A stretch of 52,452 nucleotides of DNA from Eubacteriales bacterium (lineage in GTDB: Bacteria; Bacillota; Clostridia; Oscillospirales; CAG-272), in NCBI GenBank assembly GCA_045597265.1, contig JAZODX010000077.1, positions 1-52,452 of the forward strand, read 5' to 3'. Below, piece by piece: positions 1-52,452 of this stretch (position 1 is its first letter; every line of letters starts with the position of its first letter). Position numbers and translations under genes: made by a program. The notes beneath the pieces are model-generated. The model worked only from the letters and a program-made list of their open reading frames with translations. It was not told the origin of the DNA and did no database searches.

Positions 1-198
1 GGCGTTTACAGAGCCAATTTAAACAAGCTTATATTTGTTACCCTGCTTGAAGCGCGTTTAAAAGAAGAAAATATAGACGTTTCCTCACTTTGCACGTTTT
101 GCAATCCTGATGAGTTTTTTTCTCACAGGTATCATAAAGAAAACAGAGGAACAATGGGTGCTATGATAGCTTTAGCGCCGGAAAGGAATCATAAATGA
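1..198 (+). CDS. pgeF: Peptidoglycan editing factor PgeF/YfiH-family (laccase-domain) protein, C-terminal fragment (5'-truncated by window)
   Basis: Manual translation of frame +1 gives ...ENIDVSSLCTFCNPDEFFSHRYHKENRGTMGAMIAL...*, matching the CT-x-C...FFSHR...G C-terminal signature of YfiH/PgeF. The TGA overlaps the next ATG (ATGA at 195-198). Confidence 0.75.
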   Translation, partial: GVYRANLNKLIFVTLLEARLKEENIDVSSLCTFCNPDEFFSHRYHKENRGTMGAMIALAPERNHK

Positions 199-1181
199 TA
201 AAAATAGAAAATCTCGTCAAGCGTTACGGGCAAAAATACGCTCTTGACTCAATATCGCTTGAGATAAATCAAGGCGACGTTGTTGGTTTTCTCGGCCCGA
301 ACGGCGCCGGAAAATCAACTGCAATGAATATTATCACGGGTTATCTTTCGGCAAGCTCCGGTAACGTTTATATTAACGGTGTGAGCGTGCTTGACGATCC
401 CATACTTGTAAAATCAATGATAGGGTATTTGCCCGAACAGCCCCCGCTTTACATAGATATGACGGTCAGAGAATATCTCAATTTCGTATTCGATCTTAAA
501 AAATGCTCATACAGCCGCAAAAAGCATATCGACGAGATCTGCTCTGTCGTTAAGATAACAGACGTTGCAAACCGCGTTATCAGAAACCTTTCAAAGGGTT
601 ACAGACAGAGAGTGGGCATCGCTCAGGCTTTGATAGGCAATCCTCCGATAATCATAATGGACGAGCCGACTGTCGGCCTTGACCCCAAGGAGATAATCGA
701 GATACGCAGCCTTATAAGAAGGCTTGGCGAAAAGCACACGATAATTTTAAGCTCACACATTCTTTCCGAGATACAGGCTATATGCGAAAGGATCATCATT
801 ATAGATTCAGGCAGAATAGTTGCCGATAAGCCAACAGACGAGCTCGCAAGATTCGTTCAGGCAAACAAGAAGTATAACGTAAAGGTTGCAGGGCCAAGAG
901 GCGAGGTTTTAAAGTTACTTGAATCGCTCGACGGCATCAAGGATGCACAGCACACGGGCGAAGAAGACGGCGGAGTTTATATATTCACACTTGAAACCGA
1001 AGCAGGCGTTGACGTAAGAAAGCTTATATTCGCTTCTCTTGCAGAAAACGGCTGGCCTTTGATGGGGCTTGAAGAGCAGAGTGTAACGCTTGAGGACGTG
1101 TTCATCTCGATCGTTGATAACAATAATTACCAGACTGAAAAAGCAAGCCGTGCCTCATGGGACGACGATGATAACGCATAA
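195..1181 (+). CDS. ABC-2 type transporter ATP-binding protein (GldA-like)
   Basis: Walker A GPNGAGKST, signature LSKGYRQR, Walker B IIMDEPT, H-loop SSH. Confidence 0.93.
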   Translation: MIKIENLVKRYGQKYALDSISLEINQGDVVGFLGPNGAGKSTAMNIITGYLSASSGNVYINGVSVLDDPILVKSMIGYLPEQPPLYIDMTVREYLNFVFDLKKCSYSRKKHIDEICSVVKITDVANRVIRNLSKGYRQRVGIAQALIGNPPIIIMDEPTVGLDPKEIIEIRSLIRRLGEKHTIILSSHILSEIQAICERIIIIDSGRIVADKPTDELARFVQANKKYNVKVAGPRGEVLKLLESLDGIKDAQHTGEEDGGVYIFTLETEAGVDVRKLIFASLAENGWPLMGLEEQSVTLEDVFISIVDNNNYQTEKASRASWDDDDNA

Positions 1182-1195
1182 GGGGGGTGCATTAG

Positions 1196-1903
1196 ATGAT
1201 CGCTATTTACAAAAGAGAAATGCTCTCGTATTTCACGGGATCTATCGGATACGTTTTTATAGCAGTATTTTTAGCACTCACGGGCGGTATGTTTTCTGTC
1301 TGCACGCTCTTTATGGGTGAAAGCAGCAGTATTTCAACATTCTTTATCGGCATAATGTTTGTTTACAGTATTGTAGTACCCCTGCTTACGATGAAAAGCT
1401 TCAGCGAGGAAAGAAAGTCACGCACAGAACAGCTTCTTTTAACCGCTCCCGTTTCGCTGACAGGTATGGTTATGGGCAAATTCTTTTCTGCTTATACGAT
1501 GTTTGCAGGAAGCTTTGTTTTATCGTGTGTAAACTTCTATACCCTTTTCAGATTCGGCACGCCTAACGTTGCCGTTCTTGTAAGCTATGCTATCGGTATA
1601 CTTCTTATCGGTGCCGCTTACGTTGCAATAGGTATGTTTATATCATCTCTTACGGAAAATCAGCTTATAGCGGCGATCGCCACGATAGGTACGCTTATAG
1701 TTATGCTCGTTATATCATTCGTTAACCAGTATATCGACTTCTATCCCGTCCGCGCAGTTTTAGACTGGATATCGATATACAGCCGTTTTTCGAATTTTAC
1801 GTTCGGCATACTTGATATAAGCTCGCTTTTCTACTACTTCTCTATTTGCTTTGTATTTTTATTCTTAACGGTGCGCGTTTACGAAAAGCGCCGTTGGTCG
1901 TGA
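1196..1903 (+). CDS. ABC-2 type permease (GldF-like)
   Basis: About 6 hydrophobic helices, the ABC-2 motif SEERKSRTEQLLLTAP, and position in the operon. Confidence 0.88.
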   Translation: MIAIYKREMLSYFTGSIGYVFIAVFLALTGGMFSVCTLFMGESSSISTFFIGIMFVYSIVVPLLTMKSFSEERKSRTEQLLLTAPVSLTGMVMGKFFSAYTMFAGSFVLSCVNFYTLFRFGTPNVAVLVSYAIGILLIGAAYVAIGMFISSLTENQLIAAIATIGTLIVMLVISFVNQYIDFYPVRAVLDWISIYSRFSNFTFGILDISSLFYYFSICFVFLFLTVRVYEKRRWS

Positions 1904-1916
1904 CAGGAGGGGCAGT

Positions 1917-3389
1917 ATGAATAACAAAATTACAGCATTTTTCAAAAGCCGCTCGTTTAAGCGCGGCAGTATGAGTATGGCGCTTACAATAGCCGTTATT
2001 GCATCTGTCATTATACTTAATATTATCATCACGGCTCTTGCTCACGAGTATTATCTTTACATAGACATGACCAAGGACAGCGTGTTCAAGCTCACAGACG
2101 AGGCTCTTGCCATCGTTGAGGGCATAGACGACGAGGTAAACATCATTTTCTGCGACGACGTTGACTCCCTTCAGTCTAATCTTTATCAGAAAACCGTGTA
2201 CAACACTGCGCTTGAATTATCCTCAAAGTTTGATAATATAAACATCAAGCACGTTGACGTATACAAAAACCCTTCGTCTGTTTCAAAATACAAGACCACA
2301 CAAGGCACGAGGATAACCGACCAGAGCGTTATCGTTGAAAGCGGCTCGGAATCCATCGTATACACCTTAAACGCTTTCTTTACGTATAACGAATCGGGGT
2401 ATGTTTGGGCATACAACGGCGAATACAAGCTTATATCGGGTATTTTGCGCGTTACGGCAGACGAAAGTCCTAAGGCTCTGTTTACAACGGGGCACGGCGA
2501 AAGTCTTGTTGACGATGCGTTGTGGGCGCTATTTGCCGATGCAGGCTATGAAGTAGACATAATAAATCTTATAGAAAACGACATTCCCAATGATACGCGA
2601 TTTATTATAATAAACGACCCGATATACGATTTTCAGGGAATAAGCGCCGATACCGAGGGCAAAAAATCGGAGATCGAGAAAATAGACGACTTTCTTGACG
2701 ATTTCGGTTGTCTTGCAGTATTTACCGACCCTGAAACACCCGAGCTTCCAGAGCTTTATTCTTTCCTCAAAGAATGGGGTATCGCGTTTGGCGAGCACAC
2801 GCTTAGGGATTACAACCATTCGCTTACAACAGACGGGCTTTCACTCGTTGCAGAGTACGCCAAGGGACAAACGGAGGGCGCAACGCTTATACGCGATATA
2901 ACCAAGATCGCAGAGCCGCCCAAAGCGATAGTCAAGAACGCAAGACCTGTTGAGATCCTCTTTGATTCAAGAGGCTCAAGAAACGTTTCGCCGATACTGA
3001 CAACGTCAAGCAAAGCGATGCTCGGTGATGAGAATGAAAACCTCGTTGACGGCGGAAGATTCAATCTTATGACTCTTTCAAGCGAGATGAGATATATCGA
3101 CAATCAGGATAAATATTCCTTCGTTCTTGCATGCGGCTCAACAAATTTTGCAACAAACGAGTATATAGGCCAGAAGGCATACTCAAACAGCGATATTCTT
3201 CATGCCGTAATGAAGCAGATGGGCCAGGAGAGAATTCCCGTAAACCTTGACCTCAAGCCGTTTGACGACACCTCTCTTGACATAACCGCAAGCGAGGCAA
3301 CAAACTGGTCGCTCGCAATAATACTGATACTTCCGATAACTGCAATAATATTCTGCACCGTAATTCTTATAAGGAGACGCCACGCATGA
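1917..3389 (+). CDS. GldG-like ABC-associated membrane protein
   Basis: N-terminal TM, DMTKDSVFKLT, thioredoxin-like region, FTTGHGE motif, C-terminal TM followed by RRRH. Confidence 0.8.
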   Translation: MNNKITAFFKSRSFKRGSMSMALTIAVIASVIILNIIITALAHEYYLYIDMTKDSVFKLTDEALAIVEGIDDEVNIIFCDDVDSLQSNLYQKTVYNTALELSSKFDNINIKHVDVYKNPSSVSKYKTTQGTRITDQSVIVESGSESIVYTLNAFFTYNESGYVWAYNGEYKLISGILRVTADESPKALFTTGHGESLVDDALWALFADAGYEVDIINLIENDIPNDTRFIIINDPIYDFQGISADTEGKKSEIEKIDDFLDDFGCLAVFTDPETPELPELYSFLKEWGIAFGEHTLRDYNHSLTTDGLSLVAEYAKGQTEGATLIRDITKIAEPPKAIVKNARPVEILFDSRGSRNVSPILTTSSKAMLGDENENLVDGGRFNLMTLSSEMRYIDNQDKYSFVLACGSTNFATNEYIGQKAYSNSDILHAVMKQMGQERIPVNLDLKPFDDTSLDITASEATNWSLAIILILPITAIIFCTVILIRRRHA

Positions 3390-4954
3390 GCGAAAACAAC
3401 GAAAAAAACGAGGGTATATTCGACGAGCCAAAGCCGAGATATACCGCAAAGAAAAAGCGCCGCGACGATTTCAGACGGCAGGCAAGAATTCTCATTATCG
3501 TGTTTCTTGTTGCCCTGATCTCTTTGTCTGCCTATCTCTTCGTTATTAAGCCTCTAGTTGAAAAAACAGAAGAGATACCCGAAGAATTGCCTGTACTTCT
3601 CGACGGAGAGGTACTTGGCCCTCAAAACAGAATACTTATTATGGAGTATCTGAAAAAGGACGATATCGCATCAATTGACGTTCATAATGAGCACGGCGAC
3701 TTCGGCTTTGAATACAATGAAGAGGACGACGCGTTCTACCTAAAGGGTAACAAATCTGCCGCATACAGCAAGGAGGTCTTCCAGAATCTTCTGTCCGCGG
3801 CGGGATATACGCTTGCTATGGAGCGGATCACAGATTATACCGAAAACTTTTCAGAGTACGGTCTTTCAGAGCTTGATAATCCTGCATGGTATATACTTAC
3901 GGGCAGAAACGGTGTTTCTCATAAGCTGTATATCGGCGATGCGCTTCCGTCAGGCGCAGGCTACTACGTAAGATACGACGGACGAGATGCCGTTTACGTT
4001 CTGGACTATACTATATCCGAAACGCTTCTTGCTCCGATCGAAGCGATAATCGCACCCACTCTCGCTTTCCCTGCTGGTCAGAACGGATATTACATGCTTG
4101 ATAACTTCGCACTCAAAAAAGACGGCGAAATCGTTATAGCGCTTGAATATCTTGATGAAGAAGCACGTAAGGCGCTCGGTGTATCCACTATGCATGCTTT
4201 CATCTATCCCGAGGAATATACGCCAAGCGATACGTCTTATCTTGAAGTGTTCGCGCACTTTGCCGACTATACAGGTATTTCCACTTTAGTATATCAGCCT
4301 GATATTGAGGATATAAAAAAGTACGGTCTCGAAAAGCCGAAATACGATCTGTATTTTGAAGTTATGGGTATGCCGAACAATATCATATTCAGTGAAAAGA
4401 ATGAAAACGGTAACTACTACGCTTATTCCCCGGTATTTGACATAATAAGCGAGGTTGAAGCCGCAAAGGCAGACTGGCTTGAATGGGGGCTTTTAAACTG
4501 GATAGAAAGGCCGCTTCTTCAGGTAAGCATATTTAATATTGACGAGATCTCTATTGAAAGCGAAAAGGCCGATTACCGTTTTGTTTTGGAAAGCGATGAG
4601 TCCGGTGTCAAGTCTGTATATGAAGCACTTAGCCAAAGAGAGATTACAGATATTGATAACTTCAAGAAATTCTATCAGACGATACTTATGACAAGCCTTC
4701 AGGACTATGCAGAGCTGACAGAAGATAAGATAGCCTCGCTTGAGGCGGCAGGCGCATACATGACGATGACGGTAAAAATGAAGGACGGCACTTCAAAGGT
4801 ATATAGGTTCTATCCATATGAAACGCGCCGTGCATACTACACGACAAACGGTGTTGGCAACTTCTACGTTATCCGCGACCGTATGGTAAAGATAATCGAC
4901 GACGCCGCAAAGGTTGTTGCAGGAGAAACTGTTGTTCCCGAAGCTAATAACTGA
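3386..4954 (+). CDS. DUF4340-type membrane-anchored protein
   Basis: N-terminal TM; repeated (E/K)YGL-x-x-P segments and LYIGD...YYVR...VY; typical fourth gene of GldAFG-like operons; ATGA overlap with the upstream gene. Confidence 0.7.
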   Translation: MSENNEKNEGIFDEPKPRYTAKKKRRDDFRRQARILIIVFLVALISLSAYLFVIKPLVEKTEEIPEELPVLLDGEVLGPQNRILIMEYLKKDDIASIDVHNEHGDFGFEYNEEDDAFYLKGNKSAAYSKEVFQNLLSAAGYTLAMERITDYTENFSEYGLSELDNPAWYILTGRNGVSHKLYIGDALPSGAGYYVRYDGRDAVYVLDYTISETLLAPIEAIIAPTLAFPAGQNGYYMLDNFALKKDGEIVIALEYLDEEARKALGVSTMHAFIYPEEYTPSDTSYLEVFAHFADYTGISTLVYQPDIEDIKKYGLEKPKYDLYFEVMGMPNNIIFSEKNENGNYYAYSPVFDIISEVEAAKADWLEWGLLNWIERPLLQVSIFNIDEISIESEKADYRFVLESDESGVKSVYEALSQREITDIDNFKKFYQTILMTSLQDYAELTEDKIASLEAAGAYMTMTVKMKDGTSKVYRFYPYETRRAYYTTNGVGNFYVIRDRMVKIIDDAAKVVAGETVVPEANN

Positions 4955-4961
4955 AAATAAA

Positions 4962-4999
4962 AATGATGGCAGACACTCTTTTTTGTGTCTGCCATCATT
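4962..4999. terminator. Intrinsic terminator hairpin after the ABC operon
   Basis: 15-bp perfect stem AATGATGGCAGACAC / GTGTCTGCCATCATT just downstream of the stop at 4954. Confidence 0.8.
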
Positions 5000-5133
5000 A
5001 TATTACTTCACCTTTATATATTGTGATCATCCGTTGGTGAAGCCGACACCTTCTCTTTTATTTCTTATCTGAAAACGACAATTTCTCAGAGAAGTGTGAA
5101 AAGAGAAAAGTGAAGGGATAATAGTACCAAAAA

Positions 5134-5216
5134 GGACTCGAATTCTCGACAGCATACTCGGTCTGGGTCGGCTCTGACTGCCACCATTAGTCTTCACTAC
5201 CGACCCGTTCGAGTCC
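5134..5216. repeat. tRNA-T-arm-like nested palindromic element
   Basis: GGACTCGAA (5134-5142) pairs with TTCGAGTCC (5208-5216); inner GGGTCGG (5165-5171) pairs with CCGACCC (5200-5206). Contains the GTTCGAGTCC T-loop motif but no full cloverleaf. Confidence 0.5.
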
Positions 5217-5232
5217 ATTCTATCTGCATATC

Positions 5233-5260
5233 AAAAAGAAAAACACGCCTCTTGGCGTGT
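5233..5260 (-). terminator. Intrinsic terminator of the four-helix-bundle gene
   Basis: ACACGCC-TCTT-GGCGTGT hairpin (5243-5260) followed on the minus strand by a T-rich tract; touches the stop codon. Confidence 0.65.
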
Positions 5261-5616
5261 CAATCGTTGTTCTTCTTCGCAGTATTTATTGATGAAATAA
5301 GTATTTTGCGAATCGTTCCGCATTGATTATACAATTCTTTTGCAATTTGCCTGTCTAATATCTCTGATTTGACAAAAAGCTCAAGCCAATACTCGGTTTC
5401 ATAGCATTCTTTCTGCGCTATTTCAAGCTTTGATATGAAATCCTTTGTACCTTGTGCATACTGTGCCTCATGAATATTGGCTCCAATAGAGGTACCGGAA
5501 CGTAATAACTGATTAATCAGAACGGCTTCTTTGTGTTCGGATTTCATATTACGGCAGAGAAAAACAATGTTTTTTGCAAAATTCTTTGCCTTATCTCTTA
5601 AAATGCTGTTTGACAT
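5260..5616 (-). CDS. Four-helix-bundle protein (23S rRNA IVP / bAvd-like family)
   Basis: QLLRSGTSIGANIHEA...DFISKLEIAQKECYETEYWLEL family signature. Start moved to MSNSIL (ATG at 5616), preceded by the RBS GAGAGGTGA. Confidence 0.9.
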   Translation of the reverse strand: MSNSILRDKAKNFAKNIVFLCRNMKSEHKEAVLINQLLRSGTSIGANIHEAQYAQGTKDFISKLEIAQKECYETEYWLELFVKSEILDRQIAKELYNQCGTIRKILISSINTAKKNND

Positions 5617-5634
5617 TGTATCACCTCTCTCTAT

Positions 5635-5663
5635 GTTATACAATGAAACCAACAATTAGTCAA
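5635..5663 (-). promoter_or_regulatory. sigmaA-type promoter of the four-helix-bundle gene
   Basis: Minus strand TTGACT-N17-TATAAC. The -35 box shares its outermost base with the adjacent repeat element. Confidence 0.7.
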
Positions 5664-5864
5664 GTTATATTCCGACTTCGTCGGAGTGATATTATTGCTG
5701 CCGCAATAGTGATATTGAAGCCTTACGGCTTCAGTGATATTCTATTCGCCCTAAAACTCGCGAAGCGAATACCACTCGGCGTAAGCCGAATATCACTGCA
5801 AAGCAATAAAACTCGCCGCAGGCGAATAGAACTGGCGTGATACTCCGTTAAGAGTATCACGCCA
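5663..5864. repeat. Dyad-symmetric repeat/hairpin ladder element
   Basis: AGT(T/G)ATATT at 5663, 5685, 5708, 5733, separated by short hairpins. Inverted copies AATACCACT, AATATCACT, AATAAAACT, AATAGAACT at 5768, 5789, 5805, 5825, also separated by hairpins. Terminal 13-bp stem 5833-5845/5852-5864. Confidence 0.85.
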
Positions 5865-5891
5865 ATGCGGCAGCCCCTTTCGCGTTGGGGA

Positions 5892-8357
5892 TTAAACGAT
5901 AAAATCGTAGCTTCCGGGAGCAAGCTCAAGCACGGCACAGCCGTCACGGCAGACGTCGGCGCGGATCGTCTCTCCGTTCACGGTGTAGCAGTCCTTTCCG
6001 CAAAGCGGCAGATGCAGCGTTGCGGTAACCGGAACGGTGGTGCTGAAGCGGAGGTCGCCCTGCTCGGTGGACCATGCCGTCTCGATCCGTCCGCTCGGCG
6101 CGTCGAACGCGGCGTTAACGTGCGTGATGCGGGACTGTCCCTCGGGCAGCTCAGCGTCGGTACGCAGGTCGGGATGCGGATGAAGCAGAATATGCGCAAA
6201 TCCGGGGGTGTCGGTATCGATGCCCGCCATATAGCGGTACATCCACTCGCCGACAACGCCGTATGCATAGTGGTTGAAGGAGTTCATGCTCACGTCGCCG
6301 AAGCCGGTGGCCAGCGTGTAGGAATTCCAGCGTTCCCAGATGGTGGTTGCACCCTGGCGTACCGAGTAAAGCCAGGACGGATTCTCGGTCTGGAGCAGAA
6401 GCGAATAGGCCATACCCGGCGCGCCGATGGCGGAGAGGGTATGCGCAAGCGCTCCCGTGCCGACGAAGCCGGTCGAAAGACGGTAGCCGTTGTCGCGGAT
6501 CTTCCGGAGCAGAGCCTCCTTTGCGTCGGCGCGCATCTCCTCAGGGAGAAGGTTGTGTGCAAGGGCGAGCAGATAGGCGCACTGAGACGTTTCGATCAGC
6601 TTGCCGTCGCGGATATAAACCGAGCGGAAGTGCTCAACCAGGCGGGCGTGCAGGTCGCGGTAATGGGCGGCGCGGTCGTCCCGACCGATCGCCCCGGCCA
6701 TCTCGGCCATCAGGCGGGCGTCGTAAACGTAGTAGACCACCGAGATGAATTCGTTGGTGGTCGGCTCGTAAGCCAGCCAGTCACCGTAACGGGTGAGCGG
6801 ACCCTCCATGCCGCGAGAGGCAAGGAAGTCCATGTACTTTTCCATCGAGGCGAAATTCTCCTCGATGATGCCGGTCTTGCCGTAGACGGTGTACATGGTG
6901 TGCGGCACGATGATGCCGGCGTCTCCCCATGCGGCTGCGCCGTATCCGACGGCGGAAATGTAAGGCGCAACGTCGGGATACGCTCCGTCCTCAGCCTGCG
7001 AGTCGCGCATATCGCCCATCCACTTGCGCAAAAAGTCGTAAACGTCGCCGTTGTAGGAGGCGGTGCGGGCGAAAATCTGAGTGTCACCCGTCCAGCCGAG
7101 GCGCTCGTCGCGCTGCGGGCAGTCGGTGGGAATGGAGAGATAGTTGCCGCGCTGACCCCAGAGAATGTTGGAGATCAGGCGGTTGACCTCGGGATTCGAG
7201 GTCTCAAGGAAGCCGGTCTCGCGCACCTGTGAGCCGATGACCTCACCCAGCACGCAGCGGAGATCGATGGGTGCGTCGGCGGTCAGCTCCACATAGCGGA
7301 AGCCGAAGAAGGTGAAGGTGGGTGCGTATTCCTCTCCGTCGGGGGCGCCCGAGAGAACGTATTTGTTCTTGGCCTTGGCCGAACGGTAGTTGACGGCGTA
7401 AATGCTTCCCTTCGGGCCGTCGTTGCCGCGGCTCTTCTCGCCGCTGTCGTTGAGCATTTCGGCATAGCGCATCAGGAGCGCGCTTCCGGCGCGGCCGCGC
7501 ACCTGAATGCGCAGACGGCCGACCATTTCCTGGCCGAGATCCAGAATCAGCGTCTGGCCGGGGAGCAGGCGGTGGGGCAGGGATCCGCCGGTATAGAGGG
7601 GAACGATCTCGCCGAAGTCACTGCCGTTGTCCTTCGTGCCGGCGTAAAGGGTATAGGTGGAGGGGGTGCGGCAGAGGAAGTCACGCACGCCGACCGTCGG
7701 GCCGATGTGCGGGGTGACCACACCCGTGAACTGCGTAAAGCGGGAGGGCGTTTTCCATTCGCCCGGAACGTCGCCGATTTGCGACAGCGCGGCGTAGGAC
7801 GGGCGGCGGGCATCGCAGACCTCACCGTCCCAGATGTCACCAAGGAGCACCGGGCCGCCGACCTGTGCCTGCCAGGAGTCGTCTGAGACGATACGGTGTT
7901 CTCCGTCGGTATCGGTATAGTCAAGTGCGGCAATAAAGGCGGGGGTATGCTTGCCGAAGGTATCAAAGCCGATTCGTCCCGTCCACCAGCCGCCCGACAG
8001 AATAACGAGCAGGCAGTTTTCTCCGGCACGGAGATAGGGGGCGAGATCGTAGGTAAAGGCCAGCGCGCGGCGGTGGTAATCGGTCCAACCGGGCTTCAGC
8101 TCGTCTCGGCCGACGCGGCGGCCGTTGCACCAAAGCTCAATCAGACCAAGCGCGGTAAAGGTGATCGAGGCAGAGGTAAGGGGGGCCGAGACGGAGAAGG
8201 TGCGGCGGAAGAGGGGAAGTCCGTCCTCTTCAAAAAGCGGTTCCCAGCGATCGGGATAGGCGGGCTTGGCCACCCAGGGGTTGTCTCGTGCATTGCGGTC
8301 AATAAATTCGGGCAGGCAGAGCCAGGCTGCGCCCGAGAGAATCGTATCGGTCATCAT
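5892..8357 (-). CDS. Alpha-L-rhamnosidase, glycoside hydrolase family 78
   Basis: PTDCPQRDERLGWTGD, GATTIWERWNS, SMNSFNHYAYG, DLGQEMVG and FTFFGFRYVE motifs. No signal peptide. Confidence 0.93.
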   Translation of the reverse strand: MMTDTILSGAAWLCLPEFIDRNARDNPWVAKPAYPDRWEPLFEEDGLPLFRRTFSVSAPLTSASITFTALGLIELWCNGRRVGRDELKPGWTDYHRRALAFTYDLAPYLRAGENCLLVILSGGWWTGRIGFDTFGKHTPAFIAALDYTDTDGEHRIVSDDSWQAQVGGPVLLGDIWDGEVCDARRPSYAALSQIGDVPGEWKTPSRFTQFTGVVTPHIGPTVGVRDFLCRTPSTYTLYAGTKDNGSDFGEIVPLYTGGSLPHRLLPGQTLILDLGQEMVGRLRIQVRGRAGSALLMRYAEMLNDSGEKSRGNDGPKGSIYAVNYRSAKAKNKYVLSGAPDGEEYAPTFTFFGFRYVELTADAPIDLRCVLGEVIGSQVRETGFLETSNPEVNRLISNILWGQRGNYLSIPTDCPQRDERLGWTGDTQIFARTASYNGDVYDFLRKWMGDMRDSQAEDGAYPDVAPYISAVGYGAAAWGDAGIIVPHTMYTVYGKTGIIEENFASMEKYMDFLASRGMEGPLTRYGDWLAYEPTTNEFISVVYYVYDARLMAEMAGAIGRDDRAAHYRDLHARLVEHFRSVYIRDGKLIETSQCAYLLALAHNLLPEEMRADAKEALLRKIRDNGYRLSTGFVGTGALAHTLSAIGAPGMAYSLLLQTENPSWLYSVRQGATTIWERWNSYTLATGFGDVSMNSFNHYAYGVVGEWMYRYMAGIDTDTPGFAHILLHPHPDLRTDAELPEGQSRITHVNAAFDAPSGRIETAWSTEQGDLRFSTTVPVTATLHLPLCGKDCYTVNGETIRADVCRDGCAVLELAPGSYDFIV

Positions 8358-8413
8358 CTGTTCCTCCGATTGTGGAAAATGAGATTGCCGAGCTGGTCGG
8401 CCGATCTGCTTGT

Positions 8414-8442
8414 ATTATACCATACGGCAGGCGGAAAGTAAA
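8414..8442 (-). promoter_or_regulatory. Putative promoter of the GH78 gene
   Basis: Minus strand TTTACT-N17-TATAAT with extended -10 TG. Confidence 0.55.
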
Positions 8443-8521
8443 GGAAAAAGTTAAAATTACGCAGCTTTTCCCGGGGGCGAAGTGAGTCGATTCGGGTCGG
8501 ACGAAACTGTGGAAAAATCCC

Positions 8522-8550
8522 TTGACAAACGGGGAAAGATGTGATATAAT
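8522..8550 (+). promoter_or_regulatory. Consensus sigmaA promoter of the cold-shock gene (about 130-nt 5' UTR follows)
   Basis: Perfect TTGACA-N17-TATAAT. Confidence 0.85.
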
Positions 8551-8684
8551 ACACCCGTATTCGGGACAGTTAGCTATGAACTCACACTTGGTTGTAAGTC
8601 ACAGTTGAAACGGACTTACAGGCGGTGTGAGCTTTTTGTTTGATGGACGGAGTACAATTTTTTCATTTTTTGGAGGACATCAGC

Positions 8685-8897
8685 ATGAACACCGGAACTG
8701 TTAAGTGGTTCGACACCGGAAAGGGCTACGGCTTCATTTCCAACGATAACGGCGGCGACGACGTTTTCGTCCATTTCTCTGCTATTCAGGTAGAGGGCTT
8801 TAAGAATCTGACCGAGGGTCAGAAGGTTGAGTTTGAGACCGAGACCGATCCCAAGAACCCCAATAAGCTTAGAGCAATCAACGTTCGCCCCCTGTAA
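8685..8897 (+). CDS. cspA: Cold-shock protein (CspA family)
   Basis: GTVKWF...KGYGFI (RNP1) and DVFVHFSAI (RNP2). RBS GGAGG lies before ATG 8685; 70 aa. Confidence 0.95.
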
Positions 8898-8930
8898 GGC
8901 AGCGTTTCGCCGGTTAACCGGCATACAGTG

Positions 8931-8963
8931 AAAGGGTGACGCGCATCAGCGCGTCACCCTTTT
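8931..8963 (+). terminator. Intrinsic terminator
   Basis: AAAGGGTGACGCGC-ATCA-GCGCGTCACCCTTT followed by a T-rich tail. Confidence 0.85.
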
Positions 8964-9073
8964 CTTGTTTTTGACACTAAAATTGAAGAAATACTTCCAC
9001 TGTCCGGGCGTCAAGGGCGGTGGTTTACTTTTGCGGGTACGTGGAATTTCCGTGTATGACTTTTCTGAGCGAA

Positions 9074-9784
9074 TCAATACTGCTCTTCCTCATATCTGAA
9101 ATTTTTATCGTGCAACTGAGCATGAGCAGACAGTCTCTTTTTATACCGGCGGTTCGTCAGCAAATACTTGCCGCTCAAATCCTTTGCGTGTCCCGATAAT
9201 ATACGGAAAAAATCGATGAATCCCCAATATACATTCGTTGCTATACATAATGCAAACGGAAAGGCTAAGAGCTCTGCCGGGATCACCCGAGCCAAAGCCA
9301 GAGTCAAGGCAAACAGAAGGATTGCAAGGATAAACAGTGATATGTTAATGAAAAATCTTTTTTTATGACCCATATATAGGTTTTGCATACCGCAGAACCC
9401 TAAAAGCAACGATAATATTGCCGCGATTGCTGGATTTTGGGGAGAACGAAAAATACCCTTGGTTAATTTTTCTTTTTCTTTCTCAAAGGAACAACTGCAA
9501 ATTCTGTTCCAGTCGTCACGTTGAGATGCAGAATGTAATATTTTATTATACTCGTGACGATGCAAAATATACTTTTTATTGCAGCACGGACAAACGCTGT
9601 AATATAAAACCGTTGATTTGATAAACGGGATAAACAGAATTGTACAGGTTTGTACACTCCTGCTCAGTTTTGCGTTAACGATGAAATTGCAATGAGGACA
9701 AGTCACGTTCCGTATATATGCGTCATCGATTTCCTGTTGATAAATTGTACCTGCTCTGATCATTGCGTGAAACCTCTTCGTCAA
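9074..9784 (-). CDS. Zinc-ribbon + TM2-domain membrane protein
   Basis: CPHC...TILFIP...CPCC zinc ribbon, then the TM2-like AAILSLLLGFCGMQNLYMG and further TM helices. AT-rich; start may be 9763. Confidence 0.65.
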   Translation of the reverse strand: MTKRFHAMIRAGTIYQQEIDDAYIRNVTCPHCNFIVNAKLSRSVQTCTILFIPFIKSTVLYYSVCPCCNKKYILHRHEYNKILHSASQRDDWNRICSCSFEKEKEKLTKGIFRSPQNPAIAAILSLLLGFCGMQNLYMGHKKRFFINISLFILAILLFALTLALARVIPAELLAFPFALCIATNVYWGFIDFFRILSGHAKDLSGKYLLTNRRYKKRLSAHAQLHDKNFRYEEEQY

Positions 9785-9943
9785 ATGCTGATAGGTATAA
9801 CTATCTTTCCGAAAACTCTTAATTTTATCGATTTTCCGAGAAGATATATACGCATAAGACGGTAACCCGTATGTGCTGCCCGGGCAAAGACATACGAACC
9901 GTTCGTTATGCGGTATCTCCGCACGGAAAACAACCCGGCTGAT

Positions 9944-11461
9944 TTATTTGGGATTGCCCCAAGCAATCTTTCCCTCGGGATTAATGATGAAATGGGTAAA
10001 ATCGCCCTTTTCATACTGCGCCAGAACAACGGTTGCATAACCGTTGACAAATGCGCCGGCCGTTTTGTATTGCGGTTCGATTACCCATTGACCGGCGGTA
10101 TTAATATATCCCCATGCGGATTTTTCCCGCGAGAAGGCAGGACACAGGCCATCGGAAAAATAGCAGTTTTCATTCAGTCCCGAAAAGCTGTTGTAGTGGC
10201 TGTATCTGTTTCCGTCATAGAAAATGAAATCTCTGGTCGGTGCGCACAAAACCTGACCGGCAGCGTCAATAATAGCGGAAAAAGAAACCTTGCTTTTTGA
10301 TTCCAAATCTACACAAATTGCATTTTCTGCATGCATACCGATATGCCATTCTGCGGCCGAGGACAGCTCCGGAACGTCCTTTACCGTAAAATAGTTTCCT
10401 TCTCCGTAGGGCCAAACTGCTGCTTCAAAGGTGCTGTTTACCGTAATTATATCTTGATTTGCGACAAGCTTAGGCCCGGCCTCCCCATACCACCAGAGAG
10501 AACCGTCAACAAACATGACCGCATTGTTCAGCGTGCCCATACAAAATTGAAGCTCGCTGCCCGGCGAGGGACGGAAGGCTAATTTAACGGAGACGGTTGA
10601 AACAACGGCACCGGGACCGAAATCCGCAATGGAAAAAGTGACACCGTCTGCGTAAATCCCTTCCACGTATTCCAGAACGGGATTGTTGTAGCGCCCGTGC
10701 AGTTCGTAGAAATATCCTTCCGCTTCGAGAAAAGAAAAGTCCCAATCGACCTTGTTTCCGTTTTGATCGATTATCCACAATTGTCTGTTTTTATCGAGGA
10801 TGAACGCGCGGCCGTACCGATAACCGGTGGCAGCAACTGCCTCAATGGAAAAAAGCTTCTGGAAGGAGGTATCATAGCAGGTAATAAAATATTCGGTTCC
10901 GCTCAGGGATTCCTTTATCTCTCTGACAAAAAAGCGCCCCTCGGAAATTTCACCGCACGATGTTGACTGAGGAAGCTCGAACCGAGAGCCGTCTTCGATA
11001 TTGATATAAAGTATTTTGCCGTTGGTTGTCGAAGAGGGCTTAAAAATGACGAATTCATCCTGAAGAGAAATGTTTCCGCTCGTTTTATCCGAACGGAACT
11101 CGTCGTATACGATATTTCCTTTCGCGTCGGCGACCACCCATCCCCCGGTGGCGAGAGACAGAACGGTATAGCCCTTGCTTGAGACGTTGGTCACGATGGA
11201 ATAATTCGACCCCATCGTATAGACGTGCTCGGTTTCCTCCTCGGGGGGCGTTTGCGCATCGGTCTCATTGGATTGGGATATGTTTTCCTGGTTTTGTTTG
11301 GTTTCTTCTGCTTCCGCGTGGAAGGTGTCCTTCGGCTCTTCATAGCCCGTGGTTTCTTCCGCTTCCGGGTGGAGCGTATCCCCTGGATTTTCATAGCCTG
11401 TGGTCTCTCCGCAGCCGCATAAGACAAAGAACAGCATAGCGATGCACAGCAATTTTTTCAT
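9944..11461 (-). CDS. WG-repeat-containing lipoprotein
   Basis: Lipoprotein signal MKKLLCIAMLFFVLCGC; C-terminal FSDGLCPA...WGYINTAGQWVIEPQYKTAGAFVNGYA WG repeat. Confidence 0.75.
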   Translation of the reverse strand: MKKLLCIAMLFFVLCGCGETTGYENPGDTLHPEAEETTGYEEPKDTFHAEAEETKQNQENISQSNETDAQTPPEEETEHVYTMGSNYSIVTNVSSKGYTVLSLATGGWVVADAKGNIVYDEFRSDKTSGNISLQDEFVIFKPSSTTNGKILYINIEDGSRFELPQSTSCGEISEGRFFVREIKESLSGTEYFITCYDTSFQKLFSIEAVAATGYRYGRAFILDKNRQLWIIDQNGNKVDWDFSFLEAEGYFYELHGRYNNPVLEYVEGIYADGVTFSIADFGPGAVVSTVSVKLAFRPSPGSELQFCMGTLNNAVMFVDGSLWWYGEAGPKLVANQDIITVNSTFEAAVWPYGEGNYFTVKDVPELSSAAEWHIGMHAENAICVDLESKSKVSFSAIIDAAGQVLCAPTRDFIFYDGNRYSHYNSFSGLNENCYFSDGLCPAFSREKSAWGYINTAGQWVIEPQYKTAGAFVNGYATVVLAQYEKGDFTHFIINPEGKIAWGNPK

Positions 11462-11510
11462 GTTTCCTCTTTTCTGCCCGGGAAAATATCTTCATCCCCG
11501 TGCCATTGCG

Positions 11511-11567
11511 TTATTTTGTAACAAAGTGTTACAAAATAATTGTAACACTTTGTTACAATGAAGTCAA
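11511..11567. promoter_or_regulatory. Double palindromic operator overlapping divergent promoters
   Basis: TGTAACA-AAG-TGTTACA (11517-11533) and TGTAACA-CTT-TGTTACA (11541-11557). Minus-strand TTGACT-N17-TACAAT (11567-11539); plus-strand extended -10 TGTTACAAT (11551-11559). Confidence 0.75.
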
Positions 11568-11581
11568 GGGGGGAGGCAAAA

Positions 11582-11785
11582 ATGATTGGCCTGAAAAAGA
11601 TCCGTAAGCAGCGCAATCTGAATCAGCAAAAGGTGGCTATGGATTTGAACATATCAAGAGAAGCGCTGTCATACTATGAAAACGGAAAACGCGAGCCCTC
11701 TCTGGCGCTGTTGCTGGCTATGTCGAGATATTTTAACGTTTCCATTAACTATTTAATTACCGGTGAAGAATTTCAGAAAAAGTAA
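11582..11785 (+). CDS. XRE-family helix-turn-helix transcriptional regulator
   Basis: LKKIRKQRNLNQQKVA...ISREALSYYENGKREPSL HTH_3 pattern; RBS GGAGG before ATG 11582. Confidence 0.9.
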   Translation: MIGLKKIRKQRNLNQQKVAMDLNISREALSYYENGKREPSLALLLAMSRYFNVSINYLITGEEFQKK

Positions 11786-11790
11786 ATGAT

Positions 11791-11825
11791 ATAAAGAAAA
11801 GGGTGCGTGGCACCCTTTTCTTTAT
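11791..11825. terminator. Bidirectional intrinsic terminator
   Basis: ATAAAGAAAAGGGTGC-GTG-GCACCCTTTTCTTTAT between convergent genes. Confidence 0.85.
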
Positions 11826-12395
11826 TTAGCGATCAAGTGCGCCCTCGCGCAGGACTTGGCCGTCCATGGTGCAGAGCCGCCATGCGCCGCTCTCGGTGTC
11901 GAGCGTCACGTAGGTGGGCGGATTGCCCCCCTTCGGCAGAGCAACCGAGCCCGGATTGAGATAGAGCGCCTGTCCGCCGTTCGGCAGAGGGAAGTTCTCG
12001 GCAGCAAAGAGGTGCGTGTGCCCGTGCAGAAGCACGTCGCCGGCGCGCAGGGGAGGGGGAGCATCGGTTGTGTAATGGTGGCCGTGTGTGGCAAAGACGG
12101 TGTGCGTGCCAACCGAAATCAGCGCGTAGTCGGCGAGCACGGGAAAATTCAGCACCATCTGGTCAACCTCTGCCTCGCAGTTGCCGCGCACGCAGAAGAG
12201 ATCGTCCCGATGCGCACAGAGCAGAGCAATTACGCCCTTGGGGTCGTAAGCGGCGGGCAGATCGTTGCGCGGTCCGTGATAGAGCAGATCGCCCAGCCAA
12301 AGCAGGCGGGATGCGCCCTCGGCGGAGAAGCGCGCAAAGACGCGCTCGGCTGCCGCAAGGTCACCGTGGAGGTCGGATGCAATCATCAGCTTCAT
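11826..12395 (-). CDS. yfcE: Phosphodiesterase, YfcE family (calcineurin-like metallophosphoesterase)
   Basis: ASDLHG, GDLLYHGPRNDLP, VRGNCEAEVDQ, THGH, HGHTH and NPGS motifs; start MKLMIASD at 12395. Confidence 0.9.
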   Translation of the reverse strand: MKLMIASDLHGDLAAAERVFARFSAEGASRLLWLGDLLYHGPRNDLPAAYDPKGVIALLCAHRDDLFCVRGNCEAEVDQMVLNFPVLADYALISVGTHTVFATHGHHYTTDAPPPLRAGDVLLHGHTHLFAAENFPLPNGGQALYLNPGSVALPKGGNPPTYVTLDTESGAWRLCTMDGQVLREGALDR

Positions 12396-12429
12396 ATCGT
12401 TACGTTTCCTTTTCGTTGATTTTGGGGCA

Positions 12430-12876
12430 TCAAAGTGCGCCTTCGAGCGTTCGGGCAAAGGATTCGAGCCCGGCACGGTCCTTTTCGGTGAATCGGTCCG
12501 TCACGGGGCTGTCAATGTCCAGCACGCCGAAGAGTCGTCCCTCTCGCATCAGCGGGATGACGATCTCCGAGCGGGATGCACCGTCACAGGCGATATGCCC
12601 CGGAAAAGCGTGTACGTCGGGGACGACGACCGTCTCCCCGCGCGCCGCAGCCGTGCCGCAGACCCCGCGGCCAAGCGGAATTTCAATGCAGGCCGGCTTG
12701 CCCTGAAAGGGGCCGAGGACGAGGAGAGTTTCTCCCTCAAGCAGATAAAATCCCGCCCAGTTGATGCGGGAAAGCGAGGTATAGAGCAGTGCGGCGGCAT
12801 TGGCCAGATTGGCCGTCGGATGCGGCACGCCCTCGGTCAGTGCACGCAGCTCGGCGCAAAGCGCTGTATAATTCAT
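12430..12876 (-). CDS. msrC: GAF-domain protein, free methionine-(R)-sulfoxide reductase (MsrC/YebR-like)
   Basis: NWAGFY...LGPFQGKPAC...GRGVCG...FPGHIACD..SRSEIVIP...LDIDSP. Confidence 0.85.
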   Translation of the reverse strand: MNYTALCAELRALTEGVPHPTANLANAAALLYTSLSRINWAGFYLLEGETLLVLGPFQGKPACIEIPLGRGVCGTAAARGETVVVPDVHAFPGHIACDGASRSEIVIPLMREGRLFGVLDIDSPVTDRFTEKDRAGLESFARTLEGAL

Positions 12877-12903
12877 CGGACCCTCTCCTTTGGGTTTTTC
12901 TTT

Positions 12904-12972
12904 ATGATACACTATTTTTCCCCTGCCGTCAAGAGAAAAAAGGTTGTAATTCTCCCCGATCCGTGATATAAT
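12904..12972. promoter_or_regulatory. Back-to-back sigmaA promoters (GAF operon and MFS gene)
   Basis: Minus strand TTGACG-N17-TATCAT (12932-12904); plus strand TTGTAA-N17-TATAAT (12944-12972). Confidence 0.6.
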
Positions 12973-13113
12973 ATCGTCGGTTTGCCGCTTGGGCGATATG
13001 GTATGTTAGCGTCAGTCGGCAGAATTGCGTCGCCCTTTGCGGCAGAATCGTACGGTATTCGGGCAAGGACGACGCCTCGGTAAAAATCATTACCTTTACA
13101 AAGGAGAAGCATC

Positions 13114-14346
13114 ATGTCATCCCCGTATCGGTCTCTCAAGCTTGCCTGCTATACGACCAACATCTCCATGTCGGTCGTCGGCAATCTCTCCCCGCTGCTC
13201 TTTCTGACCTTCCGCGAGCTTTACGGCATTTCCTATTCGCTCCTCGGCTTGCTCGTTCTCGTCAATTTCTTCACGCAGCTGGTCATTGACCTCATTTTTT
13301 CCTTTTTCTCTCACAAATTCAATATTCCCAAAACGGTCAAGTTCACCCCCGTGCTCACCTTTATCGGACTTGCCGTCTACGCCCTCTGGCCCTTTTTCTT
13401 CCCCCGCGCGGTCTATGCGGGCCTTCTCCTCGGCACGGTCATTTTTTCGGCCTCGGGCGGCCTCTGCGAGGTGCTCATCAGCCCCGTCATTGCGGCGATC
13501 CCTGCCGATGACCCCGACCGCGAGATGTCGAAGCTCCATTCGATCTATGCATGGGGTGTCGTGTTCGTCATTGTTTTCAGCACCCTCTTTCTGCTCCTCT
13601 TCGGCGCGGAAAATTGGCAGCTCCTCGCCCTGCTCTTTCTCTGCATCCCGCTGACCTCGGCCATTCTCTTCACCCGCTCCGCCATTCCGCAGATGGAAAC
13701 GCCGGAACGGGTATCGGGGGCACTCCGTATGCTCAAAAACAAAAATCTTCTGCTCTGCGTTGCCGCAATCTTCCTCGGCGGTGCGGCAGAATGTACGATG
13801 GCGCAGTGGAGCTCGGGCTATCTTGAGCAGACGCTTGGGATTCCCAAGGTGTGGGGAGATATTTTCGGCGTTGCCCTCTTCGGTATGACGCTGGGGCTTG
13901 GCCGTACCCTCTATGCCAAGCGAGGCAAGCAGATCACCCGCGTTCTCTTTTGGGGGGCGGTCGGTGCGGCGCTCTGCTATCTCCTCGCCGCGCTGACGCA
14001 GAATCCCTTCCTTGGTCTCGCGGCCTGCGCGATCACCGGTCTTTGCGTATCGATGCTCTGGCCGGGCAGCCTGATCGTCGCAGCCGACCGTGTTCCTGCC
14101 GGGGGAGTGTTCGTCTACGCCCTGATGGCCGCAGGCGGCGACCTTGGCGCATCGGTCGGCCCGCAGTTGATCGGCATCATTACCGACGCCGCCATTGCCT
14201 CGCCCGCCGCTATTGCCATGGCTGAGCGCATCAGCCTCTCTCCCGAACAGCTCGGCATGAAGCTCGGTATGCTCGTCGGTATGCTCTTCCCCCTCGCCGC
14301 GATCCCCCTCTACGCCTACCTCCGCCGCACGGCAGCCCGAAAATAA
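13114..14346 (+). CDS. Major facilitator superfamily transporter (fucose-permease-like)
   Basis: About 12 hydrophobic helices, 410 aa, RBS AAGGAG. Confidence 0.85.
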   Translation: MSSPYRSLKLACYTTNISMSVVGNLSPLLFLTFRELYGISYSLLGLLVLVNFFTQLVIDLIFSFFSHKFNIPKTVKFTPVLTFIGLAVYALWPFFFPRAVYAGLLLGTVIFSASGGLCEVLISPVIAAIPADDPDREMSKLHSIYAWGVVFVIVFSTLFLLLFGAENWQLLALLFLCIPLTSAILFTRSAIPQMETPERVSGALRMLKNKNLLLCVAAIFLGGAAECTMAQWSSGYLEQTLGIPKVWGDIFGVALFGMTLGLGRTLYAKRGKQITRVLFWGAVGAALCYLLAALTQNPFLGLAACAITGLCVSMLWPGSLIVAADRVPAGGVFVYALMAAGGDLGASVGPQLIGIITDAAIASPAAIAMAERISLSPEQLGMKLGMLVGMLFPLAAIPLYAYLRRTAARK

Positions 14347-14349
14347 ACC

Positions 14350-14395
14350 AACAAAAGCAGAGCACCGCACGATACTGCGGTGCTCTGCTTTTGTT
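14350..14395. terminator. Bidirectional intrinsic terminator
   Basis: 20-bp perfect stem AACAAAAGCAGAGCACCGCA / TGCGGTGCTCTGCTTTTGTT between convergent genes. Confidence 0.85.
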
Positions 14396-14404
14396 CTGTT
14401 GTAT

Positions 14405-16147
14405 TTACTGTGCGAACTGGCTTCGGTAGAGGGTATAGTAAAAGCCCTTCTGCGCGAGGAGCTCGGCGTGCGTGCCCTGCTCGATGATATGGCCGTCGCG
14501 CATGACGAGGATGACGTCGGCTTCGCGGATGGTGGAGAGTCGGTGAGCGATGATAAAGGAGGTATGCCCTGCGGTCAGGCGGGCGAAGGCCGACTGAATT
14601 TTCTGTTCGGTGCGGGTATCGATGGAGGAGGTGGCCTCGTCGAGAATGAGCATGGGCGGGAGGCAGAGCATGACGCGGGTGATGCAAAGCAGCTGCTTCT
14701 GTCCCTGCGAAAGGCTGCCGCCGTCCTCGCCGATCATGGTGTGATAGCCGTCGGGCAGGCGGCGAATGAAGCTGTGGGCGTGGGCCGCCTTGGCTGCGGC
14801 GATGACCTCTTCATCGGTTGCGTCGGGGCGTCCCATGACGATATTCTCGCGAATGGTGCCCGAGCGGAGCCAGGTTTCCTGCAGGACCATGCCGTAGCTT
14901 TGGCGCAGGGATTTGCGGGTCAGGGTACGGATATCGCGGCCGTCCACCGAGATGCCGCCGCCGTCCACGTCGTAGAAGCGCATCAGCAGATTGATCAGCG
15001 TCGTCTTGCCGCACCCGGTCGGACCGACGATAGCAACGCGCTGTCCGGGCGAGACGGTGAGATTGAGCCCCTCGATCAGTGGGCGCGCGGGATCGTAGGC
15101 AAAGCTGACCTCACGCAGGTCAACCGCGCCGTCGGGCGAGGTGAGGGTATACGCGTCGGCCGGCTCGGGCGTCTGGGGCGTTTCGTCAATCAGAGCAAAG
15201 ACGCGGGCGGCACAGGTGAGCGCATTCTGCAGCTCGGTGACAACCCCCGAGATTTCGTTGAAGGGCTTGGTATACTGATTGGCGTAGCTGAGGAAGCAGG
15301 AGAGTGCACCGACCGTTAGCCCGCCCGTCAGTGCCGCAAAGGCACCAGCGATACCGACGCCGGCATAGACCATTGCGTTGACGAAACGGGTACAGGGATT
15401 GGTCAGCGAGGAGAAGAAGATGGCCTTGAGCCCGGCTGCGCGCAGTGCTTCGTTTGCCTCGTCAAATCGGGCAAGCACGCGTTCCTCCATGCCAAAGGCG
15501 CGAACGACCTTCTGCCCGCCGATCATTTCGTCCACGATGGCCGTCTGTACCCCTCTTGCCTCGGCCTGCGCACGGAAGAAGGTGTGGGTGCGTTTGGCGA
15601 TGAAGGCGGCAACGAAGAGGGAGAGGGGGGTGATCAGCACGACGATGAGGGTAATGCCGACGTGAATGGAGAGCATAAAGCCGATGGTACCGACGATGGT
15701 GACGACACCGGTGAAGAGCTGGGTGAAGCCCATGAGCAGGCCGTCGGCGAACTGATCGACGTCGGCTACGACGCGGCTGACCACCTCACCGACCGGATGG
15801 CAGTCCAGATAGCGGAGGGGGAGAATCTGTATCCGACGGAAGGCGTCGCGGCGCATATCCCGCACCACGCCGTAGGTGACGCGGTTGCCGCAGAGGTTCA
15901 TCAGCCACTGGGCGAGGGCGGCGGCCGCCGTGATCACGGCAACGCGGAGGAGGATGGGGGTGATGGCCGCAAAATCAACCTGTCCCGGTGCGACGATGCA
16001 GTCGATGGCCCGCCCGACGAGGATGGGAATATAGAGGGCAGCCGCCACCTGTGCGGCCGCAAAGACCAGCAAGAGGAGGATCAGCCACGCATAGGGGCGC
16101 AGGCAGTGGAAGACGCGGCGGAGGGTGGAGGCGTTCTTTTTCGACAT
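14405..16147 (-). CDS. ABC exporter, fused permease/ATPase (heterodimer subunit B)
   Basis: TMD plus GPTGCGKTT, LSQGQKQ, LILDEAT and IAHRL. Start MSKKNAS at 16147; the longer ORF start overlaps the upstream gene. Confidence 0.92.
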   Translation of the reverse strand: MSKKNASTLRRVFHCLRPYAWLILLLLVFAAAQVAAALYIPILVGRAIDCIVAPGQVDFAAITPILLRVAVITAAAALAQWLMNLCGNRVTYGVVRDMRRDAFRRIQILPLRYLDCHPVGEVVSRVVADVDQFADGLLMGFTQLFTGVVTIVGTIGFMLSIHVGITLIVVLITPLSLFVAAFIAKRTHTFFRAQAEARGVQTAIVDEMIGGQKVVRAFGMEERVLARFDEANEALRAAGLKAIFFSSLTNPCTRFVNAMVYAGVGIAGAFAALTGGLTVGALSCFLSYANQYTKPFNEISGVVTELQNALTCAARVFALIDETPQTPEPADAYTLTSPDGAVDLREVSFAYDPARPLIEGLNLTVSPGQRVAIVGPTGCGKTTLINLLMRFYDVDGGGISVDGRDIRTLTRKSLRQSYGMVLQETWLRSGTIRENIVMGRPDATDEEVIAAAKAAHAHSFIRRLPDGYHTMIGEDGGSLSQGQKQLLCITRVMLCLPPMLILDEATSSIDTRTEQKIQSAFARLTAGHTSFIIAHRLSTIREADVILVMRDGHIIEQGTHAELLAQKGFYYTLYRSQFAQ

Positions 16148-16148
16148 A

Positions 16149-17885
16149 TCACTCCGCCTCCTTTTCAAACTGGGAATAGTAGATTTCGGCGTAAATCGGG
16201 CAGTCGCGGAGCAGCTCGTCGTGCGTACCGATGCCGACGGGGAGGCCGTCATCGAGCACGATGATGCGGTCGGCGTGGCGGATCGAAGCAGCGCGTTGGG
16301 AGACGATGAAAACGGTGGGGTTGCCCGGCAGGGTGCGAAGCGAGGCACGGAGCGCGGCGTCGGTGGCATAGTCGAGTGCCGAGGCGCTGTCGTCAAGAAT
16401 AAGAATCTCGGGGCGGGACACGAGCGCGCGGGCGATAGTCAGCCGCTGGCGCTGTCCGCCCGAGAGATTGCGGCCGTTTTGTTCAACCCTCGCGTCAAGG
16501 CCGCCCTCCTTTTTTTCAACGATTTCTCTGGCCTGTGCGTAGGCAAGGGCGTCCCAGAGCGCGCCGTCATCGGACGGCACGTCCTCCCGTGCGCCCCAGA
16601 GCAGATTTTCGCGGACGGTGCCCGCAAACAGCGTTGCCTTTTGCGGCACGACGGCGATCTTCTCCCGCAGAGCGTCGAGGGCGTAGTCGCGCACGTCGGT
16701 GCCGTTGATGCGAAGCTCGCCCGCCGTCACGTCGTAGAAGCGGGGGATAAGATGTACAAGGGTGGTTTTGCCCGAGCCCGTACCGCCGATGACGCCGACC
16801 GTCTCCCCCCGTCCGACACGGAGAGAAAGGTTTTCAAGCGATGGCTCGGCCGCACCCGCATAGGTGAAGCTGACACCGCGGAACTCCACGGCAATTGAGG
16901 GATCGCTTCCCTCGCGCACCGGCGCGGCTGCCGCGGGCATGGAGGAGCTGACGGCAAAGACCGACGAGATGCGTCCCGCACAGGCGAGCGATTTGTTGAT
17001 GGTGATGATGAGGTTGGCCAGCTTGATCAGCTCGACGAGAATCTGGCTCATGTAGTTATAGAGCGCGACCACCTGCCCCTGGGTCAGCACGTTGTTCTCC
17101 ACGCGGAGCGCGCCGACCTGCACGAGGACGATGACGGCGAGATTGACGATGACGTAGGTCAGCGGATTCATCAGCGCCGACACGCGGCCGACCTTGCGCT
17201 GGAGTCTGGTCAGCCACTCATTGCGGGCGTCAAATTCCTCCCGCTCGGCCTCCTCGCGGCCGAAGGCGCGGATGACCCGCGCACCCGCGAGATTTTCTCT
17301 CGTGCTGCCGAGCACCCGATCCAGCGCCGCGCCGACCTCACGGAAGCGTGGGATACTCCAGCACATGATGCCGAAGACCACGGCCGAGAGGAGCGGAATG
17401 GTAACGACGAAAACGAGGGCGGCGGGAACGTCGACCGTGAAGGCCATAATCATGGCACCGAACACGATGAAGGGCGAGCGCAAAAAGAGGCGCAAAACCA
17501 GATTGACCCCCGACTGCACCTGATTGACGTCAGCCGTCATGCGGGCAATCAGCCCCGATGTGCCGAGACGGTCAAGCTCGGTGTAGGAGAGCGACTGGAT
17601 ATGTGCAAAGAGGGCGTGCCGCAGAGAGGCGGCCGAGCCGACGGCGGCACGTGCGGCAAAATATTGTGCCGTCACCGCACAGACGAGACCAATCAGGCCA
17701 AGGGCGACAAGAATTCCTCCCATGCGGAGAATGACACCACGGTCCTCCCCGCCGATGCCGCGATCAATCATGGCCGCCACAACGAGCGGCACGAAAAGCT
17801 CGAATATCGCCTCGAGCATTTTGAAGAGGGGTGCCAGGACGCAGTCACGCCGATAGGCCCGCAGATGCTTCAATACTGTTTTCAC
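16149..17885 (-). CDS. ABC exporter, fused permease/ATPase (heterodimer subunit A, degenerate site)
   Basis: GGTGSGKTT, LSGGQRQR, degenerate Walker B ILDDS and SQR in place of the H-loop, as in TM287/288-type pairs. GTG start at 17885 with a GGAG RBS. Confidence 0.92.
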   Translation of the reverse strand: MKTVLKHLRAYRRDCVLAPLFKMLEAIFELFVPLVVAAMIDRGIGGEDRGVILRMGGILVALGLIGLVCAVTAQYFAARAAVGSAASLRHALFAHIQSLSYTELDRLGTSGLIARMTADVNQVQSGVNLVLRLFLRSPFIVFGAMIMAFTVDVPAALVFVVTIPLLSAVVFGIMCWSIPRFREVGAALDRVLGSTRENLAGARVIRAFGREEAEREEFDARNEWLTRLQRKVGRVSALMNPLTYVIVNLAVIVLVQVGALRVENNVLTQGQVVALYNYMSQILVELIKLANLIITINKSLACAGRISSVFAVSSSMPAAAAPVREGSDPSIAVEFRGVSFTYAGAAEPSLENLSLRVGRGETVGVIGGTGSGKTTLVHLIPRFYDVTAGELRINGTDVRDYALDALREKIAVVPQKATLFAGTVRENLLWGAREDVPSDDGALWDALAYAQAREIVEKKEGGLDARVEQNGRNLSGGQRQRLTIARALVSRPEILILDDSASALDYATDAALRASLRTLPGNPTVFIVSQRAASIRHADRIIVLDDGLPVGIGTHDELLRDCPIYAEIYYSQFEKEAE

Positions 17886-17917
17886 GCAAATTCTCCATAT
17901 CAAGTTAAATTACCGAT

Positions 17918-17946
17918 ATTATACCATGAAACGCTTCACGGGTCAA
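17918..17946 (-). promoter_or_regulatory. sigmaA promoter of the ABC exporter operon
   Basis: Minus strand TTGACC-N17-TATAAT with extended TG. Confidence 0.7.
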
Positions 17947-18001
17947 TGGCGGTTCCATGAATTCCCGGTGTCAGCCGGGGGAAAATAATTTTCGAAAAGA
18001 T

Positions 18002-18046
18002 TTGCAAGAATCGACGTTATGTTGTATAATAGTTATGTTGTATAAT
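18002..18046 (+). promoter_or_regulatory. sigmaA promoter with tandemly duplicated -10 region
   Basis: TTGCAA-N17-TATAAT (18002-18030); GTTATGTTGTATAAT repeated at 18016-18030 and 18032-18046. Confidence 0.7.
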
Positions 18047-18050
18047 CACC

Positions 18051-18159
18051 GCAAAGGCAAGGTTCCTGTCTTTCGCTGCCCGCTTTCGCACGGGAGAGGT
18101 GCCCGGTGACGGGCTCTCCCACGGAGTACCGTGCGTGTGTCGGCCACCTTGCCTTTCGC
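18051..18159 (+). ncRNA. Putative structured 5' leader RNA (unassigned)
   Basis: AAAGGCAAGGT (18053-18063) pairs with ACCTTGCCTTT (18146-18156), enclosing GCACGG/CCGTGC, GGGAGAG/CTCTCCC and GCCCG-GTGA-CGGGC stems. I recognise no Rfam family. Confidence 0.35.
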
Positions 18160-18193
18160 TAAAACAGAATAAATACAGAACAGAGGAAGTTAT

Positions 18194-19408
18194 ATGTTAA
18201 AATACGAAGCGCTGTCTGCTGCGCTGACCGAGCGTATCGAGCAGGAGCGGCAGAACGCATCCTTTATCCGTCCCGGTACGGCTGATCACGACGCCATCCG
18301 CCGCCGCACCGTTTCGCGGGACGCCGCGTCGGTCTGGCGCCCCCCCTTCGTGCACGATATCGACAAAATTCTGCACTGTCCCTACTATAACCGCTATACC
18401 GACAAGACACAGGTCTTTTCGCTCATCAAAAACGACGACGTCACCCGCCGCAGTCTGCACGTTCAGCTGGTCTCCCGCATTGCGCGCACGATCGGTTCGG
18501 CACTGCATCTCAACCTCGATCTTATCGAGGCCATCGCGCTCGGGCACGACATCGGTCACGCGCCCTTCGCGCACACGGGCGAGATTTATCTTGACGAGCT
18601 TTTCCACCGCCACACGGGACTGCATTTCCGTCACAACGTCCACTCCGTCCGCGTGCTCGACCGTATCTATCCCTACAACGTCAGCCTCCAGACCCTCGAC
18701 GGCATCCTCTGCCATAACGGCGAGCTTGAGATGGATCAATTTCATCCCGTTCTCCTCACCGATTTTGCCGAATTCGACCGCATCATCGACCAATGCTATA
18801 CCGATCCCGATTATGCCCATCATCTCTGCCCCTCCACACTTGAGGGAAGCGTCGTGCGGCTGGCCGACATCATTGCCTATCTCGGCAAGGACCGTCAGGA
18901 CGCCGCGCGGGTCAAGGTGGTGGAGGAGAACGCCTTCGTCAACGAGGACATCGGCTCGATCAACGCCGAGATCATCAACAATCTCGTCGTCAATATCATC
19001 GAAAACAGCTACGGCAAGCCCTATATCAAGCTGGACAAGCGTCATTTCAAGGCGCTGAGCGCCTCCAAGCGGGACAATTATTCGATGATCTACGAGAGTG
19101 CCGCCACCCGCGCCAAGCTGGATATCACCGCGCGCCCCATGATGGGCGAGATCTACGGGCAGATGCTTGACGATCTGCGCGCACAACGGCGCACCTCGCC
19201 GATTTACCGCCATCACATCGACTGCGTCAATCAGTCCTATTACCGCCGCGAGGTGCCCTACGAGCGCGAGGATCCGCACCGCATCGTGGTTGATTATATT
19301 GCCGGCATGACCGACAACTATTTCATCGAGTTGCACCACTATCTCTTTCCCGAGAGCAGCTACAAGGTGGAATACAAGGGCTATTTCGACGACCGACGCT
19401 ATGAATAA
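18194..19408 (+). CDS. dgt: Deoxyguanosinetriphosphate triphosphohydrolase-like HD-domain protein
   Basis: DKTQVF, RSLH, LGHDIGHAPFAHTGE, EGSVVRLADIIAY and DYIAGMTD motifs of the dGTPase family. Confidence 0.85.
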   Translation: MLKYEALSAALTERIEQERQNASFIRPGTADHDAIRRRTVSRDAASVWRPPFVHDIDKILHCPYYNRYTDKTQVFSLIKNDDVTRRSLHVQLVSRIARTIGSALHLNLDLIEAIALGHDIGHAPFAHTGEIYLDELFHRHTGLHFRHNVHSVRVLDRIYPYNVSLQTLDGILCHNGELEMDQFHPVLLTDFAEFDRIIDQCYTDPDYAHHLCPSTLEGSVVRLADIIAYLGKDRQDAARVKVVEENAFVNEDIGSINAEIINNLVVNIIENSYGKPYIKLDKRHFKALSASKRDNYSMIYESAATRAKLDITARPMMGEIYGQMLDDLRAQRRTSPIYRHHIDCVNQSYYRREVPYEREDPHRIVVDYIAGMTDNYFIELHHYLFPESSYKVEYKGYFDDRRYE

Positions 19409-19426
19409 ATGTCAAAGGAGAAATTT

Positions 19427-20368
19427 ATGTTTGAACAAGTGATCCGCGCCATCCGTGACCACGATACGATTATCCTGCATCGCCATGCCAATCCCGACGG
19501 AGACGCCCTGGGCAGCCAGATCGGTCTTGCGCTGATTCTGCGCGAAAATTTCCCCGGGAAGAAAATTTATACCGTGGGTGACGGGGCCGGCCGATTTTCC
19601 TTTATGGAGGGATCGGTTATGGACGAGATCCCCGATGAAGCCTACGCAGGGGCGCTTGCCGTCATTCTCGACACCTCGGCTAAGGCCCTTATCAGCGACG
19701 GGCGCTATGCACTTGCGGCCCGCACCGTTCGCCTTGACCATCATATTTTCTGCGAGAAAATCGCCGATATTGAGGTGACCGACACCACCTATGAGAGCTG
19801 CTGCGGTCTGGTGGCCGACTTTGTCTGCGCCTGCGGACTTCGCCTGACGCCGGCCGCCGCAAAAGCGCTCTATACCGGCATGGTTACCGACTCGGGGCGC
19901 TTCCGCTACGATTCAACCTCGGCACGCACTCACCGCATCGCTGCCCGGCTGATGGAGCAGAATTTTGACGCCGCCTCAATTTACCGCGAGCTTTACGCCG
20001 ACGATCTTGCCCGCGTTATGCTCCGCGCTGCCTTTACCCTCAAGATCAAGCGCACCGAGGCCGGCGTGGGATACATCTACACCACCGACGAGGAGGCCCG
20101 GGCAAGCGGCGCCGATCTGTTCAGCATTTCCCGCGGCATGGTGAATACCATGTCGGATATCCGCGGTATCGAGATTTGGGTCAATTTCACCGAATCTCCG
20201 AGCGGCGTGCTCTGCGAGCTGCGCTCAAACCGCCACAACATCAATCCCATCGCGGTCAAATACGGCGGCGGCGGGCACGCAAAAGCCAGCGGTGCAACCC
20301 TGCCCGACCGCGAGACGGCTATGGCCATGCTCCGCGATCTTGACGCAATGCTTGGAGGTACGGTATGA
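19427..20368 (+). CDS. nrnA: DHH/DHHA1 phosphoesterase (NrnA-like oligoribonuclease / pAp phosphatase), copy 1
   Basis: H-x-NPDGDALGS, DHH, TDSGRF and GGGH motifs; RBS AAGGAG favours ATG 19427. Confidence 0.88.
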   Translation: MFEQVIRAIRDHDTIILHRHANPDGDALGSQIGLALILRENFPGKKIYTVGDGAGRFSFMEGSVMDEIPDEAYAGALAVILDTSAKALISDGRYALAARTVRLDHHIFCEKIADIEVTDTTYESCCGLVADFVCACGLRLTPAAAKALYTGMVTDSGRFRYDSTSARTHRIAARLMEQNFDAASIYRELYADDLARVMLRAAFTLKIKRTEAGVGYIYTTDEEARASGADLFSISRGMVNTMSDIRGIEIWVNFTESPSGVLCELRSNRHNINPIAVKYGGGGHAKASGATLPDRETAMAMLRDLDAMLGGTV

Positions 20369-21351
20369 TGAAGGAAAATATGCAGATCATTATGGAGAAA
20401 ATCCGTGCTTACCGCCGGATTATGCTCTTCCGCCATATCCGCTGTGACGGAGACGCCGTCGGCGCAACCAAGGGGCTGCGCGAAATTCTGCGCCTAACCT
20501 ATCCTGAGAAGGAGGTCTATCTCATCGACGAGGGACATTCCGATTACCTCGATTTTCTCGGCGGCGAGGATGCTCCCGTACCCGATGCGCTTTATACCGA
20601 CGCGCTTGCCATCGTGCTGGACACGGGCAGTGCAGACCGTATCTCGAATCCGAAATACACCCTTTGTCGCGAGATTGTAAAGATCGACCATCACCTTGAG
20701 CGCGATCCCTATGGGGATACGTCCTGGGTGGAGTCGGACCGATCCTCTACCTGCGAGATGGTGGTCAAGTTTTACGATACCTTCCGCGACGAGCTGAAGA
20801 TGAGTCCTATCGCCGCAACCTACCTCTACACCGGCATGGTCACCGACTCGGGTCGCTTCCGCTTCCGCTCGGTTTCGGGGGATACCCTGCGCTATGCGGC
20901 CATGCTGCTCGATCAGGGCATTGACACCGAAACCCTCTATGCACACCTCTATCTCGGCGAGGCGGACGAGTTGAAATTCAAGGCACAGGTCTACCGCAAT
21001 CTGAAAATCACCGAAAACGGGGTCGCATACTGTTATATCTCCCGCAAAACGATCGAAAAATACAACCTCTCTCTTGAGCAGGCGAGTAATGCCGTTTCCT
21101 ATCTCGATTCGATCAAGGGCAGCCTGATCTGGATTGCCTTCATCGAGACGGGGGACGAAAAGAAATCGATCCGTGTCCGTCTGCGCTCCCGCTTTACTAC
21201 CGTCAATACCATTGCCGAGCATTGGCGGGGCGGCGGGCACGCCTCGGCCAGCGGTGCGACCATTTACGGCCGCCGCGAGGTGAACGCTCTGCTCGCCGAG
21301 GCTGACGAGGCCATCCGTGCCTACAAATCCACACACGAGGACTGGTTATGA
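20365..21351 (+). CDS. nrnA: DHH/DHHA1 phosphoesterase (NrnA-like), copy 2
   Basis: HIRCDGDAVG, IDHH, TDSGRF and GGGH motifs; ATGA overlap with copy 1. Confidence 0.88.
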   Translation: MMKENMQIIMEKIRAYRRIMLFRHIRCDGDAVGATKGLREILRLTYPEKEVYLIDEGHSDYLDFLGGEDAPVPDALYTDALAIVLDTGSADRISNPKYTLCREIVKIDHHLERDPYGDTSWVESDRSSTCEMVVKFYDTFRDELKMSPIAATYLYTGMVTDSGRFRFRSVSGDTLRYAAMLLDQGIDTETLYAHLYLGEADELKFKAQVYRNLKITENGVAYCYISRKTIEKYNLSLEQASNAVSYLDSIKGSLIWIAFIETGDEKKSIRVRLRSRFTTVNTIAEHWRGGGHASASGATIYGRREVNALLAEADEAIRAYKSTHEDWL

Positions 21352-22070
21352 GAATTCTGATCACCAATGACGACGGCATCCGCGCCGAGGGGCTGCTCGC
21401 CCTTGCCCGCTGGGCCGCCGCGCGCGGCGAGGTCACCGTCTGTGCCCCCAACGTTGAGCAGAGCGGGAAAAGCCACGGTATCGAAATCATCCGCCCCTTT
21501 CGCGTAGAGGAGACGGAGCTTTGCCCGGGCATCGTGGGATATTCCATCGATTCCACCCCCGCCGACTGCGTGCGCTTCGGCATCCTCGCCCTTGACCGCA
21601 AATTCGATCTCGTCCTCTCGGGCATCAACCGCGGCTACAATATCGGCCGCGATATCGTCTATTCGGGCACGGTGGGGGCGATCTTCGAGGCCGGTATCCA
21701 CGGTCTTCCCGCGCTTGCCCTGTCCACCGAGCCGGGAGAGACCGATGCGGCCGTCGTACAGCTTGACGCCGTATACGACTATATCTGCCGGCACGATCTT
21801 TTTGCGTACAACCGGCTCTATAACGTCAACATTCCGCCCTGCGCGGCCGGATTCCGCATTACGCGACAGGGGAACGCCTATTATTCGGACCGGTTCGTCC
21901 ATCAGGGAGAGGGAATCTATCTCCAGACGGGGGAATTCATCTGTCCGAATACGGGTAACCTCGACCTTGACACCGACGCAGTAGCAGCCGGATACGTTTC
22001 CGTTACCCCCATGGCCTCCACCCGAACCGATCTCGGTGTCTGCAAAGCCCTTGCCCACCTGAACCGATAA
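21348..22070 (+). CDS. surE: 5'/3'-nucleotidase SurE
   Basis: ILITNDDG, APNVEQSGKSH, STPADCV and SGINRGYN...YSGTVGA motifs. Confidence 0.93.
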   Translation: MRILITNDDGIRAEGLLALARWAAARGEVTVCAPNVEQSGKSHGIEIIRPFRVEETELCPGIVGYSIDSTPADCVRFGILALDRKFDLVLSGINRGYNIGRDIVYSGTVGAIFEAGIHGLPALALSTEPGETDAAVVQLDAVYDYICRHDLFAYNRLYNVNIPPCAAGFRITRQGNAYYSDRFVHQGEGIYLQTGEFICPNTGNLDLDTDAVAAGYVSVTPMASTRTDLGVCKALAHLNR

Positions 22071-22098
22071 GTCGGAGACGGACGGTGGAGAAATACCG

Positions 22099-22133
22099 AA
22101 AAAAGGCAGCCGTATACTACGGCTGCCTTTTTT
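22099..22133 (+). terminator. Intrinsic terminator
   Basis: AAAAAAGGCAGCCGTA-TAC-TACGGCTGCCTTTTTT. Confidence 0.85.
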
Positions 22134-22315
22134 GCAGTGGAAATACCCCCCAATTTTATAGTAGAGGTGTGTGCGACGGAGAAGGGACACTGCAGAGAGA
22201 ACGATCCTCCGTATCAAGCAGGCGGATCAAATAAAAAGCATTCGGACGCCCGGTGCGGGCGGATATTTTGTTCGCAAAATAAACAAATTTTCGGGAAAAT
22301 AAAACTTTTTGCTGT

Positions 22316-22347
22316 TTTTTTCCGTCTTATATAATAGACGGAAAAAA
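22316..22347 (+). promoter_or_regulatory. -10 box enclosed by a 12-bp inverted repeat
   Basis: TTTTTTCCGTCT-TATATAAT-AGACGGAAAAAA immediately upstream of the RBS AAGGAG. Confidence 0.55.
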
Positions 22348-22358
22348 CAAAGGAGCAG

Positions 22359-22895
22359 ATGAAAATGGACGAACGATTTTACGAAGAGCTGAGCACCTAT
22401 ACGATTGAAGACCTGGAATTGGTGATCCGCGATCAGGGGGAGCTGTACAGCGAGGAAGAAATGCGGGTGATCAAGACCGTGCTGGAGGAAAAACGGCGTA
22501 TTCATCGGGAGGAGCATCGAAAAAAGGTGTTGGAGCGCCTTCCGAAAACCATACCGTGTCCCAAATGTGACGGTCCGAATTCTTTTGCTCAGGAAAAATG
22601 CGACTTTTGCGGTGCAAAACTGGATAAGGAAAAATATTACCGCGAAGCAGAACGGGAGCCGGTGGAGGAAGACGAAGAAGAGGAGGGGACGACGGAGCGC
22701 AAGGACGGCTATACCTTTCATTACGTCATTTCCTTTCTTATCCCGCTCTGCGGATTTATCATGGGTGCAATTATGCTTGCCAATGATGATGAAGAAAAAG
22801 CGGCCGCAGGAAAATGGTGCATTATCTGGGGCCTGATCAGTATGGTTGTAAGTGCCGTTCTGAGCGGAATCCTCATTGGCCTTGGCCTGTGGTGA
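22359..22895 (+). CDS. Zinc-ribbon membrane protein (hypothetical)
   Basis: CPKC...CDFCG, acidic linker, two C-terminal TM helices; RBS AAGGAG. Confidence 0.7.
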   Translation: MKMDERFYEELSTYTIEDLELVIRDQGELYSEEEMRVIKTVLEEKRRIHREEHRKKVLERLPKTIPCPKCDGPNSFAQEKCDFCGAKLDKEKYYREAEREPVEEDEEEEGTTERKDGYTFHYVISFLIPLCGFIMGAIMLANDDEEKAAAGKWCIIWGLISMVVSAVLSGILIGLGLW

Positions 22896-23000
22896 TTTTG
22901 CTTGTTTATTGACGAAGTACCAAGGGAAACGCCTTTTTGCCGTGCTTTTCCCTTTGCAAAAAACGTTTAAACAAACCAGAGAGTTGAAAGGAGATTTGTC

Positions 23001-23534
23001 ATGAAGTATTGCGCAAAATGCGGAACCGCTCTGCCGGATGACAGTGAATTCTGCACCAACTGCGGAACAGCAGCCGCATCGCCCACAGAGAGTGTCCCTC
23101 AAACGGAGCCGACTCCCCCTCTGCAGACCAAAAAGGTATCCCCCATTCCGATCATTGCTGCGGTTCTTGCCGTTCTTCTGCTGATCGGTGCAGCGTTTAT
23201 TATCCGCACGATCGTTGTCAACAACGCAAAAGAAGAGCTGCAGAGCACGCTGCTGAAGGATTGGTCAAGAATCGAATCGGGAGACAGCGGTTCTCTGTAC
23301 AGACTTGAGCTTGATTTTTCCTATGATACGATTGAATACATCTTTGACGGCAGCTTTTTCGTCAGGGAAATCTGTACGTACGATTATGAAATCCTCTCGG
23401 GGAAAACCATTCGTGTCAATGATTACGATACCGTTTATACCATCAAATTCAATGATGACCGGACGATGATGACGATCACGCCGGCACTGACCAGCAGTGA
23501 CGCCTCGGAGAATTGGTTCTGCCACGACGATTGA
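23001..23534 (+). CDS. Zinc-ribbon domain, single-pass membrane protein
   Basis: MKYCAKCGTALPDDSEFCTNCGT zinc ribbon, Pro-rich linker, TM helix, external domain. Confidence 0.75.
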   Translation: MKYCAKCGTALPDDSEFCTNCGTAAASPTESVPQTEPTPPLQTKKVSPIPIIAAVLAVLLLIGAAFIIRTIVVNNAKEELQSTLLKDWSRIESGDSGSLYRLELDFSYDTIEYIFDGSFFVREICTYDYEILSGKTIRVNDYDTVYTIKFNDDRTMMTITPALTSSDASENWFCHDD

Positions 23535-23546
23535 TGGGGTGCGGAT

Positions 23547-24386
23547 ATGTATTGCAGAAAATGCGGGAAATATCTTCCCGATGACAGCGATTTTTGTACC
23601 GCCTGCGGTACACGGGTGCTGACCCTGCCCGAAGCAGACGGTTCGGTTCCGCCGTCCGTGCAGACGCCGCAAGCAGAGGAGGGAGAGGCGGCCACACCGA
23701 CACCGCCTTCCTGTGAGACGGAAAAGAGCTCAGCGAAGGGGGGCGTTTCCCTGCCGACCGGGCTTCGGCTCGGCAGATTGACGGGCAAGCGGAAGCTTCT
23801 CATCCCGGGCGCGATTGCACTGCTTCTCCTCCTGACCGTGATCGGCGTCGCCTGCGGGCGGAGCGCGGCAAAAGCCTGTTTGTATTACGGCGGCTGTGCC
23901 AACGAGCGAGCGAACGGAAGTTCTTATTGCTATTGGCATTTGTGCGATTATCCCGGCTGTACCTCCGCCAAAAGCTACAGCGGGGATTACTGCTACAGCC
24001 ATAACTGTGCGGAGACCCTCTGTGATTCGGTGATTTACGAGGACAGCGAATATTGCTATTCTCATCAGAAATATTCACAGAGCAATCCCATTCCCTATTC
24101 CAAGGCCCGTACGATTGCGGAGGAAGCGGTTTCCGAGAACGTCGTGCTTCAACTTCAGTTCAAATCGTTCGGCGGATACGCACACAGCATCAAGTATCTC
24201 GACGTTGCCAGCCTGACCTCGGTTGACGCCAATCCGGGCGCACAGTATACGTTTCTGGCCAAAGGAACGTATTTCTCCTATGACGATTACGGCGATCTGA
24301 TTGACATTTACAAATATGAGGTGGAAATCGACGTTGCCGCCGACGGAACGGCAGAGGCAAACTACCCGAAAGTTTCAAAGAAATAG
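23547..24386 (+). CDS. Zinc-ribbon single-pass membrane protein with three Cys/His repeats
   Basis: MYCRKCGKYLPDDSDFCTACGT, TM helix, then three C-x4/5-C-x10-C-x2-H units. Confidence 0.75.
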   Translation: MYCRKCGKYLPDDSDFCTACGTRVLTLPEADGSVPPSVQTPQAEEGEAATPTPPSCETEKSSAKGGVSLPTGLRLGRLTGKRKLLIPGAIALLLLLTVIGVACGRSAAKACLYYGGCANERANGSSYCYWHLCDYPGCTSAKSYSGDYCYSHNCAETLCDSVIYEDSEYCYSHQKYSQSNPIPYSKARTIAEEAVSENVVLQLQFKSFGGYAHSIKYLDVASLTSVDANPGAQYTFLAKGTYFSYDDYGDLIDIYKYEVEIDVAADGTAEANYPKVSKK

Positions 24387-24466
24387 ACCCTTTCCCCGAA
24401 AAAGGCAAGGCACGGTCAACGCTTGATTGATGCTGCCGTTTCTGCCGCGAGAAATGGAGAAAAACA

Positions 24467-25123
24467 ATGAGAAAATTGACAGTTTGTTTGGTTTTGTTTG
24501 CCGTCTGCCTCTCGCTTATGGCCTGCGGCAATCAAAGAGTGGAAGATGTTGAGCGCAGAATTGCGGCCATCGGCACGGTAACCCTGGAGAGTGAACCGAA
24601 AATTGCGGCGGCAGAAGCTGCATACGGGGAGCTTTCCTCCCGGCAGAAGGAAAGGGTGGTCAATTATTATGATTTGATCAACGCCAGATCGCGTTATGAC
24701 GATTTGTATGCCGAGCATGTTGCCGAACAGCAGCGGCTTGCGCGTCTGCAGCCGATGCAGGAGTTTGCAGAAAAACTGTTTTTGGATTATGCCTCCTATT
24801 TTACCGATGCATTAACCATCGAAATGCTTGACGCATGGGTGTATTGCGAAGACGAGGTTTCAATTCCCTCCCTTTCCCGGTACTCATTCACTTTCTATTT
24901 CGAAATTGATACGAAATTGGGGCTGCGCAGGAAAGTATATTACGGGGCATCCTCCGTCGGCTTGAGCTTGGAGGGCAAGTACAGCACGGAGTTGAGATAT
25001 TATGGTGTTTTCGGATCGTCAAGCGACTATTGGCGTGAAGGAGAAATGACTGCCATGCAAAAGGGTGAGAAGCTGGATTCCGATGCAATTTGGAACTATT
25101 TCCTGCAAAATTACAACGGTTAA
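24467..25123 (+). CDS. Hypothetical lipoprotein
   Basis: Lipobox LSLMAC; IAAIGTVTLES...AEAAYGELS...VVNY..L helical repeat; RBS GGAG. Confidence 0.7.
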   Translation: MRKLTVCLVLFAVCLSLMACGNQRVEDVERRIAAIGTVTLESEPKIAAAEAAYGELSSRQKERVVNYYDLINARSRYDDLYAEHVAEQQRLARLQPMQEFAEKLFLDYASYFTDALTIEMLDAWVYCEDEVSIPSLSRYSFTFYFEIDTKLGLRRKVYYGASSVGLSLEGKYSTELRYYGVFGSSSDYWREGEMTAMQKGEKLDSDAIWNYFLQNYNG

Positions 25124-25206
25124 AGCAAATCCGTCGGATTTTGGCCGCAGAATAATACCCGATTCCGCATCGCTGCGGAGCGCGACAGGCCGAAAGCTTG
25201 CGCCCA

Positions 25207-25242
25207 AAAAGAAAAAACCGCGTTTTCGCGGTTTTTTCTTTT
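25207..25242. terminator. Bidirectional intrinsic terminator
   Basis: AAAAGAAAAAACCGCG-TTTT-CGCGGTTTTTTCTTTT. Confidence 0.8.
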
Positions 25243-25331
25243 CCCAATTCCCTTATGTTTTCCCGGGCGAAAATCATTTGCCGAATCGGGCGGTTTCCTT
25301 TGGGGCGTATGCCGTTGTTTTTTTCGTCAAT

Positions 25332-27431
25332 TTACGGATCGGCGTCGGACACGGCGCCGTTTTCTTGCCCGTCATATTTGTCGGTGTCGCTCCACGCAGG
25401 GTCGCCGGCCGGCGGGACGATGAGACAGTCGGGGTGGGCGAGAGTCAACGCATCGCCGCCGGTCAGCTCAGGCGGAGCGCTGCGGAAAATGATCGACGTG
25501 AGGTTTTCGCAGTCTGCCATGGCCGTGGCGTCAAGCGTGCGGAGCGCCTTGGGCAGCGTATACTGACGGATTTCCGGATTGTCGGCGAGACAGTATGCGG
25601 GGAGTGTCTCGATGCTCTCGGACAGCGTGATCGAGGTCAGGCGCGGAATTCCTGCGAGCGCGTACGGTGCAAGCGTCGTTACCGTGTTGCTCATTTTGAT
25701 CGAGGTCAGATAAGAGGCGCCGTAAAAGGCATAGCGCTCGATGGCAACCGTCGAGGAAAAGAGCGTGTAGCTTTCGGCCATTTTTCCGGCAGGATAGCGG
25801 ATCAGTACGGTTTTTTCATGGTTGAACAGTGAGCCGTTGACCGAGTAAAAATTTCCGTTTCCGGCATACACTTTGATATCGGTCAGAGAGGGGCAGGCAA
25901 AGGCGTTTTCTCCGATCGTATGCGTGGTTTTCGGCACGACCAGGGCCTCAACCCCAATACATCCCGCAAGGCTGTAGGGCTCAAAAATTTCAATTCCGCT
26001 GACGGGGAAGGTCAGCTGAGACAGATTCCTGCTGTTCATGGCGTACGCACCGATTACCCGTACGTCGGACGGTACGGTGAAGGTGGAGCCGGGACGTTCG
26101 TTCGGATAGGCGATCAGCGTAGACAGATCGGCCGAATAGAGAACGCCGTTGATGGTCCGCAGTCGGGGGGCGTCCTCGTCTGTCGTGATCCACTGCAGCT
26201 CGGTCAGTCCGCACAGTGCGCGGCCGGAGACGGTTTGCAGAGAGCCCGGCAGATGAAGCGTGGAAATCCTGCTGTTCTCACCAAGTGCGCCGTCGTCCAG
26301 CGCAACGACCGCTCGGCCGTTGATTTCGGCGGGGATCTTCAGCGCCGAAACGCCCGGCTCGACGGTGATCGACAAAAGGGTAAGCCCGTCTTCCCCGGCG
26401 GTGTAGGTATAGGTGACGCCGTCCGCCGTGAAGCGGTCGTCCTCCGGCGCGGCGGTGGTGACGGAAGCGTCGGTTTCGGCGGTGGTATCGGTGGCTTGAA
26501 TACCGTCGGATACGGGGAGCGCGGCACGCCCCCAGGCGCCGCCGAGGAGGAGCGCGATCAACGCCGTGCAGAGCAGAAGCAGTACGGTGCCGGCCGCAAA
26601 CAAGGGGCTGAATTTCAGCAGGTACCGCCGCTGCACCAATGCCGAAATGCGGGTACGAAGCGTTTTTTTCCGCGGCGGACCGTCGATTTCCTCCGCACCT
26701 GCGTCAAGGGGGATCAGGTGCGGAGCGTTTTCGCTCAGTGCATACTGGATGCCCAGCGCGGCGACGACTGTGGAGAAAATCCGGGTTGACTCGGCCGCCG
26801 TAAGCGGAAAGGCGACCTGCGGAAGTGCCATCAGCGAGGCAAGATATACGGTGGCGAAGGAGAGATGAAGCTTGTCTCCCGTGCGCCGCTCCTCTTCCTC
26901 AAGTGCGCGCCGCAGGGTTTCCCGTGCATAATAAAGGCGGCTTTTGATGGTGTTGATCGAGCAGTTTTCCAGCGCCGCCGCCTGACCGAGAGAGAGCTGA
27001 TTGAAATAGACGTAATGTACGGCGCGCTGTTGTGCTTCGGGGAGCATCTGCAGGACCTTCTGTACGGTGGTCTGCAGGCCCTCACGGCGATGCCATTCCT
27101 CCACGTCGTCACACGGGGGTGTGAAAATAGACGAGGCGGCGGGCAGCTCGGCGGTGGGCTCCCGCGCCTGCAGATGGTCGCTGCAGACGTTGTGCGTGAT
27201 GACGGTCAGCCAGCGGATGAAGCTCTGGTTGTCCCGCAGGCTGTTAAGGTGCTTGAAGACACGAATAAACACCTCGGAAACGACATCCTTCGCTTCCTCG
27301 GTGTCCATGAGTGTGACGCAGGCAATATTGTAAACCAGGGGGTGGGTGATTTCATAAATCCGCACGAAGGCTTCCTCTTCGTTTGCCTTTGCGCGTTCAA
27401 TATAGAGTGTCAGATCGGTATAATCCTGCAA
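25332..27431 (-). CDS. ECF-type sigma factor fused via a TM helix to BspA-like leucine-rich repeats
   Basis: Region 2 (AKDVVSEVFIRVFKHL...FIRWL), region 4 (LPEAQQRAV...SINTIKSRLYYAR), TM FAAGTVLLLLCTALIALLLGG, Thr-rich linker, LRR_5-type repeats. TTG start at 27431 after AAAGGAGG. Confidence 0.85.
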   Translation of the reverse strand: MQDYTDLTLYIERAKANEEEAFVRIYEITHPLVYNIACVTLMDTEEAKDVVSEVFIRVFKHLNSLRDNQSFIRWLTVITHNVCSDHLQAREPTAELPAASSIFTPPCDDVEEWHRREGLQTTVQKVLQMLPEAQQRAVHYVYFNQLSLGQAAALENCSINTIKSRLYYARETLRRALEEEERRTGDKLHLSFATVYLASLMALPQVAFPLTAAESTRIFSTVVAALGIQYALSENAPHLIPLDAGAEEIDGPPRKKTLRTRISALVQRRYLLKFSPLFAAGTVLLLLCTALIALLLGGAWGRAALPVSDGIQATDTTAETDASVTTAAPEDDRFTADGVTYTYTAGEDGLTLLSITVEPGVSALKIPAEINGRAVVALDDGALGENSRISTLHLPGSLQTVSGRALCGLTELQWITTDEDAPRLRTINGVLYSADLSTLIAYPNERPGSTFTVPSDVRVIGAYAMNSRNLSQLTFPVSGIEIFEPYSLAGCIGVEALVVPKTTHTIGENAFACPSLTDIKVYAGNGNFYSVNGSLFNHEKTVLIRYPAGKMAESYTLFSSTVAIERYAFYGASYLTSIKMSNTVTTLAPYALAGIPRLTSITLSESIETLPAYCLADNPEIRQYTLPKALRTLDATAMADCENLTSIIFRSAPPELTGGDALTLAHPDCLIVPPAGDPAWSDTDKYDGQENGAVSDADP

Positions 27432-27479
27432 ACGAAAGCCTCCTTTATCTGCGGGTGCGGCGATTTTTGTCGTACTTTC

Positions 27480-27508
27480 ATTATAACATAGACGGAGGGA
27501 ATTATCAA
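27480..27508 (-). promoter_or_regulatory. sigmaA promoter of the sigma-LRR gene
   Basis: Minus strand TTGATA-N17-TATAAT with extended TG. Confidence 0.65.
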
Positions 27509-27594
27509 GAAAAGAAATTTCCAAAACACAAAACCATTCGTCAAAAATCGGAGTCCGGATGCTTTCCCCTCACGAAAAAACGGTCGTTTGGCGG

Positions 27595-28026
27595 TTATTC
27601 GTCCTCTCGGGGAAGGAGCGGCGACTCGATGGCGCAGATGTGCTCCATACGGATTTTTCGGCCGTCCTCAAGGAAGACGAGGGCGGCGAAGGCGTCAATC
27701 CTCTTGACGTGACCGCTCACGGTATCGTATTTTCCGCCTGCCTTCCGCGGATCGGGGCGGAAGCAGGTCAGCGTGACGGCAGGACGCTCGGCGGCGCAGT
27801 CGGCCAGCATCTGCAGTTTTTCCCCGAGGCTGACCTTTTCCTCCTCGTCAAGCTCAACGCGGCGATCGGTCAGCCGTGCGGTTTCGCGGATGGCGGCCTC
27901 GTGGCCGGTCAAGGCGGCAAAGGGAGAGAATTGCGCGGCGCGGTCGGCCCGCGGCATGGGTGGGTGTTTTTCGGAGACGGGGCGTGCAAGATGCAGAATA
28001 TCGTCGTATGCGTGACTTTCCTTCAT
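27595..28026 (-). CDS. YolD-like protein
   Basis: YDDILHL.RP.S.KHPPM...RAAQFSPFAALTG motif; directly downstream of the Y-family polymerase. Confidence 0.8.
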   Translation of the reverse strand: MKESHAYDDILHLARPVSEKHPPMPRADRAAQFSPFAALTGHEAAIRETARLTDRRVELDEEEKVSLGEKLQMLADCAAERPAVTLTCFRPDPRKAGGKYDTVSGHVKRIDAFAALVFLEDGRKIRMEHICAIESPLLPREDE

Positions 28027-28035
28027 GGTATTCTC

Positions 28036-29550
28036 CTATGCTTTATGCCCGCCGATGCGGTCGTTTCGGTCTTTTGCGGTGGCGTCCTCCTCAAGGTTCA
28101 TGCCCTTGAGAATGATATTCTTGCCGTATTTTCGCTTGAGGGTGAGCATGGCCTCCTGCACCTGCCGTTCGCGGGCAAGGGCGGCCTTTTCCTCGGCGCG
28201 TTCCCGCTCAAGCGCGGCGGGATCGGTGAAAATATCCAGCTGCTCTGCCGGCATCTGCGGCGGCATCTCCCGTTCGTCCGCCACGCGGCAGGCGGTGAGG
28301 TTGAGGCGGCGAATGAGCAGATGCGGATTGACGATCCGGTCGTAGAGCACCGTTACCGCATCGATGATCTGCCGTGCCGACGAGGAGGGATAGGACAGAT
28401 TTTCGGTGCCGTGCGCGTGGCGGGGAATCTTCCGTCCGTAGCGGTCGGTCACCGTTTCTCCCGTGTAGGTGCGGCTGTCCTTGAGGTTGTCGACGTCGTA
28501 GCCGACGGTCAGCACCAGCTGATCGGTGACAAGGCGCTTGTCCACCAGATCAAGTGCAAGCTGATCGGCCATTTCGCGGACGACCAGCCTCGCCTTCTCT
28601 GCCGTATACGGGCAGGCGAGCACCTGACCCGCGCCGATGCTGTTTGAGGCGGGGCGGTAGGCCTTGATTTCGGCGATGGTGCAGGGCTCGTATCCCCATG
28701 CGTGGTCGATCAGCAGCTCGGCGTTCACGCCGAAGAGGCGGTAGAGCAGATCCTCGTTGTAGAAATCGGCGGGGCCGCCGAGAGAGGCCCGTGCAACGTC
28801 TCCCATCGTCTCAATGCCTACCGAGGCAAGCTTTTTTGCATAGCCCTGTCCGACGCGCCAGAAATCGGTCAGCGGGCGGTGATCCCAGAGCAGGCGGCGA
28901 TAGGCGAGCTCGTCAAGCTCGGCAATCCGCACGCCGTCCCGATCGGCGGGAACGTGCTTGGCCACGATATCCATCGCGACCTTGGCCAGATACAGATTCG
29001 TGCCGATGCCTGCCGCCGCCGTGATGCCGGTAGTGCGGTAGACGTCGCGGATCATCCGCGCGGTGAATTCCCGTGCGCTGAGTCCGGCTCGGCGCAGATA
29101 TGCCGTCAGGTCGATAAAGACCTCGTCGATCGAATAGACGTGGATATCTTCGGGGGCAACGTGCTCCAGGTAAATGGAATAAATTTTCGTGCTGTAGTCA
29201 ATATAATGTGCCATGCGCGGAGGAGCAGCGATATAATCAACGGCGAGGGAAGGGTCGGCGCGCAGGGCAGTATCGTCGGCCGAGCTGCCTCTCAGACAGC
29301 GGCCGGGGGCGCGTGCGCGACGGTTGGCGTTCACCTCCCGGAGGCGGGCGATCACCTCAAAAAGCCTTGCCCGTCCCGATAGGCCGTAGGCCTTGAGGGG
29401 AGGTGTCACGGCGAGGCAGATGGTTTTCTCGGTACGGCTCGTGTCAGCCACGACCAGATTGGTGGTCAGGGGATCGAGCCCGCGGTCAATGCATTCCACC
29501 GAGGCGTAAAAGGATTTCAAATCAATGCAGGCGTATTGCCGCTCGTCCAC
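28036..29550 (-). CDS. Y-family DNA polymerase (UmuC/ImpB/UvrX-like)
   Basis: IDLKSFYASVE, YSIDEVFID, GIGTNLYLAKVAMD and C-terminal RNDRIGGH; GTG start with RBS GGAGGTG. Confidence 0.9.
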   Translation of the reverse strand: MDERQYACIDLKSFYASVECIDRGLDPLTTNLVVADTSRTEKTICLAVTPPLKAYGLSGRARLFEVIARLREVNANRRARAPGRCLRGSSADDTALRADPSLAVDYIAAPPRMAHYIDYSTKIYSIYLEHVAPEDIHVYSIDEVFIDLTAYLRRAGLSAREFTARMIRDVYRTTGITAAAGIGTNLYLAKVAMDIVAKHVPADRDGVRIAELDELAYRRLLWDHRPLTDFWRVGQGYAKKLASVGIETMGDVARASLGGPADFYNEDLLYRLFGVNAELLIDHAWGYEPCTIAEIKAYRPASNSIGAGQVLACPYTAEKARLVVREMADQLALDLVDKRLVTDQLVLTVGYDVDNLKDSRTYTGETVTDRYGRKIPRHAHGTENLSYPSSSARQIIDAVTVLYDRIVNPHLLIRRLNLTACRVADEREMPPQMPAEQLDIFTDPAALERERAEEKAALARERQVQEAMLTLKRKYGKNIILKGMNLEEDATAKDRNDRIGGHKA

Positions 29551-29579
29551 GTGCTCACCTCCCGTGTAAGGCTTGAGAA

Positions 29580-29609
29580 GGGGTGTCGCGCTCGTTCGCG
29601 CGGCACCCC
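29580..29609 (-). terminator. GC-rich hairpin between proA and the Y-family polymerase gene (weak U-tract)
   Basis: GGGGTGTCGCGC / GCGCGGCACCCC stem; followed on the minus strand only by TTCTC. Confidence 0.45.
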
Positions 29610-29619
29610 GGGGTTCTTT

Positions 29620-30870
29620 TTATCGGATCTGTCCGTCACCGTCAATGAGATATTTGTCGGTTGTCAGCGCCGCCAGACCCATCGGTCCGCGGGCGTGCAG
29701 CTTCTGGGTTGAGATGCCGATTTCGGCGCCGAAGCCGAATTCTCCGCCGTCGGTGAAGCGGGTGGACGCGTTGACGTAGACGGCCGCCGCGTCAATCTCG
29801 CGGCTGAAGCGAGCCGCCGCCTCGCGGGATCGGGTGATGATGGCTTCGCTGTGCCCGGTGTTGTAGCGGTTGATGTGTGCAATGGCATCCCCGATGGTAT
29901 CGACCACGCGAACGGCCAGAATATAGTCGTTGTATTCGGTTGCCCAGTCCTCCTCGGTGGCGTCGTCCGCGTCGGGGAGAAGGATTTTGGTGCGCGGACA
30001 GCCGCGCAGAGTAACGCCCGCTTCCTTTGCCGCATCGGCAAAGGCGGGTAGGAAGCGTGCGGCGACGGAAGCGTGAACGAGCAGGGTCTCGAGCGCATTG
30101 CAGACCGACGGACGGGAGGCCTTTGCGTTGATGGCTACCTTGACCGCCATCTCAAGATCGGCCGACTCGTCGATATACATATGACAGTTGCCCGCACCCG
30201 TCTCAATGACCGGGACGCGCGCGTTTTCCACCACCGTGCGGATCAGACCCGCACCCCCGCGGGGAATGACCACGTCAAGCAGACCGCGTGCCGTCAGCAT
30301 GGCGGAAACGCCCTCCCGCTCGGTGCGCTCAACCAGCGCAAGCACGGCGGGGTCAATGCCGACGGAGGCCAGAGCCCCCTTCATGGAGGCGACGAGTGCG
30401 CGGTTCGTCTCGATGGCTTCCTTGCCGCCCCGCAGAACGACCGCGTTGCCGGTTTTGAGGCAGAGGGCGGCCGCGTCAACCGTGACGTTCGGGCGGGCCT
30501 CGTAAATCATGCCCACGACACCCATCGGTACCTTGACGCGCGAGATCACGAGACCGTTCGGACGTACCCAGCGCTCACCCGAGCCAATCGGGTCGGCCAG
30601 GCCGACCAGCTCACGCAGTGCGGCAGAGATGCCGTCGATCCGCGCTTCGGTCAGGCGAAGACGGTCGAGCATGGTGGAGGGCACGCCGTTGTCGGCGGCC
30701 GCGGAAAGATCGCGGGCGTTGGCCGCAAGAATGCCGTCCCGATCGGCCGCAAGGCCGTCGGCAATGGCGAGAAGCGCGCTGTTTTTCTTTGCGGTTGAAG
30801 CCGACGCGACGGAGCTTGCCGCCGCGCGGGTCGCCGTGCAGAGCTCGGTGATATAGGCTTGAATATCCAT
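29620..30870 (-). CDS. proA: Glutamate-5-semialdehyde dehydrogenase
   Basis: IYEARPNVT, LRGGKEA, IPRGGAGLI, SVCNALETLL, NASTRFTDGGEFGFGAEIGISTQKLHARGPMGL. Confidence 0.96.
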   Translation of the reverse strand: MDIQAYITELCTATRAAASSVASASTAKKNSALLAIADGLAADRDGILAANARDLSAAADNGVPSTMLDRLRLTEARIDGISAALRELVGLADPIGSGERWVRPNGLVISRVKVPMGVVGMIYEARPNVTVDAAALCLKTGNAVVLRGGKEAIETNRALVASMKGALASVGIDPAVLALVERTEREGVSAMLTARGLLDVVIPRGGAGLIRTVVENARVPVIETGAGNCHMYIDESADLEMAVKVAINAKASRPSVCNALETLLVHASVAARFLPAFADAAKEAGVTLRGCPRTKILLPDADDATEEDWATEYNDYILAVRVVDTIGDAIAHINRYNTGHSEAIITRSREAAARFSREIDAAAVYVNASTRFTDGGEFGFGAEIGISTQKLHARGPMGLAALTTDKYLIDGDGQIR

Positions 30871-30942
30871 AGGGAATCCCCTTTCGCTTAAGTAATCGGT
30901 TTCCGTCGGAGCGGAGCGGAACGCGGCGGTTTGCCGCATCCC

Positions 30943-31728
30943 TTATTGTGCCTGAAAATAGGTTCCGATATTCTCTCCGTCCATCAAAGCGTATAGAACG
31001 GTCGGATCGGCACCGTTGAGGATGTACATGGGGATGCCCGCTTCGGTCACGATTTGTGCCGCACGGAGCTTGGTTGACATACCGCCCGTGCCGCGATCGG
31101 TGCCCGCACCGCCTGCGGCGGCGATGAGGGCCTCGTCGATTCGCTCGACCACGGGAATCAGGCGTGCATCGGCATATTTTCTGGGGTCGCGGTCATAGAA
31201 GCCGTCGACGTCCGAGAGGTTGATGAGCAGATCTGCGCGGCAGATCAGCGCAACGTAGGCCGAGAGGGTATCGTTTCCGCCGAATTTCAACTCCTCAATC
31301 GAAACAGAGTCGTTTTCGTTGACGATCGGCACACAGCCGAGAGCAAGCAGAGACTCGAAGGTGTTGCGGATGGCGGCGAGACGGACGGGATTGTCCACGA
31401 CGTCGCGGGTCATGAGAATCTGCCCGACCGTATGGCCGTAGGTAGAGAAAAAGCGCTCGTACATGGCCATCAGGTCACTCTGCCCGACGGCGGCCATGGC
31501 TTGCTTTTCCTCAGGCGTGCGGGGACGGTGATCGGCGCCGAGGCGGGCAATGCCTGCGCTGACTGCGCCCGAGGAGACGAGAATGACCTGTCTGCCTTCG
31601 TTTTTGAAATCCGAGACGATTTTGACCAGGGTCTCAATGCGTCTGAGATTGAGGTGACCTGAAGCGTGGGTGAGGGTTGAGGTGCCGATTTTGATGACGA
31701 TGCGGCGGCTTTGGACAAGATTTTCCAT
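30943..31728 (-). CDS. proB: Glutamate 5-kinase (short form, no PUA domain)
   Basis: VIKIGTS, VSSGAV, AAVGQ, NEND, GNDTLSA, GTGGM.TK; 261 aa. Confidence 0.95.
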   Translation of the reverse strand: MENLVQSRRIVIKIGTSTLTHASGHLNLRRIETLVKIVSDFKNEGRQVILVSSGAVSAGIARLGADHRPRTPEEKQAMAAVGQSDLMAMYERFFSTYGHTVGQILMTRDVVDNPVRLAAIRNTFESLLALGCVPIVNENDSVSIEELKFGGNDTLSAYVALICRADLLINLSDVDGFYDRDPRKYADARLIPVVERIDEALIAAAGGAGTDRGTGGMSTKLRAAQIVTEAGIPMYILNGADPTVLYALMDGENIGTYFQAQ

Positions 31729-31778
31729 AAAAACAAACTCTTTCTTCGGTTTCTGGATAAGAATTTTACAAAAAAGAC

Positions 31779-31883
31779 TTTCAAATCATGCGGAAATATA
31801 GTATAATAGATGATGATTCGACATTATCCCGGCAGGTCTGCCGATAATATACCTATTATACAGCCTATCCCCGAATTTTGCAA
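31779..31883. promoter_or_regulatory. Face-to-face sigmaA promoters for the zapA-mre operon (+) and proBA (-)
   Basis: Plus strand TTTCAA-N17-TATAAT (31779-31807); minus strand TTGCAA-N17-TATAAT (31883-31855). Confidence 0.55.
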
Positions 31884-31941
31884 GCATTATCCCGAATTTT
31901 ATTGCGCCGCGGCGCAAAATCCATACACGGAGGAAGAGCGG

Positions 31942-32241
31942 ATGAAATCCCGATACACCATTACCATTGCCGATATCCAGATGAACGTCCTCACCGAGGA
32001 AACCGAGGCGTCGGTTACCGAGCTGGTCAACACCATTGACCGTCGGATCCGCGAAATCAACACCCGTTCCCGCCACTGCACGAAAACCGAAGCGGCTCTG
32101 CTCTGTGCGCTCGATTACTGTGCCGACAAGTTTAAGGCACAGCGGCGGCAGAAGGTGCTTGAGGCACAGCTTGCCGTTGCCCGCGCCGAGATTGACGATC
32201 TGCGGGCACAGCTGGCCGCACAGAAGCATAACGCCGAATGA
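31942..32241 (+). CDS. zapA: Cell division protein ZapA
   Basis: N-terminal beta strands (YTITIADIQMNV), AALLCALD, C-terminal coiled coil; RBS GGAGG; precedes the U32 gene as in many clostridia. Confidence 0.7.
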   Translation: MKSRYTITIADIQMNVLTEETEASVTELVNTIDRRIREINTRSRHCTKTEAALLCALDYCADKFKAQRRQKVLEAQLAVARAEIDDLRAQLAAQKHNAE

Positions 32242-34289
32242 GCAAGCCCCGTCCTCTGCCCGAGCTGTTGGCTCCTGCCGGCTCCCCTGCCGCGCTGGAC
32301 GCCGCCATTGAGGGAGGCGCTGACGCCGTTTACTTCGGCGGTGCGGCCTTCAACGCCCGTATGCTGGCGCAGAACTTCGGCGGTGCCGCGATGGACGATG
32401 CCGTTGCGCGCTGTCACGCCTATGGGGTCAAGGCTTACGTGACCCTGAATACGCTGGTGGCCGACCGCGAAATGGACGACTGTCTCCGCGCGGCCGAGGC
32501 GGCCTACCGCGCCGGGGCCGACGCGCTGATCGTTGCCGATCTCGGCGTTGCGGCCACTCTGCGGCGGCAGATTCCCGAGCTTGCCCTGCACGCCTCCACC
32601 CAGGCGAGCGGACACAACGCGGAGGCGGCCAAAAAGCTGGCCTCGCTCGGCTTTACGCGTATGGTCTGCGCCCGTGAGCTCTCGCGGGATGATCTTGCCC
32701 GTCTGGTGGCCGACTCTCCCATCGAAATTGAAATGTTTATCCACGGTGCGCTTTGCGTTTCCCATTCGGGACAGTGCCTGTTTTCGTCGCTGGTCGGCGG
32801 CAGAAGCGGCAATCGCGGAACCTGTGCACAGCCCTGCCGTCTGCCCTATACGGTGGGCGGACGGGAGAAATATCCGCTTTCTCTGCGCGATCTTTCGCTC
32901 GCGTCCCACGTTCCCGCACTGATCGAGCTCGGTGTCGCGTCGCTCAAGATTGAGGGACGCATGAAGTCTCCCGAATACGTGCGGGACGTCGTTTCGGTCT
33001 GGCGGCGGCTCCTTGACGAGTGCCGCGGTGCGACCGCCGGAGAGATGCGGTATCTGGCCGATATTTTCTCACGCGGCGGATTTACCGATACCTATTTCCG
33101 CGGCATCAATCCGAGCGGGGACAACTCCGCCATGCTCGGCGTTCGCTCGGAGGCAGACAAGGCCGCTTCCCGTGCGGCAGAGCCCTTCCGTGCCATTACC
33201 CGCACCTCTCCGCTGACCTTCCGCGCCGAGATTCTGGCAGGTCGTCCGATGCGCCTGACCGCCCGGGCCGGTGGGAGAAGCGTGACGGTTGCGGGCGATA
33301 TCCCCCAGCCTGCCCGCAGCGCACCCATTGACCGCGCGGCGGTAACGCGCTGTCTCGGCAAGCTTGGCGGAACGCCCTACGCGCTTGATCGCCTCGAACT
33401 TGATCTGGATGAGGGGCTGATGGTGCCCGTCTCGGCGCTCAACGCGCTTCGCCGTGCGGCGGTCTCGGCACTCTCGCCACATGAGCCGCATCCCGATTTT
33501 GACGCAGGCGCTTACCGTGTCGGAGCGGACGTGCATCTGCCCGTACCCGCCCTTCCCGCACGTGTGGCGCAATTCCGTTCGTCCGCACAGATTACGCCCG
33601 CCGCGCGCGCTTATTTCGATTTGATTTATCTTCCGCTTGAACGGTATGCCGAAGAGGCGCCCGACCTCCGCCCCGACGGGGTGATTCTTCCCCCCGTCAT
33701 TCTTCCGCACGAGACCGATGGGGTGCGTGCTATGCTGCGCGCCGCCGCCGATGCGGGGATTCGCGAGGCGCTGGTGGGCAATATCGGACATATTGCTCTC
33801 GCCGAGGAGGCCGGTCTCACCTTGCACGGTGATTTCCGTCTCAACGTTACCTCGGCCGAAACGGCGGCCGTCCTGCGTACGCTCGGCGTCCGCGACTGCC
33901 TGCTCTCGCCCGAGCTGACCCTGCCGCAGCTGCGCGATCTGCCGATCGCGGGTGATAAGGCGGCTATCGTTTACGGCCGCGTTCCCCTAATGGTGCTGGA
34001 GAAATGCGCCATCCGCGCCGTGGCCGACTGTCGGCGGTGCGCGGAGGATACCGTCGTGCTGACCGACCGACGCGGCGTGCGCTTCCCGATGCTCCGCACC
34101 TGGCAGCACCGCACGCTGATCGTCAACTCCCGTCCCACCTATATGCTCGACCGACTCACCCGCCTTTATGCGGCAGGCGTGACCTCGCATCATTATCTCT
34201 TTACCGTTGAGTCCCCCGATGAGGTCAACCGTGTCATTACCGCCGCAGAGCAGGGCAGAGCCCCGACGGCAGACGTCCGCCGGATATAA
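32238..34289 (+). CDS. Peptidase U32 family protein (RlhA-like RNA hydroxylase, long form)
   Basis: PELLAPAG, GADAVY, HASTQ, HGALCVSHSGQC...NRGTCAQPCR Fe-S motif, KIEGRMK. Confidence 0.9.
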   Translation: MSKPRPLPELLAPAGSPAALDAAIEGGADAVYFGGAAFNARMLAQNFGGAAMDDAVARCHAYGVKAYVTLNTLVADREMDDCLRAAEAAYRAGADALIVADLGVAATLRRQIPELALHASTQASGHNAEAAKKLASLGFTRMVCARELSRDDLARLVADSPIEIEMFIHGALCVSHSGQCLFSSLVGGRSGNRGTCAQPCRLPYTVGGREKYPLSLRDLSLASHVPALIELGVASLKIEGRMKSPEYVRDVVSVWRRLLDECRGATAGEMRYLADIFSRGGFTDTYFRGINPSGDNSAMLGVRSEADKAASRAAEPFRAITRTSPLTFRAEILAGRPMRLTARAGGRSVTVAGDIPQPARSAPIDRAAVTRCLGKLGGTPYALDRLELDLDEGLMVPVSALNALRRAAVSALSPHEPHPDFDAGAYRVGADVHLPVPALPARVAQFRSSAQITPAARAYFDLIYLPLERYAEEAPDLRPDGVILPPVILPHETDGVRAMLRAAADAGIREALVGNIGHIALAEEAGLTLHGDFRLNVTSAETAAVLRTLGVRDCLLSPELTLPQLRDLPIAGDKAAIVYGRVPLMVLEKCAIRAVADCRRCAEDTVVLTDRRGVRFPMLRTWQHRTLIVNSRPTYMLDRLTRLYAAGVTSHHYLFTVESPDEVNRVITAAEQGRAPTADVRRI

Positions 34290-34313
34290 ATACACGTTTA
34301 CGAAGGAATTGCT

Positions 34314-34907
34314 ATGCAAGCTGAACTTATCCTCGCCTCGGCGTCTCCTCGCCGCCGCGAGATTCTGACCACGCTCGATATTCCGCACCGCGTCCTCGTC
34401 TCGGACGCGGACGAGACCCTGCCCGACGGCATCTCTCCTGCCGAGGCGGTACGGACGCTGGCCGCGCGCAAGGCGGCCGCCGTTCTCCCCCTTGTTCCCG
34501 ATGCGGCCGTACTTGCCGCCGACACCGTGGTAACCCTTGACGGGGACATCCTCGGCAAGCCGACGGACGATGCCGACGCCGCCGCGATGCTCCGCCGCCT
34601 CTCGGGGCGTACGCACACCGTTTATACGGGCGTGGCACTGGCATACGGCGGGAAAACGGTCGTGGCACACGAAGCCACCACCGTTCGCTTCGCAGGTCTG
34701 GAGGAGGCGGATATTGCCGCCTATATTGCGACGGGCGAGCCCCGCGACAAGGCGGGAGCCTATGCCATTCAGGGCATCGCCGCGCGCTTTATTGTGGGCA
34801 TTGAGGGAGACTATTTCAACGTCGTCGGCCTGCCGGCGAGACTGGTCGTGACCATGCTCACTGACGCGGGCATCTGCCCCGCGCCGTGCCGTGTCTCCCT
34901 TGTGTGA
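34314..34907 (+). CDS. maf: Maf nucleoside triphosphate pyrophosphatase
   Basis: ILASASPRRREIL, AADTVV, LGKP, DKAGAYAIQG, NVVGLP. Confidence 0.95.
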   Translation: MQAELILASASPRRREILTTLDIPHRVLVSDADETLPDGISPAEAVRTLAARKAAAVLPLVPDAAVLAADTVVTLDGDILGKPTDDADAAAMLRRLSGRTHTVYTGVALAYGGKTVVAHEATTVRFAGLEEADIAAYIATGEPRDKAGAYAIQGIAARFIVGIEGDYFNVVGLPARLVVTMLTDAGICPAPCRVSLV

Positions 34908-34961
34908 GAGCGGAACAACCTCGGAAAAACGGGACTTCCCTTGAAAAAGAAAGGATCGTAT

Positions 34962-35978
34962 ATGTCAAAAAATATCGGAATTGACCTGGGTACGGCCAAT
35001 ACCCTGCTTTACCTCAAAGGACGGGGTATCGTTCTGCGCGAGCCGTCCGTGGTTGCCATTGAGCGGCAGACCGAGCGCGTGCGCGCGGTCGGTCGTGAGG
35101 CCAAGCTGATGCTGGGCAAGACGCCCGGCTCGATTGCGGCCTACCGTCCGATCAAGGACGGCGTGATAGCTGACTTTGAAATTACCGCAGCCATGCTGCG
35201 TGACTTCTTCCGGCGCATCTCTGCCGGCAATATTTTCTCTCGCCCCTACGTTGCGGTCAGCGTACCCTACGGGGTGACCGAGGTAGAGCGGCGCGCCTTC
35301 AAGGATGCGACGCTTGAGGCGGGGGCGCGTGCGGTGGCTATGGTCACCGAGCCGATCGCGGCCGCCATCGGTGCGGGCCTGCGGGTCGGCGGGCCGCGCG
35401 GATGCATGGTGGTTGACATCGGCGGCGGAACGACCGAGGTGGCGGTGCTCAGCCTCGGCGGTATCGTGCGCTCGACCTCCCTCCGCATTGCGGGAGACGA
35501 GCTGGACGAGGCCATTATGCAGTACGTTAAGGCGAGATACGGTATCTCGATCGGGGAAACCTCGGCCGAGATGCTCAAGAAAAAGATCGGCTCGGTGCAT
35601 CCCTCCACCGACGAGGGCACGATGGAAATTCAGGGGCTGACCCAGCGCACGAGTATGCGGACGGGACTTCCCGCCGTTCTTTCGGTCTCCTCGGGAGAGC
35701 TGCGCGAGGCGATGTTCGACCAGGTGGAGCATATTCTCAAATGCATCTGCGATACGCTGGAGAAAACCCCCCCCGAGCTTTCGGCTGATATTTACGATTA
35801 CGGCATTATGCTCACGGGCGGCAGCTCATTGATGCGCGGTTTGCCCCAGCTGATTACCGAGCGGACGGGTATCCGCGTGACGCTGGCCAAGCATCCGCTT
35901 GACTGCGTTGCCCTCGGCCTCGGCCGCATGATCGATTCCGATAACAAATCGGACAGCAATCTTGAATATACCAATTAA
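34962..35978 (+). CDS. mreB: Rod shape-determining protein MreB
   Basis: IGIDLGTANT, EPSVVA, PIKDGVIAD, VDIGGGTTE, LTGG. Confidence 0.95.
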   Translation: MSKNIGIDLGTANTLLYLKGRGIVLREPSVVAIERQTERVRAVGREAKLMLGKTPGSIAAYRPIKDGVIADFEITAAMLRDFFRRISAGNIFSRPYVAVSVPYGVTEVERRAFKDATLEAGARAVAMVTEPIAAAIGAGLRVGGPRGCMVVDIGGGTTEVAVLSLGGIVRSTSLRIAGDELDEAIMQYVKARYGISIGETSAEMLKKKIGSVHPSTDEGTMEIQGLTQRTSMRTGLPAVLSVSSGELREAMFDQVEHILKCICDTLEKTPPELSADIYDYGIMLTGGSSLMRGLPQLITERTGIRVTLAKHPLDCVALGLGRMIDSDNKSDSNLEYTN

Positions 35979-36023
35979 CTTGCCGTTTCCGCACCTTTGC
36001 GGATAACGCAGAAAGGAGGCCGC

Positions 36024-36863
36024 ATGGGCAAATTTTTCCGCAGTCGATTCTTTTTCGTGACGGTGATCACCGCCCTGATTCTGGTGATCGTACCGACGGT
36101 TCTGTCTGCCATGGGGCTTTCCGATTACGTGCGCGGTGCACTGCAGACGGTGGCCTCTCCCTTCCAGGCCGCCTTTACCTGGGTTGCCGATGCAGTGGCC
36201 GGGTTCGGTGAATATTTTACCGCCTTTGACGAGCTGGCGGCAGAAAACGAGGCACTGCGCAAAAAACTGGACGAAGCGAACGATCAGCTCTATAATGCGC
36301 GCCTTCTGGAAGAGGAAAACGAGTGGCTGCGCAATTATCTCGGTCTCAAGCGCCTGCATACCGATTATCGCTTTGAGGAAGCAACCGTTATTGGACGCGA
36401 GGGAGGGAATTCGATTACCGTGCTCACCCTCAACCGAGGCTCCCTCCATGGAATCGAGAAGGGAATGCCGGTGCTGACCGACGGCGGGATTGTCGGTGCT
36501 GTCGTTGAGGTCAGTGCCACCTGGTGCCGCGTCGAGACACTGCTGGAAACGGCGTCTGCCGTTGGTGCGTACGTGGAGCGATCTGCGCAGAGCGGTATCG
36601 TCTCGGGCAGCTTTTCGCTGGCCGCAGAGGGGCTCTGCGTGATGAATTATCTGCCCGACGGCGCCGATATCCGAATCGGTGACCGTATTCTGACCTCGGG
36701 CATCAGCTCGGTCTATCCGCCCGGGCTTTATATCGGCGAGGTTACGGCGGTTCAGCCCGATCCCTACAGCCGGACCGTCACCGCCGAGATTACGATTGCC
36801 GTCAATCCGCACGCGCTCAGCCGCGTGATGATCCTGACCGATTTTGCGTCCTATACCGAGTAA
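36024..36863 (+). CDS. mreC: Rod shape-determining protein MreC
   Basis: N-terminal TM, coiled coil (ENEALR), NRGS..GI..GMPV, TSG..SVYPPGL.IG.V; RBS AAGGAGG. Confidence 0.92.
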   Translation: MGKFFRSRFFFVTVITALILVIVPTVLSAMGLSDYVRGALQTVASPFQAAFTWVADAVAGFGEYFTAFDELAAENEALRKKLDEANDQLYNARLLEEENEWLRNYLGLKRLHTDYRFEEATVIGREGGNSITVLTLNRGSLHGIEKGMPVLTDGGIVGAVVEVSATWCRVETLLETASAVGAYVERSAQSGIVSGSFSLAAEGLCVMNYLPDGADIRIGDRILTSGISSVYPPGLYIGEVTAVQPDPYSRTVTAEITIAVNPHALSRVMILTDFASYTE

Positions 36864-36959
36864 ACCGACGCCTGTCGATAACGGCACCGCGGGCGACCGG
36901 GAAAGCGATTCCGGCCGCTCTGCTCTATCCCCATTCTATCCCGACGAAAGGAGGAGTCC

Positions 36960-37499
36960 ATGTCACCGCAATTTTATACCGTGATCCGCAAAACGACCGT
37001 ATGGGGCGTTCTCCTTTTTTTGCTTGCCGTCGTGCAGACCGGCTTCTTTGCTCGGCTTGCGCTGATCTTTCCATACGGTGCGGTGCCCGACCTGATGCTG
37101 GCCGCCGTGATTGCCATTGCCATTTTTGACAGTGAGCGGGCGGGCGCGATTGCCGGAATCGCCGCCGGGGTGATCATCGGCGCACTCGGCGGAACGGGAC
37201 TGAATCTTCTGCCGATCGTTTATCTGCTCTGCGGCTACGTCTGCGGCATCTGGTCCACGATGAGTCTGAGCGCGAATTTTCCCTCCTGGTGTGTCTATAT
37301 GCTGGCAGGTGGGATTGCGCGCGGCATCGCTACCCTCGTGGAAATTGCTTTTTCCTATGCAGATTACGACTTTTTTGCCGTTTTGCGGCAAACGCTTTTT
37401 CCCGAATTTACGGCCACCGTCCTCCTCTCCCCGCTCATTTACCTCCTTGTGCGGCGTGTGGCGCTTTTCTTTAACCGAAGGCTCAAAATCCCGGATTGA
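36960..37499 (+). CDS. mreD: Rod shape-determining protein MreD
   Basis: Polytopic membrane protein with GAVPDLML, located after mreC. Confidence 0.85.
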   Translation: MSPQFYTVIRKTTVWGVLLFLLAVVQTGFFARLALIFPYGAVPDLMLAAVIAIAIFDSERAGAIAGIAAGVIIGALGGTGLNLLPIVYLLCGYVCGIWSTMSLSANFPSWCVYMLAGGIARGIATLVEIAFSYADYDFFAVLRQTLFPEFTATVLLSPLIYLLVRRVALFFNRRLKIPD

Positions 37500-37520
37500 T
37501 CCGCTATCCGCACAAAGGAG

Positions 37521-39632
37521 GTGCCGAGGATCAAAAAAAGACGTTCTTTTTTGTGGCGTTATACGGCGCTTGCCGTTCTGCTTGCGCTTGTGGGACTGGT
37601 CTATATTGCCCGTCTGGTCAATCTGCAGATTACCGCCCACGATCTTTATACCGCCGTTGATACGAAAACCTATACCCGTACCGTAAAAATCCAGGCCCAT
37701 CGCGGAGAGCTGTTCGATCGGAACGGCATACCGCTGGTGACCAACGTGAAGGGGTATAATCTGATTTTTGACTATTCCGCCATGCCGTACGGCTATGCGG
37801 CAGGAAACGAAGTAATTCTCGAAGCCATCGACGCCCTTGCGCGGACGGGAAATGCAGATAAACGGATCCGCCCCGTTTTCCCCTATCGTGGAAGTTATCC
37901 CCATTTTGCGCTGGACACCGATCTTCTGCGCAGTACGACCGTCGCCTCCCGCCACGCGCGGATTCTTGCCGACAACGAGCTTGACGAGGATAGCTCAACG
38001 GCCGAGCAGATTGCCTTTTTTGCCAAGAAATATAAGCTGCTTGACGCAGAGGGAGAGCCGCTTTACGATGCGGAAACCATGACCGAGCTCCTCGCCGTCC
38101 GCTATCACATGGAATATATCCGCTTCAGTGCAGTTGAGCCGTACGTGTTGGCTGAGGACGTCTCTCTTCCGCTGATTACCTACGTCAAGGAGCGGCAGAT
38201 TGACGGTGCGAGTTTCCTTGAGACGGTGGAGCGAAAGTACGAATTTCCCGGCTATGCGTCCCATATTCTCGGCTTCGTGCGTGAGATTCCTCAAGCGCAG
38301 CTTGCCTATTATACCGAGCTCGGCTATCCCATGAATGCCGTCGTCGGTATATCGGGGGCAGAGCAGGCCTTTGAGCAGTATCTGCGCGGACAGGACGGGG
38401 AGCTGACCATCGTTGAGGATGAAAACGGCAAAATCGTTGACTGCTACGTTTCGAAGGCGCCGGTGGCGGGAAACAACGTCCGCCTGACCATCGATATCAA
38501 GATGCAGATCGCCGCCGAGGATGCGCTGGTGGAGAATATCGCGTATATCCGCGAGAAGGCCGCGCAGACCGAGGGCACGCAGGACGGCGAGGATGCCTCG
38601 TCGGGCGCGCTGACGGCAATGAACGTAAACACGGGCGAGATTTATGCGATCGCGTCTAATCCCACCTACGATCTGTCCACCTATTCAACCGATTTCAACC
38701 GACTCAACAGTGACCCGAACCGCCCTATGGTCAATCGGGCGCTCAACGGCCTATATCCCCCCGGCTCAACCTTCAAGATCGGGGTTGCCGCCGCCGCACT
38801 GACCGAAGAGATTATCACGCCCTCCACCACCATTGAAACCAAGGGTATTTACGAGTACTATGCGCCCAGCTATACGCCCCGATGCTGGTATTATCTGCGC
38901 TATCGGATGTCGCACGGGGCGATCAATGTCACCAAGGCGCTCCAGGTTTCCTGCAACTATTTCTTCTACGAGGTCGGCAGACTGCTGACCGTTGAGAAGA
39001 TGAACGATTACATGAGCCGTTACGGGCTTGGCGAGCCCACGGGAATTGAACTGGCCGAGAAAACGGGCATCCTGGCGGGGCCTGCCTACCGTGAAACCCA
39101 CGGTCGTGACGCCTGGACACCGGGTGATACTCTGCAGGCGGCCATCGGGCAGTCGGATAATCTGCTGACGCCTCTTCAGCTGTCGGTTTATCTTTCCACC
39201 ATTGCCAACGGCGGTACGCGGTATGCGGCGCACCTTCTGCATTCGGTGCGTACGTATTATGACGATACGGTCGTCTACACCGCAGAGCCGACCGTGGTCA
39301 GCACGGCCGTGCTTTCCCCGCAAAATTACGGCACCATCATGACTGCGCTTAAGTCGGTTACCGAGGACGACGGCTCGGCGGCGCGCATCTTCCGCAATTA
39401 CGCCGTTGAGGTGGGCGGTAAAACGGGTACGGCGCAGGTCAGCGAAACCAAGAGTGACAACGCGGTATTTACGGCGTTCGCTCCCTGGAGCGCACCCGAG
39501 ATTGCCGTTTCCTGCATCATTGAGCAGGGAGCGAACGGTACCGACGCGGGTTTGGCCGTCAGAGAAATTTTTGACTTTTACTTTGGGCTCGGCGATTATG
39601 CGCCGGCCGATCCCGATACTCCCGCCGCTTAA
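37521..39632 (+). CDS. mrdA: Class B penicillin-binding protein 2 (MrdA-like)
   Basis: N-terminal TM, RGELFDRNG, GSTFK (SxxK), SCN (SxN), KTGTAQ; GTG start with RBS AAGGAG. Confidence 0.92.
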   Translation: MPRIKKRRSFLWRYTALAVLLALVGLVYIARLVNLQITAHDLYTAVDTKTYTRTVKIQAHRGELFDRNGIPLVTNVKGYNLIFDYSAMPYGYAAGNEVILEAIDALARTGNADKRIRPVFPYRGSYPHFALDTDLLRSTTVASRHARILADNELDEDSSTAEQIAFFAKKYKLLDAEGEPLYDAETMTELLAVRYHMEYIRFSAVEPYVLAEDVSLPLITYVKERQIDGASFLETVERKYEFPGYASHILGFVREIPQAQLAYYTELGYPMNAVVGISGAEQAFEQYLRGQDGELTIVEDENGKIVDCYVSKAPVAGNNVRLTIDIKMQIAAEDALVENIAYIREKAAQTEGTQDGEDASSGALTAMNVNTGEIYAIASNPTYDLSTYSTDFNRLNSDPNRPMVNRALNGLYPPGSTFKIGVAAAALTEEIITPSTTIETKGIYEYYAPSYTPRCWYYLRYRMSHGAINVTKALQVSCNYFFYEVGRLLTVEKMNDYMSRYGLGEPTGIELAEKTGILAGPAYRETHGRDAWTPGDTLQAAIGQSDNLLTPLQLSVYLSTIANGGTRYAAHLLHSVRTYYDDTVVYTAEPTVVSTAVLSPQNYGTIMTALKSVTEDDGSAARIFRNYAVEVGGKTGTAQVSETKSDNAVFTAFAPWSAPEIAVSCIIEQGANGTDAGLAVREIFDFYFGLGDYAPADPDTPAA

Positions 39633-39657
39633 AGGTACGGTGGGGAAAGGAGCGTTT

Positions 39658-40311
39658 ATGCCGAGAAAACCAAAAGCAAAGCTGACCGAAGCGGTGATTT
39701 CCGCGCTTGAGGCGCGTTACCCGGAGGCGGCCTGCGCGCTGCATTGGGCGGGCGAGCCGTGGCGGCTTCTGGTCATGGGACGCTTGTCGGCGCAGTGCAC
39801 CGACGCACGGGTTAATCTCGTCTGCGAAGGGCTGTTTGCCCGTTTTCCGACCCTCGAGGCTATGGCCGACGCACCGCTCGGCGAGATTGAGGAGCTGATC
39901 AAATCCTGCGGGCTGTTCCGCGGAAAGGCAAAGAATATCAAGGATGCCTGCACGATGCTTCGGGACGAGTTCAGGGGGGAGATGCCCTCCGCAATGGAGG
40001 ATCTGCTTCGTCTGCCCGGCGTTGGACGAAAGATTGCCAATCTTCTGCGCGGAGATATTTTCGGACTTCCCGCCATCGTGGCCGATACGCATTGCATCCG
40101 CATCTGCGGGCGGCTCGGGTTTTATGCCGAGTCGGTCAAGGATCCGGTGAAGGTGGAGCGGACGCTGGTGGGTATCATCCCGCCCGAGAAGCAGTCGGAC
40201 TTCTGCCATCGGATCGTCCAGTTTGGCCGGGACGTCTGCACGGCACGTTCGCCTGCCTGCAGTGAATGCGAACTGCGCGAGGTCTGCGCACACGCCGCAC
40301 GAAGCAAATAA
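39658..40311 (+). CDS. nth: Endonuclease III
   Basis: LSAQCTD.RVN, HhH LPGVGRKIAN, DTH, and the 4Fe-4S motif C-x6-C-x2-C-x5-C; ATG 39658 after AAAGGAG. Confidence 0.93.
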   Translation: MPRKPKAKLTEAVISALEARYPEAACALHWAGEPWRLLVMGRLSAQCTDARVNLVCEGLFARFPTLEAMADAPLGEIEELIKSCGLFRGKAKNIKDACTMLRDEFRGEMPSAMEDLLRLPGVGRKIANLLRGDIFGLPAIVADTHCIRICGRLGFYAESVKDPVKVERTLVGIIPPEKQSDFCHRIVQFGRDVCTARSPACSECELREVCAHAARSK

Positions 40312-40330
40312 AGCCGGCGGACGTTCAACC

Positions 40331-40383
40331 GAATAAGACGAAGGAGTACCGCGCAAAAAGCGCGGCACTCCTTCGTCTTATTC
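40331..40383. terminator. Long bidirectional terminator hairpin
   Basis: GAATAAGACGAAGGAGT-a-CCGCGC / GCGCGG-c-ACTCCTTCGTCTTATTC; includes the stop codon of the convergent small gene. Confidence 0.8.
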
Positions 40384-40596
40384 ATACGCCTCGGTCAGAT
40401 CAATGCCGAAGTAAGCGAGCAGCTCGGTCAGCGAGAGGGACTCCAGACAATCGGCGTGGTAGAGATCCCTTCCCTCGCGCAGGTACGCCTCTCCTTCTCT
40501 GATCGGCTCACCGCAATAGGCACATTGCCCGTGTGAGGGTGCGGCAGCGCCGGGGCAGGCAGACGGACAGTAAAGCTTATGACATTCCGTACACAT
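40378..40596 (-). CDS. Small Cys/His-rich putative zinc-binding protein (72 aa)
   Basis: CxxC...CxxxC...CxxC...HxxC; strong RBS AAGGAGG and its own promoter. Confidence 0.7.
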   Translation of the reverse strand: MCTECHKLYCPSACPGAAAPSHGQCAYCGEPIREGEAYLREGRDLYHADCLESLSLTELLAYFGIDLTEAYE

Positions 40597-40622
40597 ATCG
40601 TATTCCTCCTTTTAGGGATGAC

Positions 40623-40651
40623 AGGATACCACGCGTCGGGGGAAAAGTCAA
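40623..40651 (-). promoter_or_regulatory. Promoter of the small Cys-rich gene
   Basis: Minus strand TTGACT-N17-TATCCT with extended TG. Confidence 0.55.
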
Positions 40652-40720
40652 GCCTTTATCCGAGAGCGAAAAAACGAATCTCGGATATGGACAGGGTGGG
40701 AAAAACCTGGCGTCAAATGC

Positions 40721-40749
40721 TTGACAGCGAGGAAACAAGGGGATATAAT
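40721..40749 (+). promoter_or_regulatory. Consensus sigmaA promoter of the esterase cluster
   Basis: Perfect TTGACA-N17-TATAAT. Confidence 0.8.
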
Positions 40750-40799
40750 TAAGAGGAAGAATTCATTTGCCTCAACCTTGCTTTTGATGGGAGAACACG

Positions 40800-42251
40800 A
40801 TGGAATTCATACGAAACAAAGACCTGCTTGATGCGCTGGCGGCGCTTCATACGAACGTAATTTCGGTCAGTGCGGAGAGGGAAACCTTTACCGACCCCGA
40901 GGGGAAGGCCTATGAAAATCTTCCTTCCTTTCTGCGCGTAACGCTTGCATCAACCCCCGGAGAGCGCTCGGATATCCGACACGAGCTGTGGCTTCCCGAT
41001 GCGTGGAACGGCGTTTTCCTCGGTACGGGAAACGGCGGAATTGCCGGCGTGATCCGATACCATACGCTTGCGGCCCATCTGCGGAGCGGCTATGCGGTGA
41101 TCAATACCGATCTCGGCACCTCTGCGGGGCGTGACTGCGGGATCGGAAACCCCGACGTGTGGCGGGATTTCGGATGGCGTGCCACTGATCTGATGACCCG
41201 TGCGGGTAAGCTCGTCACAGAGGCCCGTTACGGACGACCGATCGATTACGCCTATTTCTGGGGTGGCTCGACCGGCGGTCAGCAGGCGATGTCGCTCGTC
41301 CAGCGCTTCCCCGAGGCATACGACGGTATCATTGCCAACGTTCCCGCAAGCAACCGCACCCATATGCACGCCTTCTTTCTCTGGGCACATAACCTAATTC
41401 GCAAATCAGGGGCAGAGCCCTTTACCGAAGAGGTTCTCGCGGAAGTTACCGCTTGTGCCGTTGACTACGGCCGCCTGACGGGCGTGCTTGCGCAGGATGC
41501 GCTTTTCTTTGCCAACCCGCCGTCGGATGCGGCGTTTATTGACGGCTTCGTCGCCTATCTGAAGGAAAATCTGCCCTCGCTTTCGGATGAACAGCGCACG
41601 CTTTTGCATCAGTTTTATCGGGGGCCAGTCAATCCCCGCACGGGAGAGCGGATCTACTGCGGTTTTCCCATCGGTGCGGAGTCGGGAAGGGAGATCATCA
41701 GCTGGCAGAGAAAGGAAGCTCCGCGGACCTATGTTGTTCGGTGGGGGCTCGGTGCAGACTACCTTGACCGTGATTTTGATCCGGATGCCGACGTCGACCG
41801 ATTGGACGATCTTCTTGCGGCGGATATGAATGCAAACAATCCCGATCTGCGCCCCTTCTTCTCGCACGGCGGGAAGCTGTTGATCTATTCTGGCAGTGCC
41901 GATCCCATCGTCTTCTTCCCCGAAGCGCTGAACTATTACGCGCGCATGACCGAGGCGGTGGGCGGCGTCGACGCGGCACTCGAGGGGGCTCGGCTTTTCC
42001 TCGTCCCCGGGCAGGATCACCGCGCTTCTCTGACGCGCTACGGTGCCGCAATGCTCAACGGAGCGCGAGAGATCCGCTCTGCCCTCCATCTGCTTCGCCT
42101 CTGGCGCGAGCAGGGTATCGCGCCGGACAGCCTTGAGGTGGTGACCGAGAGCGGCGACGTGCAGGGAAGAATGATGATCTATCCATACGGAAGTGGGAAG
42201 AATCCGATCACCGAACGACCCGCCTGTGCCGAGCGGTATCTCAGACGATGA
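40800..42251 (+). CDS. Tannase/feruloyl-esterase family alpha/beta hydrolase, copy 1
   Basis: ELWLP..WNG...GTGNGG, GGSTGG nucleophile, YDGIIA, DLRPFF.HGGKL..YSG.AD, PGQDH. Confidence 0.88.
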   Translation: MEFIRNKDLLDALAALHTNVISVSAERETFTDPEGKAYENLPSFLRVTLASTPGERSDIRHELWLPDAWNGVFLGTGNGGIAGVIRYHTLAAHLRSGYAVINTDLGTSAGRDCGIGNPDVWRDFGWRATDLMTRAGKLVTEARYGRPIDYAYFWGGSTGGQQAMSLVQRFPEAYDGIIANVPASNRTHMHAFFLWAHNLIRKSGAEPFTEEVLAEVTACAVDYGRLTGVLAQDALFFANPPSDAAFIDGFVAYLKENLPSLSDEQRTLLHQFYRGPVNPRTGERIYCGFPIGAESGREIISWQRKEAPRTYVVRWGLGADYLDRDFDPDADVDRLDDLLAADMNANNPDLRPFFSHGGKLLIYSGSADPIVFFPEALNYYARMTEAVGGVDAALEGARLFLVPGQDHRASLTRYGAAMLNGAREIRSALHLLRLWREQGIAPDSLEVVTESGDVQGRMMIYPYGSGKNPITERPACAERYLRR

Positions 42252-42293
42252 GCTCGCCTTGGTGTGAAGCACCTCGCTGCTCTCCTTAATATA

Positions 42294-42401
42294 CCTTCCC
42301 CGCCGGGGAAGGCTAACAGGGTGTCTCGCCGCCCGCTCTCATCGGATGGAGCCCTTTATTGCCGGTGCGAACTTTAACCCATCCTCGCCGGGAAAGGCTA
42401 A
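42294..42401. repeat. Two REP-like palindromes in direct orientation
   Basis: CCTTCCCC-GCC-GGGGAAGG-CTAA (42294-42316) and the degenerate CCATCCTC-GCC-GGGAAAGG-CTAA (42379-42401). Confidence 0.5.
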
Positions 42402-42531
42402 TTGGCCGTTTCCTCTGCGCGTGGTAAACAAAAGCACGAAAAAAGCAAATGTTTTCCTTTGTACGAGATAATCAGGGATAGTCGATTTTGGACGGTAATA
42501 TCTGCATTTGAGAAAATATGGAGGTAACGAT

Positions 42532-43998
42532 ATGAAACTTGAACAAAACGAACAGCTGATTTCCGCTCTGCGCGAGCTGGATACGGTCATGACCGAGGTA
42601 ACCGAGGAAGAGGGCAGTTATACCGATCCGCGCGGTAAGCTGCACACCGACCTGCCGCCCTTCGTCCGCGTGGCACTGCATTCGACACCCAGCGCGCGCT
42701 CGAATATCCATCACGAAATCTGGCTTCCTGCCGCGTGGAACGGATGCTTCCACGGAACGGGTAACGGCGGCATGGCGGGTATACTTGAGTACCATACGCT
42801 GGCCGAGCGTATAAAAATGGGCTATGCGACCATCAACACCGACCTCGGTACCTCCGACGGTCAGGATTTCGGCGTGGACAATCCCGAATTATGGAAGGAT
42901 TTCGGTTGGCGTGCGACCTATCTGATGACGCGGGCAGGCAAGCTCGTGACCGAGGCATACTACGGACGCCCGGTCGAGCATTCGTATTTCTGGGGCGGCT
43001 CGACCGGCGGTCAGCAGTCGCTTTCGCTTGCTCAGCGCTTCCCCGAGGAGTACGACGGCATTATTGCGACCGTACCCGCAAACAATCGCACGCATCTGCA
43101 CGCATATTTCCTATGGGGGTATCGGACGATCAAGGAAATGCGTCCCGAGCCCTTTACGCATGAGCTGCTTGACGCGGTCACATTGCACGCCGTTGCCTAC
43201 AGCCGTGCAACCGGGCACAGCGCACCCGAGGACCTTTTCGTGAACGATCCGTGTGCAGATTCTGCGTATATTGACGGATTTATCGCCTATCTTGCCGAGC
43301 ATATGCCCGAGCTGACCGAGGGACAGCGTGAGGTTCTCCGCCGTCTCTACGAGGGCCCTGTCAACCCGCGGACGGGTGAGCGGATTTACTGCGGTATGCC
43401 GATTGGCGCCGAGTCGCGGGGCGCGGGTGCACGCTGTGAAATGCTGACCTGGCAGTCGGACAGAGAGCGCGGACGAATCTATCCCTTCAACTGGGCCTTC
43501 GGCGCCGATTATGTCAAGGAAACCTTTGATTTTGATGCCGATCTTGATCGGCTCAACGCTCTGCTCGGCCCCGATATGAATGCAAACGATCCCGATCTGC
43601 GCCCCTTCTTCCGCCACGGCGGAAAGCTGTTCATGTATTCGGGCGCTGCCGACTCGATCGTTCCCTTCCCCGAGGCCGTACGCTACTGCACGCGCATGAT
43701 TGATGCGGTTGGCGGTATCGACACTGCGCTTGACGGCGCGCGCTATTTCGTCATTCCGAGTCAGGATCATACGGCAAACCCGGCAAAGCACGGCACGGCG
43801 ATCATGAACGATAAGTATGAAATCAAATCTCCCCTTGACGTGCTTCGTTTGTGGCGCGAGAAGGGCATTGCCCCCGATAGCCTTGAGGTGGTGACCGAGA
43901 TCGGTGACGTGCAAGGGAAGAAGACCATTTATCCCTACGGCAGCGAGAAAAATCCGATTGCCGAGCGTCCCGCCTGTGCGGACCGTTATCTTAACTGA
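42532..43998 (+). CDS. Tannase/feruloyl-esterase family hydrolase, copy 2
   Basis: Same motifs as copy 1; ATG 42532 after GGAGG. Confidence 0.88.
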   Translation: MKLEQNEQLISALRELDTVMTEVTEEEGSYTDPRGKLHTDLPPFVRVALHSTPSARSNIHHEIWLPAAWNGCFHGTGNGGMAGILEYHTLAERIKMGYATINTDLGTSDGQDFGVDNPELWKDFGWRATYLMTRAGKLVTEAYYGRPVEHSYFWGGSTGGQQSLSLAQRFPEEYDGIIATVPANNRTHLHAYFLWGYRTIKEMRPEPFTHELLDAVTLHAVAYSRATGHSAPEDLFVNDPCADSAYIDGFIAYLAEHMPELTEGQREVLRRLYEGPVNPRTGERIYCGMPIGAESRGAGARCEMLTWQSDRERGRIYPFNWAFGADYVKETFDFDADLDRLNALLGPDMNANDPDLRPFFRHGGKLFMYSGAADSIVPFPEAVRYCTRMIDAVGGIDTALDGARYFVIPSQDHTANPAKHGTAIMNDKYEIKSPLDVLRLWREKGIAPDSLEVVTEIGDVQGKKTIYPYGSEKNPIAERPACADRYLN

Positions 43999-44015
43999 AA
44001 AAAGGAGAAGCAGCC

Positions 44016-44970
44016 ATGACAATAGAACGAAATGCGGCACTGATTGCCGCCCTGCGGGAGCTTGATACTGAGATTGTGGAGGTATCAAGCGAGCAGGACG
44101 GCTACACCGATCCGTACGGAAAAACGCATACAAATCTCCCCCCCCTTCGTCCGTGTGCTGCTGCATTCGGTACAGGGCAAGCACTCGACGATCTATCATG
44201 AGATTTGGCTTCCTGCCATGTGGAACGGCTGCTTCCACGGAACGGGAAACGGCGGCATGGGCGGCAAAATTCTGTATCATACGCTGGCGGCCCGCATGAA
44301 AATGGGCTATGCGACCGCCAACACTGATCTTGGCGCTTCCGAGGGGGAGGCCTTTGGTGTAAACAATCCCGATTTTTGGCGGGATTACGGCTGGCGCGCG
44401 ACCTATCTGATGACGCGGGCGGGCAAGCTCGTGACCGAGGCCTACTACGGCCGTCCGATCGAGCATTCGTATTTCTGGGGCGGATCGACCGGCGGTCAGC
44501 AGGCACTTTGTATGGCAGAGCGCTTCCCCGAGGAATACGACGGCATCATTGCCGGTGCGCCCGTAACGAACCGCACACAGCTGAACGTGTATGGAATCTG
44601 GAACTTCCGGACGTTCGGGGAGATCGGTCCCGAGCCCTTCACGCAGGAGATGCTTGACGAGGTCACGCGGCACGCCGTTGCGTACAGCTGCGCAACCGGA
44701 CACAGCGAGCCGGGAGATATTTTCGTGAGCAATCCTTGCACGGACGAAGCCTATATTGAGGCGTTTATCGCCTATCTTGCCGAGCATATGCCCGAGCTCA
44801 CGAAAAAGCAGCGTGAGGTTCTCCGCCGACTGTATCACGGTCCGATCAACCCGCGGACGGGTGAGCGGATTTACTGCGGTATGCCGATTGGCGCGGAGTT
44901 GCGGGGGGCGGGTACGCGCTGTATGTCGATGGTCGAGCATCCTATGTGTGCCGAGCTCTACGGTAAATAA
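44016..44970 (+). pseudogene. Tannase/feruloyl-esterase family hydrolase, copy 3 (frameshift plus internal deletion)
   Basis: N-terminus matches copy 2 up to a C8 run at 44138-44145 (one extra C). Homology then continues in another frame and jumps from ...GTRC to the C-terminal tail. Confidence 0.85.
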
Positions 44971-44976
44971 AAGCAT

Positions 44977-45045
44977 ATCCCGCAGATCGTTTTATCGGTC
45001 TGCGGGATTCTTTCAAAAAACGGCAGAGGAAAATCCTCTGCCGTT
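44977..45045. terminator. Two terminator hairpins between convergent genes
   Basis: ATCCCGCAGATCG/CGGTCTGCGGGAT and AACGGCAGAGGA/TCCTCTGCCGTT. Confidence 0.7.
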
Positions 45046-45084
45046 CTTGCTTTTGGGCGAATATTCGCCTATGTGATAGGGGCG

Positions 45085-46119
45085 TTATCTCTGCACACGG
45101 CCGTTGCCGCTGCCGCCTGCGAGTGCCTTGACTTCATCAAGGGATACGAGGTTGAAGTCGTCCTCGATGCTGTGCTTGAGGCAGGAGGCTGCGGTTGCGA
45201 ACTCGATTGCATCCTGCGGGGCGTAGTTCTGGGAGAGCGCGTAGATCAGCCCTGCGGAGAAGGAGTCACCGCCGCCGACGCGGTTGACGATATGTACGTG
45301 ATATTCACGGGAGAAGTAGGTCTGTCCGTCCACGTAGAGCATAGCGGACCAGTCGTTGTCCGATGCCGAAATGCTCTTGCGGAGCGTGGTTGCAATGTAC
45401 TTGATGTCGAATTCCTTCTGGAGCTGAGCGGCAACCGTTGCATAGCCTGCGCGGTCAAGCTCACCCGACTCAACGTCGGTCTTGCCTGCGCGGATGCCGA
45501 GAACCTTCTCAACGTCCTCCTCGTTGGCGATCAGCACGTCAACGTAGGGCAGCAGCTGGCGCATTACCTTGCCTGCCTTCTCCTGGCTCCACATCTTGCC
45601 GCGGTAATTGAGGTCGCAGCTGATGGTCAGACCGTGCTTCTTTGCAGCCTTGCACGCCTCGAGGCAGACCTCGGGGGTGTTGTCGGACAGAGCGGGCGTG
45701 ATGCCGGTGAAGTGGAACCAGTCGGCGCCCTCAAAGATAGCGTCAAAGTCGAAGTGTTCGGGCTTTGCGTCGCAGATTGCGGAGAACTTGCGGTCATAGA
45801 TTACCTTGGAGGGACGCTGGGATGCACCCTTCTCGAGGTAAAGAACGCCCATGCGCTCGCCGCCCCAGGCGATGTTGGAGGTGCCTACGCCATATTTCTG
45901 CAGGGAAGCAACGGCTGCTTCTGCAATGTCATTCTTGGGCAGACGGGTAACGTAGTCGGTGTCAAGACCGAGGCGGGAGAGCGAAACGCAAACGTTTGCC
46001 TCTGCACTGGTGTAGAATACGCCCATCTGATTTGCCTGAATGAAGCGGTAGTAGCCGGCGGGCGAGAGGCTGACGAGCATATCGCCGAGACCGACAACGC
46101 GGGTGTTGGACTTTTTCAT
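45085..46119 (-). CDS. kdgK: PfkB-family sugar kinase, 2-keto-3-deoxygluconate kinase-like
   Basis: AEANV, YLEKGASQRPSKVIYDR, HFTGITPAL, DLNYR, NEED, VGGGDSFSAGLIY. Confidence 0.85.
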   Translation of the reverse strand: MKKSNTRVVGLGDMLVSLSPAGYYRFIQANQMGVFYTSAEANVCVSLSRLGLDTDYVTRLPKNDIAEAAVASLQKYGVGTSNIAWGGERMGVLYLEKGASQRPSKVIYDRKFSAICDAKPEHFDFDAIFEGADWFHFTGITPALSDNTPEVCLEACKAAKKHGLTISCDLNYRGKMWSQEKAGKVMRQLLPYVDVLIANEEDVEKVLGIRAGKTDVESGELDRAGYATVAAQLQKEFDIKYIATTLRKSISASDNDWSAMLYVDGQTYFSREYHVHIVNRVGGGDSFSAGLIYALSQNYAPQDAIEFATAASCLKHSIEDDFNLVSLDEVKALAGGSGNGRVQR

Positions 46120-46217
46120 GATAAAAATTCCTTTCTGTGGATAATGATATAAATGCTTAATCGACGGCGGCTGCGTTCTGCGGCCGCTGCCGTGTTTGCC
46201 GTGGGGAGAAATACGGA

Positions 46218-47699
46218 TTATTCGGTAAATCCGGAGACGTACTTATCTACGCTCGCGGTATTCTGATTAAAGGTGGTTTTGAATACGGGAACGATACCGG
46301 TGGAATGGATGTTGCCGAGGGTTCTGAGATGGCTGTCACAGGTCAGACCCAGAGCGGTGGACATCTCGATGCAGAGCGAGTTGAACATGAGCTTGAGGAT
46401 CTCGGTGGATTCCTCGTCGGTTGCATAGCGCAGCTGCATAGTCTTCTCGATGTGCGCGGGGTAGATGTACTTATAGGAGAGATACATCATATCCTCAAGG
46501 ATCTTTGCGGTCATATCGAGCTCGGTGTTGTTGAAGGGGATACCGATTGCTGTGCCGAGCGAGGAGTGGGTGTGAATGCGATAGCCTTCCTGTGCCTTGT
46601 CAGCCTTGGGCAGGGGCAGTACGCCGAAGTCGGTGCCGTTGGCAGCGAGGAACTGCATCTCATAGAGGCAGTTGAGCAGGAACAGCGAGCGGTTTTCGTT
46701 AAATCCGGTGGTGAACTGACCGTTAAATTGTGCGTACTCCATGTGCAGGGAAGCGGGAGCGGTGTAGAGGTTGGTGAGGATCTTATTGAGGACGGCCTCA
46801 TTGCGCTCGGTAATCCCCGAATAAACGGGAATATCGTTGGCGTCCTTGGTGACGAAGTCAGCGTTGGCGCCGACGACGAAGTTGAGGATTCCGCCGGGAT
46901 GTGCGGTCAGACCGACCTCGTCGGTGATGTCGATCTTACCGTCGTTGTTGACGTCGTTGCCGACCTTGGCGCAGATCTCGAAGAATTTATCGAGCGTCCA
47001 GTCACCCGAGAAGACGAGATCGTAGAAGTTTTCCAGCTGATGCTTGTCAACGACGGCCTTATTGTAATACAGGGCGGGCGCACTGTCGAAGATACGCATG
47101 TTGAGGTAACCGGTCAGCATATAGTCCTCGCCGCCGATGGAGAGGGCATCCTGCAGCTGCTGATAGTACCAGGGCGCATCCAGATCAATGGGGGCGGCAT
47201 CGTCGATATTGGTCATCAGGCCCTGCGCGGCGTGCGACATGATGTCGCGGATACGGATGGATGCAAAGTGGAAATCGTCGTTTCCGGCGTTGATGGCCTT
47301 GGTGAGGGCTGCGGGGCCTCCGCCGGTGGAGGCGTAGGTCGTCTCGATGGTAATCTTGTACTTTTCGGTGATCTGTGCGTTGCGCTTGAAGATAGCGTCG
47401 TTGACAACATCACCCATTTCATCGGTGTACTCGATTTCACTGTAATTGAAGGAGGTGGTTACCGGCTCGTTGGCCAGGATACGGATGGATTTGCCCGAAT
47501 AGTCGACCGCCGCGATCTGCGGAGCGGGATATTCGGTTTCGGTGGGCTCGGTCGATGCGTCACCGCTCTCGGTCGGTGCGGTGGTGTCGACGGGGGATGC
47601 CGTGGTGACCGATGCGGGAGGTGTCGTCTCTCCGCCGCAGGCGGCGAGAACGGACAGGAGCATCAGGGAAACCAGACAAAGCGCAATGATCTTTTTCAT
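46218..47699 (-). CDS. Extracellular solute-binding lipoprotein, paralog 1
   Basis: Lipobox VLAAC, Thr/Pro linker, YYNK..V, DVNNDGKID EF-hand-like loop, FGVLPLPK; start MKKIIAL at 47699. Confidence 0.85.
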   Translation of the reverse strand: MKKIIALCLVSLMLLSVLAACGGETTPPASVTTASPVDTTAPTESGDASTEPTETEYPAPQIAAVDYSGKSIRILANEPVTTSFNYSEIEYTDEMGDVVNDAIFKRNAQITEKYKITIETTYASTGGGPAALTKAINAGNDDFHFASIRIRDIMSHAAQGLMTNIDDAAPIDLDAPWYYQQLQDALSIGGEDYMLTGYLNMRIFDSAPALYYNKAVVDKHQLENFYDLVFSGDWTLDKFFEICAKVGNDVNNDGKIDITDEVGLTAHPGGILNFVVGANADFVTKDANDIPVYSGITERNEAVLNKILTNLYTAPASLHMEYAQFNGQFTTGFNENRSLFLLNCLYEMQFLAANGTDFGVLPLPKADKAQEGYRIHTHSSLGTAIGIPFNNTELDMTAKILEDMMYLSYKYIYPAHIEKTMQLRYATDEESTEILKLMFNSLCIEMSTALGLTCDSHLRTLGNIHSTGIVPVFKTTFNQNTASVDKYVSGFTE

Positions 47700-47780
47700 A
47701 ATAATCTCCTTTTGATTTTTTATCGATTGGCGGCAAACGTGCGCAAAGCGCGTTTGCATCCGCCCGGAGGGGTTCGGGGA

Positions 47781-47808
47781 GGGATACTGCACTTTGGTGC
47801 AATATCTC
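47781..47808. repeat. Intercistronic hairpin, copy A
   Basis: GGGATACTGCAC-TTTG-GTGCAATATCTC. Confidence 0.65.
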
Positions 47809-47825
47809 CGTTTGCAAAGGGAAAT

Positions 47826-49316
47826 TTATTCCTCGGTAAATCCGGCAACGTATTTTTCGATTGAGGTTGCGTTTGCATTGGCGGTTGCCTTGAAGGCCGA
47901 TGCGAGGTTGGTCGAGTGGAAGTTGCCGAGGGTTCTGAGGTGGCTGTCGCAGGTCAGATTGAGTGCGGTTGCCATCTCAACGCAGAGCGACTTGAACATG
48001 ATCTTGAGGATTTCGGTGGATTCCTCGTCGGTCGCATAGCGCAGCTGCATGGTTTTCTCAATATGTGCGGGATAGATGTACTTGTAGGAGAGATACATCA
48101 GGTCCTCAATGACCTTTGCGGTCATCTCCAGCTCAGAGTTGTTGTTCGGGATACCAAGCGCGGTACCGAGGCCCGAGTGGGTATGAATGCGATAACCCTC
48201 CTGGGTCTTGTCGTATTTCGGCAGAGGAAGAACGCCGAAATCGGTGCCGTTGGCCGCAAGGAACTGCATTTCATAGAGGCAGTTGTTGAGGAAGAGCGAG
48301 CGATTCTCGTTGAAGGCGGTGGTGAACTGGCCGTTGAACTGGGCGTATTCCTTGTGGAGAGAGCCCGGCTCGGTGTAGAGCAGGTTCAGAATCTTCGAGA
48401 GACGGGTCTCGTTGATCTCATCCATGCCGACGTAGTAGGGGATATCGCCGTCGTCCTTGCGAACGAAGTCACAGCCGGCGCCGACGAAGAAGTTGAGAAT
48501 ACCGCCGGGATGTGCGGTCAGGCCAACCTCGTCGGTTTCGTCGATCTTACCGTCCTGGTTGAGGTCGTTGCCGACCTTGGCACAAAGCTCAAAGAAGGTA
48601 TCAACCGTCCAGTCGCCCGAGAAGACGAGCTGGTTGAGATCACCCAGCTGATGCTTTTCAACGACGTTTTTATTGTAATAGAGCGCACCTGCACTGTCGA
48701 AGATACGCATATTGAGGTAACCGGTCAGCATATAGTCACGGTTGCCGATCGAGAGGGAGTCCTGGAGATTCTCGTAGTACCAGGGTGCGTCGGGATTGAT
48801 CGGCGCAGCCTCGGCGAGGTCAACGAGCAGCTTGCCGGCAGCTGCCTGCATGATATCACGGATACGGATGGAGGCGGCGTGGTAGTCGTCGTTGCCGGCG
48901 TTGATGCCCTTGACAAACTCGTTGTAGCCTGCGATACCGTTGGCAGTATGGATGCCTTCGATGGTGATTTTGTACTTTTCGGAGACCTGTGCGTTACGCT
49001 TGAAGATCGCGTCGTTGATTACGTCACCCATCTCCTCGGTATAATTGATTTCACTGTAATTGAAGTCGGTCGTGCGGGGCTCATTTGCCAGGATACGAAT
49101 GGTTTTCCCCGAATAGTCCGTCGCTTCAATGCCTGGGCCGGGTTCTTCCGTCTCTGCGGGTACAGTCGTGATGACGTCGCCGCTCTGGGTGGGGGCGGTG
49201 GTGTCGACAGGGGCTGCCGTGGTGACCGATGCAGGAGGCGTCGTACCTTTGCCGCAGGCGGCGAGAACGGACAGAAGCATCAAAGAAACCAGACAGAGTG
49301 CAATGAATCTTTTCAT
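47826..49316 (-). CDS. Extracellular solute-binding lipoprotein, paralog 2
   Basis: Same architecture as paralog 1; start MKRFIAL at 49316 with RBS AAGGAG. Confidence 0.85.
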   Translation of the reverse strand: MKRFIALCLVSLMLLSVLAACGKGTTPPASVTTAAPVDTTAPTQSGDVITTVPAETEEPGPGIEATDYSGKTIRILANEPRTTDFNYSEINYTEEMGDVINDAIFKRNAQVSEKYKITIEGIHTANGIAGYNEFVKGINAGNDDYHAASIRIRDIMQAAAGKLLVDLAEAAPINPDAPWYYENLQDSLSIGNRDYMLTGYLNMRIFDSAGALYYNKNVVEKHQLGDLNQLVFSGDWTVDTFFELCAKVGNDLNQDGKIDETDEVGLTAHPGGILNFFVGAGCDFVRKDDGDIPYYVGMDEINETRLSKILNLLYTEPGSLHKEYAQFNGQFTTAFNENRSLFLNNCLYEMQFLAANGTDFGVLPLPKYDKTQEGYRIHTHSGLGTALGIPNNNSELEMTAKVIEDLMYLSYKYIYPAHIEKTMQLRYATDEESTEILKIMFKSLCVEMATALNLTCDSHLRTLGNFHSTNLASAFKATANANATSIEKYVAGFTEE

Positions 49317-49446
49317 CACAGTCTCCTTTCTTATATGGGCCATATGCAATGATATGGCAGAATTACTTTGCCGATCAGCGGCAAACGAGCACAGACGGCC
49401 GGTCGGCGGTCTGCAGTCGTTCGAATCCGATCGGGAAGAGTGCGGG

Positions 49447-49478
49447 GCGGGATACTGCACCAAAGTGCAGTATCCCGC
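49447..49478. repeat. Intercistronic hairpin, copy B
   Basis: GCGGGATACTGCAC-CAAA-GTGCAGTATCCCGC. Confidence 0.65.
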
Positions 49479-49494
49479 TTCCGCGGGAAAACGT

Positions 49495-50988
49495 TTATTT
49501 TCCGGTAAATCCGGAGACGTAGGATTCGATGGTCGCAACGTTCTTGTCAAAGCTGGTCTTGAAGGTCGAGACGATGGCATCCGAGTGGATGTTGCCGAGG
49601 GTTCTGAGGTGGCTGTCGCAGGTCAGACCCAGAGCGGAGGACATCTCGATGCAGAGCGAGTTGAACATGAGCTTGAGGATCTCGGTGGATTCCTCGTCGG
49701 TTGCGTAGCGCAGCTGCATGGTCTTCTCGATGTGTGCGGGGTAGATGTACTTGTAGGAGAGATACATCATGTCCTCAAGGATCTTTGCGGTCATCTCAAC
49801 CTCGGTGTTGTTGAAGGGAATACCGATCGCAGTACCCAACTTGGAGTGGGTGTGGATGCGGTAGCCTTCCTGTGCCTCATCAGCCTTGGGCAGGGGCAGA
49901 ACGCCGAAGTCGGTGCCGTTGGCGGCGAGGAAGGGCATCTCATAGAGGCAGTTGAGCAGGAACAGGGAGCGGCCCTCGTTGAAGGCGGTGGTGAACTGGC
50001 CGTTGAACTGGGCGTATTCCTTGTGGAGAGAGCCGGGCTCGGTATAAAGGCCGGTGAGGATCTTGTTGATGAGCGCTTCGTTCTTCTCGGTGATACCGGT
50101 ATACTCGGGGATATCGTCGGAGTTCTTGGTGACGAAGTCAGCGTTTGCACCGACGACGAAGTTCAGAATTCCGCCGGGATGAGAGGTCAGACCAACCTCG
50201 TCGGTTTCGTCAATCTTACCGTCCTGGTTGATGTCATTACCAACCTTGGCGCAGATTTCAAAGAATTTATCCAGCGTCCATTTGCCGTCAAAGACGAGCT
50301 GGGGCATATTTTCCAGCTGATGCTTCTCAACAACGTCCTTGTTGTAGTAAAGGGCGGGAGCGCTGTCGAAAATACGCATGTTGAGATAACCGGTCAGCAT
50401 GTAGTCCTCGTTACCGATCGACAGTGCATCCTGCAGGGTCTGGTAGTACCAGGGAGCCTCGGGATCGATGGGAGCGGCGTCAGCGATGTTGAGGATCATG
50501 CCCTGAGCGGCGTGCGACATGATATCGCAAATACGAATGGAGGCAAAGTGGAAGTCGTTGTTGCCTGCATTGATGGCGTTGGTAAGGGTACGGGGGCCGC
50601 CGCCGGTCGAAACGTCGGTGGTCTCGATGGTGATCTTGTACTTCTCGGTAATCTGTGCGTTACGCTTGAAGATGGCGTCGTTGACAACGTCGCCCATCTC
50701 CTCGGTGTAATAGATTTCGCTGTAGTTGAAGTCGGTTGCGCGGGGCTCGTTGGCCAGGATGCGCAGGGTCTTGCCCGAGTAGTCAACTGCTGCGATATCG
50801 GGAGCGGGATACTCGGTCTCGGTGGGCTCAGTGGTTACGTCGCCTGCCGGAGCCGTCGTGTCGGTCGGTGCTGCCGTCGTTGTCTGTGCCGGGGGAGTCA
50901 CGTCTCCGCCGCAGGCGGCGAGAACGGACAGGAGCAGCAGAGAAACGAGAACAAGCGCGGCCAGACGAAGGGATGCGTGTGTTTTCAT
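49495..50988 (-). CDS. Extracellular solute-binding lipoprotein, paralog 3
   Basis: Same architecture; start MKTHASL at 50988 with RBS AAGGAG. Confidence 0.85.
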   Translation of the reverse strand: MKTHASLRLAALVLVSLLLLSVLAACGGDVTPPAQTTTAAPTDTTAPAGDVTTEPTETEYPAPDIAAVDYSGKTLRILANEPRATDFNYSEIYYTEEMGDVVNDAIFKRNAQITEKYKITIETTDVSTGGGPRTLTNAINAGNNDFHFASIRICDIMSHAAQGMILNIADAAPIDPEAPWYYQTLQDALSIGNEDYMLTGYLNMRIFDSAPALYYNKDVVEKHQLENMPQLVFDGKWTLDKFFEICAKVGNDINQDGKIDETDEVGLTSHPGGILNFVVGANADFVTKNSDDIPEYTGITEKNEALINKILTGLYTEPGSLHKEYAQFNGQFTTAFNEGRSLFLLNCLYEMPFLAANGTDFGVLPLPKADEAQEGYRIHTHSKLGTAIGIPFNNTEVEMTAKILEDMMYLSYKYIYPAHIEKTMQLRYATDEESTEILKLMFNSLCIEMSSALGLTCDSHLRTLGNIHSDAIVSTFKTSFDKNVATIESYVSGFTGK

Positions 50989-51181
50989 TTTTGGTTCTCC
51001 TTTGAATAAAATATTTTTGCCGTTCAGCGGCAAATGCACGCGAATTGCCGAAAAAAGAGCAATTCGCAGGCATTCACCTCTGAGGACGTTATCCCGCACG
51101 CCATCTCAGCGTTTCGCGGCGGGCGATGAGATGTTGTGCATAGGGGGAATGCGATTTTTTGCAGGCACCTTCATTTTCCCT

Positions 51182-51206
51182 CGCAGGGGCGACGTTTCGT
51201 CGCCCG
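51182..51206. repeat. REP-like palindrome
   Basis: CGCAG-GGGCGACG-TTT-CGTCGCCC-G, resembling GTAG-GGGCG...CGCCC REP units. Confidence 0.4.
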
Positions 51207-51224
51207 CATACGAAGTTCGTTTGA

Positions 51225-52452
51225 TTATCTTCCGTCATATCCGCCGGCGAGGAAGCCGCCGCTCTCGCCGTCCTCGGTATCACTCACCCAGAAGGCGTAG
51301 AACTCGCCCTCCTCGACCGCAAAGCGAATCGAGAAATCCTTGCCCTTGAGCTCACTCAGATCCTTGCCGCTCCCGAACGTCAGCTTCGCACAGGTGGAGT
51401 CACCCGAGAAGGGCAGGCAGTCGTCAAGCGAAAATCCGGGGATCACACGGCCGTCGGCATCGCGGATCTCGGCACGGAGGGATTTTGCCTTTGCGTTGAT
51501 AAAGAGACGGTCGCTCTGCTCGTCAAAGCGAAGCGTACGGGTCACGACCTCGCCCGAGCCGTCAAGTGAGACGAAGCCGTCGCGGCGCATGGTGGCGTAT
51601 CCCAGACCGGCGTTGGCCATCGAGCCCGACGTACCCTGTCCGGCCTTGGCCTCGTCACCCGCAAAGCCGCTGTAGTAGAAGCGGAGCTCGTCGCCGACGA
51701 TCACGCAGATCGAATTGAGCTGGTGCAGATACCCTCTGTCCCACGCGCCTGCCTCCTTTGACGATTCAAGGATCGCCTCACGTCCGGCGCGGGAATAGTG
51801 GAAGCCGTCACGGCTGAAGGCAAGATTGATATTGGTTACCTTTGGGATTCCGGTTGCGTTGGCCTCCTCGTTGGACGGGCCGAGGTACATCTGGAAGGCA
51901 CCCAGCATGATGCTCTCGTAAGCAACGGCCGAAACGCTGTACAGCTCGGGGGTAAAATCGGGATAATCGGGGTCGCACAGATCGGCCTCGTCGGCGCGCA
52001 GCCAAAAGACGGTGTCAAGGGTCGAGAAGTCTCCGATGGAGAGAATGTTCTGACATTCGGCGTAGTCTCTCGCCCGACCGACGTAGGCGTAGGCACGGCG
52101 CAGGCTGAAAACGTAGCGGTTACGGAAGGGGTTATAGATGACGGTGGTTGCGTCTCCGCAGACCGGGCCTTCCATCGTCAGTCGCTTCCAGCTCATGCTG
52201 TTATTTGAGTAATAAATATCGGTGGGCAGATGTTCGGTGTCGTATTTTTCTCCGCGCGCGCGCATCATCTCGTCCCACTTGCCGTTGGCAAAGCGGACGA
52301 CGCACAGATAGCGGGGATTGTTTTCATCGGGGTTGTCATTGAGCACTACGCTGCCGTATGCGCCCGACACACCGTAATCGAGCACAGAGAAGGCGGCGGG
52401 GGAAAACCATTCAATTCCGTCCTCGCTTGCGAGATACATCAGATTGCTTCCG
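51225..52452 (-). CDS. Five-bladed beta-propeller glycoside hydrolase-like protein (GH32/43-related), 5'-truncated by window
   Basis: SEDGIEW, GDATTVIYNP, FSRDGFH, WDRG and ELRFYYSG motifs; C-terminal beta-sandwich RRDGFVSL...; reading frame open to the window end. Confidence 0.7.
   Translation of the reverse strand, partial: GSNLMYLASEDGIEWFSPAAFSVLDYGVSGAYGSVVLNDNPDENNPRYLCVVRFANGKWDEMMRARGEKYDTEHLPTDIYYSNNSMSWKRLTMEGPVCGDATTVIYNPFRNRYVFSLRRAYAYVGRARDYAECQNILSIGDFSTLDTVFWLRADEADLCDPDYPDFTPELYSVSAVAYESIMLGAFQMYLGPSNEEANATGIPKVTNINLAFSRDGFHYSRAGREAILESSKEAGAWDRGYLHQLNSICVIVGDELRFYYSGFAGDEAKAGQGTSGSMANAGLGYATMRRDGFVSLDGSGEVVTRTLRFDEQSDRLFINAKAKSLRAEIRDADGRVIPGFSLDDCLPFSGDSTCAKLTFGSGKDLSELKGKDFSIRFAVEEGEFYAFWVSDTEDGESGGFLAGGYDGR

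Follow-up and report, generated by a model that had tools for sequence, protein, structure and literature searches.

A diverged pair of Gut-1 repeats, part of a dispersed, MITE-like family, forms the upstream module of a four-helix-bundle gene cassette

The repeat ladder described here is a diverged pair of Gut-1 elements (Rfam RF01706), composed of two arms that each bear four heptamer words of the form xTGAxxT, here GTGATAT, with the complement of this word carried by the second arm. It lies within the window, by which we mean the whole 52,452-nucleotide stretch of DNA that was analyzed, contig JAZODX010000077.1 of an Eubacteriales bacterium (Oscillospirales, CAG-272). On the minus strand a terminal hairpin, the array, a promoter, a four-helix-bundle (4HB) gene and a terminator make up a conserved cassette, of which the array is the upstream module. 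The element belongs to a dispersed, MITE-like family, and close gene-less copies are scattered through the same genome inside split terminators. We tentatively propose that the array is a mobile series of words and hairpins whose folded strand, DNA likelier than RNA, may be read by the cassette's own pentameric 4HB protein, a plausible reading that falls a little short of an even prospect.

The array and its cassette

The locus comprises the following features.

5865–5891, minus strand: flank from the rhamnosidase stop (5892) to the element, an A-run followed by GC-rich sequence, like the 5′ half of a terminator
5833–5864: terminal hairpin, 13-bp perfect stem with a 6-nt loop
5757–5834, minus strand (the strand of the 4HB gene): distal, "canonical" Gut-1 arm, four hairpins, Rfam RF01706 match
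5740–5750: center segment TTCTATTCGCC, which pairs with GGCGAATAGAA at 5821–5831 in an alternative 11-bp "closing" helix
5663–5741, plus strand (Gut-1 sense): proximal arm, AGTTATATT and three copies of AGTGATATT, three perfect hairpins
5635–5663, minus strand: promoter-like site of the 4HB gene as read from the sequence, TTGACT (5663–5658), 17 nt, TATAAC (5640–5635)
5260–5616, minus strand: 4HB gene, 118 amino acids from the ATG at 5616
5242–5261, minus strand: terminator-like hairpin and T-run, directly after the 4HB stop codon

A preliminary description of this DNA had listed direct repeats, inverted copies, hairpins and a stem at this site, and each was found in place: four direct 9-mers, four inverted copies, seven mini-hairpins and a 13-bp stem fill 5663–5864. 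The direct repeats (AGTTATATT/AGTGATATT) start at 5663, 5685, 5708 and 5733, with spacings of 22, 23 and 25, and the three hairpins between them are, on reading the sequence, perfect and mutually unrelated. The inverted copies occupy 5768–5776, 5789–5797, 5805–5813 and 5825–5833, each with a hairpin ahead of it, and the stem joins 5833–5845 to 5852–5864 with 100% complementarity. One further helix, absent from the earlier list, pairs 5740–5750 with 5821–5831 (11 nt, 100% complementary) and competes with the CGCC-GCA-GGCG hairpin (5814–5824). In ladders with other words, inspected by eye, the complement of the first hairpin's 5′ strand likewise reappears beyond the arm's last hairpin, and the GGCGAATA center is invariant in our ladder alignment. 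On the minus strand the distal arm has loops UGC, UUU, UUAC and UUC, its hairpins being separated by the words AGUUCUAUU, AGUUUUAUU, AGUGAUAUU and AGUGGUAUU, and its first hairpin (TCGCC/GGCGA) is unchanged in 9/9 aligned ladders. The proximal arm, read on the gene strand, is AATATCACT with GAA, GGCA and GUAA loops.

The preliminary description knew of no named family for this element; a covariance-model scan supplies one, each half matching the Rfam family Gut-1, and such a match is an outcome that the description itself had named as refuting its novelty. The distal arm matches RF01706 at 5764–5834 on the minus strand (44.2 bits, E 1.3e-7) over model positions 1–77 of 77, and the proximal arm matches the full model (1–77) at 5641–5720 on the plus strand (34.3 bits, E 4.2e-5) in a register that is one unit off; both scores lie below the Rfam gathering cut-off of 50 bits. 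The layout is that of Gut-1, three hairpins separated and flanked by four heptamers, with a full-length match in both arms; the window word is of the type GUGAUAU, versus the Gut-1 consensus GUGAAAU. Copies of Gut-1 that score above threshold are 76–91% identical to the window ladder. CRISPR, riboswitch and miRNA-like Rfam matches in 4800–6400 were all far under threshold. Gut-1 is rated "Y" for RNA, that is, as a likely noncoding RNA, in Table 1 of Weinberg et al. (2010; PMC2864571), and is described in the excerpted text of that paper as known solely from human gut DNA. The window element shares with the published Gut-1 (RF01706, PMC2864571) the three or four variable hairpins, the constant heptamer between them and the occurrence in gut bacteria; it differs in having its two inverted arms joined to a promoter and a 4HB gene, and in its subthreshold scores.

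Read along the minus strand, the locus passes from the end of the rhamnosidase gene through the terminal hairpin (5864–5833), the distal arm, the proximal arm and the promoter to the 4HB gene and its terminator. The last base of the outermost word is the first T of the −35 hexamer of what looks like a sigma-A-like promoter, and GAGAGGTG lies at 5629–5622, ahead of the ATG (5616–5614, minus strand). A promoter scan program made no call for the 4HB gene on the minus strand, and this site was overlooked because its −10 ends in C. Across related 4HB loci, a match of at least 10 of 12 bases to TTGACA-16..18-TATAAT within the 90 nt before the start codon is present in 30/60, versus 1.5 expected from shuffles; 23 of those 30 also carry TG at −15/−14 (an extended −10), and the −35 mostly starts 47–60 nt before the ATG. 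Because the promoter lies between array and gene, the array is upstream of it and should fall outside the 4HB mRNA.

The 4HB protein matches PF05635 (93.4 bits, cut-off 33.8) and TIGR02436 (105.1 bits, cut-off 24) over its full length, and aligns over residues 1–116 with PDB entry 2rld (E 2e-28), which has five chains; a PADLOC search with this protein returned no defense family. The other three of the four neighboring ORFs scanned encode a GH78 rhamnosidase, a DUF4340 protein and an ABC auxiliary protein. Four other genomes hold cassettes of this clade, at 83, 73, 70 and 70% identity, and homology with the cassettes of other genera has a sharp edge at 5834, from which it extends through the array and promoter into the 4HB gene. 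The inner end of the cassette is likely the terminator at 5242–5261. Its outer end in this genome is the terminal hairpin, in which a word-like GTGATAC is embedded in both stem arms and which falls outside the unit common to the cassettes of other genera, whose homology begins at 5834. The same hairpin recurs in the gene-less copies of contigs C152, C220, C55 and C106; on contigs C63 and C175 it occurs by itself within terminators. Elsewhere in the window, at 5051–5134, there is a word array that has neither a gene nor hairpins.

The boundaries of the repeated unit are also apparent from copy number. In a blastn comparison of 4900–6000 with its own genome, repeats were confined to 5662–5880. 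Contigs assembled from four public runs reach a depth, summed over all matching contigs, of 1000–3300 on 5676–5858, versus about 5 on the flanks, and part from the window just before 5663 and just after 5865; among public runs, the best holders carry no more than 29% of the sampled words. Three of the runs (X1–X3) and an RNA run (X19) contain hundreds of ladder-like contigs with loose ends at 5663 and 5865, and no clean joint across the element was found in the contigs of these four.

Linkage to PF05635 genes and dispersal of gene-less copies

The link to the adjacent 4HB gene that had been suggested from the sequence of this one locus is borne out by genome co-occurrence, upstream adjacency, a match between words and protein clades, and shared cassette homology. 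Of the 41 related genomes surveyed, 23 carry Gut-1 together with PF05635 and 11 carry neither; five have Gut-1 without PF05635, with one to three matches each, and two, both fragmented assemblies, have PF05635 without Gut-1. These counts carry no p-value, as the 41 genomes include kin and are not independent. Gut-1 matches occur in 28/41 of the genomes, with up to 58 in one. The pattern RTGAWRT-N10-24-RTGAWRT-N10-24-RTGAWRT has 12 matches in the window genome, versus none for the reversed pattern, and 475 versus 5 across the 41 genomes.

Adjacency was assessed with a detector that requires at least three like 7-mers, 15–36 nt apart and separated by a hairpin of at least 4 bp, no more than 450 nt upstream of the gene. 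Applied to 63 of the 67 listed PF05635 genes (the four lowest-scoring were left out), it found an arm of three or more words upstream of 40/63, where about 5% per window is expected, and an arm of four or more words upstream of 22/63, where about 0.6% per window is expected; the background rests on 254 and 26 detections, respectively, per 2.43 Mb of the window genome. The same detector found no hairpin ladder upstream of the remaining 23/63. Counts of Gut-1 matches adjacent to 4HB genes are at-least values, drawn from the first 150 of 475 pattern matches and 150 of 371 Rfam matches; among the matches listed, every adjacent Gut-1 lies 5′ of the 4HB gene. In 30/60 of the fetched 4HB loci there are tRNA genes upstream, always co-oriented, and the best-scoring, canonical Gut-1 copies sit just past complete tRNA or tmRNA terminators. 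An Rfam scan of the conserved "tail" behind the tRNA-linked pairs returned no family. We found no paper linking Gut-1 with PF05635, the additional files of Weinberg et al. being outside the search.

The words differ between cassettes and include GTGATAT, GTGAAAT, ATGAAAT, ATGATGT, GTGATGT, GTGAAGT, GCGATAT, ATGTAAT, TGATGATAT, ATGAATTG and GTTATGA, among others. There are at least 12 word types, several of which coexist within one genome. When the types, assigned by eye, are placed on a tree of 52 4HB proteins (ten having been dropped for length and one locus lacking a called start), 21 changes are required, where the minimum is 19 and the shuffled mean 39.2, with 0/200 shuffles as low. The 4HB clades cut across genomes, and the pair of residues ahead of the invariant arginine of QxxRS varies by clade (LL, LE, IG or IR). 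A match of clade to word is also expected from linkage alone, because gene and array are inherited together. Most 4HB genes that lack a hairpin ladder carry instead inverted, hairpin-less tandem arrays of similar words, and the words, not the hairpins, are therefore the constant feature, a constancy that fits a multimeric reader.

Gene-less arrays offer a comparison within single genomes, and their match to the 4HB-linked array types is partial. Array type and 4HB clade agree in G023, G019 and G015, as they do for the main types found in G000 and G037. G008, which is 98% complete, is rich in GTGAAAT arrays and lacks any 4HB gene of that clade, and in G011, G013, G016 and G037 some array types likewise have no matching linked 4HB gene.

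The suggestion that the element might be part of a nonautonomous mobile unit is supported for its relatives, which include gene-less copies with inverted ends and split-terminator flanks. The window genome (2.43 Mb in 228 contigs, 75% complete) contains 17 Gut-1 matches at E ≤ 1, six of them over the cut-off (51.7–62.1 bits); most of the matches form convergent plus/minus pairs, and contig ends are a frequent location. The closest relatives of the window ladder are two gene-less copies in this genome (90.6 and 87.8% identity), whereas the nearest foreign cassette is 81.9% identical. All three gene-less copies for which both ends are assembled (on C152, on C220, and on C106 joined with C194) are bracketed by terminator halves of the A-run/GC-stem/T-run type that complement each other over 26, 14 and 19 nt. 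The C152 copy has 48-nt inverted ends that are 85% complementary, and on C63 the 30-nt end hairpin sits alone in a terminator loop. For the window cassette itself a second inverted end was not found; beside it there is just a terminator 5′ half (5865–5891), for which the best complement in 4900–5262 is 7 nt. In 56 other cassettes the longest complementary stretch between the upstream and downstream flanks equals that of a mismatched-pair control, the two sharing a maximum of 16. In a search for empty-site alleles, the sequences on either side of the window cassette, and those beside the C152 copy, proved not to be syntenic in the six other genomes of the genus.

This behavior raises the possibility that the array is a purely selfish or structural DNA repeat of the MITE, REP/BIME or BOX-like kind, acted on by an unlinked host or insertion sequence enzyme, with the 4HB gene a frequent passenger or neighbor that plays no part in recognition. 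The element is indeed multicopy and dispersed and breaks assemblies at contig ends, the inverted ends and split-terminator flanks of its gene-less copies recall such repeats, the lone end hairpin in the C63 terminator resembles a footprint or a seed, and array types unmatched by a 4HB gene occur in the five genomes named above. We nevertheless regard this explanation as somewhat unlikely. No transposase accompanies the array, PF01797 being the family searched, and Gut-1 presence tracks PF05635 closely across the 41 genomes. Moreover, the junction of array, promoter and gene is fixed to the base across genera. The variation of words between cassettes of one genome implies either a cassette-specific reader or none at all.

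The specific form of this idea put forward in the preliminary description, a REP-like substrate of a RAYT (HUH) transposase, does not hold: PF01797 is present in 13/28 genomes with Gut-1 and in 4/13 without, and a RAYT partner was accordingly rejected. PF01797 was not found in five of nine high-copy Gut-1 genomes, and the single copy in the window genome (C157) has no ladder adjoining it. Nor was an autonomous relative encoding a transposase of the family searched, PF01797, encountered; the only gene-bearing form seen carries the 4HB gene alone. Like REP/BIME/REPIN sequences and their RAYTs, the Gut-1 arrays are dispersed extragenic palindromes in inverted pairs, one copy lying by a small gene and others being gene-less, with copies more alike within a genome than between genomes. 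They differ in that the linked gene encodes a four-helix bundle and not an HUH/Y1 enzyme, PF01797 showing no co-occurrence, and in the build of the unit: a REP unit is one imperfect palindrome, whereas here several different hairpins are joined by a constant word. Pneumococcal BOX and neisserial Correia elements are modular, highly folded, gene-less, multicopy MITEs at gene ends, and their ends can create promoter hexamers. The Gut-1 arrays resemble them, as so described, in modularity, folding, copy number, location and ends that form promoter hexamers, and are set apart by the word-and-hairpin core, the insertion into terminator loops and the existence of a gene-bearing form.

Stem pairing, loops and the folded strand

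The array folds far better than chance on either strand and as either nucleic acid, in agreement with the earlier proposal that both strands fold alike. As RNA, the z-scores are −9.6 for the plus strand and −10.3 for the minus strand, and as DNA −7.9 and −9.4, with 0/200 shuffles as good in each comparison. The nested four-way junctions that had been envisaged from pairing left with right repeats stand in part: one junction, between the inner left and right repeats, is predicted, whereas the full nested ladder, though possible, does not appear in the minimum-energy folds. Selection on structure, which the earlier account had read from stems that differ while pairing is kept, is upheld by compensatory changes among nine homologous, GTGATAT-type ladders. 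In these ladders 88.2% of alignment cells are paired, versus 70.9% after shuffling (0/500 as high), and sliding the partners cuts the figure to 36–44%; changes on both sides occur in 21/36 stem pairs, against a shuffled mean of 10.6.

Two properties of the stems and loops bear on which nucleic acid is constrained. The first is the near-exclusive use of Watson–Crick pairs. Stems in 39 loci contain 606 Watson–Crick pairs, 1 G-T, 1 A-C and 6 others, and those in 29 further loci, where overlapping frames raise the counts and leave the ratio unaffected, contain 1205 Watson–Crick pairs, 7 G-T, 0 A-C and 6 others, which places the G-U share at ∼0.2–0.6% (1/614 and 7/1218). Several percent of G-U pairs is usual in structured RNAs. 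The second is the strand of the loops. The asymmetry first noticed at this locus, with GNA/GNNA loops on the plus strand in the right half and on the minus strand in the left half, proves to be a family-wide rule: triloops make up 90/140 loops, and 54/75 triloops read C(TNC)G on the strand that reads xTGAxxT, and hence C(GNA)G on the other, while 17/26 tetraloops are C(TNNC)G on the word strand. C(GNA)G is an extra-stable DNA mini-hairpin. A comparison of linkers and hairpins for shared 5-mers within an arm gave a weak contrast (37/75 versus 36/158 pairs) and is not relied on, because greedy stems eat into the linkers. Taken with the position of the arrays outside predicted transcripts, the Watson–Crick stems and C(GNA)G loops lean towards DNA folded as a single strand, or towards constraint acting on both strands.

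The main competitor at this level is a small noncoding RNA, either two convergent Gut-1 RNAs or one branched-rod transcript that might act, for example, as a sponge or scaffold for a 4HB pentamer. Such an RNA would account for the Rfam match, the compensatory changes in the nine ladders and the very low RNA folding energies, and Avd, one characterized relative of the 4HB protein, works with structured RNA. It would also agree with the "Y" rating that Gut-1 received in the table of Weinberg et al. (PMC2864571). The ladder-like contigs in the metatranscriptome assembly X19 point the same way and are no evidence of transcription, because only contigs are available and carry-over of DNA is possible. 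Against an RNA, no promoter was found reading into the array and the sole strong promoter points away from it, the gene-less copies lie between terminator halves, and the canonical copies lie past complete tRNA or tmRNA terminators. The G-U share is far under the level usual in structured RNAs, the Rfam sense strand carries UNC triloops, with the stable GNA/GNRA types antisense, and the design is identical on both strands. We consider a small RNA unlikely, and the idea of a scaffold RNA, raised in the preliminary description, is not favored, given that the array precedes the promoter, that the gene-less copies are housed in split terminators and that G-U pairs make up ∼0.2–0.6%.

Very unlikely is a double-stranded operator or upstream promoter element in which phased AT-rich words ∼21–25 bp apart bend or wrap the DNA and hairpins are incidental: the last word does supply the first base of the −35, the start-codon spacing is 47–60 nt in most loci and word spacings of 22, 23 and 25 bp approximate two helical turns, but compensatory change preserves hairpins that double-stranded binding would not need, gene-less copies without an adjoining promoter lie between convergent gene ends, and the hairpin-less relatives repeat their words every 7–8 nt, off helical phase.

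A candidate reader and its relation to known systems

In the reading that we prefer, that of a folded strand read by the 4HB protein, the array would act as a single strand, more likely DNA than RNA, in which the stable mini-hairpins would space out and display four or five identical words in single-stranded form. A word-specific multimeric factor would read these words, and the best candidate for it is the cassette's own 4HB protein. Once bound, the element may be marked for maintenance or spread, and the promoter adjoining the last word could be controlled as well. We know of no demonstrated sequence-specific nucleic-acid binding by the 4HB fold, and count this against the reader role. The 23/63 4HB genes for which the detector found no ladder, the partial agreement of array types with 4HB clades, the empty PADLOC search, the rating of Gut-1 as an RNA, and the unbracketed flanks of the window cassette and of the 56 others also weigh against the proposal. 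The solved member of the family, from Xanthomonas campestris, is a toroidal homopentamer, as described in an excerpt of PMC4990558. A fuller version of this proposal, which we judge improbable when taken in all its parts, would make Gut-1 the DNA "address" of a mobile cassette and not a small RNA, with clade-specific words read by a 4HB pentamer on single-stranded DNA bearing C(GNA)G hairpins, and with gene-less derivatives guided into terminator loops without a classical transposase.

The intervening sequences (IVS) of 23S rRNA genes, which encode S23p, provide a precedent in that PF05635 there, too, resides in a small selfish element near strong inverted repeats, according to the excerpted text of PMC4990558. 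IVS lie within or behind stable-RNA genes, and here 30/60 cassettes follow co-oriented tRNA genes. The gene of an IVS is enclosed inside the rRNA by a 28-bp terminal stem, and RNase III performs the excision (same excerpt, PMC4990558); in the present cassettes, by contrast, repeats occur upstream only, a separate promoter serves the gene and there is no sign of an rRNA location. PF05635 is also stated, in an excerpt of PMC10053308, to resemble Avd. The likeness to the Avd proteins of diversity-generating retroelements is one of a homologous four-helix-bundle fold. Avd works with structured nucleic acid. A diversity-generating retroelement was set aside for the window: no reverse transcriptase is encoded by the four neighboring ORFs scanned, and no template/variable repeat pair was found at the locus. 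In type III toxin–antitoxin systems such as ToxIN, a repeat array and a protein gene share one transcript with a terminator between them; this class was rejected on account of the promoter between the array and the 4HB gene.

Collectively, these comparisons bring together two orphans that lacked a function, Gut-1, catalogued in 2010, and the 23S-IVS/S23p four-helix-bundle family, known since 1993. They suggest that Gut-1, classed in Rfam as an sRNA, is at least in part a mobile DNA repeat that targets terminator loops, which bears on the annotation of gut metagenomes, where Gut-1 repeats break assemblies, and on the way in which small cassettes spread without a recognizable transposase. The link between array and gene yields a claim that can be tested at the bench, namely that a 4HB protein should bind its own word array and not that of a neighbor. 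If the DNA-address reading is true, it would provide the first function for Gut-1 and for stand-alone PF05635 proteins.

Sequences beside the window cassette

The neighborhood of the window cassette (a Gut-1 ladder of hairpins and words, Rfam RF01706, with its promoter and PF05635 four-helix-bundle, or 4HB, gene) contains an inverted array of short words at 5051-5134, without hairpins, whose 25-nt arms are 76% complementary. Over 84 nt this array is 77% identical to the one upstream of the 4HB gene at L094, a locus in another genome; unlike at L094, no gene follows it. The array has the look of what is left of another cassette, of a different kind, placed in tandem on the minus strand. The stretch at 5143-5221 is 78% identical to a segment adjoining a Gut-1 locus in another genome (L024, 1300-1380) and contains a motif resembling a tRNA T-arm; ARAGORN called no tRNA gene across the whole window. 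A tRNA gene may formerly have lain here, ahead of the second cassette, and have since decayed. A gene of distinct composition was also noted:

Window 5892-8357: GH78 alpha-L-rhamnosidase gene, G+C ~62%, versus 36-48% on either side

Its ortholog in a same-genus genome lies in a gene context that differs from that of the window, and the gene was possibly acquired horizontally.

Gut-1 elements without a 4HB gene

Gut-1 pairs that are linked to tRNAs and lack the 4HB gene are followed by a conserved "tail" of ~60 nt, with a terminator at its end, found at:

L021, L022, L018 and L019, in related genomes
C30:1080-1140 and C76:3150-3205, in the window's own genome (GCA_045597265.1)

The tail matched no Rfam family. 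A short peptide whose conserved beginning resembles YEKDIFG could be encoded on its opposite strand, although inspection by eye showed no ribosome-binding site. At four loci in same-genus genomes (L119-L122), beside the ortholog of the gene that flanks the gene-less Gut-1 element of C152 on the right, clusters of TTTTCCACA/TGTGGAAAA-like words occupy the site where our genome has that element; these words are similar to DnaA boxes.

Isolated hairpins in the same genome

The hairpin at C157:3085-3125 adjoins the genome's only Y1 transposase gene, and its stem (AAATCCACCC...GGGTGG) is similar to that of hairpin 1 in canonical Gut-1 copies; no Gut-1 ladder lies next to it. The element's end hairpin, with its 13-bp stem, also occurs in solitary form:

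C63:5332-5368: within a terminator loop closed by a 19-bp stem
C175:20724-20753: directly flanked by A- and T-runs

These solitary end hairpins could represent either an excision footprint or a seed.
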